Part shown: piece after piece, positions 1 to 64,000 of the stretch | Position numbering within the stretch: position 1 is the first letter of the stretch | How the letters are laid out: the number at the start of each line of letters is the position of its first letter | Notes under the pieces: generated by a model | The model's input: the letters and a program-made list of their open reading frames with translations, nothing else | What the model was told of the DNA's origin: nothing | Databases searched by the model: none | Made by a program: the position numbers and the translations under genes | Source of the DNA: Parcubacteria bacterium C7867-004 | GTDB taxonomy: Bacteria > Patescibacteriota > Minisyncoccia > Phycocordibacterales > Phycocordibacteraceae | Reading direction: 5' to 3' | Assembly: GCA_001189075.1 (NCBI GenBank) | Contig: LFCN01000006.1 | Span: 460,866 to 524,865 of the forward strand | Length of the DNA: 64,000 bases

Positions 1-801
1 ACCATGCATCTTCTATATGCACGCTTCTTCCAGAAAGCGCTCTATGATCTTGCACTCGTCCCAACGAGCGAACCGTTCAACGAGCGATTCAACCGCGGTC
101 TCATACTCGGGCCCGACGGCGCGAAGATGTCGAAGTCGAAAGGGAACGTCGTTAACCCAGATGAGTTCGTCGGGAAATACGGCGCTGACGCCGTACGCAT
201 GTATCTCGCCTTTATCGGTCCGTATAACGAACCGGGTAGTTATCCATGGAGTCTCGAAGGCGTGTTCGCGATGCGTAAGTTCCTCGACCGCGTCTTTCAA
301 TTGCGTGAGCGTATCGAGGATACCGAGGCGAGCAACGAAGAGCGTCTGCAGCTCGACAAAGCGATTCAGAAAGTCGATACAGATACCGAACGATTCAAAT
401 TCAACACGGCGATATCAGGACTGATGGTGCTGGTGCGTGAACTCGAGAAGCAGGAGCATGTTTCTCGTTCGGTATATCAGGACCTCCTTCGGCTTCTCGC
501 GCCGTATGCGCCGCACCTCGCCGACAGCGTATGGCAAGAGGTGGGCGGAGAGGAGGAGAGTGTGCACCAGGCATTATGGCCAGAAGCGGGAGCAAGAGAC
601 GCGGTGACGGCTCCCCTTATCGTCCAGGTGAACGGAAAAAGGCGCGGAGAGGTGCATGTCGACCTGTCCGCAACCGAGGAAGAGGTGCTTGCAGCTGCTC
701 GAGGGATCGAGACTGTCGCCAAAGCTCTTCATGAAGGCACGCTCATGAGGACGGTTTACGTCAAAGGGCGTATTCTCAACCTGGTGATAACTCAGATTTG
801 A
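1..801 (+). CDS. leuS: leucyl-tRNA synthetase, C-terminal portion (5' part lies outside window)
   Basis: Class I aaRS KMSKS motif (KMSKSKGN); HLLYARFF motif typical of LeuRS; C-terminal anticodon-binding region; frame open to window edge. Confidence 0.85.
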   Translation, partial: TMHLLYARFFQKALYDLALVPTSEPFNERFNRGLILGPDGAKMSKSKGNVVNPDEFVGKYGADAVRMYLAFIGPYNEPGSYPWSLEGVFAMRKFLDRVFQLRERIEDTEASNEERLQLDKAIQKVDTDTERFKFNTAISGLMVLVRELEKQEHVSRSVYQDLLRLLAPYAPHLADSVWQEVGGEEESVHQALWPEAGARDAVTAPLIVQVNGKRRGEVHVDLSATEEEVLAAARGIETVAKALHEGTLMRTVYVKGRILNLVITQI

Positions 802-826
802 CTTAAAATGGGCATTCTGGTATAAG
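798..826 (+). promoter_or_regulatory. sigma-70-like promoter TTGACT-17nt-TGgTATAAG upstream of gene at 844
   Basis: Read directly: near-consensus -35 TTGACT, 17-nt spacer, extended -10 TG-n-TATAAG ending ~18 nt before the ATG. Confidence 0.45.
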
Positions 827-843
827 AAGAACACACATTATCT

Positions 844-1917
844 ATGGCGAAATCAACGAAACCGGCACCAAAAGCCACCAAGAAGAAGGCGAAAGCCGAG
901 CTCTCGTTCGACACTCAGGCACTGGTAAAGCGCCTTCTTGCGGAGGTTCCTGAGCGTGCCCGCGAGGTTCTTACCTATCGGTTCGGACTCGGCACCTCGA
1001 GCTCCCGCGATACCCTCGAGGCCATCGGCGAGCGCTGGAGCATCACGCGTGAGCGTGTTCGCCAGATAGAAGCGGCCGGAATCGAGTCCATCCGCGCAAG
1101 CAAAGGCTTCAAGGATTCCCAGGACTCCTTCAAGGAGCTTTCTGCTCACATTGAGTCTCTCGGCGGCATCGTCCCTGAAGATGTTCTCCTTGCCGGACTC
1201 GCTACTGATGAGAAGACTCGGAACCGTTTCCGCTTCCTCCTCGTTGTCGGGAGCTCGTTCTTCCGCGAGCGCGAGACCGATGATTTCTACGCGCGCTGGC
1301 ACGTCGACCACAAGACCGCCGAAGCGGTCCATGGCGCGCTCTCCCGCCTCTACGAGTCCCTCGACGACGCAGAGGTCCTTTCCGAAGGCGATATCGTCAA
1401 CCGCTTCCTCGACGAGCTCAAGGGCGTGAACAGCGCGTACCAGAACGAGGAGATCCTCAAGCGTTGGCTCACCATCTCAAAGACGATCGGCTCGAACCCT
1501 CTCGCCGAATGGGGACGCGCGAACGCTCCGGCGATCCGCACGAAGGGTATCCGCGACTACGCATACCTCGTGATCAAGCAGAAGGGAGAACCGATGCACT
1601 TCGCTGACGTGGCAAAGGCGATCGTCACCGTCTTCAACAAGAAGGCGCACGTCGCGACCACACACAACGAGCTCATCAAGGATTCCCGTTTCGTGCTCGT
1701 GGGTCGCGGCCTCTACGCGCTCGCAGAATGGGGCTACTCTCCGGGCGTCGTACGCGATGTCATCCGTACCGTGCTCGCGAAGAAGTCGCTTACCCGCGAA
1801 GAAGTTATCAAGGAGGTAAAGAAGGTCCGCTACGTTAAGGACAACACCATCCTCGTTAACCTTGGCGATACTCGTCACTTCAAGCGGCTCAAGGACGGCA
1901 CGTACAGCGTCGCATAA
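844..1917 (+). CDS. DNA-binding protein with N-terminal sigma-70 region-4-like HTH and C-terminal HARE-HTH domain
   Basis: Region-4-like motif (LTYRFGL...TLEAIGERWSITRERVRQIE); C-terminal segment KGEPMHFADVAKAIV...RFVLVGRGLYALAEWGY matches the HARE-HTH pattern of the RNAP delta subunit; Lys-rich N-terminus. Confidence 0.6.
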   Translation: MAKSTKPAPKATKKKAKAELSFDTQALVKRLLAEVPERAREVLTYRFGLGTSSSRDTLEAIGERWSITRERVRQIEAAGIESIRASKGFKDSQDSFKELSAHIESLGGIVPEDVLLAGLATDEKTRNRFRFLLVVGSSFFRERETDDFYARWHVDHKTAEAVHGALSRLYESLDDAEVLSEGDIVNRFLDELKGVNSAYQNEEILKRWLTISKTIGSNPLAEWGRANAPAIRTKGIRDYAYLVIKQKGEPMHFADVAKAIVTVFNKKAHVATTHNELIKDSRFVLVGRGLYALAEWGYSPGVVRDVIRTVLAKKSLTREEVIKEVKKVRYVKDNTILVNLGDTRHFKRLKDGTYSVA

Positions 1918-1932
1918 CATTTCATTGCGCAC

Positions 1933-1967
1933 AGAACGCCCCGCATCAAGCGGGGCGTTCTGCTTTT
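1933..1967 (+). terminator. Rho-independent terminator (agaacgccccgc-loop-gcggggcgttct then T-run)
   Basis: Perfect 12-bp GC-rich stem followed by gcttttagtt, immediately after the stop of the 844 gene. Confidence 0.6.
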
Positions 1968-1970
1968 AGT

Positions 1971-1979
1971 TGCTATACT
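1971..1979 (+). promoter_or_regulatory. extended -10 TGcTATACT, 7 nt upstream of ATG (leaderless-type)
   Basis: TG-n-TATACT ends 7 nt before the ATG at 1986; no SD. Confidence 0.45.
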
Positions 1980-1985
1980 CAAGTC

Positions 1986-3383
1986 ATGTCATCAGGAGGC
2001 GGACACGGCGGGGGACTGCCCGGCTTAAGTATCATCGAAGGATGGCTCGGCGGCGCGCATGCCGAGGGCGGGTTCACCGCGGAAGGAAAATACTTCATGA
2101 TCGCCGGCGCTGCCGAGGTTATCTCGTTCTTCATGGTGGCGCCCGCGCAGTCCGTTACCAACTTCGAGTTCCTCCTCTTCGTCTCGCCGCTCTGGATTCC
2201 GGTCCTTCTCGCCCACTTCGCGTACTTGCGGTACTGGCAGGCAGGCAAGGTTGAATTCATCGCGAAGCAAGCGAAAGTACTGCTCGAGATCAAGCTCCCA
2301 CGCGAAAGCACCAAGACGCCGCTCTCGATGGAGATATTCTTCTCGAACATCGCACTCGCATCCGGAGAAGCGACCTGGTACAAACGTCTCATTCAGGGAC
2401 GTTCACGTCCGACGTGGTCGTTCGAGCTCGTGTCGCTCGGCGGGCGTGTCCACTTGTATGTCTGGTGTCGCGCGGTGTTCAGGCGCGCACTCGAGAGCTT
2501 CATGTACGCGCAGTACCCGGGCGTAGAGATCATCGAAGCAGTCGACTACAGCCGTCTCATCGATCCGACCCATGAGCCGTACCAGATGGCGGCTTTTGAA
2601 TACCTACACACTAATCCAGTTGATGCGTACCCCATAAAGACGTATGTCGAATTCGGACTCGACAAGCCACAGAAGCCAGAGGAACAAACGGATCCCATGG
2701 CGCAGATGCTCGAGACGCTCGGCTCGCTCGGACCCAAGGAGCAGATGTGGATCCAGTTCGTTATTCGTTCGACCAAATATGAGAAATACGAGGGACGCAA
2801 GAACAAAGCCGGAAAGCAGTACACCTGGAAAGACGAAGGGAAAGAAGAGATCGAGAAAATCCGCGAATCATTGGTTACCAAGAGTGAATACGTGGATCCT
2901 GCAACGGGTAAGATGGTCTCGACAAAGGGATTTCCGAACCCTACGGAAGGCGATAAGGATCGTATCAAGGCAATCGAGCAGAATATTGGAAAGACCGCAT
3001 TCGATGTCGGCATCCGCACCATCTACTGCGCACCGAGCGATGCCTATCACAAGAGTATGGGCTCCATAACGAGCAACCTGTTCAAGCCGTTCAACTCGGA
3101 GAAGTACAACGGACTCAAGCCGGGACAGCGATGGAGCGAGCACTTCAATGACTATCCGTGGGAAGACCCGGGAGGCCACCATCTCGCGCACGCGATGCAC
3201 TCGGTCTTGCACTTCTACCGCAGGCGCGCGTTCTTCTATCCGCCGTATATCGGCAAGTGGAACACGATGAGCGTCGAAGAACTCGCGACCCTCATCCACA
3301 TCCCATCGAGTGTGGTTACGACACCGTCTCTGGATCGCATACAGTCTTCGTCTGCTGAGGCGCCTCCGAACCTCCCTACGTAA
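1986..3383 (+). CDS. hypothetical protein, Gly-rich N-terminus with predicted TM segments, 465 aa
   Basis: Long ORF with protein-like composition and hydrophobic N-terminal segments (FMIAGAAEVISFFMVAP, LLFVSPLWIPVLLAHFAYL); no family recognised. Confidence 0.5.
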   Translation: MSSGGGHGGGLPGLSIIEGWLGGAHAEGGFTAEGKYFMIAGAAEVISFFMVAPAQSVTNFEFLLFVSPLWIPVLLAHFAYLRYWQAGKVEFIAKQAKVLLEIKLPRESTKTPLSMEIFFSNIALASGEATWYKRLIQGRSRPTWSFELVSLGGRVHLYVWCRAVFRRALESFMYAQYPGVEIIEAVDYSRLIDPTHEPYQMAAFEYLHTNPVDAYPIKTYVEFGLDKPQKPEEQTDPMAQMLETLGSLGPKEQMWIQFVIRSTKYEKYEGRKNKAGKQYTWKDEGKEEIEKIRESLVTKSEYVDPATGKMVSTKGFPNPTEGDKDRIKAIEQNIGKTAFDVGIRTIYCAPSDAYHKSMGSITSNLFKPFNSEKYNGLKPGQRWSEHFNDYPWEDPGGHHLAHAMHSVLHFYRRRAFFYPPYIGKWNTMSVEELATLIHIPSSVVTTPSLDRIQSSSAEAPPNLPT

Positions 3384-3424
3384 GAGATACAAGAAGCCCT
3401 GCCTAGCGGGGCTTCTTGCTGGTG

Positions 3425-3433
3425 TGATATACC
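3425..3433 (+). promoter_or_regulatory. extended -10-like element (TGaTATACC) 7 nt upstream of mnmA ATG
   Basis: Same architecture as other leaderless promoters in the window. Confidence 0.35.
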
Positions 3434-3439
3434 GAATAC

Positions 3440-4477
3440 ATGGAAAACGTTCGAGGAAAACGTGTGTTTGTGGGACTCTCAGGCGGCGTTGATTCCGCCG
3501 TGTCAGCCGCCCTGCTCAAAGAGGCCGGTGCACGCGTTACCGGGGTATTCATCAAGGGGTGGTACCCACCTGGGATGCCCTGCACCTGGAGCGAGGACCG
3601 GAAAGACGCGATGCGCGTTGCCGCGCGCTTGGGTATACCGTTCGTGACGCTCGACGCATCTGAGGAGTATAAGAAGGGCGTTATCGATTATCTGCTGCGC
3701 GAGTATCGGGCCGGGCGTACCCCTAATCCGGATGTGATGTGCAACCGGGAAGTTAAGTTCGGTGCGTTCGTTCGCTTTGCCAGAGAGCATGGCGCGGATC
3801 TGATTGCGACCGGGCACTATGCACGACTTGAGCAGGGAGCATTGCTGCGCGGCGTACATGAAGAGAAGGATCAAAGCTATTTCTTGTGGGCCGTTCCGAA
3901 GGAGGCGCTCGCCATGACCCTATTTCCGGTGGGGAGCCTATCGAAGGAGAAGACCCGCGCACTGGCGACTCGATTCAACCTGCCAAACGCCGCTAAGCGC
4001 GATAGCCAAGGAATCTGCTTCCTCGGTACGGTCTCGGTCGAGGACTTCCTTCGTTCTGAGTTCTCGCCTGAGCAAGGGAAAGCTTATGATACTGCGGGTA
4101 CTGAGGTAGGTTCGCATTCGGGAAGCACCCTGCATACCATCGGGGAGCGGATCGCGCTAACGAAAGCGGCCCCAGGGCCCTGGTACGTTGTCTCAAAGGA
4201 CCTGGCTGCCAATTCGCTTATCGTATCGAATGAGCACATGCTCCGTACCGAAAGAAAGAACATTGCTCTTGAGGAGAGCAATTGGATTTCCGATATAACG
4301 CAGGGCGAGAATCTTTGCGCGCAGTACCGCTATCACGGTCCTCGGATCACCGGAACGCTCTCGAAGGATCGCTCGGCATTCCTTCCTGACGGGGATCTTC
4401 CGGAGGTGCTCGCGGCTGGCCAGTCGCTCGTGCTGTACCGCGGGGATCAGCTCGTAGGCGGTGCTATTATGAGCTGA
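3440..4477 (+). CDS. mnmA: tRNA-specific 2-thiouridylase MnmA
   Basis: PP-loop SGGVDS near N-terminus, then conserved MnmA segments (GHYAR, DQSYFL). Confidence 0.9.
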   Translation: MENVRGKRVFVGLSGGVDSAVSAALLKEAGARVTGVFIKGWYPPGMPCTWSEDRKDAMRVAARLGIPFVTLDASEEYKKGVIDYLLREYRAGRTPNPDVMCNREVKFGAFVRFAREHGADLIATGHYARLEQGALLRGVHEEKDQSYFLWAVPKEALAMTLFPVGSLSKEKTRALATRFNLPNAAKRDSQGICFLGTVSVEDFLRSEFSPEQGKAYDTAGTEVGSHSGSTLHTIGERIALTKAAPGPWYVVSKDLAANSLIVSNEHMLRTERKNIALEESNWISDITQGENLCAQYRYHGPRITGTLSKDRSAFLPDGDLPEVLAAGQSLVLYRGDQLVGGAIMS

Positions 4478-5307
4478 TGCCAGCTGAAATAGTTAAGACT
4501 GACGGATCAATCGAGATGTTCGATGGATCAAAGCTCATGGACTCATTGATGCGCGCAGGTGCTCGGGAGCCCGTAGCCGAGCGCATCAGGCGTACGATCG
4601 AGGCATCCATAAGCCCGATGGCTGAGAGTAACGAGATCTACAAGCGCGCATTCCAGATGCTGCGCCACGACAGCCGTCCCTCGGCGGCGCGATACAGCCT
4701 CAGGCGTGCACTCTTCGAGTTCGGCCCGTCAGGTCATCCCTTCGAGGACTTCGTCGCTGAGCTCTTCCGTGCGGAGGGATGGACGGTTGCCGATCGTCAG
4801 ACCATCCAAGGGAAGTGCGTCTCGCATGAAGTCGATATCTATGCGACGCGCGGCGGAGAGTGCCTTGCTGGAGAACTTAAGTATCACAACAATCCGGGCT
4901 ACAAGACCGACGTTAAAGTAGCGCTATATGTCAAAGCGCGGCTCGACGATATCTGGGCTGCGGCATCAGATACGAAAAAGGAGGCACGGGTCGACCACGG
5001 ATTCCTCATAACTAACACTAAGTTTACGCGCGACGCGATACAGTTCGCTACCTGCTCGGGCATCAATCTGCTCGGATGGAGCTACCCGCACGAAGGCAAT
5101 CTCTATGACCGCATAGTCGCAGCCGGCCTCTATCCCATAACCGCGCTTACCCTCATCAAAAAGGCCGAGAAACGGCTCCTTATAGACCGCAATATCGTTA
5201 CCTGTGCACAGATCCGACAGAACCGTGATGCGCTCCGGGAGCTCGGCATCCCTCCTGAGCGTATCGGCGCAATTCTCGCTGAGGCGGGCACGCTCTGCGG
5301 AAGCTGA
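4477..5307 (+). CDS. ATP-cone domain fused to Mrr-like (PD-(D/E)XK) restriction-endonuclease catalytic domain
   Basis: N-terminal ATP-cone pattern (IVKTDGSIEMFDGSKLMDSLMRAG); C-terminal D...ExK nuclease core (HEVDIYA...GELKYH) resembling Mrr_cat; start overlaps the mnmA stop by 1 nt. Confidence 0.65.
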   Translation: MPAEIVKTDGSIEMFDGSKLMDSLMRAGAREPVAERIRRTIEASISPMAESNEIYKRAFQMLRHDSRPSAARYSLRRALFEFGPSGHPFEDFVAELFRAEGWTVADRQTIQGKCVSHEVDIYATRGGECLAGELKYHNNPGYKTDVKVALYVKARLDDIWAAASDTKKEARVDHGFLITNTKFTRDAIQFATCSGINLLGWSYPHEGNLYDRIVAAGLYPITALTLIKKAEKRLLIDRNIVTCAQIRQNRDALRELGIPPERIGAILAEAGTLCGS

Positions 5308-5319
5308 TAGACTGAACGC

Positions 5320-6102
5320 ATGAGCGACTTCAAGCGATATAACCCTAACCGGAGTGCGGATTGGAATTACGGCGGAAAGAAATGGCGATTGTCCCGCTCG
5401 AAGATAGAGTTCTTCGTCGAGTGTCCCCGCTGCTTCTATATCGATAACAAACTCGGAACCAAACGCCCCGGGTATCCTGAGTTCACCCTCAACAAGGCGG
5501 TTGATACTCTATTCAAGAAGGAATTTGATGCACACCGAAAAGCGGCAACCGCGCATCCGCTCATGGATAAGTATGAGATTAAAGCAGTTCCGTTCGTGCA
5601 TGCGAAGATGGATACCTGGCGAGAGAACTTCGAGGGAGTCGAGTATACGCACCCTGCAACCGGCTTCGTTATCTCAGGCGCAGTCGACGACATCTGGGTT
5701 GCTGAGAATGGGGAGCTCATCGTCGTCGATTACAAATCCACCTCGAAGCCGGGCAGTATAGAGACGCTTGGAGACTCGAGCTGGAACGAGCAGTACCGCC
5801 GCCAGATGGGTATCTATCAATGGCTCCTCCGTAATAACGGATTCCAGGTCTCCCCGATGGGATACCTGGTCTACGCCAATGCATATGACGACAAGGAAGC
5901 GTTCGATGGGAAGCTCGAGTTCGAGGTTACGGTTGTCGAGTGCGAAGGACAGTCGGAGTGGATCGAGGAGATCCTCCCGCGGATCAAAGAGACACTCGAG
6001 AGCGATGCTATCCCCCCATCAGGCGACGCCTGCGAGTTCTGCCCGTACCGCGAAGCTGCCGGAAAGAAGCTGCTCGCACTCCACAAGGCAGCGAAGAAAT
6101 AG
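5320..6102 (+). CDS. PD-(D/E)XK nuclease, Cas4/RecB-like with putative Fe-S cluster cysteines
   Basis: RecB-family motifs (GAVDDIW, IVVDYKS, QMGIYQWLL = QhxxY); four Cys arranged CPRC (N-term) and CEFC (C-term), as in Cas4/AddB nuclease domains. Confidence 0.6.
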   Translation: MSDFKRYNPNRSADWNYGGKKWRLSRSKIEFFVECPRCFYIDNKLGTKRPGYPEFTLNKAVDTLFKKEFDAHRKAATAHPLMDKYEIKAVPFVHAKMDTWRENFEGVEYTHPATGFVISGAVDDIWVAENGELIVVDYKSTSKPGSIETLGDSSWNEQYRRQMGIYQWLLRNNGFQVSPMGYLVYANAYDDKEAFDGKLEFEVTVVECEGQSEWIEEILPRIKETLESDAIPPSGDACEFCPYREAAGKKLLALHKAAKK

Positions 6103-6107
6103 CTCGT

Positions 6108-6776
6108 ATGCAGGTGCGTATAGAAGAGTCGTGGAAAGAAAAGCTCAAAGGAGAGTTCGAGCAGGAGTATTTCAGACAGCTTACGCGCTTCGTCAAAGAC
6201 GAATACGAGAAGGGGACAGTGTATCCCGCTCCTCAGAACATATTCAGAGCGTTTGAACTCACCCCATTTGAGGAGGTGAAGGTAGTCATTCTCGGCCAGG
6301 ATCCGTATCACGGACCGAGACAGGCGATCGGCTTATCGTTCGCGGTTGATACGGGCATACCGCTGCCTCCTTCGTTACGGAACATATACAAAGAGATCGA
6401 AGACGACCTCGGCACGCCGGTTGAGCATGCCGATGGCGATCTGTCTCGCTGGGCTTCGCAAGGCGTACTGTTACTGAACGCGACGCTAACCGTGCGCGCA
6501 CGATCTGCAGGTTCGCACCAGGGAAAGGGGTGGGAGCAGTTCACCGATGCGGTTATAAAGGCACTCTCTGAGGAGCGAGAGCATCTCGTATTCATACTCT
6601 GGGGCAACTATGCGAAAGCCAAGGGCGCGCATATCGATCGTACGAAGCATCTGGTTATCGAATCCGCGCATCCCTCGCCATTCTCCGCCTCAAGCGGTTT
6701 CTTCGGGAGCAAACCGTTCAGCAAGACGAACGAGTATCTCAATGAGCAGAACAAAAGAGCTGTCGAATGGATATAA
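6108..6776 (+). CDS. ung: uracil-DNA glycosylase, family 1
   Basis: GQDPYH water-activating motif and the HPSP motif (family 1 HPSPLS); full-length similarity to Ung. The track ORF 5940..6776 is an upstream extension; first ATG after the preceding stop chosen. Confidence 0.9.
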   Translation: MQVRIEESWKEKLKGEFEQEYFRQLTRFVKDEYEKGTVYPAPQNIFRAFELTPFEEVKVVILGQDPYHGPRQAIGLSFAVDTGIPLPPSLRNIYKEIEDDLGTPVEHADGDLSRWASQGVLLLNATLTVRARSAGSHQGKGWEQFTDAVIKALSEEREHLVFILWGNYAKAKGAHIDRTKHLVIESAHPSPFSASSGFFGSKPFSKTNEYLNEQNKRAVEWI

Positions 6777-6839
6777 GTCGTGTGAAAGAACTGTGAATAA
6801 CCCACTTGTACACGCGAACGCATGCTACGGTAATCGCAT

Positions 6840-7223
6840 ATGGAAATATTTCTTGCAAAACTCTTGGGCGTGTACTTCGTTATTATCGGCATCATTGTGC
6901 TTGCTCGTCAGAAGGCGGTTATCCCGACTCTCAAGGAACTCTCAAAGAGCCGCGCACTACTTCTCGTCGTCGCAGCGGTTGAGCTCGCGGCCGGTATCGG
7001 ACTCGTGCTGACCTACCCGACGGTATCAGTCAGCCTTGTGGGCGTGTTCTCTGTTATCGGTTACATGATGGTCATCGAGGCGATAATCTACCTCGCTGCT
7101 CCGTCTAAGTTCGTGCAGAAGCTCATCGGATCCTTCAACACGCCATCATGGCACCTTTCAGGAGGCGTCGTCGCGCTTGTCGCAGGCGCATTCCTCGCAG
7201 GTACGGGCTTCGGCTACTTCTAG
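6840..7223 (+). CDS. small integral membrane protein (3-4 TM), hypothetical
   Basis: Hydrophobic 127-aa ORF; flanked by a terminator. Confidence 0.45.
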   Translation: MEIFLAKLLGVYFVIIGIIVLARQKAVIPTLKELSKSRALLLVVAAVELAAGIGLVLTYPTVSVSLVGVFSVIGYMMVIEAIIYLAAPSKFVQKLIGSFNTPSWHLSGGVVALVAGAFLAGTGFGYF

Positions 7224-7237
7224 TATCAAGTATGCAA

Positions 7238-7267
7238 GTAAAAGGCCCCGCTTCCGCGGGGCTTTTT
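7238..7267. terminator. bidirectional Rho-independent terminator (aaaaggccccgc ttcc gcggggcttttt)
   Basis: GC stem-loop with A-run upstream and T-run downstream, between convergent genes. Confidence 0.55.
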
Positions 7268-7268
7268 A

Positions 7269-9242
7269 CTACCAGACCATCTCCCGGTCTTTCGCAAGAC
7301 GGTAGAGCTTGTCCGTTTTCGTAAGACCGTACGCTTCATAGAACGGCTCGAAGTTTGAGAGCGGTCCATTAATACGGAAGAGTCCTGGCGAGTGCGGGTC
7401 CGTGAGTACCTGCATCTTCTCGAATTCGGGACGAGCATTCTCACGCTCGAACAAGGAGAATCCGAGAAAGAAGCGCTGTTCGGGAGTAAGGCCGTCGATA
7501 TCCTTCCGGCCAGTCCGCCCAAGGTGCTGCTGGTACGCATCGAACGCAATGGAGAGCCCGCCCAGATCAGCGATATTCTCGCCAAGCGTGAGCTTGCCGT
7601 TAACGTGTACGCCGTCCGCAACTTCGTACGTATCGAACTGCTTCTCGACTTTCTTTGCTTTAGCTTCGAAGCGTTTGCGATCTTCAGTGCTCCACCAGCT
7701 CTTCAGGTTTCCTTTGGCATCGAACTTCGATCCTTCGTCATCGAATCCGTGGGTTATCTCATGCCCGATAACCGTGCCTATCGCGCCGTAATTCATTGCG
7801 TCATCGTTCGTAAAGCTGAAGAACGGTGGCTGCAGGATAGCAGCAGGGAAGAGCATCTCGTTCATGTTCGGATCGTAGAACGCGTTCACCGTCTGCGGCG
7901 AGCAGTACCATTCCGTGCGGTCGACGGGCTTTAGGAGTTTCCGCATCGCGCGGCGGTGCTCGTATTCGTTCGTGCGGATGATATTCCCCACATAGTCGTC
8001 GGCACGGATAACGAGTCCTGCGAATGAGCGCCATTTATCCGGATATCCGATCTTGCGATTGAACGCGCCAAGCTTCTGAAGGGCTTTTTTCTTCGTTGCG
8101 GGAGTCATCCAGTCGAGCGAGCGGATCCTTGCTTCGTAGGCGGCAAAAAGATCATCAACAAGTTCGTTCATCTTCTTCTTCGCCTCTTTTGTGAAATGCT
8201 TTTTGACATAGAGCTGCCCGATGAGCTCGCCGAGGTTCCCGTTCACCACGCCGAGCACGCGGCGCCAGAGCGGCTTCATAGCGGTCATGCCCGTGAGTAC
8301 CGTGCCGTAGAAGGAGAAGCTCTGCTTGATGAACGGGTCAGAGAGCGCGCCGGCGAAATCGTTCACGACATGAAAGGCGAGGTACGTCTTCCATTCAGCG
8401 AGCGGTACCGACTCAAGCATCAGGCTCGTCTTTATGAGGAAGTCGGGCTGCATGACGATAAGGTACGGAGCCTTATCGCCCTGCGTGAGCTTCAAATACC
8501 GATCCCAGTCCGTGCTTGGTGCGAGCTTCCGGAGAGCGGCTCGTGACATCTTGTGATACGTCTTGTCCGGATCACGCATCTCTTCCTTCTTCATCGAAGC
8601 CTTGGCGAGGACAGTCTCGATTTTCATAACCGCTTCGCGCGCCTCGATCGCTTGCTTCTTGGTATGTCCCATGAGGACAAAGAGCTTTTCGATATGGATC
8701 ACGTAGCCCTCGCGTATGCGCTTCGACTCCGCATCGTCCTTGAGGTAGTAGTCGCGATCAGGAAGTCCGAGGCCATCCTGAAACAGATGGAGTGCGTACC
8801 TCTCGGCATTCTTTGAGTCTTGTCCGACGCCTGAGCCCCAGACGACCCCGACCCCGATGCGGTGCAGGTGGGCAATAACCGATAGGAGATCGTCAGCGTC
8901 TTTCAGTGCTTCGATCTTCCTGAGGAGTTGCGCGAGCGGAGAAAGGCTGAGTTCGTTCCGTCGCTCCATATCCATGCCGGAACGGTAGAAGTCGCGGATG
9001 GTACGGTCGGGGCTCTTTGCGGGAAGCGAGCGCTTCCCGTCGAGCTCATCCAGAAGTGACCGCAGCTTCTTATCAGTCTCATACCTGAGGACCGTGAACG
9101 TGCCCCAACGCGACTCGTTCTTCGGGATTGGGTTCGCGTCCATCCATTTCCGGTTCGCATAGTGATAGAAGTCGTCCTGCGGGCGGATAGACGGTGTAAG
9201 CTCGCGAACGTCGTAGCCCCATGATGCCTTTTTCATAGCCAT
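7269..9242 (-). CDS. pepO: M13 family zinc metallopeptidase (PepO / neprilysin-like)
   Basis: HEITHGFDDEG zinc-binding motif (HExxH), GENIADLGG and NAFY motifs of neprilysin-family peptidases; 657 aa. Confidence 0.85.
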   Translation of the reverse strand: MAMKKASWGYDVRELTPSIRPQDDFYHYANRKWMDANPIPKNESRWGTFTVLRYETDKKLRSLLDELDGKRSLPAKSPDRTIRDFYRSGMDMERRNELSLSPLAQLLRKIEALKDADDLLSVIAHLHRIGVGVVWGSGVGQDSKNAERYALHLFQDGLGLPDRDYYLKDDAESKRIREGYVIHIEKLFVLMGHTKKQAIEAREAVMKIETVLAKASMKKEEMRDPDKTYHKMSRAALRKLAPSTDWDRYLKLTQGDKAPYLIVMQPDFLIKTSLMLESVPLAEWKTYLAFHVVNDFAGALSDPFIKQSFSFYGTVLTGMTAMKPLWRRVLGVVNGNLGELIGQLYVKKHFTKEAKKKMNELVDDLFAAYEARIRSLDWMTPATKKKALQKLGAFNRKIGYPDKWRSFAGLVIRADDYVGNIIRTNEYEHRRAMRKLLKPVDRTEWYCSPQTVNAFYDPNMNEMLFPAAILQPPFFSFTNDDAMNYGAIGTVIGHEITHGFDDEGSKFDAKGNLKSWWSTEDRKRFEAKAKKVEKQFDTYEVADGVHVNGKLTLGENIADLGGLSIAFDAYQQHLGRTGRKDIDGLTPEQRFFLGFSLFERENARPEFEKMQVLTDPHSPGLFRINGPLSNFEPFYEAYGLTKTDKLYRLAKDREMVW

Positions 9243-9262
9243 ATAGCGCAGTATATCGAACG

Positions 9263-9271
9263 TGGTATCTT
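9263..9271 (+). promoter_or_regulatory. extended -10 (TGgTATCTT) 8 nt upstream of alaS ATG; back-to-back with the pepO -10 (ATATACT on minus strand)
   Basis: The 36-bp intergenic region 9243-9278 carries two divergent -10 elements, each 7-8 nt from its start codon. Confidence 0.4.
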
Positions 9272-9278
9272 CTTACTA

Positions 9279-11195
9279 ATGAAGGTATCAGAGGTCAGGA
9301 AACGATTCCTCGCTTTTTATGAGGCGAGAGGGCACGTGATCATACCCTCGGCACCGATAGTGCCGGGCAATGACCCGACCACGCTTTTCACTTCAAGCGG
9401 TATGCAGCCCTTGTTGCCGTATTTCCTCGGAAAGGATCACCCGGAAGGTAAGCGGGTCGTGAATTCCCAGCTATCCTTCCGTGCGGGCGACATAGAAGAG
9501 GTGGGAGACAACCGTCACACGACGTTCTTCGAGATGCTCGGCAACTGGTCCTTCGGCGACTATTTCAAGCAAGAGCAGCTGCCCTGGATATTCGAATTCC
9601 TTACGAGTCCCGATACCGGATTCGGCATCGACCCTTCGAAACTGTATGTAACGGTATTTTCGGGCGACAAGGAAGCAGGTATCGAGCTTGATACCGAAGC
9701 AATAGATATATGGAAGCGACTCTATAAGGAACAGGGCATCGATGCCGGATTCGCGGACATCGGTTCCGAGGAGCATGGCTACGAGCGCGGCATCAAAGAG
9801 GGCGAGCGCATCTTCGCCTACGAAGCAAAGAAGAACTGGTGGAGCAGGTCAGGCGTACCCGCTAACATGCCTGCGGGAGAGCCGGGCGGACCGGACTCCG
9901 AGCTATTCTATGATTTCGGCACGCCGCATGACCCGAAATGGGGAGCACACTGCCATCCGAACTGCGATTGCGGCCGCTTCGTGGAGATCGGAAACTCCGT
10001 CTTCATGCAGTTCATGAAAAAGGACGACGGCTCGTTCGAGGAGCTGCCCAAGAAGAACATTGATTTCGGCGGCGGGCTCGAGCGTATCGCCATGGCAACC
10101 GTAGGACCGGACATATTCCTCCTCGATATCTTCGACACTGCGCGCAGCGTGCTCGAAGAGCGATCCGGCAAGGCGTACGGCACGGACGCAGCCACTACGC
10201 GGTCGATGCGCATCATCCTCGACCATATGCGCGCAGCATCCTGCATGCTTGCTGAAGGCGTTCTTCCCGCAAACACGGAGGCAGGCTACGTGCTTCGTCG
10301 CCTCGTTCGCCGCTCCATACGAGAAGCAGATCGTCTGGGAATACGGGATGCCGTCCTTGCCGACGTCGCTAAGGGATACGGCGAGGCGTACGCGGATCAC
10401 TACCCGCATATACTCGCGAACGCCGATCGTATACGCGATGAGCTCGCTAAGGAGGAGGCGCAGTTCAGGAAAACCCTCACCAACGGGATGCGGGAGCTTG
10501 AGAAGCTCGCAGGACGTGGATCTATTTCTCCGGAAGAGGTGTTCACGCTCTTCACGACCTACGGCTTCCCAATTGAGCTTACGGAGGAAATCGCGAACGA
10601 ACGCGAAATCGAGCTCGATCTGACCGAAGTGATGAAACTCATGGAAAAGCATCAGGAGACATCACGCGCCGGAGGAGCGCAGCGCTTCGCCGGCGGACTT
10701 GCCGATCATGCCGAGCAGACCGTCCGATATCACACCACCCATCACATCCTTCTGAAAGCGCTTCAGATGGTGCTTGGCGACGAAGTGAAGCAGCGCGGGA
10801 GCAATATCACTTCCGAGCGGCTTCGCATCGATTTCTCTTCGCCCGGCAAGATGACCGACGAGCAGAAAGCGGAAGTAGAGAAGATCGTGAACGAGCTTAT
10901 CTATAAGGATATGCCGGTTACGCGCACGGTTATGCTGCGAGAGGAGGCGGAGAAGCTCGGCGCACAGATGGAGTTCGGCGTGAAGTATCCGGACATGGTT
11001 TCGGTCTATTCGGTCGGTCCGGCTCACGCGACGACCGACGCGCCCGATATCCCAAACGCGTTCTCGCTCGAGTTCTGCGGCGGTCCGCATGTGTCGAACA
11101 CAAGCGAAATCCATGACGGCGACAAGAGATTCAAGATACAGAAAGAAGAAGCGGTCGCTTCAGGCATCCGTCGTATAAAAGCAGTATTGGCGTAG
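9279..11195 (+). CDS. alaS: alanyl-tRNA synthetase, short form (catalytic + editing domains, no C-Ala domain)
   Basis: N-terminal AlaRS catalytic core (FTSSGMQP, WSFGDYFK), editing-domain HxxxH (HTTHHILL) and CGGPHV motifs; 638 aa, ending right after the editing domain. Confidence 0.9.
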   Translation: MKVSEVRKRFLAFYEARGHVIIPSAPIVPGNDPTTLFTSSGMQPLLPYFLGKDHPEGKRVVNSQLSFRAGDIEEVGDNRHTTFFEMLGNWSFGDYFKQEQLPWIFEFLTSPDTGFGIDPSKLYVTVFSGDKEAGIELDTEAIDIWKRLYKEQGIDAGFADIGSEEHGYERGIKEGERIFAYEAKKNWWSRSGVPANMPAGEPGGPDSELFYDFGTPHDPKWGAHCHPNCDCGRFVEIGNSVFMQFMKKDDGSFEELPKKNIDFGGGLERIAMATVGPDIFLLDIFDTARSVLEERSGKAYGTDAATTRSMRIILDHMRAASCMLAEGVLPANTEAGYVLRRLVRRSIREADRLGIRDAVLADVAKGYGEAYADHYPHILANADRIRDELAKEEAQFRKTLTNGMRELEKLAGRGSISPEEVFTLFTTYGFPIELTEEIANEREIELDLTEVMKLMEKHQETSRAGGAQRFAGGLADHAEQTVRYHTTHHILLKALQMVLGDEVKQRGSNITSERLRIDFSSPGKMTDEQKAEVEKIVNELIYKDMPVTRTVMLREEAEKLGAQMEFGVKYPDMVSVYSVGPAHATTDAPDIPNAFSLEFCGGPHVSNTSEIHDGDKRFKIQKEEAVASGIRRIKAVLA

Positions 11196-11231
11196 TAGAG
11201 GAGTACGTGGGTGCGACTGATTATATAGAAA

Positions 11232-11264
11232 AGAAAAAAGGCGACCCGCGAGGATCGCCTTTAG
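11232..11264. terminator. bidirectional terminator (aaaaaaggcga cccgcgagga tcgccttt)
   Basis: Hairpin flanked by A-run and T-run between convergent alaS and the RTX protease gene. Confidence 0.4.
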
Positions 11265-11290
11265 CTCAATGAGATCGTGGGCGGGTAGGG

Positions 11291-13042
11291 TTACCCGAAC
11301 ACGATCCATCCAGCTTGCAAGGAGCTCAGTGCGACACCTTCAAGCACCACGTGTTCGCCCGACCCGAAGGTCAGGACCGTGTCGACCCCCGATTGGGCGG
11401 CCGAATAGGTGATTCCAGCATCCAAGAGGACCTGGTCACCTTGCGAAGCGCTGAAGCCGATGACTCTATCGTCGCTGCCATTGGCAGAGAAATGGAACCT
11501 GTCGGCGCCGTCGCCCCCGGTGAGGGTGTCGTTGCCCTTGTCGCCGGAGAGGTAGTCGTTACCGGCCTCTCCATAGAGGCGGTCGTTATCCTGACCGCCG
11601 TAGATCATGTCGCTGCCGGCCCCGCCATAGACGGTGTCGTTGCCGACGTTGCCGTGCAGCTGGACGTCGTCACCTTCGTCTCCAAAGACAACGTCATCCC
11701 CTTTGCCGCCAAGCACGACGTCAGCGCCAGCATCACCGTGAACGGTGTCGTTGCCGACGTTGCCGTTGATGCTGTCGTTGCCGTTCAGACCGCTAACGTA
11801 GTCATTTCCGTCAGCGCCCCAGAGGACGTTATCGGAAACGTTACCGATGATGCTGTCGTTGCCGGAGCCGCCGACGGCATTCTCGATCACTGTCGTGAGC
11901 GAGATGCCGATGTTGCCCTGGTAGCCGCCGACGGAAGAGAATCCGCCGGACGAAAGGTCCAGGGTTTGCGACATGGCGTACAGCGAGGCATCGAGGGTGT
12001 CGATGCCGCCTGCGTCGTAGATCGTGAACGCGACGCGCGGCCCATAGGTAGCGAAGTCGAAGAACGAGCCTACCGTGCTGTGGAAGCCGTAGGTCGAATT
12101 GCCCGTACGGGTCGTAGTGTTGACCCCGTACAGCATCTGCAACGCGACGATGTCGGCCATCTGAGGCGTGAGGATGCTGTTGTGCAGATCCGCGCCCATC
12201 CAACCGAAATCACTCAGCACCGAGAATTGCAGTCCGTCGTTGGCGAACACGTTGCTCACCCCGTACTGGGGCGAAGCGTTGTACGGGCCGGGATGCCCAA
12301 GACCAAGCGCATGCCCGAGTTCGTGCAGATTGATCTGGAACACCATCGAGTTGAACGACGATCCGGTAACGAAGTCGCTACTGATCGTGATCTTGCCGTT
12401 CCCACCAGTCGCGATCCCCGTCCCCTTGTTGGAGTAGACGATATCTGCGCCCGCGGCATTCGCCACGGACGTGAAGTTGATGTTCGCGACGTCGCTGAAC
12501 ACCTCCTGCGCCTTCTGAGCGTACATTTGCTCGACGGGCGTCAGGTCCGCATAGAAGACCGTGAGGTTCAGTTTCGTGAACGGGTGCAAGATCGACTTCC
12601 AGAAGTCGCCGATCATCATGGCAGCCATTTCAGTTGCCGAGACGTACGGCTTCGCGGCGACCAGGTAAGTGCCGGTCGCAGCCGCGTTCGAAGAACGCGC
12701 TTCGAGGAAGAAGTCGCCCGATGAGCCAGCGGTGTAGTTGATGAACGGGTTGGCGCCGACCGTGTAATCGGCCGCCGCAACCACGTTGCCGAGAGAATCC
12801 CGGAGAGTGATGGCAGGACGGTTCAAGGTCCCGCCAGGAGGGCCGGTATTCGTCTGCACGTCGCCGCCGATAGAGAGGAGGTACCGCTGCCCTTGGGTAA
12901 GGGTAATGCGGAACCAGTCGGTATCGCCGCCGAACTGCACGTTGCCGGTCATCGATCCACCGATGGCAATCCGTCCGGATGTGGTGAAGTCGTTGTCGAA
13001 ATCGTCGCCAGCAATGGCGGCGTTCGTCATTGCAAGGTACAT
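11291..13042 (-). CDS. serralysin-like (M10B) zinc metalloprotease with RTX calcium-binding beta-roll repeats
   Basis: Metzincin motif HELGHALGLGH (HExxHxxGxxH); C-terminal tandem GGxGxDxUx nonapeptide repeats (GNDSINGNVGNDTVHGDAGADVVLGGKGDD...) typical of type-I-secreted RTX proteins; no N-terminal signal peptide. Start set at the internal ATG (MYLAMTNA...), which has an AAGGAG SD 7 nt upstream; the track ORF extends to 13195. Confidence 0.8.
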   Translation of the reverse strand: MYLAMTNAAIAGDDFDNDFTTSGRIAIGGSMTGNVQFGGDTDWFRITLTQGQRYLLSIGGDVQTNTGPPGGTLNRPAITLRDSLGNVVAAADYTVGANPFINYTAGSSGDFFLEARSSNAAATGTYLVAAKPYVSATEMAAMMIGDFWKSILHPFTKLNLTVFYADLTPVEQMYAQKAQEVFSDVANINFTSVANAAGADIVYSNKGTGIATGGNGKITISSDFVTGSSFNSMVFQINLHELGHALGLGHPGPYNASPQYGVSNVFANDGLQFSVLSDFGWMGADLHNSILTPQMADIVALQMLYGVNTTTRTGNSTYGFHSTVGSFFDFATYGPRVAFTIYDAGGIDTLDASLYAMSQTLDLSSGGFSSVGGYQGNIGISLTTVIENAVGGSGNDSIIGNVSDNVLWGADGNDYVSGLNGNDSINGNVGNDTVHGDAGADVVLGGKGDDVVFGDEGDDVQLHGNVGNDTVYGGAGSDMIYGGQDNDRLYGEAGNDYLSGDKGNDTLTGGDGADRFHFSANGSDDRVIGFSASQGDQVLLDAGITYSAAQSGVDTVLTFGSGEHVVLEGVALSSLQAGWIVFG

Positions 13043-13231
13043 ATTCGATCTCCTTTGACCGTATTGGGTCGCTAGACCCGCAAGTATCGAATGTGGGCTC
13101 TTTTTACCACGTATTAAACGTATTGTCGAGAATGTTATCCCCATATGCAGAGAGATGCTGCAAGACCACCCGACCCGCGATCCGCAGCTGAACATGCGCA
13201 GGATTCAGGCACCGATTGAACTGGAACGCCC

Positions 13232-13240
13232 TGGTATACT
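13232..13240 (+). promoter_or_regulatory. extended -10 TGgTATACT, ~10 nt upstream of ATG at 13250
   Basis: Read directly. Confidence 0.4.
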
Positions 13241-13249
13241 CTATCTACT

Positions 13250-14443
13250 ATGGGTCTTTTTTCATTCGGTAAGAAAACTGAATCGATAGCGCTGATCGAT
13301 ATCGGTTCCGGCTCTATCGGTGGCGGGTACGCGCACTTCTCGGAGGGAGCTATACCCGTCATGTATTACAGCGTGCGCATCCCCATAGAAGCTGCCGAGG
13401 GAGAGGAATTGACCGATGCGATGCTTCGGACACTTCTAACGGTCGAACAGTTACTGACTCATGAAGGAGCGCCCGCGATGCGACGCGAGACCGGCAGCGG
13501 CCATGCCGACCGTATCCTCGTATCACTCGGAGCACCCTGGCAGGAGACGAAGGTGGTCACGAAGCATATCCAGCAACCACACCCGTTCCTTATCACGCCC
13601 GCACTCCTTACGAACGCAGCTAACGAAATAGCGGGAGATCAGCCTGGTCGAGTCGAGTCGGGACGTTCGGTCATAGCGACCATCCTTAACGGGTACGAGA
13701 TAGGGGAGCCGTTCGGAAAGCGTGCGAACCGTGCGGACTTCGTAATCCTTTCCTCGAGCGTCGATAAGAGAGCGCACGACGCGGTGCGCAAATCGCTCCG
13801 GCACGCGTTCCATGCGCACGATATTGAGGTTACTGCCTTCGCTCCTGCTGCGTACGCGGTATTCCGCGACCTCTATCCACACCAGAAGGATTTCATTATC
13901 CTCGACGTATCCGGAGCAGCAACCGACGCCGCCTTCGTAAAGCGGGGACTGCTTTCGGGCGTCACATCCGTGCCGCACGGACTCGATAACCTTTTCAAGG
14001 CTTCCCGAGAAGCGGCGCAATCGGCAGCTCCTGCCGCCTCAGCGATTAACTTGCTTGATAAGAGCGGGAGCGACGAGTTCACGGCTCGATCAGCAGAGGC
14101 ACAGCGTGAATGGCTCGGGGGATTACGCGACGTGTTCGCTGCCTTCGCAGCCGAGCAGGCGCTCCCGCGAACGCTCTTTCTCATGGCTGACGACGGCGCC
14201 CGTGATTTCCTCAAGCGCATTCTTGAATCCAGCGAACTGCGGAGCCTGTGGCTGAGCGAAGAACCGCTCTCGATCGTTCCGGTCTCTTCGCAGAACCTTT
14301 CGACCCGCGTGAGCGCTCGCGGACTTGCAACTGCCGATCTGTTTCTCGGTATCCTCGCACTCTTTCACGCAAAGGGCGCAGGTGAGCTGCCTCCGGATGA
14401 GAGCACCGAAGACGTGCCTGTTATACACGAAACTGAAGCATAG
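13250..14443 (+). CDS. actin-like ATPase fold protein (PilM/FtsA superfamily), hypothetical
   Basis: N-terminal IALIDIGSGSIGG phosphate-1-like motif and a later ILDVSGAATDAAFV (phosphate-2/adenosine-like) segment typical of the actin/HSP70 fold, as in PilM/FtsA; no specific family call possible. Confidence 0.45.
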   Translation: MGLFSFGKKTESIALIDIGSGSIGGGYAHFSEGAIPVMYYSVRIPIEAAEGEELTDAMLRTLLTVEQLLTHEGAPAMRRETGSGHADRILVSLGAPWQETKVVTKHIQQPHPFLITPALLTNAANEIAGDQPGRVESGRSVIATILNGYEIGEPFGKRANRADFVILSSSVDKRAHDAVRKSLRHAFHAHDIEVTAFAPAAYAVFRDLYPHQKDFIILDVSGAATDAAFVKRGLLSGVTSVPHGLDNLFKASREAAQSAAPAASAINLLDKSGSDEFTARSAEAQREWLGGLRDVFAAFAAEQALPRTLFLMADDGARDFLKRILESSELRSLWLSEEPLSIVPVSSQNLSTRVSARGLATADLFLGILALFHAKGAGELPPDESTEDVPVIHETEA

Positions 14444-14535
14444 GAGCGTGGTTATACCCACGCGCGTCTTTCGTAGCCGTAAAGGTTGTATACTTGTGTA
14501 CATAGTAAGGGCATAGACGCTTTCTGATAGTTTTC

Positions 14536-15840
14536 ATGAACAAGAACCTGAACGACATCATCCCGCCGTCGCGCCGACGCATTCTCGAAGAATCCGGTGC
14601 GCTTCCTCCGCAAGCTCCAGTTAGCATGCCAACGCCCGCACCTGCACCCATGGCAATGCACGACGACCATGCTCCATCCCCGAGTAGCTACACCCGCTCG
14701 ATGTCTCCGCGCGGAGGTCGTTCGTTCCCGTACGGAACCCTTATCGCCGCACTCGTCGTTATCGGCCTTTCGGTCGGAGCGCTATTCGCGTTCTCCGGAG
14801 CCAAGGTGAACATTACTCCCGCCATGAACACCGTGACAGTAGCGGGTGATTTCATCTCCACACTCTCAACAGGGGATCTTCCGTTTGAGGTCATTACCGT
14901 AGAGAAGGTCGCGACCGCGAACGTCGATAGTGAGGGTACTGAGACGGTTAATCAGGCGGCACAGGGTGCTATTACCATCATGAACAAGCAGCCGAATTCT
15001 CAGCAGCTCATCAAGAACACCCGTTTCCAGACCCCTGACGGCCTGGTGTTCCGCATTCGGGATTCCGTGACCATTCCGGCGAGCAAGAACGGCACTCCCG
15101 GCGCAATAAAGACCAATGTATACGCTGACGCGGCTGGCGAGCAGTATAATGTTGGGGCAACGACCTTTACAGTTCCCGGTCTTAAAGGCAACGCTAGCTT
15201 CGATCTCGTAACGGCAGTATCCGATGAGCCGATGAAAGGAGGGTTCGCTGGTCCGCGTCCGAACATCGGCCAGGCAACCCGTGAGGCGACTACCGCGAAG
15301 CTCAAGGAATCACTCGCCCCGGACATCGAGAAGGAACTCGCAGATAAGGTCCAGGAGGGCTACGTGCTCTTGAATGGAGCAAGCCGTGTAACCTACACCG
15401 ATGAACCGGACTCAGCCGCAGCGGGAGGAAAAGTAACCATCGGCGCAAAGGCAGTGGCAACCGCGGTCGTATTCCCGGAAGCAGCGCTCGCTCGCGCAAT
15501 CGCATACCAGACCATCGGAAGCTATTCCGGTCAGGATGTCGAGCTCGGTGATCAGAAGGGGCTTACCCTTACGCCAACCGGAGACCTTCCGAGCGCCGGA
15601 ACGGCAGAGTTCCCGTTCTCGCTTGCCGGCAACAGCGTTATCGTCTGGACCGTCGACACTGCAAAGATCGCAGGAGCGGTTTCAGGAAAGGGTCGCGACG
15701 CCGCACAGAGTATCCTTGCCGGGTTCCCAGAAGTTGAAATGGCCCAGTTAGTACTTCGTCCCTTCTGGTCCAGCACCTTCCCCCAGGACCCGGCGAAGAT
15801 AAATGTCTCGGTCTCCTCGTCCGAAACCTCTAAAAAGTAG
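14536..15840 (+). CDS. single-pass membrane protein with Pro-rich cytoplasmic N-terminus and large extracytoplasmic domain, hypothetical
   Basis: One TM helix (LIAALVVIGLSVGALFAF) about 65 aa from the N-terminus; remainder Thr/Val-rich, probably beta-rich; co-oriented 93 nt after the actin-like ATPase gene. Confidence 0.45.
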   Translation: MNKNLNDIIPPSRRRILEESGALPPQAPVSMPTPAPAPMAMHDDHAPSPSSYTRSMSPRGGRSFPYGTLIAALVVIGLSVGALFAFSGAKVNITPAMNTVTVAGDFISTLSTGDLPFEVITVEKVATANVDSEGTETVNQAAQGAITIMNKQPNSQQLIKNTRFQTPDGLVFRIRDSVTIPASKNGTPGAIKTNVYADAAGEQYNVGATTFTVPGLKGNASFDLVTAVSDEPMKGGFAGPRPNIGQATREATTAKLKESLAPDIEKELADKVQEGYVLLNGASRVTYTDEPDSAAAGGKVTIGAKAVATAVVFPEAALARAIAYQTIGSYSGQDVELGDQKGLTLTPTGDLPSAGTAEFPFSLAGNSVIVWTVDTAKIAGAVSGKGRDAAQSILAGFPEVEMAQLVLRPFWSSTFPQDPAKINVSVSSSETSKK

Positions 15841-15870
15841 GGTACTGAACCCCTTATTCCGCCCCTACTG

Positions 15871-15899
15871 TTGACGCTTTAGGCCGTACTTGGTAGGAT
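15871..15899 (+). promoter_or_regulatory. sigma-70-like promoter TTGACG-17nt-TAGGAT upstream of infA
   Basis: Read directly; -10 ends ~13 nt before the infA ATG. Confidence 0.5.
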
Positions 15900-15912
15900 A
15901 CGAGAGCTTCAC

Positions 15913-16131
15913 ATGGAGGTAAGTAAAGACGAAGAACCCGCGACGGGCACTGTTGAAGAAGTGCTCCCGAATTCCTTATTCAGGGTTCGGATGCCGTCGG
16001 GCGATCTTCTGCTCGCATACCTTGCAGGCAAGATGCGGTTGCATCGCATACGCGTATTGGTCGGCGACCGGGTAGAACTGGTTATCGATCCGTATGGCGG
16101 GCGGGCACGCATCGTGAGGCGACTTAGTTAA
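15913..16131 (+). CDS. infA: translation initiation factor IF-1
   Basis: S1-like OB fold with IF-1 signature (GKMRLHRIRVLVGDRVELVIDPYGGRARIVRR). Confidence 0.9.
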   Translation: MEVSKDEEPATGTVEEVLPNSLFRVRMPSGDLLLAYLAGKMRLHRIRVLVGDRVELVIDPYGGRARIVRRLS

Positions 16132-16142
16132 TACGATAAACG

Positions 16143-16259
16143 ATGAAAGTACGCGCATCAATCAAGGTCCAGCAGCCTGGAGACATCATCGTCCGTCGTC
16201 GCGGGCGTCTCTATCGTATCAACAAGCGCAATCCACGCCGCAAGGCTCGCCAGGGCTAA
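16143..16259 (+). CDS. rpmJ: ribosomal protein L36 (bL36), cysteine-free zinc-independent form; 38 aa, not in the ORF track
   Basis: Hand translation [38 protein letters not shown]. It shares the MKVRAS N-terminus, central RRxGR and C-terminal K(A/Q)RQG with L36, but all four Zn ligands (C,C,C,H) are replaced (Q/P, D, N, R). It sits in the canonical slot between infA and rpsM. Confidence 0.75.
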
Positions 16260-16305
16260 TTTCGTACCGTTTTACTACCATCCAACAAGACTCTCACTTC
16301 TACCT

Positions 16306-16686
16306 ATGCGTATCGCCGGTGTAACCCTTCCTGATGACAAGCAGCTCGCGTACTCGCTGCCGCTGATTTTCGGCATCGGTCCGACACGCGCACTTTCAAT
16401 TCTTAAGGAGGCGGGTATCAAGCCTACCCGCAAGGGCTCCGATCTCTCTGCAGACGAGGAGCAGCAGATCCGTCTTCTCGCTGAGGCCTACACTATTGAG
16501 GGTGAGCTCCGCCGTGAGGAAGGGAACAACGTAAAGCGCCTCAAGGACATCCGCTCCAAGCGCGGCATGCGTCATGAGCGCCGTCTTCCGGCTCGCAATC
16601 AGCGCACCAAGACTAACTCCCGCACCGTACGTGGAAACACCCGTAAGACTATGGGTTCGGGTCGCCGCACGCTTGAGAAGACATAA
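16306..16686 (+). CDS. rpsM: ribosomal protein S13
   Basis: MRIAGVTLP start and basic C-terminus characteristic of uS13. Confidence 0.95.
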   Translation: MRIAGVTLPDDKQLAYSLPLIFGIGPTRALSILKEAGIKPTRKGSDLSADEEQQIRLLAEAYTIEGELRREEGNNVKRLKDIRSKRGMRHERRLPARNQRTKTNSRTVRGNTRKTMGSGRRTLEKT

Positions 16687-16712
16687 TCCGCTGCTTTCAC
16701 TACTAATTTCCT

Positions 16713-17147
16713 ATGGGTAAGAAACGAATCATCAAGAAGAGCGGAAAGGGCATGGACCATGGCCGCAAGGAGCGCGCCCTGTCTAAGGCAGTCAAGAAGC
16801 GCCTTGAGCGGGGTGTTCTGCATGTTGAAGCGACCTTCAACAACACGAAGGCGGTCCTTACCGACGACGCAGGCAACGCGATCATGTCGAGCTCGTCCGG
16901 CGCACTCGGCTTCTCCGGCGCTCGCAAGTCGACTCCGTACGCTGCCGCTAAGGTCGGCGAACTCCTCGGCGAGAAGGCTGCGTTCATCGGCCTCAAGGAG
17001 GCTTCGGTTGTCATTCGCGGCATCGGTGCCGGTCGCGAGTCAGCACTCCGTGCATTCGCGAGCAAGGGGATCGCAATCCGCTCCATTAAGGACGCTACCC
17101 CGGTCCCGCACAACGGCCCTCGCCCTAAGAAAGCTCGTCGCGTATAG
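16713..17147 (+). CDS. rpsK: ribosomal protein S11
   Basis: uS11 core (VLHVEATFNNTKAVLTD...SSGALGFSGARKSTPYAA). Confidence 0.95.
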   Translation: MGKKRIIKKSGKGMDHGRKERALSKAVKKRLERGVLHVEATFNNTKAVLTDDAGNAIMSSSSGALGFSGARKSTPYAAAKVGELLGEKAAFIGLKEASVVIRGIGAGRESALRAFASKGIAIRSIKDATPVPHNGPRPKKARRV

Positions 17148-17174
17148 TCTCTCGTCTTTCCTCACACCTTACAC

Positions 17175-17792
17175 ATGAAAATCGGACCTAAGTACAAGAT
17201 AGCAAAGCGCCTCGGAGCATCGGTCTTCGAGAAGACGCAGACCCAGAAATTCGCTATAGCGGAAGAGCGTTCTGCACGTAACAAGAAGAGCGGCCGTCGT
17301 GGCAATCAGACCGAGTACTCGAAGCAGCTGCTTGAGAAGCAGAAGGTCCGCATGACCTACGGCCTCTCGGAGCGCCAGTTCAGCAATTATGTCGAGACCG
17401 CCGTCCACACCCATGGACAGGTTCCGACCGAGACCCTCCACAAGCTTCTCGAGATGCGCCTCGACAACGTCCTCTACCGCCTCGGCCTTGCGCCGACTCG
17501 CCGTGCAGCTCGCCAGATGGCCAGCCACGGTCACATCACCGTGAATGGCGTGAAGACCACCATCCCTTCCCGCGCTATGCGCATCGGCGACGTTATCGGC
17601 GTCCGCGAGGGCTCGAAGAGCGCCATCCTCTTCGAGAACTTCGAGGAGAAGTTCCGCGAACGCCCGACGCTTGCGTCATGGCTTACGTGGGATCCGAAGA
17701 AGATGGAGGGAGGTATCCAGGAACTGCCGACCGCAGAGGCGGCATCTCCTGCAGGCGACCTCGTCATGGTGCTCTCGTTCTACAGCCGTTAA
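17175..17792 (+). CDS. rpsD: ribosomal protein S4
   Basis: uS4 N-terminal Arg/Lys-rich region and S4 RNA-binding domain (LDNVLYRLGLAPTRRAARQMASHGHITVNG). Confidence 0.95.
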   Translation: MKIGPKYKIAKRLGASVFEKTQTQKFAIAEERSARNKKSGRRGNQTEYSKQLLEKQKVRMTYGLSERQFSNYVETAVHTHGQVPTETLHKLLEMRLDNVLYRLGLAPTRRAARQMASHGHITVNGVKTTIPSRAMRIGDVIGVREGSKSAILFENFEEKFRERPTLASWLTWDPKKMEGGIQELPTAEAASPAGDLVMVLSFYSR

Positions 17793-17822
17793 TTTACTAG
17801 GTACTGGTTAATCGATTGAGTC

Positions 17823-18794
17823 ATGGAATACCACATCACACTACCGTCTAAGCCTCGCGTTGTTTCAGAAGAAGGCGTTCAGGGCGTTTACGAGATAGAT
17901 TCGCTCTATCCGGGCTACGGCCACACCCTCGGCAACTCGCTCCGCCGGATCATCCACGCATCGCTTCCGGGCGCTGCGGTTACCAGCGTGAAGATCGAGG
18001 GAGCATCCCACGAGTTCGCTACCATGGAAGGCGTCCGCGAGACCGCCATGGAGGTACTCCTCAACCTTAAGCGCGTTCATTTCGCACTGCACGGCGACGA
18101 GCCGCAGACCATTTCGCTTTCCGTAAAGGGACCGATGCAGGTCAAGGCGTCAGATTTCAAGCTCCCGTCTCAGGTGGAGATCGCGAATCCAGACGCGCAC
18201 ATCGCTGACGTCGCGGGCAAGGTCGCGTTCGAACTCGAGGCAACCATCGAACGCGGTCTCGGCTACGTTCCCCGCGAACTTCTTACCAAGGAGAAGGTTG
18301 ATATCGGCACTATCGCGCTTGATGCGACCTTCACCCCTATCCGCCGCGTTAACTACGAGGTTGAGAACATGCGCGTCGGCGACCGCACGGACTTCAATCG
18401 CCTGCGCATCCTCATTGAGACTAACGGCACTATCACTCCTCGCGAGGCTCTTGAGCGTTCTATCGAAACGATGATCCACCAGCTCTCGGCCGTTATTGGC
18501 TTCCAGGAGCAGCAGGAGGAGACTCCGACGCACCCTGACGTCATCATGCCGAAGATGATGGGCGGCAAGGAGGACAAAGCGGCAGGAAAAGATCCCGCAA
18601 AGGTGAAGATCGAGGAGCTCGAGCTTCATGCTCGCATCGCTTCAGCACTTACGGACTCGGGCATCAAGTCGGTAGCTGGCCTTATCAAGAAGACCGCGAG
18701 CTCCCTCAAGGAGATCGACGGAATCGGCGACAAGGCTGTGACCGAGATCACCGACGCGCTCGATACGCTCGGTCTTGAGCTCAAGGGCGAGTAA
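17823..18794 (+). CDS. rpoA: DNA-directed RNA polymerase alpha subunit
   Basis: Alpha N-terminal domain (GYGHTLGNSLRRIIHASLPGAAVTSVKIEG) and C-terminal domain (ELELHARIASALTDSGIKSVAGLI). Confidence 0.95.
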   Translation: MEYHITLPSKPRVVSEEGVQGVYEIDSLYPGYGHTLGNSLRRIIHASLPGAAVTSVKIEGASHEFATMEGVRETAMEVLLNLKRVHFALHGDEPQTISLSVKGPMQVKASDFKLPSQVEIANPDAHIADVAGKVAFELEATIERGLGYVPRELLTKEKVDIGTIALDATFTPIRRVNYEVENMRVGDRTDFNRLRILIETNGTITPREALERSIETMIHQLSAVIGFQEQQEETPTHPDVIMPKMMGGKEDKAAGKDPAKVKIEELELHARIASALTDSGIKSVAGLIKKTASSLKEIDGIGDKAVTEITDALDTLGLELKGE

Positions 18795-18836
18795 TTCGAC
18801 CGGGATCAGAAATTGTGTTAGAACTGTAATACTCGT

Positions 18837-19190
18837 ATGCGACACCACAAAAAAGGACGAAGCTTCGGACGATCGCATGACCAGCGCACCGCGCTCATGC
18901 GCTCTTTGATGCGCTCGCTCATCATCCATGAGCGCATTTCGACGACCGAAGCGAAGGCCAAGGAGCTCCGCCCGATGATCGAGAAGCTCGTGTCGCATGC
19001 CCGTGTCGACTCAGTTGCTAACCGCCGTCTCGTGGCTGCACGCCTCGGAAACGATGACGCTGCTACCGCGAAGCTCTTCGCTGCGATCGCTCCTCGGTAC
19101 ACCGAGCGCCCGGGAGGATACACCCGCATCGTGAAGCGTTCTGCAACCGCTACCGACGGCCGCAAGACCGCCTACATCGCCTTCGTATAG
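18837..19190 (+). CDS. rplQ: ribosomal protein L17
   Basis: bL17 signature (MRHHKKGRSFGRSHDQRTALMRSL...). Confidence 0.95.
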   Translation: MRHHKKGRSFGRSHDQRTALMRSLMRSLIIHERISTTEAKAKELRPMIEKLVSHARVDSVANRRLVAARLGNDDAATAKLFAAIAPRYTERPGGYTRIVKRSATATDGRKTAYIAFV

Positions 19191-19194
19191 ACCT

Positions 19195-19587
19195 ATGACT
19201 ACCACCCCGAACATCACCGTGAAGAGCCAGAACGGAGACCGCGAGCTCTTCACCATCGACGCTGCCGGCCAGTCACTCGGCCGCGTAGCTTCCGAGGCCG
19301 CGAACGCGCTCCTCGGCAAGAAGTCGGTGCACTTCATCAAGAACGAAGTGCTTCCCGTAGAAGTGCTCATCACGAACGCTTCGAAGCTCGTCATGACCGA
19401 CAAGCGCATCGCGGGCAAGGACTACACGCACTACACCGGCTACCCAGGAGGCCTCCGCATTACGCCGCTTGCACGCCTGCTCGCGAATAAGGGTGCTGCC
19501 GCTCCGATCCGCAAGGCTGTGGACGGCATGATCCCGCGCAACAAGCTGCGCAAGGAGCGCATGAAGCGCCTCACCATCACCGATTAA
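19195..19587 (+). CDS. rplM: ribosomal protein L13
   Basis: uL13 conserved core (ASEAANALLGKK..., YTHYTGYPGGLR). Confidence 0.95.
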   Translation: MTTTPNITVKSQNGDRELFTIDAAGQSLGRVASEAANALLGKKSVHFIKNEVLPVEVLITNASKLVMTDKRIAGKDYTHYTGYPGGLRITPLARLLANKGAAAPIRKAVDGMIPRNKLRKERMKRLTITD

Positions 19588-19606
19588 CCGAACCGAACTT
19601 TTTACT

Positions 19607-20011
19607 ATGCCTGAACAGAAGCAGACCTACGTCACCGCAGTCGGCCGTCGCAAGACCGCCAGCGCGCGCGTGAAGCTCACTCCAGCCAAGGAGAACTCGG
19701 TTACGGTGAACGGCCAGTCCGCTCGCGAGTACTTTAAGACTTCCGAGCGCGAGTCCATCACGGGCGATGCCTTCAAGGCCGGCGAGTGGAAGAACAACTA
19801 CGAGGTACAGGCTCGCGTGAAGGGAGGAGGCGTCGCTGCTCAGGCGGTAGCCGTCCGTCACGCTATCTCCCGCGCTATCACGCAAATGGAAGAGGGAAGC
19901 CGCCCAGCGCTTAAGGCTGCCGGATTTCTCAAGCGCGATCCCCGTGCCGTTGAACGCAAGAAGCCAGGTCTTCGCAAGGCTCGCAAGAGCCCGCAGTGGT
20001 CGAAGCGTTAA
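19607..20011 (+). CDS. rpsI: ribosomal protein S9
   Basis: uS9 C-terminal signature (GGGVAAQAVAVRHAISRAI...KKPGLRKARKSPQWSKR). Confidence 0.95.
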   Translation: MPEQKQTYVTAVGRRKTASARVKLTPAKENSVTVNGQSAREYFKTSERESITGDAFKAGEWKNNYEVQARVKGGGVAAQAVAVRHAISRAITQMEEGSRPALKAAGFLKRDPRAVERKKPGLRKARKSPQWSKR

Positions 20012-20030
20012 TCGCTTTCTCATTCAAGAA

Positions 20031-20060
20031 AACAGCCTCCTTCGGGAGGCTGTTTTCGTA
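20031..20060 (+). terminator. Rho-independent terminator after rpsI (acagcctcc ttcg ggaggctgt then TTTTCGTAT)
   Basis: Perfect 9-bp stem, tetraloop, T-rich tail. Confidence 0.7.
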
Positions 20061-20101
20061 TAGGTAAGAGCACCCGGCTCCCATCGTCTATACTTATATC
20101 C

Positions 20102-20689
20102 ATGAATAAACTCCTTTTTGTTGCACTCCTCGGCGTAGCATTCCTTCCCGTACCCGCCAATGCGCTCACGAAGGCGTATTGCACCCAGCAATACGAGCCG
20201 GTCTGTGGCGCACAGCCCGTCCAGTGCATTACCGCGCCCTGCTACCCGCAATATCACACGTATGGAAACAGCTGCACCTTATCCAGCGAAGGCGGAACCT
20301 TCATTCACGCGGGCGAATGCACCGCGAGCGAGACAGGTCCAGTGAAGACCGACAAGCCGTACATACCTCCTGCCAATTGCACCGCGTGGTTCGACGGCTG
20401 TAATAGCTGCAGCACGGGACCGAAGGGTCAGTCCATGTGTACGCTTCGCGCATGTATGGATACGCCGACACAGGGATACTGCACCGCATACGGAAAGCCT
20501 GCAGTTGATTCCACTCTCCCCGTCCTTCAGGGACCTGATCTGAACGTAACGACGTCGGGTTCTGTATCCGCTACCCCGGCTGATGTACACGCAACCGCTA
20601 CCGTAACTGCCGAAGGCAATGCCACTACGTCTCAGAAAGGCTTCTTCAGCGTTATCTGGGACACCATCCTCAGCTGGTTCAATTGGTAG
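20102..20689 (+). CDS. secreted Cys-rich protein with Kazal-type serine-protease-inhibitor-like domain
   Basis: Signal peptide (MNKLLFVALLGVAFLPVPANA); Kazal spacing CxxxYEPVCGxxPVxCxTxPCYPxYHTYGNSCTLxxxGxxxxHAGEC; further Cys-rich region and Thr/Ser-rich C-terminus. Confidence 0.6.
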   Translation: MNKLLFVALLGVAFLPVPANALTKAYCTQQYEPVCGAQPVQCITAPCYPQYHTYGNSCTLSSEGGTFIHAGECTASETGPVKTDKPYIPPANCTAWFDGCNSCSTGPKGQSMCTLRACMDTPTQGYCTAYGKPAVDSTLPVLQGPDLNVTTSGSVSATPADVHATATVTAEGNATTSQKGFFSVIWDTILSWFNW

Positions 20690-20740
20690 ATCATCTATTC
20701 GTTTTGACTCGCTTCGAGATTTCGGGCATATTCTCTGTAT

Positions 20741-21295
20741 ATGGATGAGAACGAAGACATCAGCATCGAAGAAGACGGACTCGAAGAAAAGGCGATGAGC
20801 GAAGAGGAGCTCGACTCTGCGGAATCACGCGTGGGCGCCAAAGCGGACAAGCTCAAAAACGAACTCGCGACCGTCAAGCGCGAGCGCCAGGAATACATGG
20901 ACGGCTGGCAACGCGCAAAAGCCGACTATGTGAACTCGCTCAAGCGCTTCGAGGAAGACAAGGCGCGCGCAAAGGAACAGGGACTCGTCAAAGCGCTCAG
21001 CGCACTCCTTCCGGCATACGACACGCTCGAACGCGCCAGGGCGCATGGAGAAATCCCGGAAAGCTTTGAGGGTATCGCCAAGCAATTCGAGACTGCATTT
21101 ACTTCGCTTGGTATTACGCAGATAGGCGAGGCAGGAGAGTCATTCGATCCCGTACGCCATGAGGCGCTCGGTACAGACCCTACTGATGACCAGAAGAAAG
21201 ACGATACCGTGAGTAGCATCCTCGAGAAAGGATATGCCGTCGGCGAATCGGTCCTCCGTCCCGCTCGCGTCCGCGTCTTCCAGTTCGAAGTATAA
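20741..21295 (+). CDS. grpE: nucleotide exchange factor GrpE
   Basis: Acidic N-terminus, coiled-coil, GrpE C-terminal motifs (FDPVRHEAL, RPARVRV). Confidence 0.9.
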   Translation: MDENEDISIEEDGLEEKAMSEEELDSAESRVGAKADKLKNELATVKRERQEYMDGWQRAKADYVNSLKRFEEDKARAKEQGLVKALSALLPAYDTLERARAHGEIPESFEGIAKQFETAFTSLGITQIGEAGESFDPVRHEALGTDPTDDQKKDDTVSSILEKGYAVGESVLRPARVRVFQFEV

Positions 21296-21338
21296 ATAAG
21301 TGCCGCCCCGGTCGAAGATGACCGAGGCGGTTGCGCGA

Positions 21339-21785
21339 CTATGGTGCAGTTTGCGAGCGCTGCTCGAGTTTGGCGAGTTCAGGCCAGCTCGATTGACTCA
21401 GTTCAGATGTTGCCGGGAGAGCCCGATACCCATGTTCGAATGCTATCTCCGCAGCCTCGACCTCTCGAAACGCCAGGAGGTATTCTCCACGCATGCGAGA
21501 CCTGAATTCCTCCAGCTCGGTCGAGTAGTGGTCGAGTTCTTTGAGTCGTTCGCTCGCTTTGGTGAGACCCATTCGCAGGGAAGATCGCGCGAGCGTGAAG
21601 CCCTCATCCTCACTGCCGAAGCCGGTGTACTTGAAGGGAAGGATACCTTCCTCATTCATAGTTCCAACGGCCAGGGTGCCGCTGGGTACATACATGTCAT
21701 GCCGGCGGGCAGTGAGCCAGATGAGCCTCCTCTCTACCTTTTCCAGGTCTTGAACTTTGAAACTCTTTATGTAGACAACGTGCAT
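21339..21785 (-). CDS. hypothetical protein (148 aa)
   Basis: Preferred over the overlapping + strand ORF 21300..21821 on composition; no family recognised. Confidence 0.3.
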   Translation of the reverse strand: MHVVYIKSFKVQDLEKVERRLIWLTARRHDMYVPSGTLAVGTMNEEGILPFKYTGFGSEDEGFTLARSSLRMGLTKASERLKELDHYSTELEEFRSRMRGEYLLAFREVEAAEIAFEHGYRALPATSELSQSSWPELAKLEQRSQTAP

Positions 21786-22049
21786 ATGTGTTCATCGTCG
21801 CTTACGCCGTTTTGTTTTTAGGCCTCACGAACGATGTCCTCTTGCCTAACCCTGATTCGCCAGTGGGTTGGCATATGGTGCTCTGGCAAGCATTCCTATA
21901 CCATTATTGCATAAATAATGGTATATGTCAATTGCACTAGTAATTAGGAGAGGTCCGACATCTTCTAAGGTCTTGAACGTGGAATTAAGAAGCGTACAAT
22001 GAACCTATCTGGGCGTAATTTAATAAGGTAACTAATTCGGCATTTCACT

Positions 22050-23954
22050 ATGGCAAAGATACTTGGTATCGATCTAGGAACGACGAACTCCGCTATGGCT
22101 ATCATGGAGGGAGGCGAGCCACGCGTTCTTGAGAATGCAGAGGGTCAGAGGACCACGCCGTCAGTAGTGGCGATCGCAAAGAACGGCGAGCGCCTCGTCG
22201 GCACGCTCGCAAAGCGTCAGGCGGTCACGAACCCGAAGAACACCATTTACGGCATCAAGCGGTTCATGGGTCACCGTTTCGGCGACGACGTCGTGCAGAA
22301 GGACAAGGACATTGTCCCGTATGTCATCAAGGCAGGTCCTGACGGCGGTGTGCAGGTAACGCTCGGCGACAAGGACTATCGTCCTGAGGAAGTCTCCGCA
22401 ATGATCCTCTCGAAGCTCAAGGCTGATGCGGAATCAAAGCTCGGCGAGAAGATAACGCAGGCGGTCATCACTGTACCGGCATACTTCGACGATGCGCAGC
22501 GCGCAGCCACCAAGGCAGCCGGCCAAGTAGCAGGTCTTGAAGTGCTCCGCATTATCAACGAGCCTACCGCAGCTGCGCTCGCGTACGGTTTCAACAAGAA
22601 GAAGGAAGAGAAGATCGTGGTCTACGACTTCGGAGGAGGAACCTTCGATATCTCCGTGCTTGAAGTAGGTGATGACGTCATCGAAGTGAAATCCACCGAC
22701 GGCGACAGCCACATGGGCGGCCGCGATATCGATCAGAAGATCGTCCGGTACCTCGCCGACGAATTCAAGAAGCAGTCAGGCATCGACGTCACTAAGGATC
22801 CACTCGCGCTCCAGCGCCTTGATGAGGGAGCAGAGAAGGCAAAGCACGAGCTATCGTCTGCAGCTGAGACCGAGGTTAACATTCCGTTCATCACGGTTGA
22901 CGGCGACGGCAATCCGCAGCATCTGCTCGTGAAGCTCACGCGCGCGAATCTCGAATCACTCGCAGACGAGTTCGTCTCCCGTTCGATGGATATTGCGAAG
23001 CGCGCACTCGAGGCGGCCGGCATGAAGCCCTCCGATATCAACGAGGTGATCCTCGTCGGTGGACAGACCCGTATGCCGAAGATCCAAGAGGAGGTGAAGA
23101 AGATGTTCGGCAAGGATCCGCACATGGGCGTGAACCCTGACGAAGTGGTCGCTATCGGCGCCGCTATCCAGGCAGGCATCCTTCAGGGCGACGTGAAGGA
23201 TATCCTTCTTGTCGACGTCATCCCGCTCTCGCTCTCCATCGAGACCATGGGAGGCGTCGCTACCAAGCTCATCGAGCGCAACACCGCTATTCCGACATCT
23301 CGCAGTCAGACCTTCTCGACCGCAAGCGACAACCAGACGAGTGTTGAGATCAGCGTCACACAAGGGGAACGAGCGATGGCCGCCGACAACAAATCGCTCG
23401 GCCGCTTCATGCTCGACGGCATCCCGCCGGCTCCGCGCGGCCTTCCGCAGGTCGAGGTTACATTCGACGTCGACGCATCCGGCATCCTTACCGTGAAAGC
23501 GAAAGAGAAGACTACCGGCAAGGAGCAGTCGATTCGCATCGAAGGATCTACCGGACTCTCCGAAGCTGATATCGAGAAGATGAAGCAGGATGCTGAGGCT
23601 CATGCAGCAGAAGACGAGAAGCGTAAGACGCTTGTCGAGACTAAGAACCTTGCCGAGCAGCTCGTGTACTCCGCAGAGAAGGCCGTGAAGGATGCGGGCG
23701 ATAAGGCACCCGCCGATGTCATCACGGAAGTGAACGAGAAGATCGCTCTGGTTAAGAGCGCTCGCGAAGGCGAAGATGTCGAGGCAATCAAGTCTTCTCT
23801 CGAAGCGCTCTCCACTTCACTCTCGAAGATCGGAGAAGCGATGGCGAAAGCAACGAGCGAGCAGGCTCCAGAGGGGGCTACGACAGAAGCTGCGCCTGAG
23901 GCAGGTGCTACTGACGCTGAGTTCAGCGAGAAGCCAGAGGAGCCTAAGGCATAG
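22050..23954 (+). CDS. dnaK: molecular chaperone DnaK (Hsp70)
   Basis: Hsp70 signatures ([41 protein letters not shown]); 634 aa. Confidence 0.97.
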
Positions 23955-24078
23955 AAACAAACTAGCCAGTACAAGAGCCGCAACCTCTGGCTGCGGCTCT
24001 TGACTTTTATTATATTATGGTATATACTATATTTAACGTCAATTGGTGCCTTCGGGCAATGCAACACGGAGTTCTTCG

Positions 24079-24624
24079 ATGCGAAACATCCTTATGGCCG
24101 TGTTCGCGGCTCTCGCGTTTGCTAGCACCGCCAAAGCGCAAGACCTTGGCACCTGCAAGCAGGCCTATCTGGCCGGCAAGCAGGTTCTCGAGTGCAGCGG
24201 CGGCAAGTTCTACGAGTCGCTCACGCGCCTGGACAGGACCATCCTGAGCGAAGTCGAGATCGCTTCGTACCAACGGGCCGATGAACTTCGTGCCCAGGGA
24301 CAACGCGAAGAGGACGAACGTCGCCGGCAACAGCAGTGGGAAGAGGAGCAGCGCCAGGCTCGCCAAGCGTACCGTGACGGGATCAGCTCAGCTTATCCCT
24401 ACGCACGCGCCGGCAATCACGGCCGGGACTACCTCGACTGCACCGTGATCGGTAACCGTCTCGTCCCCGCTTGTGACTACATGCGAGTCCGCCAGAAGCA
24501 AGAGCAGGGTAGCGGTCAATCCCTCGAGCGCCTATGCAACAGCGGGCCGAATGCCGGATACTATTCCGCCGGCATCACCTGCGACCGCTGGCGCCGCGGT
24601 GTCTACGGCACCTTGATTCCGTAG
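24079..24624 (+). CDS. secreted Cys-rich hypothetical protein
   Basis: Signal peptide (MRNILMAVFAALAFASTAKA), 8 Cys, Glu/Arg/Gln-rich central segment. Start set at the second ATG of the track ORF (24043), just before the signal peptide. AT-rich promoter TTGACT...TGgTATATACT upstream and a terminator downstream. Confidence 0.5.
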   Translation: MRNILMAVFAALAFASTAKAQDLGTCKQAYLAGKQVLECSGGKFYESLTRLDRTILSEVEIASYQRADELRAQGQREEDERRRQQQWEEEQRQARQAYRDGISSAYPYARAGNHGRDYLDCTVIGNRLVPACDYMRVRQKQEQGSGQSLERLCNSGPNAGYYSAGITCDRWRRGVYGTLIP

Positions 24625-24653
24625 GAACAAGCGAAGATCTACGGGTCTTCAAG

Positions 24654-24692
24654 AACGAGCGTCTTCCCCCGGGAGACGCTCGTTTTGTTTTT
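24654..24692 (+). terminator. Rho-independent terminator (aacgagcgtct tcccccggg agacgctcgtt then TTGTTTTT)
   Basis: 11-bp perfect stem plus T-run between the secreted-protein gene and dnaJ. Confidence 0.6.
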
Positions 24693-24699
24693 ATACTCC

Positions 24700-24728
24700 C
24701 GTTTTTGCCTCCGGAAACTCGAACGCGT
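24700..24728 (+). promoter_or_regulatory. sigma-70-like promoter TTGCCT-17nt-TATAGT upstream of dnaJ
   Basis: Read directly; -10 ends ~13 nt before the dnaJ ATG. Confidence 0.45.
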
Positions 24729-24741
24729 ATAGTACAAGGAT

Positions 24742-25821
24742 ATGGCGAAGAATTATTACGAAACGCTCGGTATCGATAAGAAGGCGACGAACGACGACGT
24801 GAAGAAAGCGTTCCGCAAGCTTGCGCAGAAACATCATCCCGACAAGGGCGGTGACGAAGCGAAGTTCAAGGAGATAACCGAAGCATATTCCATCCTCTCG
24901 GACGAGAAGAAGCGCCGCGAGTACGACTCGTACGGCCAGACCTTCCAGGGAGGAGGCGCTCCAGGAGGCGGGTTCGGAGGATTCGATCCGAGCCAGTTCA
25001 GTGGCTTCGGACAGGGCGGCGTGGAGTTTGATTTCTCCGATCTCTTCGGCGGATTCAGCGACATCTTTGGAGGACAGCAGGGAGGCCGCGGCCGCATAAA
25101 GCGCGGTAGAGATATTTCTATAGACATTGAGGTGACCTTCAAGGAATCCATCCTCGGCGGGAAGCGTTCCGTCTTGCTTACCAAAGTTGGGAAGTGTGAC
25201 ACCTGTAGCGGTACTGGTGCCGCGCCCGGCACCAGTACGGACACCTGCACGACCTGTAACGGCGCGGGCCGCATCCATGAGACCCGCAACTCACCACTCG
25301 GTGCATTCACGAGCGTGCGCGGCTGCCCTACCTGCGAAGGCGAAGGAAAAGTTCCGAAGGAGAAGTGCAAGACCTGCAGCGGTCACGGCATCCTGAAGAA
25401 GGAGGAGGAGCTCAACATTCAGATACCGGCTGGTATGGATGGTGGCGAGATGATCCGCATGCCGGGCAACGGAGAAGCGGTGAAGGGCGGGGTTCCCGGC
25501 GACCTGTACGTGAAAGTGCATGTGAAGCCGCACGCCGTATTCAAGAAGGAGGGCATGAACCTCGTCATGAACATGCCCGTTAAGCTGACCGATGCGCTCA
25601 TCGGCACTACCGCCACAATCATGACCGTCGACGAAAAAAAGCTCGAAGTGAAGATTCCTGCAATGACCGAAGCACAGCAGACGCTCCGCCTGCGCGGCAA
25701 GGGAGTTACCATCGACGGGAATTCCGGCGACCTCCTCATCCGTCTCACCGCGACCCTACCAAAGAAACTGTCAGGTAAAGCGAAGAAAGCTATCGAAGAT
25801 CTGAAAGCAGAGGGATTATAG
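24742..25821 (+). CDS. dnaJ: molecular chaperone DnaJ
   Basis: J domain with HPD ([14 protein letters not shown]), G/F-rich linker, four CxxCxGxG zinc-finger repeats, C-terminal domain. Confidence 0.95.
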
Positions 25822-25881
25822 AGGTGGCTCTTTGGGGATGCTCGACATATCACGGGTCGCGACGAGCTATACTAGTTCGTA

Positions 25882-26385
25882 ATGGACTTTATAAATACGT
25901 ACGCGACCGGAGGACTCGGCGACATCATAAGCTTCGCGAGCAACTTTCTCGTGCTCATCGTCCTCACCGTCGTGCTCTTTCTCTTCGCGATGCGTGCCGG
26001 TCGCGCCGTGTTCACGTCGCTCGTGATCGCGCTCTATGCGGGATACGGCCTCTACACCGTCTTCCCGTATAAGGAGATGTTAGCCGGTAGCGGGGGAACA
26101 GTAGCGACCGCCTCGAACCTCGTACTGTTCCTCGGTCTCTCGTTCGTTCCGTATCTCCTGCTCCGCAAGATCGCTACCTCGGGCTTGATGCGCATCAATC
26201 CGCTCATCATGATCATCCTGTCGGTTGCGACCGCGGGATTCATTCTCGTCCTCGGGTATCAGTCATTCGACCTAGGCTCACTCCTGCCCCTGACCCCGAT
26301 GCTCGAATCAATTCTCATGCCGGAGCAGTACTTCTTCTGGTGGCTCGTAGCACCCCTTGCCGGACTCTTCATCGCCGCCCGCTAG
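25882..26385 (+). CDS. integral membrane protein (4-5 TM), hypothetical
   Basis: Hydrophobic 167-aa ORF; -10 element GCTATACT 9 nt upstream. Confidence 0.45.
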   Translation: MDFINTYATGGLGDIISFASNFLVLIVLTVVLFLFAMRAGRAVFTSLVIALYAGYGLYTVFPYKEMLAGSGGTVATASNLVLFLGLSFVPYLLLRKIATSGLMRINPLIMIILSVATAGFILVLGYQSFDLGSLLPLTPMLESILMPEQYFFWWLVAPLAGLFIAAR

Positions 26386-26432
26386 AGCCTACTTTCGTCC
26401 GAACATTCTTTTTAGTAAACGTCAATGAGGCG

Positions 26433-26441
26433 TGGTATACT
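26433..26441 (+). promoter_or_regulatory. extended -10 TGgTATACT 9 nt upstream of the ABC transporter ATG
   Basis: Read directly; the track's GTG start at 26432 lies inside this element, so the ATG at 26450 is preferred. Confidence 0.4.
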
Positions 26442-26449
26442 GTCCCTTT

Positions 26450-28243
26450 ATGCTGCCTGAAGAAAAGAAAAATACCGAGGCGTGGCCGGTCATACAGGAT
26501 TTCGCGAAGGCGACGGCTAAGTATCCGTGGCTGTTCTTCGGCGTAGTCATCGGGATCCTCAGCGCCACTGCCACTAACCTTGCCGCGCCGCTTTTCTTAA
26601 AGCATTTCATCGATCTGCTGACTACCGCGGGAATAGACGGAACGCTTCGCGGAGCCATGCTTGCGACGCTTGGCGGCTATGCCGTGATTACATTCCTAAA
26701 CTGGGCTGCCTATCGGATTCAGATGATGAGCGTGATACGGCTCGAGGCGCGCGTAGAGCAGGATCTGTTGAATCGTGCATTCGGATACCTAATCGGGCAT
26801 GGGCATGATTTCTTCATCGATAACTTTACGGGATCACTCACGCGTCGCGTCGGCCGTTACGCACACTCCTATCAGCAGATCTTCAACAGCCTGATCGAGG
26901 GAATGATGCCGACCTTGCTGTTCGCGGTCGGCGTAATTGTTGTGCTCTTCCTTCAGAACTGGTGGATTGGGCTCGGGCTCCTCATCTGGACTATCTTCTT
27001 TCTCATCCTCCAGTACGTGATGACGAAGTGGCGCTACCAGTTCAAACTAGAGCGTTCGGCGGCGGATAGTCGCCTTACTGGCGCACTGTCTGATGTCATC
27101 GGCAATCATTCAACCGTCGCGTACTTCGCTACGCAGAACGCTGAGCGACGATTGATCTCCGGAGTCATCGGAGACTGGTACAGAGCTACGATGAAATCAT
27201 GGAATTCCGATGTCGTGAATTACGGCGTGCAGGGATTCTTGACGCGCGCTGCCCAGATCGGACTCCTGTTCGGCAGCTTTTTCCTCTGGTCGGAAGGGCT
27301 ACTGAGTCTGGGTACCCTGGTGTTGATCCAGATCTACATACTCTCGCTCATGGACCAAATCATGAATATAGGAAGCAACATGCGCCAGCTCTATGATGCA
27401 TTCGCTGAAGGTAACGAGATGATAGGCATACTTGCGCAGCCGCATTCGATACGGGATGCCGATTCTGCGAGCACGCTTACGGTTGCTGAAGGCGCTATTA
27501 CGCTCGATTCGGTTGATTTTTCGTTTGATGATCTTCGGCCCATCCTTTCCGGATTCAACCTTACCGTCGCGAGCGGCGAGAAAGTAGCGCTTGTCGGCCC
27601 GTCGGGAGCAGGCAAGTCCACCATAACGAAGCTCTTGCTCCGCCTGTATGACGTAACCGGTGGCTCGGTACAAATCGATGGGACGGATATCCGCACCGTG
27701 ACCCAAGAGAGTCTTCGTCGCGCGATTTCATTCGTACCGCAGGAATCCGTCCTGTTCCACCGATCGCTTCGGGAGAACATCACATACGGAAAGGAAGGCG
27801 CGACGGAAGAAGAAATCGTAGCGGCAGCTAAGAAAGCGCATTGCCATGACTTCATCGCCTCACTTCCGAACGGTTATGACACACTCGTCGGCGAGCGCGG
27901 GATTAAGCTCTCGGGCGGCGAGCGCCAGCGCGTCGCGATCGCTCGCGCCATCCTCAAGGATGCGCCGATACTCGTGCTCGACGAAGCGACGTCATCGCTT
28001 GATTCCGAATCCGAGGCACTCATCCAGGACGCGCTTAAGGTGCTCATGGAAGGAAAGACCGTTATTGTCATCGCGCACCGCCTCTCAACAATCATGAAGA
28101 TGGACCGCATCATCGTCATCGAGGACGGACAGATAGCGGCGGAAGGCACCCACGAGGAGCTTCTGAATCATGAGGGAGGCCTCTACCATAAGCTCTGGAG
28201 CATACAGGCGGGCAGCTTTCTAACCGATACCCGCCCTGCATAG
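26450..28243 (+). CDS. ABC transporter, fused permease/ATP-binding protein (type I exporter, MsbA/ABCB-like)
   Basis: Six-TM N-terminal domain followed by an NBD with Walker A (GPSGAGKST), ABC signature (LSGGERQRVAIARA), Walker B (ILVLDEATSSLD) and H-loop. Confidence 0.85.
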   Translation: MLPEEKKNTEAWPVIQDFAKATAKYPWLFFGVVIGILSATATNLAAPLFLKHFIDLLTTAGIDGTLRGAMLATLGGYAVITFLNWAAYRIQMMSVIRLEARVEQDLLNRAFGYLIGHGHDFFIDNFTGSLTRRVGRYAHSYQQIFNSLIEGMMPTLLFAVGVIVVLFLQNWWIGLGLLIWTIFFLILQYVMTKWRYQFKLERSAADSRLTGALSDVIGNHSTVAYFATQNAERRLISGVIGDWYRATMKSWNSDVVNYGVQGFLTRAAQIGLLFGSFFLWSEGLLSLGTLVLIQIYILSLMDQIMNIGSNMRQLYDAFAEGNEMIGILAQPHSIRDADSASTLTVAEGAITLDSVDFSFDDLRPILSGFNLTVASGEKVALVGPSGAGKSTITKLLLRLYDVTGGSVQIDGTDIRTVTQESLRRAISFVPQESVLFHRSLRENITYGKEGATEEEIVAAAKKAHCHDFIASLPNGYDTLVGERGIKLSGGERQRVAIARAILKDAPILVLDEATSSLDSESEALIQDALKVLMEGKTVIVIAHRLSTIMKMDRIIVIEDGQIAAEGTHEELLNHEGGLYHKLWSIQAGSFLTDTRPA

Positions 28244-28286
28244 AACTGGCTTCATGCGTCGGATGCCCGCGTGCTAGGATTGCGCA

Positions 28287-29204
28287 ATGGATCCCATATT
28301 CCTCCTCGCGCTCATCCCCCTCGTACTCTGGGCGAGCTCCAATTTCATAGACAAGATCCTGCTTTCGAAGTATTTTCCCGACGGCTCGGTGTCGATACTT
28401 ATGGCGTATTCCGGTCTTTTCGGAATAGTCGCTGCGCCGATATATCTGATACTCGATCCTGCGGCGCTATCCGTGACACCACTGATCGGCCTCGCTCTCT
28501 TTGCTGCAGGTCTTCTGAGCGCGTTCGCGGTATGGCTGTACCTGTATGCGCTTACCATAGAGGACACCTCAACTGTGCTCCCGTTCTTCCAGACGACGCC
28601 TATTTTCGGGCTTATTTTTGGATTCCTGATCCTCAATGAGACCATCACCACGAGCCAAGCTCTGTTTGGAGCGCTCATCATCCTCGGCGGCATGGTGCTC
28701 GCGTTCGATATAGAGAAAGGGAAGCCGATAAGCGTGAAATGGAAACTGCTCGGGTTCGTTCTGAGCGCATCCGCGCTATTCGCCCTGTATGAGGCAGTAT
28801 TTAAGCTTCTCGCGCTCGAGGAGGGCTTCTGGATATCGATGTTTTGGCAGAGTGTGAGCCTCGCAGTCATTGGCATAGGGATACTACTCGTTCCGAGCCA
28901 GAGGCGCGCGTTCTTCTCGCACATGCGATCGAGCGGAACACCCATCTTCGGCTTAAATATATTCAATGAGTTCATAACCGGCGTTGGCACTGCGGCATAT
29001 AACTATCTGGTGCTCCTTGCTCCTATAGCCCTCGTTATGCTGACCCACGTCTATCAGTCGGTGGTCGTATTTGTCATGGGACTTCTCTTAAGCCTGTTCC
29101 TCCCGGGTCTGATCGACGAGAAGCGTAGTCCACGGATCCTTGTCCAGAAAATCTCCGCATTGATCCTTATAACGATAAGCAGCGTGTTTCTGTTCGGCTC
29201 CTAG
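28287..29204 (+). CDS. EamA/DMT-family transporter
   Basis: 10-TM duplicated EamA-like topology; 305 aa. Confidence 0.7.
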   Translation: MDPIFLLALIPLVLWASSNFIDKILLSKYFPDGSVSILMAYSGLFGIVAAPIYLILDPAALSVTPLIGLALFAAGLLSAFAVWLYLYALTIEDTSTVLPFFQTTPIFGLIFGFLILNETITTSQALFGALIILGGMVLAFDIEKGKPISVKWKLLGFVLSASALFALYEAVFKLLALEEGFWISMFWQSVSLAVIGIGILLVPSQRRAFFSHMRSSGTPIFGLNIFNEFITGVGTAAYNYLVLLAPIALVMLTHVYQSVVVFVMGLLLSLFLPGLIDEKRSPRILVQKISALILITISSVFLFGS

Positions 29205-29228
29205 GCCGGATCTACTCGGCTTCGTGAG

Positions 29229-29237
29229 TGCTATACT
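29229..29237 (+). promoter_or_regulatory. extended -10 TGcTATACT ~10 nt upstream of ATG at 29247
   Basis: Read directly. Confidence 0.4.
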
Positions 29238-29246
29238 TTCCGGCAT

Positions 29247-29573
29247 ATGGGAATGAAGCATCTGCTTGCCGCGCTCGTCTGCGTCGGCATTGTTTCGATA
29301 GCCTACGGATTCTGGCGGATCTGCATCATGGAGGACTATCTGCTCTTCGCGAACGTCCCGTGCGACCCTGCTGTCGAATCCTGTTTCGTCGGCGACGGAG
29401 AAAATACTCCCCAGTTCTACACGCAGGTGAGCAAACCTGCGTACTCGGTGCCTGATTGCAATGCTTGGAATGGGGAGTGCCCGGTACTCGGATGCGAGGA
29501 AGGAGAGGCCCGCTGCCAAGAGACTACCTGCGACCCGGCAACGGGAGAGGAGTGCTCAACGAAGCCTTTGTAG
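29247..29573 (+). CDS. small membrane-anchored Cys-rich protein (10 Cys), hypothetical
   Basis: N-terminal TM/signal anchor (LLAALVCVGIVSIAYGF), then Cys-rich acidic domain (CDPAVESCFVGDGE...CNAWNGECPVLGCEEGEARCQETTCDPATGEEC). Confidence 0.45.
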   Translation: MGMKHLLAALVCVGIVSIAYGFWRICIMEDYLLFANVPCDPAVESCFVGDGENTPQFYTQVSKPAYSVPDCNAWNGECPVLGCEEGEARCQETTCDPATGEECSTKPL

Positions 29574-29591
29574 GCTCTCCAGGTATCGTAT

Positions 29592-30347
29592 ATGTCGGCC
29601 GAAACGGATTTTCTCTACTACACGTCCGCGGAAGAAGCGATTGAGGAGCTGCGACGACGACAGGCAGACCCTACGTTCTGCGCATTCATCGAATCACTCT
29701 TCGGGATCGAGATCCCACCGATGCTGCTTTCAGGCCCGATGGCCATCTTCTCGCGGCCCATAGCATCACCTTCGTATGAGTTCTGCGCGTTCTACGAACA
29801 GGCGGAGCGGATCGGGCTCCCCGCCGGTGTATTCGAATACACCGCCGACAAGTTTGTTGCGCGCAACTGGGAGAAATATTGCTTAGGACGCCTGGCATTT
29901 ACTTCGAGCGAGGATGACCAGCGCCTGACGCTGCAGCGCATCGTGGATTTCAACCGTGATGAAGGGAAGCTGCTCTCGGAAATCACCACCATCGCAGGGA
30001 CGCCGCTCACTGATTTCCACCATGACCTGCTGTCACGGTACCTCAAGGGCAGGCCGATTGAGCTGTACGATTTCTCGGACTGGTTCATACCAAACCGAGG
30101 CGGGGACCGATGGAGCTATTACCTACGCTATCTCGGACTGTTCCTCGTCCACGGCATACTGTTCGAGAATTTCCTGATGGATAAGCGGGAAGCCTCCTTC
30201 ACGACGGAGGTGGTGATGCCGGCCTTCCGCACACTCGCGGATGCCGCAGGATGTGCCCCGCTGATCGTGCGCGCGATGCCCGCGGAGAAGGAAGGGCAGA
30301 GTGACCAGTGGTGCTATTATCATGACAGCCTGCGCACCGATATCTAA
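29592..30347 (+). CDS. hypothetical protein (251 aa)
   Basis: Protein-like composition; no recognisable family. Confidence 0.45.
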   Translation: MSAETDFLYYTSAEEAIEELRRRQADPTFCAFIESLFGIEIPPMLLSGPMAIFSRPIASPSYEFCAFYEQAERIGLPAGVFEYTADKFVARNWEKYCLGRLAFTSSEDDQRLTLQRIVDFNRDEGKLLSEITTIAGTPLTDFHHDLLSRYLKGRPIELYDFSDWFIPNRGGDRWSYYLRYLGLFLVHGILFENFLMDKREASFTTEVVMPAFRTLADAAGCAPLIVRAMPAEKEGQSDQWCYYHDSLRTDI

Positions 30348-30349
30348 TC

Positions 30350-31999
30350 ATGGGATACAACATTCTGCCGAATCTCGAGTACTGCAAAGAGATCGTGGAC
30401 GGATACGCTTCCTTCCTCTATTACACCCATATTCCGCCGACTATCATGGCGCTGCTTCTCGGCATATATGTGCTCGTGAAGAATCGGAAGTCGACGAGCG
30501 CCCAGCTATTGTTCGCGCTCAGCATCGTGTTTGCGCTCTGGACCACCACTGATCTCCTCATATGGCTAACGTTCGACCAGGCAACACCGATGATGTTCCT
30601 CTGGTCGCTTATCGGGATCCTCTCAAGCCTGATGTTCGCCCTGACATTCTTCTTTACGTTCTCGTTCGTCACGGGTCGAAGGATCCCCGTCTGGCTCGTC
30701 GCAGCATGGGGCGTGCTGCTGCTTCCGGTCATCATCGGCGCGCCAACGTCACTCAATCTCCAAGGATTCGACATACGCGACTGTGTCGCTGTCGAGGCGG
30801 CGGGATTCCTCTACTACTATCACGGCCTCGGACTCCTTACTGCCGTCCTCATACCGTTCCTCCCGCTCTTGCGACGCAAGCAAGAGGAAGCAAAAAGCAT
30901 TCCTCGAGCGGCAGTCACCTTCGCGACGCTCGGCGCGGAGCTGTTCCTGCTCACGTTCCTTGGCACCAGTTTCCTTGCCAGCTACCTGGTAGAGACGGGG
31001 GTCGTTCCTGACTTCGGTCTGGAGCAGTACGGCATCCTCGCGATGGCCGTCTTTATGGCGTTCCTCGCGTACCTTATCGTGCAGTACAATGCCTTCAACC
31101 TGAAATTCCTCGGTGCGCAGGCCCTCGTTATCGCCCTCGTTATCCTCGTCGCGTCGCAATACCTATTCGAGCAATCAGCGACCAACTACTGGCTGGTAAC
31201 GCTCACGCTGGTACTTACCATCTTCTTCGGGTTTATCCTCGTTCGAAGCGTTCAGCGCGAGATCAAGCAGCGTGAGCATATCGAAAAGCTCGCCAAGAAC
31301 CTCGAAAGCGCGAATAACCAGCAGGTCATCCTTATCCACTTCATTACTCACCAAATAAAAGGATTCGTCGCGAAATCGCGTAACATCTTCGCAACCGCGC
31401 TTGAGGGAGACTTCGGCACGATACCGGATACGCTCCGTCCGCTCTTCGAAGAGGGTCTGGCTTCCGACACCAGGGGAGTGGCAACCATCCAGGAGATCCT
31501 AAACGCCGCGAATATCAAGAACGGAAAGGTGACCTATGCGAAGGAACAGATAGACCTGAAGACGCTGGTCGACGAGGTCGCTAACGACCAACGGAGGACC
31601 GCCGAGAAGAAAGGACTGAAGCTCGTCATCGAGACTGGAAGCGAGCCTGTCATGTTACTCGGCGACCGTACACAGCTCGTGAACGCTATCAAGAACCTCA
31701 TCGATAACTCCGTCAAATACACCCCTTCGGGAGAGGTGCACATCGAGCTTGTGCAAACGCGAGATAAAATCCGCTTCTCGGTCAAAGATACCGGCATCGG
31801 CATCACCCCGGAGGATATGTCGCACCTTTTCACCGAAGGAGGGCATGGCGCCGAGTCCATGAAGATAAACGTTGAGAGTACCGGTTTCGGCCTCTATATC
31901 GTGAAGAACATTATCGAGGCCCATGGCGGAAAGGTATGGGCGGAGTCGGAAGGAGTGGGTAAGGGAAGCCGCTTCGTTGTCGAGCTCCCTGCATCCTAA
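30350..31999 (+). CDS. sensor histidine kinase with multi-pass membrane N-terminal domain (orphan; no response regulator adjacent)
   Basis: About 8 predicted TM helices, then a HisKA-like H-box (FITHQIKGFVAKSRN) and HATPase_c N/G1/G2 boxes (NLIDNSVKYT, VKDTGIGI, GFGLYIV). Confidence 0.8.
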   Translation: MGYNILPNLEYCKEIVDGYASFLYYTHIPPTIMALLLGIYVLVKNRKSTSAQLLFALSIVFALWTTTDLLIWLTFDQATPMMFLWSLIGILSSLMFALTFFFTFSFVTGRRIPVWLVAAWGVLLLPVIIGAPTSLNLQGFDIRDCVAVEAAGFLYYYHGLGLLTAVLIPFLPLLRRKQEEAKSIPRAAVTFATLGAELFLLTFLGTSFLASYLVETGVVPDFGLEQYGILAMAVFMAFLAYLIVQYNAFNLKFLGAQALVIALVILVASQYLFEQSATNYWLVTLTLVLTIFFGFILVRSVQREIKQREHIEKLAKNLESANNQQVILIHFITHQIKGFVAKSRNIFATALEGDFGTIPDTLRPLFEEGLASDTRGVATIQEILNAANIKNGKVTYAKEQIDLKTLVDEVANDQRRTAEKKGLKLVIETGSEPVMLLGDRTQLVNAIKNLIDNSVKYTPSGEVHIELVQTRDKIRFSVKDTGIGITPEDMSHLFTEGGHGAESMKINVESTGFGLYIVKNIIEAHGGKVWAESEGVGKGSRFVVELPAS

Positions 32000-32008
32000 A
32001 CGACTGCC

Positions 32009-32017
32009 TGGTATACT
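32009..32017 (+). promoter_or_regulatory. extended -10 TGgTATACT 7 nt upstream of tyrS ATG (leaderless-type)
   Basis: Read directly. Confidence 0.45.
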
Positions 32018-32023
32018 CGCTTC

Positions 32024-33274
32024 ATGAACCTGGCAGACGACCTAAAAGCGCGCGGATTGGTGGAGCACACTTCCGCTGATCTCGAGAAGATCCTCTCTAC
32101 GCGCCGCACGGCGTATCTTGGCGTCGACCCTTCTGCAGACTCAATGCAGGCAGGGAATCTCGTCGTAGTGCTGATGATGAAGCGACTCGCTGACGCGGGC
32201 CACAAGATCGTATTGCTTGTGGGAGGCGGCACCGGCATGATCGGAGACCCACGGGATTCGGGAGAACGCTCGCTCGCTGACGTGAAGCTCGTCGAGAAGA
32301 ATAAGAAAGCGCTGAAGGTGCAGATGCAGCGCATACTCGGGACTAAGATAACCGTCGTGGACAATGCCGACTGGCTCCTAAAGGTGAAGCTCGTCGATTT
32401 CCTTCGCGATATTGGCAAGCACTTCACCGTCAACGAGCTTATTAAGCGCGATATCATCAAGCGCCGGCTCGAGAATCCAGACGACAGCATCTCGTACACC
32501 GAATTCGCGTACTCGCTCCTCCAGGGATACGACTACTACATCCTGAACAAGGAGAAAGGCGTGGATCTGCAGATCGGCGGCACTGATCAGTGGACCAACC
32601 TCCTCTCTGGCGTCGAACTCATTCGCCGCAAGCTCGGAAAAGAAGCCTTTACCTTTACCATTCCGCTTGTAACGGACGCTGCCGGAAAGAAATTCGGGAA
32701 GTCAGAAGGGAATGCGGTGTGGCTCGATGCCACTAAAACCTCCCCATACGCCTTCTACCAGTTCTGGCTCAATCAGCCCGACGAGATGGTGGAGAAGTAC
32801 CTAAAGTTCTACACCTTTATTCCCGTCGAGCGCATCGAAGAGATGATGGCTTCGCACAAGCAGAACCCAGGCGCTCGCGAAGCACAGGAGACCCTCGCCC
32901 GCACCGTGACGGAGATTGTCCACGGCCCAGCAGCGGCAGCTACCGCCTCGGCGGCAGCATCAGCGTTATTCGGAAAGGAGCCGCTCTCAAGTCTTCCAAA
33001 GGAAGCGCGCGCGGTTGTGCTCGCAGAAGCGCCCTCGCTTCAGATTACGAAGGCGGATCTTGCGGCAGGATATTCAGTTATAGACGCGCTAGTGAATTCC
33101 TCGATGACGCCTTCGAAAGGAGAGGCACGCAGACTGGTCGAAGGGAAAGGAGTTTCGCTGAATGGCCAGGGTATCGATTCAGTCGATCGAAAGATTGGAA
33201 AGGAAGACTTCACTGATGGTCTCGCGCTACTCAAGAAAGGGAAGCGGGACATCATTGTTCTTGTTCTTAAGTAA
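32024..33274 (+). CDS. tyrS: tyrosyl-tRNA synthetase
   Basis: Class I aaRS fold with KFGKS (KMSKS-type) motif and C-terminal S4-like domain; full-length TyrRS similarity. Confidence 0.93.
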   Translation: MNLADDLKARGLVEHTSADLEKILSTRRTAYLGVDPSADSMQAGNLVVVLMMKRLADAGHKIVLLVGGGTGMIGDPRDSGERSLADVKLVEKNKKALKVQMQRILGTKITVVDNADWLLKVKLVDFLRDIGKHFTVNELIKRDIIKRRLENPDDSISYTEFAYSLLQGYDYYILNKEKGVDLQIGGTDQWTNLLSGVELIRRKLGKEAFTFTIPLVTDAAGKKFGKSEGNAVWLDATKTSPYAFYQFWLNQPDEMVEKYLKFYTFIPVERIEEMMASHKQNPGAREAQETLARTVTEIVHGPAAAATASAAASALFGKEPLSSLPKEARAVVLAEAPSLQITKADLAAGYSVIDALVNSSMTPSKGEARRLVEGKGVSLNGQGIDSVDRKIGKEDFTDGLALLKKGKRDIIVLVLK

Positions 33275-33298
33275 TACTTGAAATAAAATCCATCTTTT

Positions 33299-33331
33299 CA
33301 TTAAGCTAAGAATGACATTCTGAGCTTAATG
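33299..33331. other. ~33-bp near-perfect palindrome (CATTAAGCT aa GAATGaCATTC tg AGCTTAATG) overlapping the start codon of the downstream ORF
   Basis: Outer 9-bp arms are perfect reverse complements and the inner 5-bp arms are perfect; the ATG at 33329 lies in the right arm. Confidence 0.6.
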
Positions 33332-33973
33332 ACGTTCCAAACTCTGGACCAACAGAAAGAGGCTGCGAGATTGTATGGTAACGGTTTAAGCGCACAGCAA
33401 GTTGCTGATACTCTGGGTATCCATATACATACGGTATTCCGCGCACTGCGAAAACTTGGCGTAAAGAGTCGCACGACACGTGAATCAAACAGGATTAGAT
33501 TTACCGCGCAGCCCCTTTCATACAAGGTAAAAGAAGATCTTTCCTATGAGGAAGAACGTCTTAAGATGACGGCAGTAATGCTCTATTGGGCTGAAGGATA
33601 CAAGGTTGGGAAAGGAACAGTGGACTTCGCAAACTCAGATCCTGACATGGTCCTTATTTTTAAGAGATTTCTTTCGGAAATATGTCAGGTGGATGAAAGT
33701 AGGATACGAGGACATCTGTACTGCTACGAAGGACAGGATATATCCGGGATACGAACATTTTGGAGCAGACTTCTTTCGATTCCAGAAGATCAGTTCGTTA
33801 AGCCCTATATAAAACAGCAGGCTACACCGGGCATTCGTGGTCCACGAATGGTTCACGGGCTTGTACATGTCCGATACTGTGATACAAAGTTATTGAAGCA
33901 GATACTATGTTGGATAGACGAGTATCGCATCGAATGCGTCGGTGGCGGAGTGGTCAATCGCGACTGGCTGTAA
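33329..33973 (+). CDS. HTH-domain plus LAGLIDADG-like homing-endonuclease-like protein, in an AT-rich insertion
   Basis: N-terminal HTH (LYGNGLSAQQVADTLGIHIHTVFRALRKLGV). Central MLYWAEGYKVGKGTVDFANSDPDMVLIFKRFL resembles the single LAGLIDADG motif and following helix of homodimeric homing endonucleases. Local GC is clearly below window average. The last ~12 codons and the stop codon lie inside tRNA-Tyr. Confidence 0.45.
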   Translation: MTFQTLDQQKEAARLYGNGLSAQQVADTLGIHIHTVFRALRKLGVKSRTTRESNRIRFTAQPLSYKVKEDLSYEEERLKMTAVMLYWAEGYKVGKGTVDFANSDPDMVLIFKRFLSEICQVDESRIRGHLYCYEGQDISGIRTFWSRLLSIPEDQFVKPYIKQQATPGIRGPRMVHGLVHVRYCDTKLLKQILCWIDEYRIECVGGGVVNRDWL

Positions 33974-34021
33974 CCCAGTTGACTTAGGTCTACGTAGGTT
34001 CGAATCCTACCCGGCGCACCA
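33936..34021 (+). tRNA. tRNA-Tyr (anticodon GUA), class II with long variable arm, CCA encoded
   Basis: Folded by hand: acceptor GCGTCGG/CCGGCGC (one G-U), D-arm GCGG/TCGC with GG in the loop, anticodon stem ACTGG/CCAGT, loop CTGTAAC (anticodon GTA), 14-nt variable arm, T-arm GTAGG-TTCGAAT-CCTAC, discriminator A, CCA. Coordinates anchored to flanking ORF-track positions. Confidence 0.8.
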
Positions 34022-36243
34022 TGAACAAGCAGTTCCTCGCAGCAGTTACGCTCGCTGCACTTCTCCTAACCGGAGTAGTGCCTGCGTTTGCTGAGGAGCC
34101 CCTAGTTGAAGAAGTACCGGCTCCATTTGAGACGGTACTTTCTGATGCTGCGGAACCGGAAGCCACGACAACGGAAAGCAGTGTTGAACCTGCAGCATCT
34201 GCAGAAGAGACTTCTGTGGCGACAACGACCGAGGTTGAAGAATCAACACCGGCGGTATCGAGTGATACTCCCACCGTTATCGTGAAATTTAAGGAGAGCG
34301 AGCTTGATCTTGAGACAGCGGCGGACCGAGAGATCGCGGAAGACATCGCGGACATCGAGAGCGTTATCGTTACTGAGCATCTCCCGGATGCGAATATCTC
34401 GGTCGTAGCTTCCGAGATCAATGAGAGCGCGGAAGAAGCGGCTGAGCGACTTGAGGACAATCCTTTGATTGAGTACGCCGAACCCAACTACGAGCGTACG
34501 CTTGATGCTATCAACAGCGATGATGCGCATCGCGCGCTTCTCTGGGCCCTTGAAAACACCGGCCAGAACGTGAACGGAGTCATGGGCACTGCGGACGCTG
34601 ATATCGACGGAAGCGAAGCGTGGGGCCTGTCGCAAGGAACTTCTACTGTTGTAGCCGTGATCGATCTTGGCGTGATGTACAACCACGGCGATCTCGCTAA
34701 CCGCATGTGGGACGGATCCGCGTGCGTATCAGAGACCGGAGCTATGCTTGGTTCCTGCAACCACGGCTACGATTTCGAGAACAACGACGCGACACCGCTT
34801 CCGGAGATCCCGCTCGTCTCTCAAGGTACGCACGGCACGCATGTCGCAGGCATCATCGGTGCGGAGATGAATAACGCTACAGGCACGATAGGTGTCGCGC
34901 CGAATACCCGCATCATGGCGCTCAAGTTCGGGCTCGATGTGGCGAGCGAAGTGAAAGCTATCGACTTCGCGACGCAGAACGGCGCCGATATCATCAACGC
35001 GAGCTATGGCGGCACCACCTTCTCACAAGCGGAGTACGACGCCATCGAACGATTCCAGAACGCCGGCGGCATCTTCGTAGCATCAGCAGGTAATGGCGGC
35101 GTCGACGTCATCGGGGACGATAATGCAGCGACCCCGACCTATCCGGCAGGGTACGACCTTCCGAGTATCATCTCAGTTGCCGCAAGCGATCAAAACGATG
35201 CACTCACGAGCTTCTCGAATTACGGCAGCACTACTGTCGACCTTGCGGCACCCGGTCGTAATATCCTCAGCACCGTGACTACAACGGGAGTGAATATGGC
35301 GTATGGCTATCTGAGCGGAACCTCGATGGCAGCACCGATGGTTGCAGGAGCGCTCGCGCTAGCTAAGTCACTGTATCCAGCAGCAACGCCAACCGCGCTT
35401 AAGAACGCGATTCAAGCAAGCGGGGACACCAACGATGCGCTTGAGGGAACCATGGTAAGCGATAAACGATTGAATGCCCGTCATTTCCTTGAAGTACTCG
35501 CAGCGGGCGACGTGACGGCACCAGTCATTACGCTTACCGGAAGCGCAACCGTTTCTCTTACCGTAGGAGATACCTATACCGAAGAAGGAGCAACCGCAGT
35601 CGATGAGACCGACGGAAGTCTTACGGTTACGGTAGGCGGGGATTCAGTGAACACTGCATCCGACGGTACGTATGTTGTTACATACAACGTCATGGACGCT
35701 GCAGGGAATGCAGCGACGCAGCTTACGCGTACAGTTACGGTTACCAGTCCGGTTGTTTCTTCCGGTGGCGGAGGAGGCGGGGGTGGAGGAGGAGGCGGAG
35801 GAAGCCGAACCGCAAAGAAAAGAAGCACGACGACCGCCACGACCGTTGCGAACCCGACCCGAGAACTCCACTCTTCAGCGACTCAGACTGCAGTAGTCAC
35901 GCCTACCTACTCATTCACGAGCGACCTGACAGTCGGCTCGACCGGGCAGGCAGTAACCGATTTACAAAATCTTCTTACGCGAACCGGTTTCTATGCTGGT
36001 CCCGTAACCGGCTACTTCGGTCCGCTCACGGCGACAGCGCTCCGTGCGTACCAGCAAGCAAAAGGTGCAGCAGTTACCGGTTCGGTAGACAGTGCAACCC
36101 GTACACTCCTCAATCAGGAGGCACCTGCATCCGCGAACGTCTCATCACCAAGCCCAGACGTGCAGGCGACACTCGCTACGCTCCTTGCGCTCGTAGCCCA
36201 GCTTCAGGCTCGCCTGCAGGCGCTCAAGGCTTCGGGGTTATAA
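34021..36243 (+). CDS. secreted subtilisin-like serine protease (S8) with poly-Gly linker and C-terminal peptidoglycan-binding domain
   Basis: Signal peptide; Asp/His/Ser triad motifs (VAVIDLGV, HGTHVAGIIGA, GTSMAAPMVAGALAL); run of 14 Gly; C-terminal PG_binding_1-like repeat (GSTGQAVTDLQNLLTRTGFYAGPVTGYFGPLTATALRAYQQAKG). Confidence 0.85.
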   Translation: MNKQFLAAVTLAALLLTGVVPAFAEEPLVEEVPAPFETVLSDAAEPEATTTESSVEPAASAEETSVATTTEVEESTPAVSSDTPTVIVKFKESELDLETAADREIAEDIADIESVIVTEHLPDANISVVASEINESAEEAAERLEDNPLIEYAEPNYERTLDAINSDDAHRALLWALENTGQNVNGVMGTADADIDGSEAWGLSQGTSTVVAVIDLGVMYNHGDLANRMWDGSACVSETGAMLGSCNHGYDFENNDATPLPEIPLVSQGTHGTHVAGIIGAEMNNATGTIGVAPNTRIMALKFGLDVASEVKAIDFATQNGADIINASYGGTTFSQAEYDAIERFQNAGGIFVASAGNGGVDVIGDDNAATPTYPAGYDLPSIISVAASDQNDALTSFSNYGSTTVDLAAPGRNILSTVTTTGVNMAYGYLSGTSMAAPMVAGALALAKSLYPAATPTALKNAIQASGDTNDALEGTMVSDKRLNARHFLEVLAAGDVTAPVITLTGSATVSLTVGDTYTEEGATAVDETDGSLTVTVGGDSVNTASDGTYVVTYNVMDAAGNAATQLTRTVTVTSPVVSSGGGGGGGGGGGGGSRTAKKRSTTTATTVANPTRELHSSATQTAVVTPTYSFTSDLTVGSTGQAVTDLQNLLTRTGFYAGPVTGYFGPLTATALRAYQQAKGAAVTGSVDSATRTLLNQEAPASANVSSPSPDVQATLATLLALVAQLQARLQALKASGL
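35764..35805 (+). repeat. GGN-codon low-complexity tract encoding a Gly14 linker inside the S8 protease gene
   Basis: ggtggcggaggaggcgggggtggaggaggaggcggaggaagc. Confidence 0.7.
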
Positions 36244-36335
36244 ACCCTTGCCATATCCTTTTTTAGTACTACTATGATCCTGTCCCGTTGGGAGGGACTT
36301 CTGAATCTTTGTTGTACACATGGGGAGTGTTTTAG

Positions 36336-36674
36336 ATGGACGTTGCTGTTGCCCAAGAACTGTTGGTCGGATCCGTGTCGATTGGTGAATCGGGGGGCAC
36401 TGCTTCCCCGAGACACAAGAGGCCGGCTGACCTGAAAAACGGCGACACCGTTACGGTGCGCTATAAACAGGGCGATGGATGGGGAGTTGAGACGGAGTTT
36501 CGGTACGGACCGAAGACGGAAATGGAGCCCGCGGATGGCGGGCTGCCGATTCTCGGACCGGGCGCGCCGCTTCGCAAGGCGCTCGCGACGATCGTGCAGC
36601 GCGGTCACACGGCCGAAGTTCCCTGCGGCGAATGCAGGCAACCCAGGCTCGTGAAGCTGATCAACATCCGCTAG
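36336..36674 (+). CDS. hypothetical small protein (112 aa)
   Basis: GGGGAG SD 8 nt upstream and a terminator immediately downstream; no family recognised. Confidence 0.35.
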   Translation: MDVAVAQELLVGSVSIGESGGTASPRHKRPADLKNGDTVTVRYKQGDGWGVETEFRYGPKTEMEPADGGLPILGPGAPLRKALATIVQRGHTAEVPCGECRQPRLVKLINIR

Positions 36675-36708
36675 AAGAAGATATCTGGTCTACCAATTGA
36701 ACCTACAA

Positions 36709-36736
36709 CGCCGCCCGGCAACGGACGGCGTTTTTC
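36709..36736 (+). terminator. Rho-independent terminator (cgccgcccg gcaa cggacggcg TTTTT)
   Basis: GC-rich stem (one mismatch) plus T5. It lies inside the track's N-terminal extension of trpS, which argues for the later trpS start. Confidence 0.45.
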
Positions 36737-36759
36737 TTTGCCTGTGGTATCGTATTTTC

Positions 36760-37713
36760 ATGAGCGACAAGCCTATCCTTCTCTCCGGCATCAAGCCCAC
36801 CGGCACCCCGCACATCGGGAATTACTTCGGTGCGATGAAGCAGTTCGTGGAGTTCCAGACCATCGGAACGCACGACTGCTACTTCATGATCGCGGACTAT
36901 CACGCACTCAATTTCATACAAAGCGCGGGCGAGATGCGGGAACTCACGCGTGAGCTCATCCTTTCCTACCTTGCCGTAGGCCTTAATCCGGAGAAGGTAG
37001 TGCTGTTCAAGCAGTCGGACGTGCCTGCGCACACCGAACTCGCGTGGATCTTCGACACCATCACCACCATGCCGTATCTCATGCGCGCGCATGCCTATAA
37101 GGACGCGGAAGCGAAAGGGAAGGAAGTATCGGTAGGTACGTTTAATTACCCGATGCTGATGGCTGCCGATATCCTGCTCTATGACGCCGCGAAAGTCCCC
37201 GTCGGGCAGGACCAGAAGCAGCATATCGAGTACGCGCGGGATACCGCGGAGAAGTTCAACCGAACCTTCGGCGAGACCTTCGCGCTTCCCGAGGAATACA
37301 TCATGCCGGACGTCGCCATCGTTCCTGGTACTGATGGACAGAAGATGAGCAAGAGCTACGGGAACACCATCCCTTTGTTCGCATCCCGCCTCGAGATCGA
37401 GGAAGCGGTGATGAGCATCGTTACCGACTCGTCCGGAGACCGGCCCGAGAACGTCTACGGCATCCACAAGCTCGTCAAGAGCGAACGCGAGCTCGACTCC
37501 CTCTATGAAGAGCACGCAGGCAAGTACAAAGCACTTAAGGAAGCGCTTGTCGAAGACCTCGATGCGTTCATAGCGCCGATGCGCGATCGATTCCATGAAT
37601 TGTCCTTGGACCCTGAGATAGTTACCGAGACGCTCCGAAGGGGAGCTGAGCAAGCTAACGAACGAGCGAATGCCAAGATGGAATTGGTTCGAAGGGCGGT
37701 CGGGGTCGCGTAG
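36760..37713 (+). CDS. trpS: tryptophanyl-tRNA synthetase
   Basis: HIGH-type motif (TGTPHIGNYFG) and KMSKS (KMSKSYGN); start set at the internal ATG MSDKPILLSGIKPTG. Confidence 0.9.
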   Translation: MSDKPILLSGIKPTGTPHIGNYFGAMKQFVEFQTIGTHDCYFMIADYHALNFIQSAGEMRELTRELILSYLAVGLNPEKVVLFKQSDVPAHTELAWIFDTITTMPYLMRAHAYKDAEAKGKEVSVGTFNYPMLMAADILLYDAAKVPVGQDQKQHIEYARDTAEKFNRTFGETFALPEEYIMPDVAIVPGTDGQKMSKSYGNTIPLFASRLEIEEAVMSIVTDSSGDRPENVYGIHKLVKSERELDSLYEEHAGKYKALKEALVEDLDAFIAPMRDRFHELSLDPEIVTETLRRGAEQANERANAKMELVRRAVGVA

Positions 37714-37787
37714 TTGACAGATACTTTTTATACGTATTAATTACGGGACGCTGACGATTACCGTCGGCACTCATCAAAGGGTCACTG

Positions 37788-37970
37788 ATGCCGACCATGC
37801 ACTTTGAGGGCAGCCATCCGAATGGCGACGAAGCGGCAAGAATCGCTAAGCAGAAGATGACGGTCTGGTTCGGCGAACGCCCAGAACGCGCGATCGTATC
37901 CGAGTCCGCACCGGAGATGATTCCTGGCAAAGAGGGCGTGACCGCACGGATCGACGTGACCTACACCTGA
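37788..37970 (+). CDS. hypothetical small protein (60 aa)
   Basis: Short ORF with TTGACA-containing promoter-like sequence upstream; weak support. Confidence 0.25.
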   Translation: MPTMHFEGSHPNGDEAARIAKQKMTVWFGERPERAIVSESAPEMIPGKEGVTARIDVTYT

Positions 37971-38047
37971 GACAGATCCGGAGACGCCATTCTCCGCATT
38001 ACAATCGCCCGAGCATTCAATGCCCGGGCGTGTTATTTTGTCTTTAT

Positions 38048-39370
38048 ATGAAGGAACGGACGCTAATAGGAGACCTCGCCCAGAAGGCGGGAGAGGAGGT
38101 GGTTATCAACGGCTGGGTGGACGTGAGGCGCGACCAGGGAAAGCTCGTATTCTTCGATTTTCGGGACCGATCGGGAACTGTCCAGGGTGTTGTCCTCCCC
38201 GGAGACGAAGCGCTCATGACGCTCGCAAAGGAGGCTCGAGGCGAATTCGTGGTCTCGGTTGCAGGCATCGTTAACAAGCGTCCGGAGAAGAACGTGCAGG
38301 AAGGGAAGGTGAACGGCGACATCGAGCTGGAGATCAAGGGCATCGAGATCCTCGCGAAGGCTGCCGAGCTTCCGTTCGATAAGGATGGCGAGCTGAACAT
38401 CGAGACCCGTTTTGATAACCGCCCGTACACACTCCGAAGCCGCCGCGATCAGGATATCTTCACCGTCCAGGCGACTATCGTCGACGCATACCGTCACGCG
38501 CTCTCGTCACGCGGATTCATGGACTTCCAGGCGCCAGCGCTCGTGGGCGGAGACGCTGAGGGAGGTGCTGCGGTCTTCAAGGTCGAGTACTACAACGATC
38601 GAACCGCCTACCTGGCAACCAGCCCTCAGCTCTATAAGCAGATCATGGTCGGCGCCTTCGAACGCGCATTCACCATTGCGAAGATCTTCCGCGCCGAGAA
38701 GAGCGCTACTACCCGTCACCTCTCCGAGCTCACCCAGATGGACTTCGAGATGGGATTCGTGAAGGACGAGTTCGACGTTATGCAGATGCTCGAAGACGTT
38801 ATCCGTGACGTCGTCACGACCGTGGGAGAAAAGCATGCGGATGTCTTCGAACGGTTCGCAGTCCCGGTACCAGCACTTGGACAAAAGTTCCCTATACTCA
38901 CACTTGCCGAAGCTCACGAGACGCTCGGTGTTGCCGCCGAAGACGACATGACCCCCGAGCACGAGCGTGCCATCTGCGAATGGGCGCTCAAGGAGCATGG
39001 GTCCGACTTCGTGTTCATCACCAAGTTCCCGGTAGCAGCTCGCGCCTTCTACACGATGTCTGACGGACCGGTACTCAGCCGCGGATTCGATCTTCTCTTC
39101 CGCGGACTTGAGATAAACAGCGGTGCTCAGCGCATCCATGACTATGACGAGATGGTTGAACGCATCGAATCGCGTGGTATGGATCCAAAGAAGTTCGCCT
39201 TCTATCTTCAGGCATTCAAGTACGGCATCCCGCCGCACGGCGGCTGCTCGACCGGGCTTGAGCGCTTCACCGCGCGCATGCTCGAGCTCGGGAACGTAAA
39301 AGAGGCGTCGTCGTTCCCACGCGACATGAACCGTATCGACATACTGCTTTCGCAGGCCGACGAGGTATGA
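38048..39370 (+). CDS. aspS: class IIb aminoacyl-tRNA synthetase, archaeal/eukaryal-type AspRS (or AsnRS)
   Basis: N-terminal OB anticodon-binding domain, motif 2 (FRAEKSATTRHLSELTQMDFEM), motif 3 (GGCSTGLERFTARML). Its ~440-aa size fits type-2 AspRS/AsnRS; the two cannot be told apart with certainty by eye. Confidence 0.8.
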   Translation: MKERTLIGDLAQKAGEEVVINGWVDVRRDQGKLVFFDFRDRSGTVQGVVLPGDEALMTLAKEARGEFVVSVAGIVNKRPEKNVQEGKVNGDIELEIKGIEILAKAAELPFDKDGELNIETRFDNRPYTLRSRRDQDIFTVQATIVDAYRHALSSRGFMDFQAPALVGGDAEGGAAVFKVEYYNDRTAYLATSPQLYKQIMVGAFERAFTIAKIFRAEKSATTRHLSELTQMDFEMGFVKDEFDVMQMLEDVIRDVVTTVGEKHADVFERFAVPVPALGQKFPILTLAEAHETLGVAAEDDMTPEHERAICEWALKEHGSDFVFITKFPVAARAFYTMSDGPVLSRGFDLLFRGLEINSGAQRIHDYDEMVERIESRGMDPKKFAFYLQAFKYGIPPHGGCSTGLERFTARMLELGNVKEASSFPRDMNRIDILLSQADEV

Positions 39371-40791
39371 AGCTCACCTTCGGAAACGCTGAGATAGAGA
39401 ACGCACCGAAAGGGTACGTTCGTATCCGCCTAACCGAAGAAGATATGGGGGTGCAACGCATCGTGCGCGAGAACAGCACCGACTGGCTCGAGCTCGGATG
39501 CGGAAAAGCGAAAGACATGAGCCGCAGGCGGTTCATAATTCTCTGCCGCGCAATCGTCATGGCAGCGAAGAAACACAGAGCGAGGAAGATCGCGCTTCAG
39601 TTCGATAAGACTCCTGCGCTGTTCAAGAATCTGCAGAAGATGACACCAGAGGAGATCTCCTCACTTGCCGCGCAGAACTATGAGATGGCGAACTTCGAGT
39701 TCACCACCTTCAAGACCAAGCCGAAAGAGGGATTCGGTCAGGTGGATGAGATCCTGCTTCTCGGGAAGTCCTCAAAGTCTATTGAGGCGGCTACCAAGCG
39801 CGGGCAGCTTATCGGTCAGGCCGTGAATGACTGCCGCGAACTCGCCAATACCCCAGGCGGAGATATGACCCCCCGGAAGCTCGCCAAAGCCGCAAAAACG
39901 GCCGTTACGGGGCTTCCGATAACCGTTACGACCCTGGGAAGGGTCCAGATGGAAAAGCTTGGTATGGGGGCGCTTCTCGGCGTTGCCGCCGGATCCAGTG
40001 AGGAACCGACGTTTACGGTCCTTGAGTACAAAGGCGCTAGCGGAAAGCCGATTGTGCTCGCCGGGAAGGGCATTACGTTCGACTCAGGAGGCCTCAATCT
40101 CAAATCCTCAGCAGGCATTTATGAGATGCATATGGACATGTCGGGAGCAGCTGCGGTTATCCATACCATCGCGCTTGTTGCACGCCTGAAGGTAAAGAAG
40201 CGTATCATCGCGCTCGTGCCGTCAGCAGAGAACATGCCGGGCAACAATGCGTATCGCCCGGGGGACATCCTCAAGTCGCTTTCAGGAAAGACCATCGAGG
40301 TCTTGAACACGGACGCAGAAGGTCGTCTTATCCTCGCTGATGCGATCACGTACGCGAAGCGTCTCAAACCATCGGTTGTTATCGATGTGGCGACGCTTAC
40401 AGGAGCCGCTATGAGCGCACTGGGTCTCTATGCAAGCGCGATACTCACGAAAGATGATGAGCTCGCTGACACGCTCGCGCGCGTCGGCGAGGAGACCGGC
40501 GATTATCTCTGGCGCCTTCCGTTGTGGGATGAGTACGAGCCCGCTATCAAGGGAACCTTTGCCGATCTCTCTAATATCGGCACGGGAGCAGGCGGCCGGT
40601 ATGGCGGCGCAACCGAAGGCGGCATATTTCTCTGGCAGTTCGCCAAAGAGCTCGACTGTCTATGGGCACACCTCGATATCGCTCCCCGTATGACATCTGC
40701 TCCCGGCGACGAACTTGCGAAGGGCGCAGCCGGAGCTCCAGTCCGTGCACTGCTATCATTCATAGAGTCATGGAACCCGAACGCGTCGTAA
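39367..40791 (+). CDS. pepA: leucyl aminopeptidase (M17)
   Basis: NTDAEGRL signature and M17 metal-binding residues; 4-nt overlap with the upstream gene. Confidence 0.9.
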   Translation: MKLTFGNAEIENAPKGYVRIRLTEEDMGVQRIVRENSTDWLELGCGKAKDMSRRRFIILCRAIVMAAKKHRARKIALQFDKTPALFKNLQKMTPEEISSLAAQNYEMANFEFTTFKTKPKEGFGQVDEILLLGKSSKSIEAATKRGQLIGQAVNDCRELANTPGGDMTPRKLAKAAKTAVTGLPITVTTLGRVQMEKLGMGALLGVAAGSSEEPTFTVLEYKGASGKPIVLAGKGITFDSGGLNLKSSAGIYEMHMDMSGAAAVIHTIALVARLKVKKRIIALVPSAENMPGNNAYRPGDILKSLSGKTIEVLNTDAEGRLILADAITYAKRLKPSVVIDVATLTGAAMSALGLYASAILTKDDELADTLARVGEETGDYLWRLPLWDEYEPAIKGTFADLSNIGTGAGGRYGGATEGGIFLWQFAKELDCLWAHLDIAPRMTSAPGDELAKGAAGAPVRALLSFIESWNPNAS

Positions 40792-41519
40792 CCAACTACA
40801 CGGGCTTCACCATCAAGGCCGGCTCCTTCGAAGGACCGTTCGAGCTCATTCTCGACCTCATCGAGAAACGGAAGCTTTCCGTGAACGAGATTACGCTCGC
40901 GCAGGTGACCGATGACTACATCGCGTTCGTGCGCGGACACGAGGCGTTCCCAATGGAAGACGCCGCGCAGTTCATCGGCATCGCCGCGACTCTGCTTCTT
41001 ATAAAATCGAAGTCGCTGATCCCCGAGCTCGAGCTCTCGACCGAAGAGGAGGAAGACGTCGATGATTTGAAGCGTCGTCTCATTCTCTATGAGCATGTGC
41101 GTACTGCTCGACAGGAACTTGCGCGCATCTTCGGGCAATCCGTACTCGTTTCCGCAGGGGACCGAGCACCAGAACCCATATTCGCCCCATCGCGCGACCT
41201 GACGCTTCCGCAGCTCACCGAAGCGCTCGCGCATGCACTCCTCGTTCTCGAGAAAGTAGAAGAGAAGCTTCCGGAAGCGAGGATCCGTTCCCTCGTTACC
41301 ATCGAGGAAGTTATGGATACGCTTCTGAAGCGCGTCCAGACCGCTATGAATCTCTCATTCAAGGAGTTCTCGAAGGGAAGCGCCGAGAAGGTCGAGGTTA
41401 TCGTCTCCTTCCTCGCGCTTCTTGAGCTCGTTAAGCAAGGAGCTGTTGATGCACTCCAGCACACCGCGTTCGAAGACATCCGAATAACTAATACGAGCGC
41501 AGGTGTACCGCGCTATTAA
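40770..41519 (+). CDS. scpA: segregation and condensation protein A
   Basis: ScpA N-terminal motif (FEGPFELILDLIEKRKLSVNEITLAQVTDDYIAFV) and C-terminal winged helix; start set at internal ATG MEPERV. Confidence 0.8.
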   Translation: MEPERVVTNYTGFTIKAGSFEGPFELILDLIEKRKLSVNEITLAQVTDDYIAFVRGHEAFPMEDAAQFIGIAATLLLIKSKSLIPELELSTEEEEDVDDLKRRLILYEHVRTARQELARIFGQSVLVSAGDRAPEPIFAPSRDLTLPQLTEALAHALLVLEKVEEKLPEARIRSLVTIEEVMDTLLKRVQTAMNLSFKEFSKGSAEKVEVIVSFLALLELVKQGAVDALQHTAFEDIRITNTSAGVPRY

Positions 41520-41523
41520 CTAT

Positions 41524-41799
41524 ATGAAAACAGTTGAGAAGAAGATTTTGCCTGAGTATTTCGAGGAGATTCTGAGCGGGAGGAAGACCTATGAACTTCG
41601 GCTGAACGATTTTGATATACACGAAGGCGACACGCTCTTACTCAAAGAATGGAGCAAAGAGCGGAAAGAATATACTGGCCGAGAAATCTCGAAGACGGTG
41701 GGTTTCGTTCGAGGGTGGAAACTCGGTGACCTCGAGGAGTTTTGGCCGAGAGAGGACCTCGAGAAATTCGGTATACAGATCATCTCTCTCAAGGATTAA
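41524..41799 (+). CDS. DUF3850/ASCH-like PUA-fold small protein
   Basis: ILPEYFEEILSGRKTYELRLNDFDIHEGDTLLL pattern typical of DUF3850/ASCH proteins; local GC lower than the window average. Confidence 0.5.
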   Translation: MKTVEKKILPEYFEEILSGRKTYELRLNDFDIHEGDTLLLKEWSKERKEYTGREISKTVGFVRGWKLGDLEEFWPREDLEKFGIQIISLKD

Positions 41800-41802
41800 T
41801 TT

Positions 41803-42405
41803 ATGATCCAAGTTGTCGAGATACACGGGGGCTCTACCCATGATTCCTATGAGAAATATCTCGAGGAGCTCCGTTCTAAGCAGGTAACCAAGAAGCATCT
41901 ATTTCCCTGGATAGGCTGGAAGCAGGGTATGCGCGACGAGCTTGGCCCCGAGTACGAGGTCCTCATGCCGCAGATGCCCAACAAGCAGAACTCCAAGTAT
42001 GCAGAGTGGAAGATATGGTTCGACAAGATAGTGCCGCTTCTCGATGAGAAAATCATTCTCGTTGGCCACTCACTTGGCGGGATATTCCTCGCGAAATACC
42101 TTTCGGAGAACGTCATCGATAAAGACATCCTCGCGACGTTCCTGGTAGCGGCACCCTTTGATGACAGCAGCGAGGAGTCCTCACTGGCGGATTTCGTACT
42201 TCCAGAATCGCTTGCGAAGTTCACCGAGCAGAGCCGCATCATTCACCTCTATCAGAGCACCGACGATCCCGTCGTTCCATTCACTGAGCTCGCGAAGTAT
42301 CAGGCGAAGCTGCCGTATGCGCTCGCGTCAGTATTCGAGGACCGCGGGCACTTCAACCAGGACGATTTCCCAGAACTTACATCTGATATCAAAGCGATTA
42401 ACTAA
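41803..42405 (+). CDS. alpha/beta hydrolase, YdeN/RBBP9-like serine hydrolase
   Basis: GHSLGG nucleophile elbow, ~200-aa single-domain hydrolase; later Asp (QSTDDPVVPF) and His (EDRGHF) candidates. Confidence 0.65.
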   Translation: MIQVVEIHGGSTHDSYEKYLEELRSKQVTKKHLFPWIGWKQGMRDELGPEYEVLMPQMPNKQNSKYAEWKIWFDKIVPLLDEKIILVGHSLGGIFLAKYLSENVIDKDILATFLVAAPFDDSSEESSLADFVLPESLAKFTEQSRIIHLYQSTDDPVVPFTELAKYQAKLPYALASVFEDRGHFNQDDFPELTSDIKAIN

Positions 42406-43168
42406 CGACAAACAAGAAGAAGACGAGTGCGATAAAGATGCGGTAGATACCGAAAGGGATAAACGTATGCTTGCGCACGTACTGAAGCAAGAAGCGGATG
42501 GAGAAGAAGGCAACGATGAAGGAGACGATAAATCCGATCGCAAGGTTGCCGAAGTCCGCCGAAGAGAACGTACCGGCACTCTTCAAAAGATCGAGGCCCG
42601 TCGCCGCTGCCATAACCGGAACCGCCAGAAGAAAAGAGAACTCGAGTATTGCGACGCGACGGATACCCGCAATCAGCCCGCCTACGATGGTAGCGGCAGA
42701 ACGGGACACGCCCGGGATGATGGCTATCGACTGGAAGAGCCCGACGATAATCGCTTGCTTATAGGTAATATCGTGGACTTCGCCTGCGGCGGAATCCTTC
42801 TCCATGTGCAGAAGCTCGAACACGATGAGCGCCGCACCGCCAAGTGCGAGCGCCCACAACACTACCTGAATATTCCCGAGAAGATACGTCTTCGCGACAC
42901 CATGCAGAGCAAGTCCGATAACTGCGGTCGGGATGAACGCAGCCGCAATCTTTTTTAATATCGAGACATCAAGGAATGATTTCCAGTACAGAATTACAAC
43001 CGCGAGTATCGCGCCAAGCTGTATCGCTATCTCGAATGATTTGAGGAACTCGGTAGACGGGAGTCCGAGAAGCTCGCTCGCAAGGATGAGGTGGCCCGTC
43101 GAGGAGACGGGGAGGAATTCGGTGATGCCCTCGACGATGCCGAGTATCACGCTGTCGAGCCAGGTCAT
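42398..43168 (-). CDS. uppP: undecaprenyl-diphosphate phosphatase
   Basis: BacA/UppP signatures (GITEFLPVSSTGHLIL, PGVSRSAATI); 8 TM. Confidence 0.9.
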   Translation of the reverse strand: MTWLDSVILGIVEGITEFLPVSSTGHLILASELLGLPSTEFLKSFEIAIQLGAILAVVILYWKSFLDVSILKKIAAAFIPTAVIGLALHGVAKTYLLGNIQVVLWALALGGAALIVFELLHMEKDSAAGEVHDITYKQAIIVGLFQSIAIIPGVSRSAATIVGGLIAGIRRVAILEFSFLLAVPVMAAATGLDLLKSAGTFSSADFGNLAIGFIVSFIVAFFSIRFLLQYVRKHTFIPFGIYRIFIALVFFLFVVS

Positions 43169-43532
43169 GGGGAAAAGTATATTCGCAAAGTATCGACAGC
43201 GCTATCGCGGTGCTATATTTCATGGCAAGGATGTCATCGGGATGTCCTGAAGCTCTTGGGGGCTCGAATGGCTAAGGAGAATAGGAACAGACGTTTGAAC
43301 AAGAAGTCGGGACCGAGGAGAAAGGTTCCGAAGCACGGGAAAGGGAAAGCAGCGCGGACGTGGTGGTACCACAGCAGCCAGCGGGTTGAAGGTCGTTCGC
43401 GTCGGCGAAGGTAGCGGACAGGATTTCCGAGGACAAAACGGCACGGCTCGCGCACGCGGGCCGTTTTCATATATAGGCTTTCCGTACCAAAGGGTTGCCC
43501 TTGACCGCCTTCAAGCGGTATTCTGTGACCAT

Positions 43533-44093
43533 ATGGCTCTGGCCCTCTCTTCGCAGCTTGAAGCTGTCCTATTCGCTTCAGGCGAAGCACTCTCGAAGGC
43601 GCGTCTCGCAAAGCTGTTCGAGGTATCTAAGGACTCCATCGACGACGCACTGAATGCGCTCCGCATCTCGCTCGGTGACGACCGCGGACTCGCGCTCGTT
43701 GAGACCGATGAGGAAGTAGAGCTTAAGACGGCAGCAGGGGCAGCAGACGCTATCAAGAAACTGCGCGAGAGCGAGCTCTCCCGCGACCTCGGTCGAGCAA
43801 GCCTTGAGACACTCGCGCTCATCCTTTACAAAGGAAGCGCTACCCGCGGCGACATTGATTGGGTGCGCGGCGTGAACTCTGGCGCCGCACTTCGCGTGCT
43901 TACACTCCGCGGGCTTGTGGAGCGCTATGAGGACCCTGAGGACAAGCGTCGTGCGCGCTATCGCGCTACCGTGGACGCGCTTTCGCACCTGGGCGTCGAA
44001 AAGCGGGAGCAGCTCCCGCGCTATGAGGAACTGAACGTGATGCTCCGTATCCAAGAAGATAAAGCAGCCGCTGCTGACGCCACTGACCTATGA
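43533..44093 (+). CDS. scpB: segregation and condensation protein B
   Basis: Tandem winged-helix ScpB pattern (LEAVLFASGEALS..., ETLALILYKGSATRGDIDWVRGV); start set at internal ATG MALALSS. Confidence 0.8.
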   Translation: MALALSSQLEAVLFASGEALSKARLAKLFEVSKDSIDDALNALRISLGDDRGLALVETDEEVELKTAAGAADAIKKLRESELSRDLGRASLETLALILYKGSATRGDIDWVRGVNSGAALRVLTLRGLVERYEDPEDKRRARYRATVDALSHLGVEKREQLPRYEELNVMLRIQEDKAAAADATDL

Positions 44094-45097
44094 CCGCAAA
44101 CGAACCCGATTTGAAGACATTGATCCGTAAGCTCGAGAAGCGGCACCAGAAGAAGCAGGCGACAACCGCGCTTCTGGCCGGTACCGCTGTCTTAGGTCTT
44201 ATCGTTCTCATCTCACCGCTTTTCACCAAGCAGGAATCGCAGCCTATTGTTGAAGTACCGGGACCCGTTGCTCCGCTTACGGGGCCTGACGCATACGCAA
44301 ACACGAAGATCGAAGCGAAGGCAGCTATCGTCTACGACCTCACCACGCAGGAGGTGCTCTACGCGAAGAACAGCCGCTCGCAGCTCCCACTCGCGTCCCT
44401 TACGAAGCTTTTGACCATGTACGCCGCGAGCGACTCGCTCAAGCCAGACGCAACCGTTGTTATGACCGCGTCGGCACTCGCGTCCGAAGGCGAGAGCGGC
44501 TTTACGGAAGGCGAGACATTCGCGTTCAAAGACCTCGCACGTATCGCGCTTGTCGCTTCTTCAAATGATGCGACTTCGGCAATCGCCGAGACTGCCGCAA
44601 TCGCGAAGGCAACCTCAGGCCAGAACATGCTCGCAAGCGCGGTGTCCGCGATGGGTCTTTCGCAGACCTATGCCATCAACGGTACCGGCCTCGACGAGAG
44701 CACCTCGGTGTCTGGCGGATACGGATCGGCGTACGATGTCGCTACCCTCTCCGGTGCACTCCTTACCAAGGCGCCTGATATCGCGCATGCGACTATCGCC
44801 TCATCGCTCACGATTCGCTCGAAGGAAGGCGTGCTCCACACGCTCAAGAACACGAACCCGGATGTGGTGCGCGTTCCTAACCTGCTTCTCTCGAAGACCG
44901 GATTCACGGACCTTGCCGGAGGAAACCTCGCGGTTGTATTTGATGCGGGTATCGGGCATCCGGTTGCGATAGTAGTACTGGGCTCATCAATCGACGGACG
45001 GTTCCGTGATGTCGATAAACTTCTGTCGCTGACGCTCGATCACTTCGCCGGCATCGATCCCTCTTCCCAGACCGCAGCCGTGGGCAACGCCCTCTAA
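44090..45097 (+). CDS. D-alanyl-D-alanine carboxypeptidase (S11, PBP5-like), membrane-anchored
   Basis: SxxK (SLTKLLT), SxN (SSND) and KTG (LSKTGFT) active-site motifs; N-terminal TM anchor. Confidence 0.8.
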   Translation: MTANEPDLKTLIRKLEKRHQKKQATTALLAGTAVLGLIVLISPLFTKQESQPIVEVPGPVAPLTGPDAYANTKIEAKAAIVYDLTTQEVLYAKNSRSQLPLASLTKLLTMYAASDSLKPDATVVMTASALASEGESGFTEGETFAFKDLARIALVASSNDATSAIAETAAIAKATSGQNMLASAVSAMGLSQTYAINGTGLDESTSVSGGYGSAYDVATLSGALLTKAPDIAHATIASSLTIRSKEGVLHTLKNTNPDVVRVPNLLLSKTGFTDLAGGNLAVVFDAGIGHPVAIVVLGSSIDGRFRDVDKLLSLTLDHFAGIDPSSQTAAVGNAL

Positions 45098-45100
45098 TTC

Positions 45101-46162
45101 ATGATCATAGACGCTGCCAGAGTCCTCATACCATCCGTTGTCTCGTTCGTCATAGGTATCGCGATGGCGCCGCTACTCGCGCACTATCTCTACAAGTACA
45201 AGACCTGGAAGAAGAAAGGCGGGAAAGGGAACGGGATGGGGGATACCAACGGGACACCGCTGTTCGATGAGCTGCATCGCGAACGGGAGGTATCCACGCC
45301 GCGCATGGGTGGGATCATCGTTTGGGGAGCGACGCTCCTGACTGCGCTCGGCATATCCTTCTTCTCCATGCTGTTCGGGGAGCCCTTCGCCTCGTTCGAC
45401 TTCATGAACCGCAGTCAGACCTGGATCCCGCTCTTCGCACTTGCGGTAGGGGCGCTCGTGGGTCTTGTTGACGATATACTCGAAGTAACAAGCAGCAGTG
45501 GGGGACTGAAGCTGCGCTATCGGCTTCTGGTTGTTGCTGGACTCGGTGCATTCGCCGGATGGTGGTTCTACGCAAAGCTCGGTGTCTCCGCGATCGGCAT
45601 GCCCTTCATCGGTCCGATTGAGCTCGGCCCCTTCTTCGTGCTCTTTTTCATACTGGTAACGCTCGCGCTCTATGCCGGCGGCATTATCGACGGTATCGAT
45701 GGGCTCGCGGGCGGCATCTTCGCGATTATCTTCATGACCTATGCGGGTATCGCATTCGCCCAGGAGCAGACCGCGCTCGCTGCATTCGCCGCTACCGTCT
45801 CCGGAGCCCTCTTCGCGTTCCTCTGGTTCAATATCCCGCCTGCGCGCTTCTACTTATCCGAAACAGGAACGATGGCCCTTACCGTAGCGCTTTCCATAAC
45901 TGCGTTCTCGGCCGACGTGCTCGGAGAGGGAGTCGGCGTGGCTGTCCTTCCGATCATTGCGCTTCCGCTCACTGTTACCGTCGCTACCACGGTCCTTCAG
46001 GCGATCTCGAAGAAAGTCTTTAAGAAGAAGCTCTTCCGTATCGCGCCTATTCACCATCACTTCGAGGCGGTGGGATGGCCTGCGTATAAGGTGACCATGC
46101 GGTACTGGGTTATCACCATCATCGCGGGCATCTTCGGCCTTGCTCTCGCGCTCCTTAAATAA
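45101..46162 (+). CDS. mraY: phospho-N-acetylmuramoyl-pentapeptide transferase
   Basis: MraY 10-TM architecture with conserved DD and PIHHHFE-like (APIHHHFEAVGW) motifs. Confidence 0.95.
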   Translation: MIIDAARVLIPSVVSFVIGIAMAPLLAHYLYKYKTWKKKGGKGNGMGDTNGTPLFDELHREREVSTPRMGGIIVWGATLLTALGISFFSMLFGEPFASFDFMNRSQTWIPLFALAVGALVGLVDDILEVTSSSGGLKLRYRLLVVAGLGAFAGWWFYAKLGVSAIGMPFIGPIELGPFFVLFFILVTLALYAGGIIDGIDGLAGGIFAIIFMTYAGIAFAQEQTALAAFAATVSGALFAFLWFNIPPARFYLSETGTMALTVALSITAFSADVLGEGVGVAVLPIIALPLTVTVATTVLQAISKKVFKKKLFRIAPIHHHFEAVGWPAYKVTMRYWVITIIAGIFGLALALLK

Positions 46163-46538
46163 CGGCGATCGCTTCGATCTCGACAAGCGCGCCGGCAACG
46201 CCTAACTGCTCGACGAAGAGGAAGCTGATGGCAGTAGGGTAGTTACCCCAGATCTTCTGAGCTGCTGCGAGACCCTCTTTGATATCTTGACCGCTCACGA
46301 CACTAATATTCATCTTCACGACGTTCTCTTGGGACGCATCGACGCTCTTCAGTATCTCAAGAATGTTCTTGTACGCTTGCTCGGTCTGAGCAGAGAGCGT
46401 ATCGCCGGCCATCTTTCCGTCCTTGAGGATGCCGTTCTGTCCGCCGATATAGAGCGTCTTCCCGCCTTCAGCAAGTACCGCTTGCGAGAAGACCGGGCTT
46501 TTGTAGAGCGCGTCGGGATTCACGTGCGTGATTTTCAT
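46155..46538 (-). CDS. ridA: RidA/YjgF family reactive-intermediate deaminase
   Basis: YjgF/chorismate-mutase-like fold signature across 127 aa; convergent 8-nt overlap with the mraY end. Confidence 0.85.
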   Translation of the reverse strand: MKITHVNPDALYKSPVFSQAVLAEGGKTLYIGGQNGILKDGKMAGDTLSAQTEQAYKNILEILKSVDASQENVVKMNISVVSGQDIKEGLAAAQKIWGNYPTAISFLFVEQLGVAGALVEIEAIAVI

Positions 46539-46654
46539 AGCAGAACTGTAATCCGCACCGTCTGACGAATCGATGAAGCACGTACCAGGTAATTTGACAC
46601 CTCCTAGATCTAGTACTTTACTGTGACGGGTTGTAACGGAAAGGATGGGCCACC

Positions 46655-47062
46655 ATGGCCAGGGACATCGAGCGGTGGGCGGTGGGTATTTTCAGCGCAT
46701 TTGTCCTGCTATGCATTCTTTGGACACTTGGGAGGCCAGAGATGTATTCGGCAGCAGGAGCGACCTCAGGACCCGATGACGGCGGACTGAGCGCCAATGG
46801 AGTACTGCTATTCGAAGGGGTGTTTCTGACGCTCCTGATCTACGCCGGTTGGAGGATCGGCATCGGCAAGACATTTCTGATGCTCTTGGCGTCCGTCATG
46901 ACCATCCTGGGCTTCTGCCTTGGGATCGGGAAGGACCACATCGCGCCGGACCAGATGCTGTTGACGTTCATCGCCCTCATCGTGACCTTCGTGCTTCCAA
47001 TGACATTCGGCCTGTCGGGCCTCATCATCGCGTTCGGAACCACGCGACCGATCAGGCGCTGA
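46655..47062 (+). CDS. small integral membrane protein (4 TM), hypothetical
   Basis: Hydrophobic 135-aa ORF with AAGGA SD-like sequence upstream. Confidence 0.4.
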   Translation: MARDIERWAVGIFSAFVLLCILWTLGRPEMYSAAGATSGPDDGGLSANGVLLFEGVFLTLLIYAGWRIGIGKTFLMLLASVMTILGFCLGIGKDHIAPDQMLLTFIALIVTFVLPMTFGLSGLIIAFGTTRPIRR

Positions 47063-47174
47063 CCAGAAGCCGCCGTGTTCGACTAACTTCCGCCACTACA
47101 ATTAAGGTAGCCGGCGGTTTTATTTTTCTTCATACCATCTGGGAACGACCGTTCGTAGGCTAGAATAGGAAGAC

Positions 47175-48278
47175 ATGAAATTGTCCGGAGACCGAGTATT
47201 CGCCCTCATCGTCGCCATACTCGTTGTCGGAGGGGCGGCGATCTTCCTTTCCGCTGCACTGGGACTTCTCGCGCGCGAGGGCTCGTCGATCGGAAGGCTC
47301 GCGATAACGCAGCTCGTGCTCGGACTCATACCGGGCGTCATGGCGCTCATCGCTATCCGCTTCTCACCGCCCGAATGGATCATGAAAGCGGTTATCCCGT
47401 TCTATCTCTTCGCCCTAGTACTTACGGCAGTCGTGTTCATACCGGGAGTGGGCGTGCACGCAGGCGGCGCCACCCGTTGGATTGATATCGGGCCGGTCAC
47501 GGTGCAGCCGGCGGAATTCCTCAAGCCCGCAGTTATCCTGATGCTCGCGCTCTTTCTCGCGCAGGCCAAAGACAAGATAAAGGACTTCAAGCACGGACTC
47601 ATCCCGTTCGGGCTCATCGTTGGCGTGCCGTCGCTTCTCCTGCTCGCGCAGCCAAACACCTCGACGACCATGATCATTGGGCTTTCTGCGGCCGCGCTCT
47701 ACTTCTTGGCTGGAGCGAAGATGCGGGACTTCGCGATACTCGCGATCATGACTATCGTCGTGCTTGGTGCGCTCGTCGCGACGCGCCCATACCTTATGAG
47801 CCGTGTCGCCACCTTCATCCATCCAGAGAACGATGGGCTGGGCAGTGGGTACCAGATCCAGCAATCGCTCATCGCACTCGGTTCTGGGCAACTGCTCGGC
47901 CGCGGGTTCGGCCAGAGCGCGCAGAAATATAACTACCTTCCCGAGCCGGTAGGGGACTCGGTCTTCGCCGTGTATGGAGAAGAATTCGGCTTCATCGGCA
48001 CCGTCTTCCTCGTGCTCTTATTCCTCGCGTTCGCGACACGCGGGTTCGCGATAGCCGCTCAAGCAGGCACCGCGTTCGGTGCCTACGCCGCAACGGGCCT
48101 CACGCTTCTGATAACTCTGTCGGCATTCATGAACATAGGGGCCATGCTCGGCATCATGCCGCTCACCGGACTTCCGCTGCCGTTCGTCTCCCATGGAGGG
48201 ACCGCGCTTCTCGCAACCTTGGCTAGCGTCGGCATTATCTTCAACGTGGCGGCGCACCGCACCAAGCGGAAGATCTAG
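47175..48278 (+). CDS. ftsW: SEDS-family peptidoglycan glycosyltransferase FtsW/RodA
   Basis: 10-TM SEDS architecture with conserved FtsW/RodA segments (SDSVFAVYGEEFGFIG, PLPFVSHGGT). Confidence 0.9.
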   Translation: MKLSGDRVFALIVAILVVGGAAIFLSAALGLLAREGSSIGRLAITQLVLGLIPGVMALIAIRFSPPEWIMKAVIPFYLFALVLTAVVFIPGVGVHAGGATRWIDIGPVTVQPAEFLKPAVILMLALFLAQAKDKIKDFKHGLIPFGLIVGVPSLLLLAQPNTSTTMIIGLSAAALYFLAGAKMRDFAILAIMTIVVLGALVATRPYLMSRVATFIHPENDGLGSGYQIQQSLIALGSGQLLGRGFGQSAQKYNYLPEPVGDSVFAVYGEEFGFIGTVFLVLLFLAFATRGFAIAAQAGTAFGAYAATGLTLLITLSAFMNIGAMLGIMPLTGLPLPFVSHGGTALLATLASVGIIFNVAAHRTKRKI

Positions 48279-48355
48279 AGTTGAGCCTTTGCTGAATTTG
48301 TTGTATAGATAGGCTGTTCCTGATTGGCAGGAATTGTACAAAAGGAGCAATCCAG

Positions 48356-49051
48356 ATGAGACAAAGACTTGCAGACAACGTCTTTGCGCTCAGGAAAGCT
48401 TCTCCTGAGCTGGGCATACCACTCGTAACTCCGAAGGGAGGCGGGCACGCGATACAGAAGATCGGCACCGGACAGACAGCGCCTGTGGTGCCCTTCGGCG
48501 ACGGTCCCGAGCGCCCCGATACACCTCACAAAGTGTTGCGGAGCGCAGAACCAGGCATTAAGGGATTCAAGAGGAAGGAGTGTCTTGTTCGCCGGGTCGC
48601 ATGGATCGGGATCATCGTGCAAGTCACCGCACGCGAGCTCGACTTCACCGATCTCGTTGAGCCGCTTGCAGGCATAGCGACCTTCTGGGCGGGTGGCGAG
48701 GGCAAGGAACCCTTCGTGCAGTATGGGCCGAGATTCAGCTCCTACGAGCGGGACGACCTGTTCGTCCTTTCCGAACGTGAGTGGATTCTCGTCTGCGACC
48801 GCGAACGTCGGGTCATGTACCTCGGGTGCAAGAACGGCCAGCCGGTGTGGCGTGCGGCGACAACTGAAGAGATCGCCGATCGTGTCCATTATTACGGCAT
48901 GCACGCCGATTTCCACAGTAGTATCTTCTGGGCTAACCAGACCCTGGTTGAGCTCGGCGTCTCCAGTAAAGCGGCAGAAGTCCTGGCACGAATTCCCGGC
49001 ATAGTCACCGACGCTGACCGTGACCGATTCAGGCGGACTGGCCGGGCATGA
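48356..49051 (+). CDS. hypothetical protein inserted between ftsW and murG (231 aa)
   Basis: AAAGGAG SD 9 nt upstream of the ATG; preferred over the antisense ORF 48275..48916, which lacks any start signal; no family recognised. Confidence 0.4.
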   Translation: MRQRLADNVFALRKASPELGIPLVTPKGGGHAIQKIGTGQTAPVVPFGDGPERPDTPHKVLRSAEPGIKGFKRKECLVRRVAWIGIIVQVTARELDFTDLVEPLAGIATFWAGGEGKEPFVQYGPRFSSYERDDLFVLSEREWILVCDRERRVMYLGCKNGQPVWRAATTEEIADRVHYYGMHADFHSSIFWANQTLVELGVSSKAAEVLARIPGIVTDADRDRFRRTGRA

Positions 49052-49107
49052 CGCACATCTACATCAGCGACCTTGCCAAAAGGTCGCTGATTTTCTTTAC
49101 CCACGCG

Positions 49108-49116
49108 TGGTATAGT
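49108..49116 (+). promoter_or_regulatory. extended -10 TGgTATAGT 15 nt upstream of murG ATG
   Basis: Read directly. Confidence 0.4.
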
Positions 49117-49130
49117 CTAGGAAACAGGCT

Positions 49131-50276
49131 ATGAAAATCGTTCTAACGGCCGGAGGCACCGGCGGCCACTTCTACCCGCTCATCGCGATAGCGGAAGCGA
49201 TCAAGGCTGTCTGCGCTGAGCGCAATCTCATAGTCCCGACCATCTACTATCTCGCGGACAAGCCCTACGACGAGGCGGTTCTCTTCGCCAACGACATCAT
49301 CTACCTCGCTTCTCCGGCAGGGAAGATGCGCCGCTATGCGTCTTTCTCGAACTTCACCGATATGTTCGTAACCGCCTGGGGCACCCTCAAGTGCTTCTTC
49401 CTGCTTCTCAAGATCTATCCTGACGTCGTGATATCTAAAGGTGGATACGCAAGCGTCCCGACCACCCTTGCCGCGGGGTTGCTCCGGCTTCCGCTCATCA
49501 TCCACGAGTCCGACGCGAAGCCGGGACGCGCTAACCTCCTCGCAGCGAAAGCGGCTACCCGCATCGGCATCGCTTTCGAGAGTGCGATAGAAGGATTCCC
49601 GGAAAAGGTGAGAGGAAAGATTGCGAAGGTGGGTATCCCCGTCCGCACCGAACTCATGAACCTTCCAGAGAAGATGGGAGCGAAAGCCGCGCTCGGCCTT
49701 GATCCGACTCTTCCGACCGTTCTTATCATGGGCGGCTCCCAAGGCTCGCTCCGAATCAATGAGACCGTGCTCGACGCGCTTCCCGACATCGTCTCATTCG
49801 CGAACGTCATCCACCAGACCGGAAAGGATCATTTCGAGAGCGTGAGCCAGACCGCATCCGTTATCCTTGAGAAAGCGGGGAACACGGGCCGCTATCACCC
49901 GTTCGCCTATCTTAATGCGGACACGATGCGTAATGCCGCTTCAGCAGCGGATGTCGTTATCGCACGTGCAGGATCAACCACCATTACGGAACTCGCCATC
50001 TGGGGGAAACCGGCGGTACTCATCCCGATACCCGAAGCGGTTAGTCATGATCAGCGGGCGAACGCGTATGCGTATGCGCATACGGGAGCTGCCGTAGTGC
50101 TCGAGGAGGCGAACCTCACGCCGCACGTGCTCGCGAGCGAAGCCCGTAGACTGGGCACCACGCCTGAGCTCGCATCGAAGATGACTCTTGCCGCAAAAGG
50201 ATTCGCCAATCCTGATGCCGCACGTCTCATCGCGGAAGAGGCGATCCGTATCGCGCTTACCCACGAAAACAAGTAG
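49131..50276 (+). CDS. murG: UDP-N-acetylglucosamine--N-acetylmuramyl-(pentapeptide) pyrophosphoryl-undecaprenol GlcNAc transferase
   Basis: GT28 N-terminal G-loop (TAGGTGGHFYP) and C-terminal domain motifs (VIARAGSTTITE). Confidence 0.9.
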   Translation: MKIVLTAGGTGGHFYPLIAIAEAIKAVCAERNLIVPTIYYLADKPYDEAVLFANDIIYLASPAGKMRRYASFSNFTDMFVTAWGTLKCFFLLLKIYPDVVISKGGYASVPTTLAAGLLRLPLIIHESDAKPGRANLLAAKAATRIGIAFESAIEGFPEKVRGKIAKVGIPVRTELMNLPEKMGAKAALGLDPTLPTVLIMGGSQGSLRINETVLDALPDIVSFANVIHQTGKDHFESVSQTASVILEKAGNTGRYHPFAYLNADTMRNAASAADVVIARAGSTTITELAIWGKPAVLIPIPEAVSHDQRANAYAYAHTGAAVVLEEANLTPHVLASEARRLGTTPELASKMTLAAKGFANPDAARLIAEEAIRIALTHENK

Positions 50277-50278
50277 GT

Positions 50279-51727
50279 ATGAGCGTCCGTACTCGTTTCG
50301 CGCCCAGCCCCACCGGCTTCATGCATGTCGGCGGTGTTCGTACTGCGCTCTATTCCTGGCTCTACGCTCGCAAGCACGGCGGCCAGTTCATCCTTCGTAT
50401 CGAGGACACCGACAAAGGTCGCGAGGTAGAAGGCTCCATCGGCCACATCATGGAGTGCCTCAAGTGGCTCGGCATCGAGTGGGACGAGGGGACCGATGTG
50501 GGCGGCCCGCATGAGCCGTATCTGCAGTCAGCGCGTCTTGAGACCTATCGAACCTACGCCAAGCGCCTTATCGATGCCGGCTTTGCGTATCCTGACCCGT
50601 ACACCGAAGAAGAGGTAGAAGCATTCCGTCAGAAGGCGGAAGAGGAGAAGCGACCCTTCCTGTATCGCGACCATCGCCCGGAGAACGCAGGAGAGTGGGA
50701 CGGCACGCGCCCACTTCGCTTCAAGACGCCGATCATAAAGCGGTACGAATGGGATGACGCCATACGTGGACCGCTCTCGGCAGGCGAAGAAGCGCTCGAC
50801 GATTTCATACTCATAAAGGGGGACGGGTACCCGACTTATAACTTCGCTCACGTTGTGGACGATATCGAGATGGAGATAACGCATGTGATGCGCGGAGAAG
50901 AGTTCATCTCCTCCACGCCAAAGTTCCTCTCCTTGTATGACGCACTGGAAGAGAAACCGCCCGTCTTCGCCACAATGCCCGTTATCCTCGGCGAGAACGG
51001 CCAGAAGAAACTCTCGAAGCGTGACGGCGCGAAGGATCTTCTCGAATACCGAGACGAAGGGTACCTGCCTGAAGCTATGGTTAACTTCCTCGCGCTCCTC
51101 GGTTGGAATCCGGGAACCGATCAGGAGATATTCGGCATACCGGAACTCGTCGCGTTATTCGAGCTTGATCGGGTGCAGAAGTCGGGCGCACGTTTCGACG
51201 AGGAGAAGCTTCTGTTCGTGAATCGCGAGCACATGCGACTACTTACGGACGAAGAGTTCATCAATCGCGGGAAATTCGTAGTACCTGACCCGGAGCGACT
51301 CCGGAAAGCGCTCCCGCTCCTGAAAGAGCGCTCGCACACCCTAGGAGAGGCCCGCAGCATGCTGGATGGCGAGCTTTCCTGCCTCTTTACGGCACCCAAT
51401 TTGCTCCCCGTTATGCTGGTTGCCAAAGAGCCCACCGGACGCGCAGGACTCACCAGAAGCGCCCTGGAGCGTGCTCTGGCACTCGTTGAGAGCATGCCTG
51501 AGGATGTTTCCGCAGAAGCAGTTAAGGAAGCGATTATGCCGCTCGCTGACGAGGAGGAAGTTCTGGGTAAGGGCGGCCGCGGCGGCGTACTCTGGCCGCT
51601 TCGCTATGCGCTTTCCGGAAGCGAGCGGTCTCCGGACCCGTTCAGCCTTATATACATACTTGGTCCCGCGGAATCCGCCGCACGCATACGTTCCGCGCTC
51701 GCAAGCCTTTCTGATATACTCGGATAG
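50279..51727 (+). CDS. gltX: glutamyl-tRNA synthetase
   Basis: HIGH-type motif (PSPTGFMHVGGVRTALYSW) and KMSKS-type motif (KLSKR); full-length GluRS similarity. Confidence 0.95.
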   Translation: MSVRTRFAPSPTGFMHVGGVRTALYSWLYARKHGGQFILRIEDTDKGREVEGSIGHIMECLKWLGIEWDEGTDVGGPHEPYLQSARLETYRTYAKRLIDAGFAYPDPYTEEEVEAFRQKAEEEKRPFLYRDHRPENAGEWDGTRPLRFKTPIIKRYEWDDAIRGPLSAGEEALDDFILIKGDGYPTYNFAHVVDDIEMEITHVMRGEEFISSTPKFLSLYDALEEKPPVFATMPVILGENGQKKLSKRDGAKDLLEYRDEGYLPEAMVNFLALLGWNPGTDQEIFGIPELVALFELDRVQKSGARFDEEKLLFVNREHMRLLTDEEFINRGKFVVPDPERLRKALPLLKERSHTLGEARSMLDGELSCLFTAPNLLPVMLVAKEPTGRAGLTRSALERALALVESMPEDVSAEAVKEAIMPLADEEEVLGKGGRGGVLWPLRYALSGSERSPDPFSLIYILGPAESAARIRSALASLSDILG

Positions 51728-53074
51728 ATGCAGACGTTCCGTCAGTCACTCGCGTTTTCGCTACTCCTTCTCATTCCGCTCCTGCTTGCGAGCGTTACGC
51801 CCGCAAACGCACTTGCGCAAACTGAAGACGAGATTAAAGCGCAGATAGAGGCGCAGAACGGGAAGATCCAGCAGATCGAGAAGGAGATTGCGGAATACCA
51901 GAAGACGCTTAATGTCATCGGTACGCAGAAGCAGACGCTTCAGTCCGCCATAAAGACGCTCGACGTCTCCCGCCAGCAGACCGCGGCCGAGATCAACCTC
52001 ACCCAGAACAAGATCTCCTCGACGAATCTCAAGCTCGAGAAGCTTTCCTATGATATCGAAGATACCGAACAGCTCATCGCCCTCGATCGCCGCACGCTGG
52101 AGCGCTCGCTCCGCGACATGGCAGAAGCAGGAGACATCTCCCTCATCGAGCAGGTGTTCTCCACCGATAGTCTCACCGAAGCGTGGGTAGCGGTGGACGA
52201 CGCGTCAGCCATAAACAGCGCGATGCGCGAAAGCGTGGCGAATCTCTCCTCGGCCAAGGATGCACTCACCAGCCAGCAGGAAGATGTAAGCGCGAAGAAG
52301 AATGATCTCACCAATCTCAAGGGCGACCTTTCGAACCAGAAGAAGACGCTTGATATCGCGAAGTCAGAGAAAGATAAGTTGCTAACGCAGACCAAGAACC
52401 AGGAAAGTACCTACCAGTCCATCATTGCTCAGAAGCGAGCGCAGCAGAAAGCATTTGAAGAGCAGCTCTCGAACCTTGAGAACAGTCTCAAGTCCGTAGG
52501 ACAGGGCGCAGCACCCGTCTCACAGACCGGCATCCTCGCGTGGCCGTTCTCCGCTAGCTTCGCGCAGTCGTGCGCAGGGAAGTCGGGCGCACTGGGAAAC
52601 ATCCATTGCATAACGCAGTACTTCGGCAACACCGCATTCGCCACCGCAAACGCGCAGATCTACAACGGCGCAGGACACAACGCGATTGATATCGGCATGC
52701 CGAGCGGCACGCCCGTACTCGCCGCTCTCGGAGGAACAGTCTTCGGTACCGGCAACACCGACAGCGCGCCAGGCTGCCTTTCCTTCGGGAAGTGGGTGGT
52801 TATAAAGCACGCGAACGGACTTGCGACACTCTATTCACACCTCTCTTCAATAGGCGTCTCCTCGGGCCAAGCGGTTACGACCGGACAGGTTATCGGAAAC
52901 TCCGGCATGACCGGCTACGCTACGGGCCCGCACCTTCATTTTGGCGTATACGTGGCTTCCGGTATCCAAATAACCACGCTCGGCGCCTTCCGCGGTGCGA
53001 CCACGCCATGCGCGAACGCCGTCATGCCGGTTGCACCTAAGGACGCATATCTCAATCCGATGTCGTATCTCTAG
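51728..53074 (+). CDS. M23 family metallopeptidase with N-terminal coiled-coil (EnvC-like)
   Basis: Signal peptide, ~250-aa Q/E/K-rich coiled coil, then the M23 zinc-binding H/D/H/H residues (HNAIDIG... HANGLATLYSHLS... GPHLHFGVY). Confidence 0.85.
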   Translation: MQTFRQSLAFSLLLLIPLLLASVTPANALAQTEDEIKAQIEAQNGKIQQIEKEIAEYQKTLNVIGTQKQTLQSAIKTLDVSRQQTAAEINLTQNKISSTNLKLEKLSYDIEDTEQLIALDRRTLERSLRDMAEAGDISLIEQVFSTDSLTEAWVAVDDASAINSAMRESVANLSSAKDALTSQQEDVSAKKNDLTNLKGDLSNQKKTLDIAKSEKDKLLTQTKNQESTYQSIIAQKRAQQKAFEEQLSNLENSLKSVGQGAAPVSQTGILAWPFSASFAQSCAGKSGALGNIHCITQYFGNTAFATANAQIYNGAGHNAIDIGMPSGTPVLAALGGTVFGTGNTDSAPGCLSFGKWVVIKHANGLATLYSHLSSIGVSSGQAVTTGQVIGNSGMTGYATGPHLHFGVYVASGIQITTLGAFRGATTPCANAVMPVAPKDAYLNPMSYL

Positions 53075-53335
53075 TTGAAGATTCGAGTCCTACTCTCCCA
53101 GTTCGCAGTTTTTACAAAAAAGAAGCACCCAGGGTGCCACGAGGAAGTAATTCCTCCAGGCTCCCTCGGGCGGCTACATTCGAATTCATTTCTTGAAAAA
53201 GGGGAGATCGAGGAAGGGCAGACCACCCTCTGGCTTACCCCGAATGAGGCTCTCGAGCGCATGAAGACTGATCAGCCGAAGAAGATCGAAGGCCACTTCA
53301 TCCTGAAGCGCGAGATAGCGTTCCTAGAGGCATAG
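53075..53335 (+). CDS. small hypothetical ORF, possibly a gene remnant (TTG start in track)
   Basis: 86-aa ORF with non-ATG start directly after the M23 gene; weak similarity to C-terminal parts of Nudix hydrolases; low confidence. Confidence 0.2.
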   Translation: MKIRVLLSQFAVFTKKKHPGCHEEVIPPGSLGRLHSNSFLEKGEIEEGQTTLWLTPNEALERMKTDQPKKIEGHFILKREIAFLEA

Positions 53336-53364
53336 CTTGATTCGAAAGGATCGTAGATCTGCCT

Positions 53365-54168
53365 TTGCTATACTTCCCCCATATGGAACACCTCGGAATC
53401 GCCGCACTGTGCCTGTTCGGATATATGACCGCAGCCTTCATTGTTGCCCTTATCAAGAAGGATAATGGGGTAGCTGACGTCGCCTACGGAGGCGGCTTCG
53501 TGCTCGTTGCATGGGTAACCTACGTATTAGGATTCATGTCGCCCGGAAGCCTTCTTGCGTCGGTACTCGTTACAATCTGGGCGATACGGCTTTCCGGCCG
53601 CATTGCGAAGCGCAATCACGGCAAGCCCGAAGACTTCCGGTATAAGGAGTGGCGCGACGAGTGGGGGAAGTGGTTCATTCCCCGAAGCTTCCTCCAGGTA
53701 TTCATGCTGCAAGGAATAATTCTCTTTGTAATCGCGCTTCCGGTGATGATGATCAATACCTTTGATACATCGATCAGCATCGGCATTGTTGCGCTCTTCG
53801 GTCTTTTAATTTGGGTGAAGGGATTCGTGTTCGAAGCGATGGCTGACTACGAGCTCGACCGGTTCATCAAGAATCCTGAGAACAAAGACAAAATCATGGA
53901 CCAAGGACTCTGGCACTACAGCCGTCATCCGAACTACTACGGAGAATCACTCATGTGGTGGGGAATCGCCGTCATCGCGTTCGGCACACTCTTTGCTGCG
54001 CTTGAAGGCATCGTATTCGCCGTGTTCGTGAGCCCGATCCTTATAACCTTCCTCCTCATCAAGGTTTCGGGTATCCCGCTGCTTGAGAAGCGCATGGAAG
54101 GAAAGCCGGGATGGAAGGAATACCAGCAGAAGACGAGTGCATTCATCCCTTGGTTCCCGAAGTCTTAA
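53365..54168 (+). CDS. DUF1295-family membrane protein (steroid-5-alpha-reductase/ICMT-like fold)
   Basis: WHYSRHPNYYGE motif characteristic of DUF1295, multiple TM helices. A TGcTATACT -10 overlaps the track's TTG start, so the true start is probably the in-frame ATG 18 nt downstream (MEHLGIA). Confidence 0.65.
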   Translation: MLYFPHMEHLGIAALCLFGYMTAAFIVALIKKDNGVADVAYGGGFVLVAWVTYVLGFMSPGSLLASVLVTIWAIRLSGRIAKRNHGKPEDFRYKEWRDEWGKWFIPRSFLQVFMLQGIILFVIALPVMMINTFDTSISIGIVALFGLLIWVKGFVFEAMADYELDRFIKNPENKDKIMDQGLWHYSRHPNYYGESLMWWGIAVIAFGTLFAALEGIVFAVFVSPILITFLLIKVSGIPLLEKRMEGKPGWKEYQQKTSAFIPWFPKS

Positions 54169-54815
54169 GGAGTATCGCGAAATCGCCAGAGAACACGAGA
54201 CGCAAAGGAGCGGTGCGGAGACCACCGAAGCGCAATCGTTTCGAGCTCGCGGATGTGCACGTCCTTCGGCAGTCCGTAGATCGCTTCTATCGATCGGCGG
54301 AGTCCCAAATCTCCCGGCGAGAATACGTCATCCCGCTCGAGCGCGAACATGAGAAACATCTCGGCGGTCCAGCGCCCGATGCCCCAGATCGCGGAAAGGC
54401 GTTCGACAGCTTCCGCTTCAGGAACTTTACGTAGAGAAGAAAGATCGAGACGTTCTTCGAGTATCGCACTTGAGAGCTCTTTAAGGGTCTTCGTCTTCGC
54501 AGCTGAGAGTCCAGCCGCACGCATGGTTTCTATTGAAATAGATTGGATTGCTTCTGGCGTAACCGATCCGTTACAGGCAACCTCAAGTCGTCCCCAAATA
54601 GTGTCTGCAGCCTTGGTCGAAAGCTGCTGCCCCGTTACGGAGCCTGCGAGCGCCGCAAACAACTGCTGATAGTTGCGGCGATGCCCCTTACGTTTAGCGA
54701 GCTCATCCCAATGGGGAAGGGCAGTTTTATATAGGAGCGGGTCGGCTTTCTTTAGATGCTTCATGGCATCCGTATACCTTTTGGATTTTCCCGTTCCCTC
54801 CTTTTTGGCCGGCAT
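54165..54815 (-). CDS. alkA: DNA-3-methyladenine glycosylase II / HhH-GPD family base-excision glycosylase
   Basis: HhH-GPD motif (AIWGIGRWTAEMFLMFALERDDVFSPGDLGL) with the catalytic Asp. Confidence 0.8.
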   Translation of the reverse strand: MPAKKEGTGKSKRYTDAMKHLKKADPLLYKTALPHWDELAKRKGHRRNYQQLFAALAGSVTGQQLSTKAADTIWGRLEVACNGSVTPEAIQSISIETMRAAGLSAAKTKTLKELSSAILEERLDLSSLRKVPEAEAVERLSAIWGIGRWTAEMFLMFALERDDVFSPGDLGLRRSIEAIYGLPKDVHIRELETIALRWSPHRSFASRVLWRFRDTP

Positions 54816-54836
54816 GGGCGTAGTATACTGTCTCCC

Positions 54837-55034
54837 ATGGCCCGATTCATCATCCTCGTTATCATCGTTATAATCGTCTTTTCGTACTTCGGCATCTCTC
54901 TCCGGAGCGTCGTAGAATCACCGACAGGGCAGGATAACTTCTCCTTCGTCTGGATGTACGTAAAGGACGGCTGGGATATCATCGTCGGATTCGTCGCTGG
55001 ACTGCTTAATGCAGTGCGCAACACCGTCTCCTAG
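54837..55034 (+). CDS. small membrane protein (65 aa), hypothetical
   Basis: Internal ATG of track ORF 54756..55034, preceded by a TAGTATACT -10-like element; one TM (FIILVIIVIIVFSYF); stop lies 2 nt before the next ATG. Confidence 0.4.
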   Translation: MARFIILVIIVIIVFSYFGISLRSVVESPTGQDNFSFVWMYVKDGWDIIVGFVAGLLNAVRNTVS

Positions 55035-55036
55035 GT

Positions 55037-55306
55037 ATGGAGGAAGAACTGCCAAAGCCGAAGAAGAAGCAGCTTCCTATAGTGCTTCCGCGCGACTCCC
55101 GCGCGCACTACGTGAACGCCACGCAGGTAACCGTATCTGATGATTCAGTCATCATCCAATTCGCCTATGTAAGGCCCGGAAGCAAGGAAGGGCAGCTCGT
55201 CTCCGAGATCGCGCTCTCACCAAAACACGCTATAGACTTCAGTCGCTCGCTCGACTCCACCATCAAGAAGCATTTCACAAGGCACCTCGACGAGTTTGGG
55301 TACTAG
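55037..55306 (+). CDS. DUF3467-like small protein (89 aa)
   Basis: HYVNATQVTVSDDSVIIQFAYVRPG...LSPKHAIDFSRSL pattern resembles DUF3467; apparently translationally coupled to the upstream mini-membrane ORF. Confidence 0.4.
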   Translation: MEEELPKPKKKQLPIVLPRDSRAHYVNATQVTVSDDSVIIQFAYVRPGSKEGQLVSEIALSPKHAIDFSRSLDSTIKKHFTRHLDEFGY

Positions 55307-55411
55307 CCAATTTCCGAAAAGCTGATAATGAAGACTTCACAATCTTCATGAGGCGTTCATGCACCATACGCTATACATATGAGCGTACACAGATTAATTA
55401 ATTACAAGGAC

Positions 55412-55645
55412 ATGAAAAAGGTACTTCTTAGTGTTTTCGCGCTTGCGGCAATAGTCGCAGCACCCGCAGTTTCTCTCGCCGCAACGTACGCATATGTGAA
55501 TACCACGGGCGAAGTGCGCACTGTGGAGGCCGCCTCGGCAAACCAGGCACTCTCTACTGCACCGAACCTCGGCGTTCACAGCGGCGTGATGCTTATCGAG
55601 GATGTGTCCGACCCAGTCGTCGGCGATCGGGTAGGCGGCGTGTAA
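55412..55645 (+). CDS. small secreted protein (signal peptide), hypothetical
   Basis: MKKVLLSVFALAAIVAAPAVSLA signal peptide at the internal ATG of track ORF 55379..55645; terminator downstream. Confidence 0.45.
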   Translation: MKKVLLSVFALAAIVAAPAVSLAATYAYVNTTGEVRTVEAASANQALSTAPNLGVHSGVMLIEDVSDPVVGDRVGGV

Positions 55646-55669
55646 ATCGCTTCCGAACGTATCGATTAA

Positions 55670-55712
55670 CTGAATCCCCGGCTCCTTGGAGCCGGGGATT
55701 CAGTATTTCTTC
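55670..55712 (+). terminator. Rho-independent terminator (ctgaatccccggctcc ttgg agccggggattcag then TATTTCTT)
   Basis: 16-bp perfect inverted repeat plus T-rich tail. Confidence 0.65.
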
Positions 55713-55779
55713 ATGATTTGAACAGGGTATGTGCGGTATACTTCGATCCTTGCTTCGTAACCCAACTAATACTCCTATG

Positions 55780-56862
55780 TCTCACTCAAAACCTGAGATC
55801 TTCGTCGGTGCAGTCTTTCTCGCATTCGCCCTTATGCTTCCGGCCCCTGCGCTGGCCGCAAGCTCGAAGACCTCGTGCTTACTAACGCTTACCACACCTT
55901 CCGGCACCGCGACTGTAGCGAATGCAAAGGGTGAAGTGCTCCTTGCCGCAGGTGAGAAGATAACTATCAAATGGAAGAGTACGAATGCTACCAAAGCAAC
56001 CGATGCAGCCGGAAAGACCATCGCACTTCAAGGAACGGAAACGGACGAGCCTGAAGCGACGACCAAGTATACGTACAAGTTCTCGAATGGGACCCGCAAA
56101 GTGGAATGCGCCGTAACGGTGCACGTCGTTGAAGCCGGCATCGATCGAAGCTCGCTAAGCACTACGAGCACCAAACCGACTATCACGGGAACCGCCGAGG
56201 GAACGAAGACGGTCCGTATACTTATTAAGGACAGCAAAGGCAAGTACGTATTCAAGAGCAAGGATGTAAAGGTCCGTAACGGAGTCTGGAAGATTCCGGC
56301 CAAAAAGGCGCTTCTGAAAGGCACCTACGCCGTCGAGCTATACGGAGAGAAGAAGCTTGATCTGAATCTGATTGAGAAAGCGACTCTTACCATAGGGCAG
56401 GGTGGCACCGTCTTAAACGGCGGAACGCTTTCCGCCTCGCTTATTCCGCTCTTGTTCGGAGGAACGGCCGCAGGAGGAACTTCCGTTCCCGTAACGTATC
56501 TAAAGCTCTCGAATACCGGCAAGTCGGCGGTAAGTATCGAAGGAATTAATTTCAAGCAGAATGGTTCCGCATCGGGCGATGTTGTTATCGGCTTCGAGAC
56601 CAGCGACGACAAGGGTGGATCGATAGGGAGGTCAGGTGGAGTTGAGGGAACAAGCCCGTTCAAGAATGGAACGGCGTTCGCACCACTTAAAGCAACCATT
56701 CCACCAAGTTCGTACCGCATTTTCACCGTGAAGGCGATGCTGACCAGGAATATCGCCTCTTCCGTAGGGAAGCAGCTTTCGCTTGACGTGACTGGCGTCG
56801 ATACTACCGCAAACATTGTCGGTCTACCCGTAAAAGGAACGTCCTGGGTTCTCACGTACTAG
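55780..56862 (+). CDS. secreted hypothetical protein, probably beta-rich/Ig-like (~360 aa)
   Basis: Signal peptide (MSHSKPEIFVGAVFLAFALMLPAPALA) at the internal ATG of track ORF 55729..56862; Thr/Lys/Gly-rich. Confidence 0.5.
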   Translation, partial: SHSKPEIFVGAVFLAFALMLPAPALAASSKTSCLLTLTTPSGTATVANAKGEVLLAAGEKITIKWKSTNATKATDAAGKTIALQGTETDEPEATTKYTYKFSNGTRKVECAVTVHVVEAGIDRSSLSTTSTKPTITGTAEGTKTVRILIKDSKGKYVFKSKDVKVRNGVWKIPAKKALLKGTYAVELYGEKKLDLNLIEKATLTIGQGGTVLNGGTLSASLIPLLFGGTAAGGTSVPVTYLKLSNTGKSAVSIEGINFKQNGSASGDVVIGFETSDDKGGSIGRSGGVEGTSPFKNGTAFAPLKATIPPSSYRIFTVKAMLTRNIASSVGKQLSLDVTGVDTTANIVGLPVKGTSWVLTY

Positions 56863-56941
56863 GCGAAGTTGTGTATATTGTGTGGAGAAATCGGTAGTTT
56901 GTGTCTTGTAGGCGCATACGCGCCAGTGCTACCATGCATAC

Positions 56942-57643
56942 ATGACTCGGCTCGTATCACTCACTCAAGCCCAGAAGGAAACGCTCACGCTGATCGAGCG
57001 CAGCATCAGTAGGTCTGGCAAGGCGCCGACCATAACCGAGATGCGCGATGCCTTCAAGCTCCGCTCACTCCGCAGCGTGACTCAGCGCATCGAGAGTCTT
57101 GAGAAGAAGGGCCTTATTAAGCGCGACCGATTCCGTCACCGCGGCATCTCGCTTATCGACGGCGTTGCGTCTCAGCTTTCTTCCGACTTGATACAGGTTC
57201 CCGTTATCGCATCTGCCGGCTGTGACGCCATGGAGGTCTATGCGGAGAATCGGTACGACGAGTACATCATGGTTGATCGCAGCCTCATCAAGGGCCGCAC
57301 GAGCCCATCTATGAATATCGCGGCTGTACGCGCTGTCGGCGATAGCATGCAGGATGCAGGCATCCACAGCGGCGACTACGTCATTGTCGAGGTTACCGAC
57401 CGCGTCGAGAACGGCGACCGTGTCGTTGCGATTCTCGGGAATATGGCGGTTATCAAACGCTTCGATCGCGAAGGCGACGTCGTCTACCTCAATCCGGAGA
57501 ACAAGTACGGCACGTATCACCCGATCGTCGTCCGCGAGGAAGACTCGCGCATCTTCGGCAAGGTCCTCTCCATCATTCCCGGCACTGAGTGGGTGGATGA
57601 CATAAAGGTTGAGTACTACACGGAGTACGAGCAGGCCCGTTAG
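56942..57643 (+). CDS. lexA: LexA repressor
   Basis: N-terminal winged HTH, Ala-Gly cleavage region, S24 peptidase Ser/Lys dyad (GDSMQDAGI ... VIKRF). Confidence 0.9.
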   Translation: MTRLVSLTQAQKETLTLIERSISRSGKAPTITEMRDAFKLRSLRSVTQRIESLEKKGLIKRDRFRHRGISLIDGVASQLSSDLIQVPVIASAGCDAMEVYAENRYDEYIMVDRSLIKGRTSPSMNIAAVRAVGDSMQDAGIHSGDYVIVEVTDRVENGDRVVAILGNMAVIKRFDREGDVVYLNPENKYGTYHPIVVREEDSRIFGKVLSIIPGTEWVDDIKVEYYTEYEQAR

Positions 57644-57720
57644 TTAGTTAATCTTTATATAAATGAAAACACCGGATCCTTAGAGGATTCCGGTGTCGGT
57701 GGAGCGGGGAGTCCGGTCGA

Positions 57721-58119
57721 CTACCCTTCGACGTCGGGCGCCAGACGGTCGAGCCGGTCGGCCAGCATGTCGCCGGTGGCGGTCGCGCTGAGGCAGTGGC
57801 AGAACGCCTGGTGCATGTCGGCCTTGCTGAGGCTCATCGCATCGATCACGCCGCCCGCGGTGCCGTTCGTGGCGACGCCGACGCTGGCGAGGGCTTGGTC
57901 GACGGGCTCGAGCACGGTGCCGGCGACCAGCATGGGGCGGAGCGTCTGCAGCGACTGGAGTTCGATGTCGGCGATGGCGTTGAACCTGGTCGAGCCGTGG
58001 TTCGCGCGCAGCGAATTCGACACGTGGGCGAAGAGTTGGCTGCGGCTCAGGGTGACAGCGGCGACGGGCGCGGAAGCGGCCGTGATGCGGTCCCGGACTT
58101 CAGACATGATGGTCTCCAA
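57721..58119 (-). CDS. hypothetical protein encoded in a very GC-rich segment (ATG start probably 12 nt inside the track's TTG start)
   Basis: ORF with GGAGA SD before the internal ATG (MSEVRD...); local GC visibly higher than neighbours; no family recognised. Confidence 0.4.
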   Translation of the reverse strand: METIMSEVRDRITAASAPVAAVTLSRSQLFAHVSNSLRANHGSTRFNAIADIELQSLQTLRPMLVAGTVLEPVDQALASVGVATNGTAGGVIDAMSLSKADMHQAFCHCLSATATGDMLADRLDRLAPDVEG

Positions 58120-58313
58120 TCGATTCGATGATGTACAGCGAGTCTATCGCCGAGATCCTAAGAACAAGCGCCCTTGTGATCTGATAAAAAATCTAGCACT
58201 GGATCGGACATGAAGCAAGATAATTTCTATACGTCAAATTGCGCATCGTGTTGTACTTTTCATAAATCTATTGCACACTCAGACCGACTCTCATAGTAGC
58301 TAAGGAGGCGAAC

Positions 58314-59795
58314 TTGGGAGATGCAACCACACCATCGGTCGCGTTCTCGAACGCCTCCGAAGCTCTTTCACAACTGGGAATTCCCGATATCCTGCCGACT
58401 CTTCACCAAGCAGGCGTCGCGATCAAGCGATCTATCCTGGGCGGAAGCCATTCGGTAGTAACCTACCCACCGCTCAACGCGCTCTCAAAGGTAGAGGATT
58501 CAAGCGCGCTTTCATCCATCATTCGATATGGCGCGCAAACGAGCCTGTACATTCATATCGCATTCTGCGAGACCGAGTGTACGTTCTGCCACTACGCAGT
58601 TCGCAAATACCGCGGGCAGGAGAAAAGCTCGCAGAAAAAGACGGATGACGTTGTTCGCTACCTGTCGGCGCTTGAGAAGGAGATCGAATCTTGGGGCCGA
58701 AAGCTCCACGAATCCGGAACTACTATTTCATCCGTCTACATCGGCGGCGGCACGCCACTCATCCTTGAGACCGAGCAGCTGCGTTCGCTCTTAGCGAAAA
58801 TCTGCGAAGAGTTCACGCTTGTCTCCGGAATCGAGATCTGCGTGGAAGGAAGTCCTCTTACCATCCTCGCGCCCGGCGGCCATGAAAAGCTGCAGGCACT
58901 AAAGCTGGCAGGAGTGACTCGCTTCAGCTTTGGGGTCCAGTCTTTCAACAACGAGGTCCTAAAGAGAGCTGCGCGCGGCTATAAGCGCGCTCAGGCGTAC
59001 CAAGCCTGCATGATCGTGAACTCGGTCTTCGAGAACTGGAACCTTGATCTCATTCAGTCCCTCTACATGGGGACGCCGGAGGAGGTCTGGGAGAATCTCG
59101 AAATACTGCGTCTCGTGCGCCCTCCGCACATAACGTGGTATCACGGACGCTTTGCCGCTCGCCCCCAAGGCGATTGGCTCAGCGTGGAAGGGAAGCGCGA
59201 GCACTTTGAAGGGGAGTTAAGTACCCTGCTCGGTCGGATGCTCATCTGGCGGACGCTTGTCGATGAGATGGGCTACCACCAGGTCGACGGCAATCGGTTC
59301 GTTCGGGACCCTGAGTTCGAGGATCCGTTTAAGAAGACACGGACTTCGGTTGGGAATGATCTGCTCGGTCTCGGCGCGTCTTCGTACTCGCATGTGGACG
59401 AGCGAACGGGTCAGGACCCGTTCTTCGCCGGCTGGTTCTTCCGGAACCATACGGACATCGCTGCGTATGTTGAAGCGATGGAGTCCGGACGGATCCCGAT
59501 TGGAACCTGCATGCCGTTCACACCGGCAGAGCACCTTGCGGCGTCCTACGTCATAGGGCTTCGCACGGGACGAACGGAGACCGAGTACGACCGCAAGGTT
59601 GCGATCGAGGAACCAACCCTCGCCGCGCACTACCGAACGCTCGTAGGAGGACTTGAGGCGCTCGGCTTGCTTGAACGCTTCCAGGACGGGTCAAATGACG
59701 TGCTCCACTTAACACTCCTCGGAAGACTCTTTGAGGATGAGATCCTGAGCGCGTTCTACAGCCCCGACGTGCTACAGGCGCTTTCCCGGCGCTAA
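58314..59795 (+). CDS. radical SAM protein, HemN/HemW-like (oxygen-independent coproporphyrinogen-III oxidase family)
   Basis: CxxxCxxC radical-SAM motif (CETECTFCHY) in an (alpha/beta)6 core, HemN-like C-terminal domain; TTG start 6 nt after an AAGGAGG SD. Confidence 0.75.
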   Translation: MGDATTPSVAFSNASEALSQLGIPDILPTLHQAGVAIKRSILGGSHSVVTYPPLNALSKVEDSSALSSIIRYGAQTSLYIHIAFCETECTFCHYAVRKYRGQEKSSQKKTDDVVRYLSALEKEIESWGRKLHESGTTISSVYIGGGTPLILETEQLRSLLAKICEEFTLVSGIEICVEGSPLTILAPGGHEKLQALKLAGVTRFSFGVQSFNNEVLKRAARGYKRAQAYQACMIVNSVFENWNLDLIQSLYMGTPEEVWENLEILRLVRPPHITWYHGRFAARPQGDWLSVEGKREHFEGELSTLLGRMLIWRTLVDEMGYHQVDGNRFVRDPEFEDPFKKTRTSVGNDLLGLGASSYSHVDERTGQDPFFAGWFFRNHTDIAAYVEAMESGRIPIGTCMPFTPAEHLAASYVIGLRTGRTETEYDRKVAIEEPTLAAHYRTLVGGLEALGLLERFQDGSNDVLHLTLLGRLFEDEILSAFYSPDVLQALSRR

Positions 59796-59802
59796 CTAAC
59801 CA

Positions 59803-59838
59803 CCATGAGCCTTCAAACTCGTGGTGTTTTTCTTTATT
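59803..59838 (+). terminator. Rho-independent terminator after the radical-SAM gene (caccatgag ccttcaaa ctcgtggtg TTTTTCTTT)
   Basis: 9-bp stem (one G-U) plus T-run. Confidence 0.55.
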
Positions 59839-59850
59839 TGAATGAAATAG

Positions 59851-60327
59851 GGAAGTAGCACTTCCCTAGCTCCATACAGAGAAATCGGGGAAGTGGTCAT
59901 AGAACTTTTTTAGTGACACATACAGAGCAGTCTACGAGGACTGATAGCTGTCTCTATGACTGATGACGACCGACTCTGTAGTCCTGAAGAAAGGGAATTA
60001 CGCACATTCGAGCGAGGCAAGATACGGCCCACTTTCTCAGTCTCCTTGTACTTTGTTACGTAAAAGGTATATTGTGCGCACATTAAAACCGCTTCCCTGA
60101 AGGCCTTTAATGAGCTTCTTGGCCTCGTGACTTACCCCTCTACAATGCGCCCTCTATTCCCTTCACGGTCGATCAGATCAGGTTAGTCTCTCCTGTATCT
60201 GAAGCTAGGAATAAATTTGTAATACTGAAAAAGACAAAAATAGAGCACTTCCCCGAAACTCGAAAAATGGCCTCCGGGGAAGTGGTTTTCCATGAAAGAG
60301 AAAATCTGCTAGAGAGCCACTTCCCTG
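59851..60327. repeat. Five copies of a 9-10-nt motif GGGGAAGTGG (forward) / CCACTTCCCC (reverse) in a low-GC noncoding region, including a perfect palindrome GGGAAGT-AGC-ACTTCCC
   Basis: Copies at ~59851-59867 (palindrome), ~59888-59897 (F), ~60246-60255 (R), ~60277-60286 (F), ~60318-60326 (R); found by eye. Confidence 0.6.
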
Positions 60328-60570
60328 TCCTAATGCGACAGACCCTGGCAATGAATAACATCGCCAGGGCCGTAAGGGTTTGATGGGAACGTCTGTGTTG
60401 TAGGCCTGACCGAGCCATCAGACGCGGCGAATGGGCCGTTAGCACGTGGCCTAGGTCAGACGGAAAAAGAAGCGACTCATGTGCGTCTCCCTGGTTTTCA
60501 TGTCACAGCGACATGATCTATTCGAATACTGTCGCATGTATGCAAAGCCGTCAAGAAACTTTCTCTCAAG

Positions 60571-60595
60571 AAAAAACCGCCCTTCAGAGCGGTTG
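60571..60595 (-). terminator. minus-strand Rho-independent terminator (AACCGC-loop-GCGGTT then UUUUUU on minus strand)
   Basis: Plus strand reads aaaaaaccgcccttcagagcggtt; located right after the stop of the 48-codon minus-strand ORF. Confidence 0.55.
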
Positions 60596-60731
60596 TGTGC
60601 GAAGTCGTTGCCGGAGGTTATCGTCGACATCCTCCGGTGCGAGTGCGGCGCGGACCTGGTGCGCGATGATATACACATCGGAGTCAGGTTCGTCCTCTTC
60701 CCTGTCCGGCTGTCTTTCATCAGAAGCCATG
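60585..60731 (-). CDS. small acidic protein, 48 aa (MASDERQPDREEDEPDSDVYIIAHQVRAALAPEDVDDNLRQRLRTQPL), not in the ORF track
   Basis: Hand-translated minus-strand ORF with AAGGGAAG SD-like sequence upstream and a canonical terminator immediately after the stop; coordinates +/-2 nt. Confidence 0.4.
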
Positions 60732-60882
60732 GGCTTCCCTTTCAGTTACTGGTGTCGGACCAGCGGCCATTGGTGACCGGAACGGTTTCTGTAAGAGAAA
60801 GCTGTATGGAAGCCATCTCCCCAACGGGAAGGTGCCGCAGATCCGACTAGAGAGTTATAGCACACTCTCGTTCTCGGTTCTT

Positions 60883-60911
60883 TTGACGATTAGTAATTGA
60901 TAGTGCATAAT
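60883..60911 (+). promoter_or_regulatory. sigma-70-like promoter TTGACG-17nt-TGcATAAT upstream of the gene at 60945
   Basis: Near-consensus -35, 17-nt spacer, extended -10; followed by an AGGAGA SD 7 nt before the ATG. Confidence 0.5.
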
Positions 60912-60944
60912 ATTTAGGAAGTTCCCAGCACATAGGAGATCTGA

Positions 60945-61202
60945 ATGACCGCTGTTATCAGCGAAGACCTTCTCGAACGGGCAGCCGAAGCGCGTGCGCG
61001 AATGCCGCTCCGTTCTATGGTCGCCCGCATCGCGATTGCAGTATTCAACGGCGATAAAGAGATCACGCTTGTAGATGCCAAGGTGTGGGCGAATGAGAAA
61101 ATCGTGCGTGGACTGCAGCTCTACGGCACGCAGTGGACGAAGATCTTCCTGGATCAGCCCCAGGACAAGGCCGACGCCATCATTCACGCCTTGTGCGACT
61201 GA
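60945..61202 (+). CDS. hypothetical small protein (85 aa)
   Basis: Good promoter plus SD upstream and a terminator downstream; no family recognised. Confidence 0.5.
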   Translation: MTAVISEDLLERAAEARARMPLRSMVARIAIAVFNGDKEITLVDAKVWANEKIVRGLQLYGTQWTKIFLDQPQDKADAIIHALCD

Positions 61203-61203
61203 C

Positions 61204-61236
61204 CCCGCCCTCCCTACGGAGCGGCGGTTTTTTCTT
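61204..61236 (+). terminator. Rho-independent terminator (ccgccctccctacggagcggcgg TTTTTT)
   Basis: GC-rich hairpin plus T6 immediately after the stop of the 60945 gene. Confidence 0.55.
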
Positions 61237-61357
61237 ACTTTGTCGCGATGATGATCACCTGCATCAGGCTGATGAGGGTGCTCGCGAAGCCGGTCCAGAA
61301 CGCATAGACCTCGAGACCGGGCTTAGATGCGCGCGCGTGCTTCCGGTGCTTTTTCAT
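61235..61357 (-). CDS. mini membrane protein, 40 aa (MKKHRKHARASKPGLEVYAFWTGFASTLISLMQVIIIATK), not in the ORF track
   Basis: Hand-translated; a basic N-terminus plus one TM. It is a paralogue of the upstream 51-aa ORF (shared core VYAF-TG--ST-ISL---I-IA-K) and is last in the minus-strand operon. Confidence 0.5.
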   Translation of the reverse strand: MKKHRKHARASKPGLEVYAFWTGFASTLISLMQVIIIATK

Positions 61358-61375
61358 ACGTAAACGATACCACGC

Positions 61376-61531
61376 CTACTTCATTGCAATGAGTATCAGG
61401 TGTGCAAGAGAGATCATCGTGCTCATGAGTCCGGTATAGAACGCGTACATCTGGAGGCGCTTGGCGCGCTTAGTGTGCGACTTTCCGAGCGCCATCCCGA
61501 GCAGATGCTTTTGGCTGAAGTCGAGTCCCAT
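61376..61531 (-). CDS. mini membrane protein, 51 aa (MGLDFSQKHLLGMALGKSHTKRAKRLQMYAFYTGLMSTMISLAHLILIAMK), not in the ORF track
   Basis: Hand-translated; the ATG lies 2 nt after the LOG gene stop (translational coupling); one TM; paralogue of the downstream 40-aa ORF. Confidence 0.5.
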   Translation of the reverse strand: MGLDFSQKHLLGMALGKSHTKRAKRLQMYAFYTGLMSTMISLAHLILIAMK

Positions 61532-61533
61532 AG

Positions 61534-62334
61534 TTAACACTTAACGGTCTTAATGATGTAGTCATACGCCTCGTCCACCGTATCGACTACCTGGAAGAGC
61601 GCGAGGTCCGCTTCGTCTATCGTATGGAACTTTCCAAGGAGATGATTGCGGAACAGGTCGACGATTGGATCCCAATAATCCTTTCCATAAAGGACGATCG
61701 GCACTTGCTGGATCTTCTTCGTCTGGACGAGCGTGAGGATCTCGGTGAACTCATCAAGCGTGCCGTATCCTCCCGGGAAATAGACATAGATCTCCGACGC
61801 GAACGCGAGCATAACCTTGCGCACGAAGAAGTGGTCGAAGACGAAGGACTCCGTAAGGTACGTGTTCAAGGACTGATGATCGGAGAGGCGGATATTGAGC
61901 CCGACCGAGGCACCTCCCGCCTCCCCCGCTCCCTTGTTCCCTGCCTCCATGATGCCGGCGGATCCTCCGGTTATAACCGCGTAGCCCTGCTTGGCAAGAC
62001 GACCTGCGAGCGAGACTGCCGCTTCGTAATATGGGTCTCCCGGCTTCGTACGAACGCTTCCGAATAAGGTTACGGCCAATCCGTAATTGCGGAGCAGATC
62101 GAACCCTTCCACGAACTCCGACATGATCTTGAACACGCGCCAGCTCTCGAGTTTTCGGGGCTTACAGACGAGCGGTGCGGGAGCCGCAGGAACGTCATGC
62201 TTCCCTTCTTCTATAGCGCGCACGAGCACCGTACCCATCTCCCGATGATGCTCATCAACGCTTCCTGCATCTGCCGCGTTAGGCACGATGAGGTCTTCGG
62301 ACTTCGGCATGTTTATGAGCGGCTGGTCTCCCAT
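61534..62334 (-). CDS. LOG-family protein (cytokinin riboside 5'-monophosphate phosphoribohydrolase-like / nucleotide 5'-monophosphate nucleosidase) with ~60-aa N-terminal extension
   Basis: LOG signature motifs GGSAGIMEA and PGGYGTLDE. Confidence 0.8.
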   Translation of the reverse strand: MGDQPLINMPKSEDLIVPNAADAGSVDEHHREMGTVLVRAIEEGKHDVPAAPAPLVCKPRKLESWRVFKIMSEFVEGFDLLRNYGLAVTLFGSVRTKPGDPYYEAAVSLAGRLAKQGYAVITGGSAGIMEAGNKGAGEAGGASVGLNIRLSDHQSLNTYLTESFVFDHFFVRKVMLAFASEIYVYFPGGYGTLDEFTEILTLVQTKKIQQVPIVLYGKDYWDPIVDLFRNHLLGKFHTIDEADLALFQVVDTVDEAYDYIIKTVKC

Positions 62335-62924
62335 GGTATCGGATACGTATTAAAGTCGGGCAATAATTGCTTAGTATACGCTATGCGCGCGATGACCTCG
62401 GCATGGCATAGCGCTCCGGTGAGCGCATTATGCGGTTTCGGTTCGCTTGGAACACCGACGTACTTGAGCGCGAAGTCGAGATTGATCGCGGAGTGACCGT
62501 TCTTCGTCGGTGGCACTTCCCCCCGTCGGATCATGTGTGCCCAGACGAGCGTATGAACGTCGAGCGTTCGCTTAGCGAACGGGCATTCGATACCCGCACG
62601 CTTACAGGCCGCCTGTACGCACTCGAGATCGAACGAGGGGTTCTGGGCCGCGAGCGTATGTTCCTTCGGTCTATCGAGCGCCCATGCGACGAATTTCTGA
62701 ATGAGCTCAGCTTCCGTCTGGCGAGCACTGCTCCCTTCCCCTTCGATCTCCTCGCGCGTAAAGCCGTTTATCGCGAGCGCCTCGTCCTCGATCTCCGCAC
62801 CGTCCCAGATCCGACACTCCTCATAGAATTGATTGGTCGGATCGTCGAGATCGAGCGCGCCGAGCGAGAGTATGGAATGCCTCTCGGGTAGGAGTCCGCT
62901 TGATTCAACGTCGAGGACGATCAT
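62313..62924 (-). CDS. DEDDh-type 3'-5' exonuclease (DnaQ/oligoribonuclease-like)
   Basis: Exo I (VLDVESSGL), Exo II (AQNPSFDLE), Exo III with His (HNALTGALCHAE); overlaps the LOG gene start by ~22 nt, same operon. Confidence 0.75.
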   Translation of the reverse strand: MIVLDVESSGLLPERHSILSLGALDLDDPTNQFYEECRIWDGAEIEDEALAINGFTREEIEGEGSSARQTEAELIQKFVAWALDRPKEHTLAAQNPSFDLECVQAACKRAGIECPFAKRTLDVHTLVWAHMIRRGEVPPTKNGHSAINLDFALKYVGVPSEPKPHNALTGALCHAEVIARIAYTKQLLPDFNTYPIPWETSRS

Positions 62925-62933
62925 GCCTCTATT

Positions 62934-63356
62934 CTACAGTCCTTTGCAGGTAGCGGAGGGTTCATACCCGGCGGCCGCCGCTTCCTCTTTAGTCGCGAAC
63001 CAGACCTTGTTCTCTTCCTTTATGCGCTTAACGGACCCACAGGACGGGAGATAGTACTTAGTGCCGTTCTTAGAGGCTACATATACCTTAGGGCCCTCAG
63101 GGACAGCGGGAGCAGGTTTTGTGGGTACCGTAGCCATAATAGCTGCCGCAGGACCTCCTCCGCTCTTCACGGACTGCGGAAGCTGTTCTATCCAGAGATC
63201 ACTCCCTGCGCCTTGCTTAGCCGTATCCTTCCCCGTTATGAAGCCGAGCCCGAAGGCGGCAGAGCTCGAAAGTGCCAAGACCCCTATAATCACTACATCC
63301 GCTGGAATACGGCCAAGAAGCGCCTTGCTCCTGCCTACGGGGTCTGGTATAGTCAT
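62934..63356 (-). CDS. membrane-anchored protein with C-terminal Ada-like metal-binding domain
   Basis: TM anchor (VVIIGVLALSSSAAFGLGFI). The C-terminal segment YYLPSCGSVKRIKEENKVWFATKEEAAAAGYEPSATCKGL fits the Ada N-terminal Zn-binding domain pattern but keeps only 2 of 4 Cys. Start set at the internal ATG (MTIPDP). Confidence 0.5.
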   Translation of the reverse strand: MTIPDPVGRSKALLGRIPADVVIIGVLALSSSAAFGLGFITGKDTAKQGAGSDLWIEQLPQSVKSGGGPAAAIMATVPTKPAPAVPEGPKVYVASKNGTKYYLPSCGSVKRIKEENKVWFATKEEAAAAGYEPSATCKGL

Positions 63357-63383
63357 ACTACATTCAAGGATAGCATCTGATTC

Positions 63384-63665
63384 ATGGCACATACAAAAGC
63401 GGGAGGATCGACAAAGAACGGACGCGACTCAGGACCGAAGTTTCTCGGGGTTAAGCTTGGCGATGGCCAGGCAGCCCGCTCAGGCATGGTTATCGTGCGC
63501 CAGCGCGGCACCAAGATCGAGGCCGGGAAGAACGTGCGCGTGGGCCGCGATCACACGCTCTACGCTGTCGCTGAGGGCAAAGTAGCCTTCCGCAATCGCC
63601 GCAAGACCAACTTCGACGGCCGCACGGTCATCAAGAAGGTCGTCGATGTGCTCGTAGCTGCGTAA
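63384..63665 (+). CDS. rpmA: ribosomal protein L27
   Basis: bL27 signature [24 protein letters not shown]... Confidence 0.93.
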
Positions 63666-63677
63666 GCCATTCTCCTA

Positions 63678-63718
63678 AAGAAAGAGCCGGGACCCTTGGT
63701 CCCGGCTCTTTCTTTTTG
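63678..63718. terminator. bidirectional terminator between rpmA and rplI (aaagaaagagccgggacc cttg gtcccggctctttcttt)
   Basis: Long perfect inverted repeat flanked by A- and T-runs. Confidence 0.65.
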
Positions 63719-63730
63719 TTGTACCGACTC

Positions 63731-64000
63731 TTATTCCGCTGCAATGACGATCGTGAGCTTTCCGAAGCTCTCACCGATAGCAACCGGTATCTCGAACTCG
63801 CCGAGCTCCTTGATGGGCTTCTCGAGACTGATAGCCTCTACCGGAAGATTCGCTGCCTTTGCGATCTCGCGCGCGTCTACGGCGTCGTAGAGGTGTCCCT
63901 TGTCGTTCGCTTTCTTGGTGATGACGGTCTTCTCCTCAGCGAGTGCTGCAAGGCGCTCCTCAATCAGCTTCACATCGAGCTCCTTGCGATCGATGGTCTG
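63731..64000 (-). CDS. rplI: ribosomal protein L9, C-terminal domain (5' end beyond window edge)
   Basis: C-terminal domain similarity to bL9 (KGHLYDAVDAREIAKA...EKPIKELGEFEIPVAIGE...VIAAE); reading frame stays open to the window end. Confidence 0.7.
   Translation of the reverse strand, partial: QTIDRKELDVKLIEERLAALAEEKTVITKKANDKGHLYDAVDAREIAKAANLPVEAISLEKPIKELGEFEIPVAIGESFGKLTIVIAAE

Follow-up and report, generated by a model that had tools for sequence, protein, structure and literature searches.

AF1548 of Archaeoglobus fulgidus (PDB 1Y88) combines a PD-(D/E)XK nuclease core with a C-terminal helix-hairpin-helix (HhH) domain, and is itself a product of structural genomics to which no function has been assigned. 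HhH domains are common among base-excision enzymes. In Can2, Card1 and Cdn1 of type III CRISPR, a PD-(D/E)XK nuclease is fused to a small-nucleotide sensor, the CARF domain, and the ligand is cyclic oligoadenylate. The canonical cysteine pattern of the Fe-S nuclease Cas4 is C...CxxCx5C.

The 64,000-nt stretch of DNA analysed here (the window) comes from Parcubacteria bacterium C7867-004, whose genome is tiny, and contains a gene (gene 1) for an ATP-cone, as in NrdR and ribonucleotide reductase, fused to an AF1548-type nuclease. The genes for a second nuclease (gene 2) and a uracil-DNA glycosylase, UDG (gene 3), follow it. Among the three, gene 1 alone is truly intriguing. The ATP-cone nuclease family is already catalogued, yet uncharacterised, and a literature search found no biochemical study of any member. 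The host group has no nucleotide biosynthesis, and its core genes include those for type IV pilus, ComEC, ComF and DprA; in Parcubacteria generally, gene neighbourhoods tend to be conserved (PMC4508563).

Organization of the locus

The mnmA gene and the three genes are predicted to sit in one six-gene unit bounded by terminators. The features are as follows.

1932..1962, + strand, terminator-like hairpin of 13 pairs (10 G-C), closing the upstream sigma-factor-like gene; predicted 5' limit of the transcription unit
1986..3383, + strand, AB199_02835, first gene of the unit, 465 aa, uncharacterised conserved protein, DUF8128-like by position
3440..4477, + strand, mnmA, tRNA 2-thiouridine synthase (NF001138, 344.8 bits, cut-off 284)
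4477..5307, + strand, gene 1 (AB199_02845), 276 aa, ATP-cone, AF1548-type PD-(D/E)XK nuclease and HhH
4477..4716, + strand, gene 1 ATP-cone, residues 1-80 (profile, structural superposition, BLASTP, conservation)
4729..5091, + strand, gene 1 PD-(D/E)XK (Mrr_cat) core, residues 85-205 (profile, 1Y88 match, conservation)
5119..5301, + strand, gene 1 AF1548-like C-terminal HhH domain, residues 215-275 (PF22357, 1Y88 alignment through residue 275)
5320..6102, + strand, gene 2, 260 aa, stand-alone RecB/AddB/Cas4-type nuclease
5422, 5431, 6031 and 6040, + strand, codons of gene 2 cysteines C35, C38, C238 and C241
6108..6776, + strand, gene 3, 222 aa, family-1 UDG (Ung; profile matches and motifs)
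6840..7223, + strand, last gene of the unit, 127 aa, predicted membrane protein (weak DUF2065 and DoxX_2 matches only)
7245..7262, no strand assigned, GC-rich hairpin with T-runs on both strands, shared terminator

The start of gene 1 overlaps the mnmA stop by 1 nt (TGATG at 4475-4479), and the spacers are 12 nt between genes 1 and 2 and 5 nt between gene 2 and the UDG. The co-oriented, tightly spaced arrangement after mnmA described in the initial annotation is therefore seen in the reading frames. An alternative GTG frame for gene 3 from 5940 is longer and overlaps gene 2; with the ATG at 6108, the Ung models align from residue 2. The hairpin at 7245..7262 ends both this unit and a convergent M13 peptidase gene. 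The GC content is uniform across the region.

The locus was compared with a set of 80 related Paceibacteria-type genomes or loci. The AB199_02835 gene was found in 70 of the 80 related loci, and a PF26449 match is located at its position there; the window copy gave no Pfam or NCBIfam match in the profile search. The membrane-protein gene has no homologue among the 80. In the Parcubacteria core list, the AB199_02835-type gene is present in 17/17 genomes, and genes 1, 2 and 3 are absent from the 13-of-17 core list.

Domains and conserved residues of the three proteins

The Mrr_cat profile matches gene 1 with 31.2 bits against a Pfam gathering score (GA) of 21. The matches to the ATP-cone (22.6 bits, slightly below the GA of 25.8) and to AF1548-like_C (PF22357, 20.3 bits, below the GA of 23.9) are sub-threshold, and both domains were independently confirmed. 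In the predicted structure (pLDDT 93.6), the N-terminal 81 residues are superposed on the ATP-cones of NrdR at 2.5-2.7 Å with a probability of 1.0. PDB 1Y88 matches residues 92-275 with E=6e-26. The profile scores, the 1Y88 match and the NrdR superposition thus bear out the proposed fusion of an ATP-cone with an Mrr-type nuclease. In structure, the nuclease domain comes closest to three DNA endonucleases: MspJI, AspBHI and the R2 endonuclease.

According to the ungapped BLASTP alignment (residues 5-34 against 51-80), I5, K7, T8, E13, F15, K19, L20 and R26 of gene 1 correspond to the inner-site residues V51, K53, S54, E59, F61, K65, L66 and R72 of E. coli NrdR, and S51 and I54 correspond to S105 and I108 in a manual alignment. 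Among 139 diverse relatives of gene 1, K7, G10, F15, K19 and S23 of the ATP-cone are conserved at 90% or more. The catalytic set of E90, D120, E133 and K135 is unchanged in all of them, down to about 33% identity. E118, R155 and D158 are likewise invariant, and N180 is kept in 138/139. D120, E133 and K135 correspond to D38, E51 and K53, which are predicted to be catalytic in AF1548. Judged from these residues, the inner adenine-nucleotide pocket and the nuclease active site are both intact. The (d)ATP sensing that the initial annotation assigned to the domain is only half borne out: the inner site for adenine nucleotides is conserved, whereas the tyrosine by which NrdR discriminates dATP (Y131, E. 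coli) falls on the variable F80 of gene 1 in the manual alignment. We infer the nuclease activity, the ligand and the substrate of gene 1.

Gene 2 covers the whole PDDEXK_1 model (64.5 bits, GA 22) and matches Cas_Cas4 with 26.9 bits, and its motifs are D123-D124, D137-x-K139 and Q162-x3-Y166. All of 23 relatives, down to 47% identity, keep C35, C38, C238 and C241. These four cysteines are arranged 2+2 (CxxC...CxxC), whereas the Cas4 pattern is 1+3. Thus, only three of the four, and not all of them as initially described, lie at the Cas4 cluster positions, according to a weak alignment. A CRISPR Cas4 was considered for gene 2 and rejected on the equivalog score of 41.4 (cut-off 65), the lack of cas genes or an array in the window, and the 2+2 cysteines.

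Gene 3 matches the Ung equivalog models with 327 and 276 bits, both over the cut-offs, and contains the motifs GQDPYH (residues 63-68) and HPSP (residues 188-191). Its family-1 assignment stands, and the profile searches proposed with the initial annotation (ATP-cone, Mrr_cat, PDDEXK_1/Cas4) found the expected domains.

Gene order in related and distant genomes

The recurrent order in the related genomes is mnmA, gene 1, gene 2, (ogt-like gene), UDG and, further downstream, AlaRS. In the 72 evaluable related loci, gene 2 is present in 68, the UDG in 70 and both in 67; the co-localisation thus reaches far beyond this genome. Gene 2 begins within 150 nt after gene 1 in 60/74 loci. The mnmA-gene 1 pair is kept in 58/79 and is conserved as well as the gene 1-gene 2 pair. 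The entire block from LeuRS through the sigma-factor, DUF8128, mnmA and gene 1 positions to AlaRS is syntenic, and the adjacency of genes 1 and 2 cannot be separated from this general synteny. The median identities over the 80 genomes are 69% for gene 1, 70% for gene 2, 72% for the UDG, 63% for mnmA and 75% for AlaRS.

In 35/80 related loci, a gene for an ogt-like alkyltransferase (TIGR00589 75.5 bits, PCHR motif) is located between gene 2, or gene 1, and the UDG. Two loci (L034 and L171) have a family-4 UDG (TIGR00758, 203 bits) in the family-1 slot. With this swap into the same slot, gene 2, the ogt-like gene and the UDG look like a real base-repair cluster. As the comparative context shows, Paceibacteria have a recurring cluster for the repair of base damage, made up of gene 2, the ogt-like alkyltransferase gene and a family-1 or family-4 UDG; C7867-004 has lost the ogt-like member. 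Gene 2 and the UDG are often split by unrelated genes, e.g. GH26, SIMPL and M16 peptidase. In three loci (L035, L038 and L039), gene 2 is missing and the UDG, in some cases accompanied by the ogt-like gene, comes after gene 1, and another Parcubacteria clade has mnmA, gene 1, MgtC and AlaRS without gene 2 or the UDG. The UDG is a neighbour of gene 2 and probably works with it, but gene 1 can do without it as a partner. Of the dedicated DNA-processing pathway suggested initially, the recurring gene 2-(ogt)-UDG cluster is supported. An obligatory three-gene module is not supported: gene 1 occurs without the other two in that Parcubacteria clade and has other partners outside Parcubacteria-type CPR, and the whole block is syntenic.

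The gene 1 family comprises 1071 clusters (50% identity) at E<=1e-3 and 395 at E<=1e-30, and 138 of the best 150 relatives are 260-300 aa long. By these sequence counts, the family is widespread and its architecture fixed. Of the 60 distant loci that could be evaluated, 36 have a beta-CASP nuclease gene that begins about 18 nt past gene 1. In Bacteroidota and Chlamydiota, the cassette runs gene 1, beta-CASP, archaeal-type nucleoside/nucleotide phosphorylase and PRPP-synthase-like gene, and the annotated Pontibacter and Criblamydia cassettes have the same order of gene 1 and beta-CASP. Usp, Hsp20, PPK2, MgtC, P-type ATPase and fermentation genes, several of them identified by reading the sequences, are also found in the distant loci. 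Genes for adenylate, Mg and nucleotide salvage recur near gene 1 (MgtC, PPK2, P-type ATPase, archaeal-type phosphorylase, PRPP synthase). The cassette partners are absent from the window and from the 80 related loci, and a family-1 or family-4 UDG was found in 0/80 distant loci. Across phyla, the constant companion of gene 1 is a second nuclease directly downstream, Cas4-like in Parcubacteria and beta-CASP elsewhere.

Proposed function and relation to known systems

With moderate confidence, we regard the locus as a DNA-maintenance segment of a housekeeping operon, transcribed as one unit and inherited vertically, in which a nucleotide-gated cut by gene 1 would be extended by gene 2. Binding of an adenine nucleotide to the ATP-cone (ATP, ADP or AMP; dATP is not clearly discriminated) would alter the oligomer state or domain packing of gene 1, as in NrdR and ribonucleotide reductase. 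The binding may turn the nuclease of gene 1, presumably sequence-nonspecific, on or off. Gene 2 would be a metal-cluster 5'-3' exonuclease that processes DNA ends, and the endonucleolytic cut of gene 1, gated by nucleotide state, would then be extended by this downstream enzyme. The breakdown or repair of DNA (or other nucleic acid) would thereby be coupled to the nucleotide and energy status of the cell. Such a coupling fits organisms unable to make nucleotides, yet equipped with a core DNA-uptake apparatus.

The beta-CASP partner of the distant loci has an MBL domain of the RNA-metabolising type and is similar to aCPSF1; the substrate of the gene 1 family could therefore be RNA. Gene 1 may accordingly be an enzyme of nucleic-acid catabolism or salvage gated by energy state, possibly an RNase, with the adjacency of gene 2 and the UDG a functionally meaningless inherited order. 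The conserved cassette, the further genes found in the distant loci, the general conservation of Parcubacteria neighbourhoods and the equal conservation of the mnmA-gene 1 pair are consistent with this explanation. However, the closest structures to the nuclease domain are DNA endonucleases, gene 1 bears an HhH domain, the cassette partners are missing here and in the related loci, and it is hard to accept as coincidence that the Parcubacteria gene after gene 1 is again a nuclease; we regard the explanation as unlikely. It is quite unlikely that all three enzymes form one pathway, in which the UDG removes uracil and gene 1, gene 2 or both cut and resect the abasic site. The nucleases would replace an AP endonuclease that the clade appears to lack, and the ATP-cone would tie excision to nucleotide supply. 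Such a pathway would account for the tight operon, the joint occurrence of gene 2 and the UDG, the kept position of the swapped UDG and the HhH domain of gene 1, and it agrees with the report of UDG in oxic-site (Hanford) genomes only and of the AP endonuclease nfo in the OD1-i subgroup only (PMC4508563). Against it, genes 1 and 2 are kept without a nearby UDG in four loci (L121, L145, L146 and L149), gene 1 stands alone beside MgtC in one clade, the distant loci have neither UDG family, unrelated genes often separate gene 2 from the UDG, and AP-endonuclease activity is not known for either nuclease family.

Nucleotide depletion is a known signal of infection. An Mrr-type (type IV-like) gene 1 could be triggered by infection-altered ATP or dNTP pools, and gene 2 and the UDG could attack invading DNA, e.g. 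uracil-containing DNA. The fold of gene 1 resembles Mrr_cat, the catalytic domains of MspJI and AspBHI, and the ligand-gated Can2 and Cdn1, and gene 2 matches the Cas4 models of PADLOC. However, PADLOC detected no system, and its sole match to gene 1 was the ZorD nuclease domain (E=0.025). A search of the window revealed no CRISPR array, and in a scan of 30 window proteins, those of the locus among them, nothing besides genes 1 and 2 matched a cas, restriction-modification or methyltransferase family, in agreement with the initial annotation; Mrr_N or another modified-DNA reader is also absent. Relatives were found neither in 50,697 phage records nor in IMG/VR, they occur on only 2 of 72,556 plasmids, and the viral structure library BFVD gave partial matches only. 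Defence genes are patchy and fast-evolving, whereas gene 1 has about 70% identity across the clade, at the level of mnmA and AlaRS, and a fixed position between them. The locus is neither a mobile nor a defence element and is vertically inherited; the anti-foreign-DNA function raised initially is very improbable. Least of all do we expect gene 1 to be an NrdR-like nucleotide-sensing regulator that uses the nuclease fold for DNA binding only, although NrdR has the ATP-cone most similar to its own and the joining of a sensor to a DNA-binding module parallels NrdR. The full catalytic set, together with E118, R155 and D158, is invariant in the 139 relatives, as would not be expected had the domain lost catalysis; the genes that consistently accompany gene 1 encode nucleases and not ribonucleotide reductases.

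Among the closest known systems, AF1548 (Foldseek TM 0.79, 32% identity) shares with gene 1 the nuclease core, the HhH domain and the cysteines C114, C193 and C243. It lacks the ATP-cone, and its nuclease is preceded by about 22 residues only. Mrr, MspJI and AspBHI (type IV, modification-dependent) share the catalytic fold and the D...(D/E)xK motif, whereas gene 1 lacks their N-terminal domain for reading modified DNA, is located outside mobile and defence contexts and has a fixed architecture of 260-300 aa. Like Cas4, the AddB nuclease domain and Exo5, gene 2 combines the D, DxK and QxxxY motifs of RecB with an N-terminal 'CPR' cysteine, a C-terminal CxxC and four invariant cysteines; unlike them, it stands alone, and no helicase partner is encoded close by. 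Gene 3 is a full-length Ung equivalog with both catalytic motifs and nothing unusual as a protein; in the relatives L034 and L171, a family-4 UDG takes its slot. The inner-site residues of the NrdR and ribonucleotide reductase ATP-cones match gene 1 one for one, and nucleotide-dependent oligomerisation or allostery is likely common to them. The output of gene 1, however, is a nuclease predicted to be catalytically intact, in place of a zinc ribbon or reductase, and no ribonucleotide reductase genes lie near it. The nuclease domains of Can2, Card1 and Cdn1 are weak structural matches. Gene 1 differs from them in its sensor, an ATP-cone, in its presumed ligand, an ordinary adenine nucleotide, and in its housekeeping-level conservation away from CRISPR or defence genes. 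By analogy with their fusion of sensor and nuclease, gene 1 plausibly works as a ligand-gated nuclease.

Operon and surroundings

The genes of the ATP-cone nuclease (gene 1), the Cas4-like nuclease (gene 2) and the uracil-DNA glycosylase (UDG, Ung; gene 3) belong to a row of six packed open reading frames, which is enclosed by two strong terminator-like hairpins.

Features of the six-gene unit in the window
1932-1962, strong terminator-like hairpin
1986-3383, plus strand, conserved protein of 465 aa, first of the six packed genes
3440-4477, plus strand, mnmA
4477-5307, plus strand, gene 1, 276 aa
5320-6102, plus strand, gene 2, 260 aa
6108-6776, plus strand, UDG gene (gene 3), 222 aa
6840-7223, plus strand, membrane protein of 127 aa, last of the unit
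7245-7262, strong terminator-like hairpin

One base (in TGATG) is common to the stop codon of mnmA and the start codon of gene 1, and the spacers are 12 nt between genes 1 and 2 and 5 nt between gene 2 and the UDG gene. Between the two strong hairpins, a single weak hairpin of five pairs is found on the plus strand, at 2114. According to the flanking terminators and the tight packing, the six genes are most simply one transcription unit. Genes 1, 2 and 3 are real genes in one predicted operon. The GC content is even over the whole region (0.52-0.60). Gene 1 corresponds to AB199_02845 (100% identity), and the C7867-004 genome (779 kb, 56% GC) was reconstructed from the Hanford aquifer (PMC4508563).

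Elsewhere the window encodes housekeeping functions, with several aminoacyl-tRNA synthetases, DnaK/DnaJ, RpoA, peptidases and cell-wall enzymes. The initial annotation had seen neither CRISPR-Cas nor restriction-modification genes nearby, and the searches agree. No CRISPR-like array is present in the 64 kb window, and the 30 window proteins scanned gave no cas, restriction-modification or methyltransferase match apart from genes 1 and 2 themselves.

The 465-aa protein at the head of the operon is AB199_02835, which is listed as an 'uncharacterized conserved protein' in the Parcubacteria core, in 17 of 17 genomes (PMC4508563). The window protein itself matches nothing in Pfam, NCBIfam or PHROGs, and its positional equivalents carry DUF8128 (PF26449). 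For the 127-aa membrane protein, weak DUF2065 and DoxX_2 matches are the only ones, and no homologue was detected in any of the 80 related loci. A 357-aa protein at 844-1917 contains Sigma-70 region 4 and a HARE-HTH domain, and a protein of the same kind occupies the same place, after LeuRS, in three distant Parcubacteria (L086, L171 and L172). A protein of 634 aa, encoded on the minus strand at 11291-13195, may be secreted or of the adhesion type, as suggested by its RTX calcium-binding repeats and serralysin C-terminal domain. Such a protein is noteworthy in a genome of roughly 0.78 Mb from a presumed symbiont.

ATP-cone nuclease family

Gene 1 matches Mrr_cat of Pfam at 31.2 bits (gathering score 21). 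The ATP-cone match (PF03477) is 22.6 bits, below the gathering score of 25.8, and AF1548-like_C also falls just under the Pfam threshold. Among the relatives of gene 1, two individual proteins (P0183 and P0180) reach 39.9 and 27.8 bits against PF03477, and many more have precomputed matches to this family. The crystal structure of AF1548 (1Y88) is matched by residues 92-275 of gene 1 with E=6.2e-26, the C-terminal HhH domain included. An AlphaFold model from an alignment of 74 sequences, with relatives of 36-44% identity, gave a pLDDT of 93.6 and a pTM of 0.89; a model from 21 close homologues (pLDDT 64) was discarded. Using the former model, the top match of Foldseek in the PDB is 1Y88 (E=5.7e-14, TM 0.79), followed by the nuclease domains of MspJI and AspBHI, the R2 retrotransposon endonuclease and the CARF-nucleases Can2 and Cdn1. 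The first 81 residues are fitted to the ATP-cones of NrdR (E. coli and S. coelicolor) and of ribonucleotide reductases with r.m.s. differences of 2.4-3.3 Å and a probability of 1.0, and the ATP-cone fold, a β-hairpin lid over a four-helix cone, is present in the model. The match to 1Y88 and the ATP-cone matches of Foldseek indicate that both sub-threshold domains are real.

Conservation was analyzed with the window protein and 138 representatives of clusters at 50% identity, down to about 33% identity. In these 139 sequences E90, E118, D120, E133, K135, R155 and D158 are invariant, and N180 is kept in 138. The catalytic E...D...(D/E)xK residues correspond to E90, D120, E133 and K135, all of which are present, and D120, E133 and K135 are the counterparts of the predicted catalytic residues of AF1548 (PMC1821046). 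As judged from these residues, the nuclease site is intact. In the ATP-cone, conservation of 90% or more is seen in the same set for K7, G10, F15, K19 and S23. Four cysteines of gene 1 are also conserved. C114 (4816-4818) and C193 (5053-5055) never vary in the alignment of 74 sequences, and C243 (5203-5205) and C274 (5296-5298) are at least 90% conserved; archaeal AF1548 has equivalents of C114, C193 and C243.

Residues 5-34 of gene 1 are aligned by BLASTP with residues 51-80 of E. coli NrdR without a gap. K7, T8, E13, F15, K19, L20 and R26 of gene 1 correspond to K53, S54, E59, F61, K65, L66 and R72 of NrdR, which grip the adenine and the phosphates of the inner-site nucleotide (bioRxiv 10.1101/2025.03.28.645925). 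By manual extension of the alignment, S51 and I54 correspond to NrdR S105 and I108. The inner pocket of the ATP-cone thus appears intact at the level of aligned residues, and gene 1 is likely to bind an adenine nucleotide. The outer-site tyrosine that discriminates dATP from ATP in NrdR is Tyr131 (bioRxiv 10.1101/2025.03.28.645925). In the manual alignment it appears to correspond to F80 in gene 1, at a position that is variable in the family consensus. The (d)ATP sensing proposed in the initial annotation is therefore supported in part, since the inner-site residues for the adenine nucleotide are kept, whereas dATP-specific sensing is unproven because the equivalent of Tyr131 appears variable.

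The family comprises 1071 clusters (50% identity) at E<=1e-3 and 395 at E<=1e-30. Its architecture is fixed: 138 of the best 150 members are 260-300 aa long, and most are matched over nearly their full length. Named members come from Parcubacteria/Paceibacterota, Bacteroidota (Flavobacterium, Saprospiraceae, Cyclobacteriaceae, Flagellimonas, Fulvivirga and Pontibacter), Rhodohalobacter, Planctomycetota and Chlamydiota (Criblamydia). The longer relatives were checked for informative fusions, and just Lys/Ala-rich, histone-H1-like tails below threshold were observed. Three Planctomycetota relatives of 462-522 aa (P0261, P0284 and P0285) carry such an N-terminal extension (HC2, below the Pfam threshold), which hints at bulk DNA association. 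Databases label the members 'ATP cone domain-containing protein' or 'restriction endonuclease'. No functional study was found in the literature on the ATP-cone with restriction endonuclease, nuclease or Mrr, or in that on AF1548; the sole relevant item dates from 2007, when the GOS work predicted a restriction-type nuclease function for AF1548 (PMC1821046). The family is catalogued and widespread, and it joins a known sensor and a known effector without a characterized precedent.

Downstream genes and gene order

Gene 2 matches PDDEXK_1 (PF12705) at 64.5 bits (gathering score 22) over model positions 1-244 of 247. Its Cas_Cas4 match in Pfam is weak, and its score against the NCBIfam Cas4 equivalog TIGR00372 is 41.4 bits, below the cut-off of 65. 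In PHROGs it matches phage 'exonuclease' and Cas4-like families. The RecB motifs D123/D124, D137-x-K139 and Q162-x3-Y166, as well as C35-x2-C38 and C238-x2-C241, do not vary among 23 relatives, the most distant of which is 47% identical; C208 is not conserved. These motifs define a predicted RecB-type site accompanied by four invariant cysteines. A sequence search of gene 2 against the PDB gave no match, and its profile gave only a marginal one, to the Cas4 protein Pcal_0546 (4R5Q, E=0.09).

The canonical cluster of Cas4 uses cysteines in the arrangement C...CxxCx5C. The initial annotation had placed the four cysteines of gene 2 at the positions of this cluster. In the weak alignment with 4R5Q, the 'CPR' cysteine is indeed matched by C35, and the C-terminal CxxC by C238/C241. 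However, the usual third C-terminal cysteine of Cas4 is missing, and the layout is 2+2. C38 is a likely substitute for the missing residue, and we predict a 2+2 variant of the Cas4/AddB cluster.

Gene 3 scores 327 bits against NF003592 (cut-off 162) and 275.6 against TIGR00628 (cut-off 185.75). The water-activating GQDPYH loop is at residues 63-68, and the HPSP(L/F)S leucine-loop is at residues 188-193. By these profiles and motifs gene 3 is a bona fide, unremarkable family-1 Ung. The domain reading of the initial annotation was accordingly accurate for all three proteins, with Mrr_cat above threshold, the ATP-cone recognized by fold, PDDEXK_1 matched over its full length and Ung at equivalog level.

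A scan of one genome per species gave 80 close loci, all of the Paceibacteria type, in which gene 1 is 56-88% identical. mnmA is present in 79 of them, gene 2 in 74 and a family-1 UDG in 73. The co-localization extends beyond C7867-004, since gene 2 and UDG are both found in 67 of the 72 loci with sufficient downstream sequence. Neighbours lie within 150 nt in 58/79 cases for mnmA and gene 1, 60/74 for genes 1 and 2, and 27/70 for gene 2 and UDG. The median identities of gene 1 (69%), gene 2 (70%) and UDG (72%) resemble those of mnmA (63%), AlaRS (75%) and the M13 peptidase (63%), which indicates that the three genes evolve like housekeeping genes. They show lineage-wide co-localization and housekeeping-like conservation. 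The entire block is conserved, from LeuRS through the sigma-like gene, DUF8128, (YceG), mnmA and gene 1 to AlaRS. More than half of the Parcubacteria core genes retain a conserved neighbour, and of the genes of the unit the first two appear in the core table, but genes 1, 2 and UDG do not (PMC4508563). As a separate observation, the gene 2 homologues of the close loci fall into two groups of identity to the window protein (about 68-92% and 47-52%), whereas the gene 1 identities are unimodal; two gene 2 subtypes thus seem to circulate at one syntenic position.

In a more distant Paceibacterota locus (L171; gene 1 44% and gene 2 57% identical), the order is mnmA, gene 1, DUF7282, gene 2, an 89-aa ogt-like protein and a family-4 UDG. 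A re-screen of all loci gave the general order mnmA, gene 1, (DUF7282), (MgtC), gene 2, (ogt-like), UDG, (M13 or M3 peptidase), AlaRS. In 35 of the 80 close loci the ogt-like gene separates gene 2 (or gene 1) from UDG (e.g. L065 9663-9911), and in L171 it is found at 8389-8658. It encodes a stand-alone protein with the C-terminal alkyltransferase domain alone, in which the active-site cysteine of PCHR is preserved (TIGR00589, 75.5 bits). The window lacks this gene; C7867-004 has lost it or never had it. A family-4 UDG (TIGR00758, 203 bits) occupies the family-1 slot in L171 (8655-9248) and in one close relative (L034, 11078-11653), which amounts to non-orthologous replacement in a single gene neighbourhood. 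Because the slot takes either of two unrelated UDG families and has an alkyltransferase and a RecB-type nuclease beside it, we regard the gene 2-(ogt)-UDG arrangement as functional rather than accidental, namely as a putative base-damage repair cluster. The gaps between these genes were checked for more repair genes, and only GH26, SIMPL, an M16 peptidase and an HD_4 hydrolase were found. In L035, L038 and L039, UDG follows gene 1 with or without the ogt-like gene, and gene 2 is absent. In a second CPR clade a conserved HD_4 phosphohydrolase of about 195 aa, not UDG, follows gene 2 with or without ogt. This phosphohydrolase (L121 3470-4057, L145 8675-9248 and L146 3246-3842) is another nucleotide-related neighbour.

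The distant set consists of 80 metagenome loci with gene 1 relatives at about 39% identity. No UDG of family 1 or 4 occurs in these loci, and gene 2 is found in only five, which are CPR-like and have mnmA where upstream sequence exists. The commonest neighbour is a β-CASP MBL nuclease of about 457 aa; in 36 of the 60 loci that could be evaluated, its gene begins about 18 nt downstream of gene 1 with the same orientation. In annotated Pontibacter and Criblamydia the order is ATP-cone protein, MBL-fold hydrolase, thymidine-phosphorylase-family protein and ribose-phosphate pyrophosphokinase, and this cassette, conserved in the family outside CPR bacteria, is also found in L081-L085 and many of the distant loci (L089-L168).

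Plasmid loci with the cassette
L169, 1972-6597, Pontibacter plasmid NZ_CP021236
L170, 5998-10605, Criblamydia plasmid NZ_LK031773

The phosphorylase is of archaeal type (NF003338, ARCH_P_rylase) and narrowly misses the cut-off for AMP phosphorylase; the kinase belongs to NF005537, and the β-CASP protein resembles aCPSF1 and Cas14. Other recurring neighbours of distant gene 1 are a cation P-type ATPase, its end overlapping the start of gene 1, and MgtC, PPK2, AAA_28, tandem Usp, Hsp20, a Crp-type regulator and fermentation enzymes, some of them recognized by reading the sequence alone. The cassette region looks like an island for energy stress or nucleic-acid catabolism. A search of the window and the 80 close loci for the β-CASP protein, the phosphorylase, PRPP synthase, MgtC, Usp and the others found none of them.

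The GW2011_GWA1_44_13 clade and two further loci (L172 and L173) have the order mnmA, gene 1, MgtC, AlaRS, without gene 2, ogt and UDG. The initial proposal of a three-gene module therefore stands in part: the gene 2-(ogt)-UDG cluster is genuine and gene 1 lies upstream of it in this lineage, but the trio is not obligatory. MgtC, an ATP/Mg-homeostasis factor, is linked to the gene 1 family by position. It directly follows gene 1 and replaces gene 2 and UDG before AlaRS in a separate Parcubacteria clade, and likewise in Saprospiraceae.

MgtC genes after gene 1
L086, 7886-8368
L172, 6858-7385
L173, 4524-5006
L149
L083, 7880-9166

Possible function of the ATP-cone nuclease

A role against foreign DNA, suggested initially, was not borne out. 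PADLOC has no model for the gene 1 family, no relative was found in 50,697 GenBank phage records or in IMG/VR, and BFVD gave partial fold matches only. Relatives are present on 2 of 72,556 plasmids, and the conservation is housekeeping-like; no defence or mobile signature was seen. Type IV (Mrr-like) restriction by gene 1 was also rejected, as the N-terminus is an ATP-cone, there is no reader of modified DNA, and the gene has a fixed place in a housekeeping block. For gene 2, assignment as a CRISPR-associated Cas4 was dismissed according to the score below the equivalog cut-off, the lack of cas genes among the 30 window proteins scanned and of arrays in the window, and the different cysteine arrangement; the related loci contain no cas families either. 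The proposed 'module' largely reflects a gene order handed down in the lineage. The logic of repair by gene 2, ogt and UDG is real but ordinary, and there is no hidden defence system.

We propose that gene 1 would be a nuclease switched by its bound adenine nucleotide, and that its functional partner would be the nuclease directly downstream, Cas4-like here and β-CASP elsewhere. Real cooperation of genes 1 and 2 is possible, although we put it forward tentatively. Gene 2, ogt and UDG may act in base-damage repair. DNA is the more likely substrate of gene 1, because of the HhH domain, the nearest folds being DNA endonucleases, the H1-like basic tails of the Planctomycetota relatives (below threshold) and the DNA-repair neighbours in CPR bacteria. 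RNA is a possible substrate, since the β-CASP partner is RNA-type.

Parcubacteria are without nucleotide synthesis and obvious salvage systems, and their core includes the type IV pilus and the DNA-uptake genes ComEC/ComF/DprA (PMC4508563). UDG is restricted to oxic-site genomes, and the AP endonuclease nfo to another subgroup (PMC4508563). This host context leaves room for a breakdown or repair of DNA that would be coupled to the nucleotide state, and for a possible role of one nuclease at abasic sites. In the fullest form of our proposal, the ATP-cone would read the adenylate (or dATP) state and license an endonucleolytic cut. A dedicated downstream exonuclease, Cas4-like in Parcubacteria and β-CASP in Bacteroidota, Chlamydiota and others, would extend the cut, and the cleavage products would feed repair or the salvage of nucleotides and pentoses. 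For nucleotide-auxotrophic CPR bacteria, this step could be a control point for reusing DNA, their own or imported, as building blocks. That the ATP-cone/AF1548 proteins form such a new class of metabolite-gated housekeeping nucleases, with the cut extended by the downstream-encoded exonuclease and its products entering repair or salvage, is unlikely to hold as a whole.

The element of most interest at this locus is the ATP-cone nuclease family, which offers a way to ask how CPR bacteria tie DNA degradation and repair to nucleotide and energy status. ATP-cones are the allosteric switch of deoxynucleotide supply. To our knowledge, their characterized outputs are limited to the activity of ribonucleotide reductase and repression by NrdR. 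In the gene 1 family, with more than 1000 clusters at 50% identity in at least five phyla, the same sensor, its pocket apparently intact, is joined to an apparently intact nuclease. If the family works as proposed, nucleic-acid cleavage would be a third output of the ATP-cone.

Follow-up and report, generated by a model that had tools for sequence, protein, structure and literature searches.

The locus belongs to an ultra-small bacterium (Patescibacteria) and lies within a 64-kb window, that is, the whole stretch of DNA that was analyzed. The tyrosyl-tRNA synthetase gene tyrS (32024..33274, + strand; Pfam tRNA-synt_1b, 249 bits, plus SYY_C-terminal) is followed by an ORF with an ATG start (33329..33973, +; 214 aa), which we describe as a free-standing homing-endonuclease-like gene encoding a helix-turn-helix (HTH) and a LAGLIDADG-type domain. 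It runs into a tRNA-Tyr(GUA) gene (33936..34021, +), behind which lies a gene for a secreted S8 peptidase (34021..36243, +; Pfam Peptidase_S8, 176 bits). The tyrS and S8 peptidase genes are the left and right flanks of the insertion site and lie outside the element. ARAGORN reported the tRNA-Tyr(GTA) at 33936..34021 as the sole tRNA of the window, and Rfam matched it over its full length (RF00005, 60.1 bits, E 1.3e-11). Both programs support an intact, intron-less tRNA, the integrity of which had been earmarked for a check; it is a class II tRNA with a long variable arm and an encoded CCA. The start codon of the S8 gene and this terminal CCA have one A in common. ORF and tRNA overlap by 38 nt (33936..33973, +), the last 12 ORF codons corresponding to tRNA positions 1–37 and reading, after a split Cys codon, VGGGVVNRDWL plus stop. 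The stop codon TAA (33971–33973) is made up of anticodon positions 35–36 (U35-A36) plus A37. The first-pass annotation had placed the ORF at 33329..33973 with a read-through of about 38 nt into the tRNA and a stop on U35-A36-A37, and all of these coordinates were correct. Intron models yielded no match between 31000 and 36000, so a group I intron inside the tRNA-Tyr of the window could be ruled out; the tRNA is uninterrupted, and the ORF lies 5′ of it and is neither intron- nor intein-borne.

The N-terminal part of the ORF protein contains an HTH (33356..33451, +; residues 10–41) embedded in a four-helix domain (residues 6–60). Residues 10–41 matched Pfam HTH_23 (PF13384) with 26.8 bits, i.e., above the curated cut-off of 24.6, which bears out the HTH proposed earlier; 39 of 84 relatives matched this model too. 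Weak recombinase-like HTH matches (HTH_7, HTH_38, TnsD) were seen as well. The remainder corresponds to a divergent single LAGLIDADG-fold domain (33545..33940, +; residues 73–204), in which the motif LYWAEGYK (33581..33604, +; residues 85–92) represents the equivalent of the LAGLIDADG motif and places Glu89 (33593–33595) at the catalytic-acid position. This domain escaped direct profile searches: the LAGLIDADG profiles of Pfam and NCBIfam gave no match to the window protein at E ≤ 1, and weak matches to LAGLIDADG_3 were obtained for five of 84 family members (best E 0.043). Scans of the ORF with Pfam, NCBIfam, PHROGs and PADLOC matched the HTH part only, HMMER searches against PDB sequences (single sequence and profile) retrieved HTH proteins only, and Foldseek found no significant match in the PDB, the best being OmpA/YfiB-like with a TM below 0.41. 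The AF2 model of the protein reached a pLDDT of 84, with values below 50 in the tRNA-derived tail (residues 207–214), and the predicted structure displayed the LAGLIDADG alpha/beta core fold with one extra helix relative to the classic alpha-beta-beta-alpha-beta-beta-alpha topology. Furthermore, hhalign aligned the family profile (A3) with that of the canonical family sharing the insertion site (A4; 58 bits with Pfam LAGLIDADG_3) with a probability of 94.7% (E 5.9e-8), bringing E89-G90 opposite the D-G of the LAGLIDADG_3 motif GDG. Both residues are invariant among 84 family members. Alignment with the single I-DmoI sequence hit the right motif (E117-G, motif 2), but weakly (probability 8%, E 0.004). 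These alignments establish that the protein is homologous to LAGLIDADG proteins and retains an acidic residue at the predicted catalytic position. The LAGLIDADG-like core suggested by the first-pass annotation is thus supported by structure and profile–profile comparison, although not by a Pfam match of the window protein itself. As it contains a single motif rather than a pair, this protein with one HTH and one divergent LAGLIDADG domain would act as a homodimer.

We found 307 homologues by a word-based search, and a protein library of 1.84 billion representatives (one per cluster at 50% identity) contained 1,810 at E ≤ 1e-10. Members of the family have a fixed address: they precede, by a few nucleotides, a co-oriented tRNA gene, here tRNA-Tyr. 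In 79 of 87 copies the ORF ended at most 40 nt from the tRNA 5′ end; the remaining eight were cut by contig ends (four), lay before intron-split tRNAs (two) or ended at a distance of 75–88 nt (two). No stop codon preceded the tRNA in 62 of the 79 copies, and tRNA-derived tails of the same or compensated sequence closed 52 of the 120 nearest homologues. Reading into the tRNA, which had been regarded as a non-textbook oddity of a single locus, is therefore the rule across the family. Most copies are paired with tRNA-Tyr. Those preceding tRNA-Trp group in one deep clade of the ORF tree, and second copies before tRNA-Thr(GGT) (L047, L064) form a separate clade; two further copies before tRNA-Thr(GGT) (L021, L055) fall inside the Tyr clade. 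The upstream neighbor is tyrS in all of L001–L018 and in the empty-site relatives discussed below, and tRNA-Thr(UGU) or ClpB elsewhere. A functional link to tyrS could be ruled out because the adjacency is also present at empty sites and absent in other lineages; the tyrS adjacency highlighted earlier is incidental. Current labels on family members read "hypothetical", "DNA-binding protein", "YlxM" or "WhiA", and annotated ORF ends routinely run through tRNA genes. Full-text searches of the literature retrieved no account of this tRNA-flanking ORF family; the nearest published work (bioRxiv 10.1101/2025.07.03.662931 = PMC13011429) concerns group I introns that interrupt Patescibacteria tRNAs rather than flanking ORFs. 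The family appears to be large, Patescibacteria-specific and undescribed, and probably consists of selfish DNA-cutting genes in front of tRNAs.

Comparison of occupied and empty sites gave insight into the insertion. An ORF-blind sample of 13 relatives anchored on tyrS comprised six empty sites, four sites with the window-type family and three with a canonical LAGLIDADG gene, two of which were frameshifted (identical sequences). This canonical two-motif HTH-LAGLIDADG_3 family lies 5′ of tRNA-Tyr, overlapping the tRNA, behind tyrS or ClpB. An empty site consists of tyrS, a 30–45-nt spacer carrying the tRNA promoter, and tRNA-Tyr. Promoters were present in all six empty sites, with a −10 box ending 10–11 nt before the tRNA; the empty state is therefore a shared and functional arrangement rather than the scar of a random deletion. 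On the TyrS tree, empty sites are scattered among occupied lineages. L086 (empty) and L087 (occupied) share 97.5% identical TyrS proteins and 100% identical tRNAs. Their homology ends about 24 nt upstream of the tyrS stop codon and is regained one base before the first tRNA base, and the indel comprises the ORF and its leader only (about 707 nt in L087 versus 45 nt in L086). The DNA of both also differs outside tyrS–tRNA, so that the pair is not isogenic. The postulated invasion of a tRNA-adjacent site was hence half right: the ORF behaves as an insertion, with empty tyrS|tRNA-Tyr sites in close relatives, but not as a recent one. Likewise, the proposed comparison of orthologous loci showed that the insert is absent from some relatives, while the same gene occupies the same junction across the family.

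The same data bear on the idea that the ORF is the regulator left over from a larger integrative element or prophage with a tRNA attachment site. tRNA genes are classic integration sites, and the recombinase-like HTH with its weak matches would suit such an origin. However, an indel confined to ORF and leader leaves little room for a larger element, and we looked for a nearby integrase and for a duplicated tRNA segment or flanking direct repeat and found none of these at the locus. The insertion is located at the 5′ end of the tRNA and not at the 3′ end, the flanking genes are ordinary housekeeping genes, and a scan of viral contigs detected no relatives. Lacking integrase and repeats, an integrative element was ruled out at this locus, and even a remnant of one is highly improbable.

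We then considered the age of the gene. The GC content dropped to 0.41–0.455 over 33200–33900 (200-nt windows) versus 0.52–0.60 on either side. The ORF had a GC of 0.445 compared to 0.561 for the whole window, and GC3 amounted to 0.42 in the ORF, 0.66 in tyrS and 0.57 in the S8 gene. The AT-rich segment noticed by the first-pass annotation is thus real (44.5% GC), but the background is about 56% GC rather than the stated 60%. ORF GC was below flank GC at 78 of 79 family loci and followed host GC (r = 0.71). Since the whole family shows this offset and its GC follows that of the host, we rejected AT-richness as proof of recent transfer; it is a family trait and no sign of a fresh arrival. The same gene was found at the same junction down to 35% identity, or 27% if the tRNA-Trp/tRNA-Thr paralogues are included. 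Mean pairwise identity was 61% for the ORF protein versus 64% for TyrS, and the main groupings of the ORF tree reappeared in the TyrS tree. Identities of both proteins correlated with r = 0.45, with some conflicts (e.g., window vs. L016: TyrS 77%, ORF 57%). The largest excess of ORF similarity over TyrS similarity in any pair was +10 points; as no pair had an ORF much more similar than TyrS, the comparison demonstrates no recent horizontal transfer, and much of the data agrees with vertical inheritance and recurrent losses. On these comparisons, the gene is a long-term resident of the junction and not a recent invader. Where dS was unsaturated, dN/dS ranged from 0.02 to 0.12. Together with the size of the family this ruled out a chance ORF and demonstrated, at the sequence level, a real gene under strong purifying selection.

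Strong purifying selection would be equally expected of a host-useful, domesticated protein. The gene could accordingly encode a miniature counterpart of WhiA, in which an HTH and an inactive LAGLIDADG scaffold would form a transcription factor that controls the neighboring tRNA as well as its own gene, acting via promoter-embedded palindromes and neither cutting nor moving. The low dN/dS, a rate of change close to that of TyrS together with the shared tree groupings, the association with tRNAs retained across deep divergence, and the pairing of every paralogue clade with a tRNA of its own all speak for this alternative. Yet the gene is dispensable, being absent in six of the 13 tyrS-anchored relatives (one of them with a 97.5% identical TyrS), each of which carries its own tRNA promoter. 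Moreover, all 84 members compared retain the acidic residue at the catalytic position, which WhiA has lost, the same site is held by a separate and sometimes frameshifted lineage of canonical LAGLIDADG_3 genes, and the GC deficit persists. The architecture, with an N-terminal HTH and one domain, is opposite to that of WhiA, and the WhiA models of Pfam did not match the ORF protein. We therefore regard domestication as unlikely, though with a genuine chance of being right.

Candidate regulatory features were found around the start codon. A 35-bp palindrome (33298..33332) spans it, with arms (33298–33314 and 33316–33332) of 17 nt each that are complementary at 16 of 17 positions and separated by one central base; the ATG (33329–33331) lies within the right arm. 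The near-perfect palindrome described earlier was thereby confirmed, at 35 bp with one mismatch. Its half-site had no other occurrence in the window (about 0.03 chance matches expected; two were reached in 0 of 100 shuffles). As RNA, the palindrome folded with −19.4 kcal/mol (z = −3.9), which was equalled by none of 200 shuffles, and it may act as an operator, as a hairpin sequestering the start codon, or as both. This proposal of the first-pass annotation received partial comparative support. Inverted repeats were located between −35 and −10 in L005, L007, L010, L012 and L013 and over the start codon in L001, L016, L017, L049 and L054, but they differ in sequence, and the 35-bp palindrome was dismissed as a conserved family sequence since it is specific to the window. 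Repeats between the −35 and −10 boxes of ORF promoters would also suit a domesticated transcription factor. RNA hairpins at start codons showed a suggestive, modest excess across the family (mean z −0.82 vs. −0.26 in ORF interiors; z below −2 in 13 of 81 vs. 6 of 81). The best promoter candidate for the ORF (33281..33310, +; TTGAAA, 18 nt, TAAGCT) was picked out of the sequence by comparison with the empty sites and is a weak one; its segment TTGAAATAA (33281–33289) repeats the tyrS terminus with the −35 box found at empty sites. As a consensus scan of 33100–34200 found no sigma-70-type site and no terminator, we only infer this promoter. Across the family, promoter-like sites peaked directly upstream of the ORFs.

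A further possibility concerns introns. Both LAGLIDADG maturases and free-standing endonucleases aimed at intron sites are known, and the ORF product could help the group I introns of neighboring tRNA genes either as a maturase or by "collaborative homing", acting in trans as an endonuclease on the anticodon-loop insertion site of intron-less tRNA-Tyr genes. Indeed, a group I intron lacking an ORF interrupts the tRNA-Tyr that directly follows the gene in L019, L035, L040, L042, L047, L050 and L064; Rfam RF00028 matched six of these seven loci with 61–100 bits, and L040 was assigned by ARAGORN alone. Group I introns without endonuclease genes are also common in Patescibacteria tRNAs (PMC13011429). 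Against a helper role, the tRNA-Tyr of the window and about 67 others beside the ORF are intron-less, so that a nuclease directed at the intron site would cut its own genome. The tRNAs of the empty L086 and the occupied L087 are identical, and the intron-bearing loci represent essentially one ORF clade, for which reason the link may merely reflect host ancestry. Taken together, we consider an intron-related function improbable.

The reading we favor, and hold to be somewhat better than even, is that of a long-resident, free-standing homing-endonuclease-type gene with an HTH and one LAGLIDADG domain at the 5′ flank of a tRNA. Starting from an empty site like that of relatives lacking the gene, where a 30–45-nt spacer with the tRNA promoter (TTGAAA, 16–17 nt, TATACT) lies between tyrS and tRNA-Tyr, the enzyme would recognize and cut the spacer/tRNA-5′ junction of the empty chromosome. 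The occupied copy would then act as the repair template from which the gene is pasted in, with tyrS (or tRNA-Thr in other lineages) and the tRNA as homology arms. Insertion would destroy the target and displace the tRNA promoter. If co-transcription is assumed, tRNA-Tyr would thereafter derive chiefly from the 3′ end of the ORF transcript, or of a tyrS read-through transcript, and be freed by RNase P. As the ORF stop codon lies inside the tRNA, this cut would leave a stop-less ORF message, which along with the operator or hairpin palindrome over the start would keep the protein scarce.

A bolder version of this homing-endonuclease reading strikes us as rather unlikely. The family might constitute an unrecognized class of chromosomal homing endonucleases aimed at tRNA promoter/5′ junctions, which captures tRNA transcription so that the host cannot silence the gene without losing an essential single-copy tRNA, and which is throttled by tRNA processing, RNase P stripping the stop and trans-translation handling the message. 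In the sub-lineage whose tRNA-Tyr also carries an endonuclease-less group I intron, gene and intron together might then represent an extant intermediate on the way to a mobile intron (collaborative homing).

Patescibacteria (Candidate Phyla Radiation) have tiny genomes, yet they retain thousands of family copies at one highly defined position. Should the proteins prove to be active nucleases, they would constitute an extensive unexplored resource of single-motif and two-motif LAGLIDADG enzymes with highly conserved tRNA promoter/5′ junctions as targets, and would bear on the persistence of selfish genes in reduced genomes as well as on enzyme engineering. The locus also ties a protein gene to the making of a tRNA in a manner unusual for bacteria, with no stop codon ahead of the tRNA, a stop taken from the immutable anticodon U-A plus A37 and a presumably displaced tRNA promoter. 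Family loci in which the same tRNA also carries a group I intron devoid of an endonuclease gene are relevant to how mobile introns originate.

Several known systems share parts of this arrangement. In LAGLIDADG_3 (PF14528) endonucleases such as I-DmoI and intein domains, the motif helix likewise ends in an acidic residue and Gly, GLYVAEGDK of I-DmoI standing opposite MLYWAEGYK of the ORF protein. The two-motif HTH-LAGLIDADG_3 family at the same site (L089, L161, L162, L164) has the N-terminal HTH, the insertion site and the tRNA read-in in common with it, besides the profile–profile match at 94.7% probability. Unlike these types, the ORF protein has one motif instead of two, a C-terminal half that cannot be aligned to the second LAGLIDADG domain and a core with an extra predicted helix; it remains below Pfam detection, and its gene is free-standing rather than intron- or intein-encoded. 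WhiA (DUF199), a domesticated transcription factor encoded by a conserved housekeeping gene, combines two degenerate LAGLIDADG domains devoid of catalytic acids with a C-terminal HTH, whereas the ORF protein has its HTH first, one domain and an invariant Glu89, and is dispensable among close relatives. SegB, a GIY-YIG enzyme encoded by a free-standing gene in the tRNA gene region of phage T4 ("intronless homing"), is alike in being a stand-alone gene among tRNA genes that would spread by cutting the gene-less allele with co-conversion of the flanks. In contrast to this phage GIY-YIG gene, the present one is of the LAGLIDADG type, resides on a cellular chromosome, is fused to the tRNA 5′ end and has no relatives in the viral contigs scanned. 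In the collaborative homing of cyanophages, the free-standing endonuclease F-CphI is encoded beside an ORF-less psbA group I intron; seven related loci resemble this, with the gene adjoining an endonuclease-less group I intron in tRNA-Tyr, but most loci of the ORF family, the window included, are intron-less. I-TevI represses itself at an operator within its own promoter, and the palindromes in or beside the promoter or start of the ORF family are candidate operators of this kind, although their sequences vary between relatives. Finally, mitochondrial coding regions abut tRNAs without complete stop codons ("tRNA punctuation"). Here, too, the reading frame terminates at or within a tRNA, so that tRNA processing would set the 3′ end of the message, but on a bacterial chromosome and with a stop codon that would be removed, not completed, by processing.

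The window ORF (33329..33973, + strand, 214 codons) follows tyrS, which ends at 33274 (+), and precedes a tRNA-Tyr(GTA) that ARAGORN placed at 33936..34021 (+) as the sole tRNA of the whole window. ORF and tRNA overlap by 38 nt, and the TAA stop codon consists of anticodon bases 2 and 3 plus A37, just as the first-pass annotation had described an ORF that reads into tRNA-Tyr and terminates in its anticodon loop. The tRNA proved intact and intron-less, scoring 60.1 bits across the full Rfam tRNA model. The AT-richness ascribed to the ORF segment was likewise evident (GC 0.41–0.455 versus 0.52–0.60 in the surroundings, 200-nt windows; ORF 0.445 versus 0.561 for the whole window; GC3 0.42 versus 0.66 for tyrS). 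An identical (100%) database protein from Parcubacteria bacterium C7867-004 carries no annotation beyond 'putative DNA-binding protein'. On the downstream side, the gene of a secreted S8 peptidase (34021..36243) takes the A of its ATG from the last A of the encoded CCA, so that tRNA-Tyr is overlapped by coding ORFs at both ends.

A word-based search retrieved 307 homologues, all of about 208–217 aa and all from Patescibacteria-type MAGs, and searching 1.84 billion cluster representatives exhaustively with a profile yielded 1,810 proteins at E <= 1e-10. A one-genome-per-species scan found the family in 126 species; 80 loci were fetched, and a combination of HMM search on six-frame ORFs and ARAGORN counted 87 copies in these loci and the window together. 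For 79 of the 87 copies, a tRNA on the same strand begins within 40 nt of the conserved domain's end, mostly at –5 to +24 and at most at +30. Four of the other eight were cut by contig ends, two preceded tRNAs with group I introns that ARAGORN had missed, and two lay at 75–88 nt. The partner was tRNA-Tyr(GUA) in 72 copies. According to the tree, the four tRNA-Trp-adjacent copies (L034 6274-7056, L049 5451-6125, L075 5483-6019 and L052 5693-6376; L numbers denote fetched relative loci) form one deep clade. Second copies before tRNA-Thr(GGT) in L047 (5131-5850) and L064 (3850-4530) form a separate clade, and the L021 (1644-2555) and L055 (3725-4612) members, also before tRNA-Thr(GGT), are nested within the Tyr clade. 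Some paralogues (L075, L052) have a truncated N terminus.

No stop codon precedes the tRNA in 62 of the 79 copies: 26 terminate in the anticodon loop (37–39 nt overlap) with a window-like UAA from anticodon and A37, or with UGA in the intron-split L040; 29 stop earlier within the tRNA (5–32 nt overlap) and seven only after traversing most of it. The other 17 have their own stop codon 0–17 nt ahead of the tRNA. tRNA-derived tails, e.g., ...CVGGGVVNRDWL or ...CVGTQAVNEGRL, end 52 of the 120 nearest homologous proteins. The upstream neighbour is tyrS in the clade of the window (L001-L018); elsewhere it is tRNA-Thr(UGU), with the ORF filling the spacer between tRNA-Thr and tRNA-Tyr in the usual Thr-Tyr-Gly-Thr cluster (L029, L044, L047). 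Because this neighbour differs among lineages, the constant feature is the tRNA 5′ junction and not synteny, and the tyrS neighbour of the window ORF is incidental. We class the family as free-standing LAGLIDADG-type genes whose fixed address is the 5′ flank of a tRNA. The Patescibacteria-type gene and tRNA cluster were also encountered in MAGs labelled Planctomycetia (L019, L024, L030, L064), Deltaproteobacteria (L029, L044), Pseudomonadales (L041, L073), Omnitrophota (L047, L050) and Patiriisocius (L025); such loci under the labels of unrelated phyla are probably mis-binned contigs. The L044 contig spans 474 kb.

The only Pfam match of the window protein was its N-terminal HTH (HTH_23, residues 10-41, above cut-off); LAGLIDADG, HNH or other nuclease models gave no Pfam match, and NCBIfam, PHROGs, PADLOC and PDB sequence searches returned nothing past the HTH. 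An AlphaFold model built from 27 homologues was confident (mean pLDDT 84) and showed two domains, a four-helix HTH (6-60) and, separate from it, an alpha/beta domain (73-204). Structural relatives were the intein endonuclease domain 7qsu (score 7.1; 92 residues, 3.0 Å), WhiA (8dy9_I, 6.5), I-DmoI (6.1), E-DreI (6.0), I-Tsp061I (5.8), PI-PfuI (5.6) and I-CeuI (5.6). An assignment as WhiA itself was rejected, since the domains come in the opposite order, one domain is present, the acidic residue is kept and the gene is dispensable. What we take as the decisive LAGLIDADG link is a canonical family that fills the same genomic site in relatives, carries two LAGLIDADG motifs and reaches 58 bits with the Pfam LAGLIDADG_3 model. 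Profile-profile comparison of the window's family (84 members) with this family (40 members) gave 94.7% probability (E 5.9e-8, 109 columns) across the HTH plus the first of the two LAGLIDADG domains, placing Glu89-Gly90 of the LYWAEGYK segment on the Asp-Gly of the canonical GDG. The same segment also lines up with the second I-DmoI motif, GLYVAEGDK (checked against PDB 2vs8). Glu89, Gly90, Asn102, Ser103 and Asp104 were invariant in 84/84 family sequences, including paralogues at 27% identity. The initial reading as HTH plus single-motif LAGLIDADG thus holds for fold and distant homology, but not for curated profiles. By homology, the window protein is a divergent LAGLIDADG-superfamily member with a single motif, closest to LAGLIDADG_3-type enzymes.

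For an ORF-blind sample, metagenome contigs encoding close relatives of the window TyrS were fetched, giving 13 loci with readable DNA downstream of tyrS (60–77% TyrS identity). Six sites were empty (L081, L082, L084, L085, L086, L088), with tRNA-Tyr 30–45 nt after tyrS. Four were occupied by the window's family (L083, L087, L091, L129) and three by the canonical two-motif gene: L089 (3663-4469) is intact and extends 37 nt into the tRNA; L092 (4279-4572 and 4569-5111) is frameshifted and identical in sequence to L093, the two stemming from independent metagenomes. All six empty spacers carry a good sigma-70-type promoter (TTGAAA, 16–17 nt, TATACT or TATAGT) whose –10 ends 10–11 nt ahead of the first tRNA base and whose –35 mostly overlaps the tyrS stop codon, and empty loci are interspersed with occupied ones in the TyrS tree. 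In the closest pair, empty L086 and occupied L087, TyrS is 97.5% identical (91% at the DNA level) and the tRNA 100%; similarity ends ~24 nt before the tyrS stop and restarts one base before the tRNA, ~45 nt of L086 being replaced by ~707 nt in L087. The empty state is a shared, functional architecture, and occupancy is therefore best explained by insertion, or by replacement via recombination with an occupied allele, in line with the proposal that the ORF had inserted between tyrS and tRNA-Tyr; it does not look like an ancestral condition with random deletions. Three bases past the tyrS stop, in frame with tyrS, the window reads TAC TTGAAATAA (33278-33289). This repeats the tyrS terminus TTG AAA TAA, the –35 box of the tRNA promoter at empty-site relatives, and may be left over from the junction as it was before insertion.

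The canonical family comprises at least 375 proteins, labelled 'WhiA' or 'intein/homing endonuclease' in some sources; further copies lie in L161 (2501-3307), L162 (2501-3283) and L164 (2501-3295). Fusion to tRNA-Tyr is systematic here too: tRNA-like tails were seen at the C terminus of at least 97 of 120 members, and the three contexts inspected showed 10–37 nt overlap with tRNA-Tyr, downstream of tyrS or ClpB. Two LAGLIDADG lineages plus empty alleles at one exact site constitute a classic homing-site signature. A sensor histidine kinase gene precedes tyrS in the window (30350-31999) and in L001, L008, L011, L015, L016, L018, L161 and L162; the order kinase, tyrS, site, tRNA-Tyr is kept whichever element occupies the site, and none of these eight loci is empty.

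Promoter-like sites in the 79 occupied loci formed a sharp peak just upstream of the ORF start (45 at –640 to –620 from the tRNA) and a second peak of 22 sites in the final 40 nt of the ORF, e.g., TTGATA-N17-TAGAAT within codons of the C-terminal helix. Most copies thus seem to bring their own promoter, and a minority also to carry an embedded tRNA promoter. The ORF-end site, TTGATA/TTGTCA-N17-TAGAAT in the last ~45 nt (L033, L034, L051, L053, L059, L070, L071 and others), has a –10 ending ~19 nt ahead of the tRNA and is a possible internal tRNA promoter; the window equivalent reads TAGACG. The promoter scan called neither type in the window, where the best candidate read from the sequence is TTGAAA (33281-86, +), 18 nt, TAAGCT. 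Eight loci (L002, L004-L007, L010, L012, L013) share a conserved non-coding motif, ACATTTCTGTGTATAAGT, ~10–30 nt past the tyrS stop and ahead of the –35 of the ORF promoter; in L087/L091 it takes the form AATAGTTCTGTG.

The start codon does lie in a near-perfect palindrome, as first noted: its 17-nt arms (33298-33314 / 33316-33332) are 16/17 complementary, far above chance, and it occurs once in the window. As RNA it would form a hairpin of –19.4 kcal/mol (z = –3.9) with the AUG paired. Within it, a direct repeat, AATGACATTC (33311-33320) and AATGACGTTC (33328-33337), doubles the start-codon context and gives an out-of-frame mini-ORF, ATG ACA TTC TGA, at 33312. A hairpin 3′ arm also covers the start codon in L001, L016/L083, L017, L049 and L054, with locus-specific sequences, and folding at 81 starts was modestly stronger than for shuffled sequence (mean z –0.82 versus –0.26 inside ORFs). 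In L005, L007, L010, L012 and L013 an inverted repeat, TCTCAAC...GTTGAGA, sits between –35 and –10 of the ORF promoter and looks operator-like, acting at the DNA level. Given inverted repeats either in promoters or over start codons, the palindrome would most simply be a device keeping the protein scarce, by autorepression through a dimeric protein, by AUG masking in read-through transcripts, or both.

Insertion would remove tRNA-Tyr's own promoter, and scanning 33100-34200, which spans the 3′ end of tyrS through to the start of the S8 gene, revealed no terminator-like site between tyrS, ORF and tRNA-Tyr, so that the tRNA is probably matured by RNase P from the ORF transcript. This cut would strip the ORF message of its stop codon, a plausible second brake on expression. 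In our view, the read-in is above all a by-product of the gene end being pinned to the first base of the tRNA; the tRNA-encoded tail (the final eight residues) is disordered in the window model and missing from 208-aa relatives.

The first-pass view of a selfish element that had invaded a tRNA-adjacent site was largely upheld as regards insertion, but not as a recent arrival. The main ORF groupings of the tyrS-linked clade were found again in the TyrS tree, mean pairwise identity was 61% for the ORF versus 64% for TyrS, and no ORF pair exceeded its TyrS similarity by more than 10 points. Some conflicts were seen, e.g., between the window and L016 (TyrS 77% identical but ORF 57%). Synonymous sites were saturated in most ORF pairs, non-synonymous differences were 0.14–0.2, and dN/dS, where estimable, was 0.02–0.12. 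ORF GC was lower than that of the adjoining DNA in 78 of 79 loci, with a mean offset of –7.7 points, and tracked host GC (r = 0.71, slope 0.81); AT-richness is thus a family trait of no use for dating the invasion. The window ORF is a long-resident member of a big family and not a fresh invader. A scan of viral contigs found no relatives. Selection, tree, GC and viral data are compatible with two readings: a homing endonuclease that recurrent homing between related cells keeps functional, or a protein with an acquired host function. For the latter, a domesticated regulator seems unlikely, and the retained acidic residue and dispensable gene speak against a domesticated WhiA-like protein. We consider it rather probable that the window protein is active as a homing endonuclease or was so until recently.

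Seven loci carry an intron in the tRNA-Tyr next to the ORF. Six matched Rfam RF00028 (group I) with 61–100 bits directly downstream of the family ORF (L019 2817-3049, L047 4592-4819, L050 4488-4782, L064 3115-3354, L035 4600-4824, L042 4613-4829), and L040 was split according to ARAGORN -i, its ORF stop TGA consisting of U35 and the first two intron bases. Standard ARAGORN misses these split tRNAs, and ARAGORN -i calls that of L042 tRNA-Ser. All seven introns are ORF-less. Recent work on group I introns in Patescibacteria tRNAs reports most of them to be without endonuclease genes and makes no mention of the flanking ORFs (PMC13011429). The ORF-less introns beside the gene would suit an intron-related helper, a role we hold to be quite improbable for the window protein compared with homing endonuclease activity.

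A full-text literature search gave no description of the window's family, nor of any LAGLIDADG gene joined to the 5′ end of a bacterial tRNA. In behaviour, the family resembles free-standing phage endonuclease genes amid tRNA genes, such as SegB of T4, which reportedly lies among them. Pairs of endonuclease and intron engaged in collaborative homing are known from cyanophages, and the gene resembles such pairs at those seven loci where the neighbouring tRNA-Tyr is split by a group I intron lacking an ORF.
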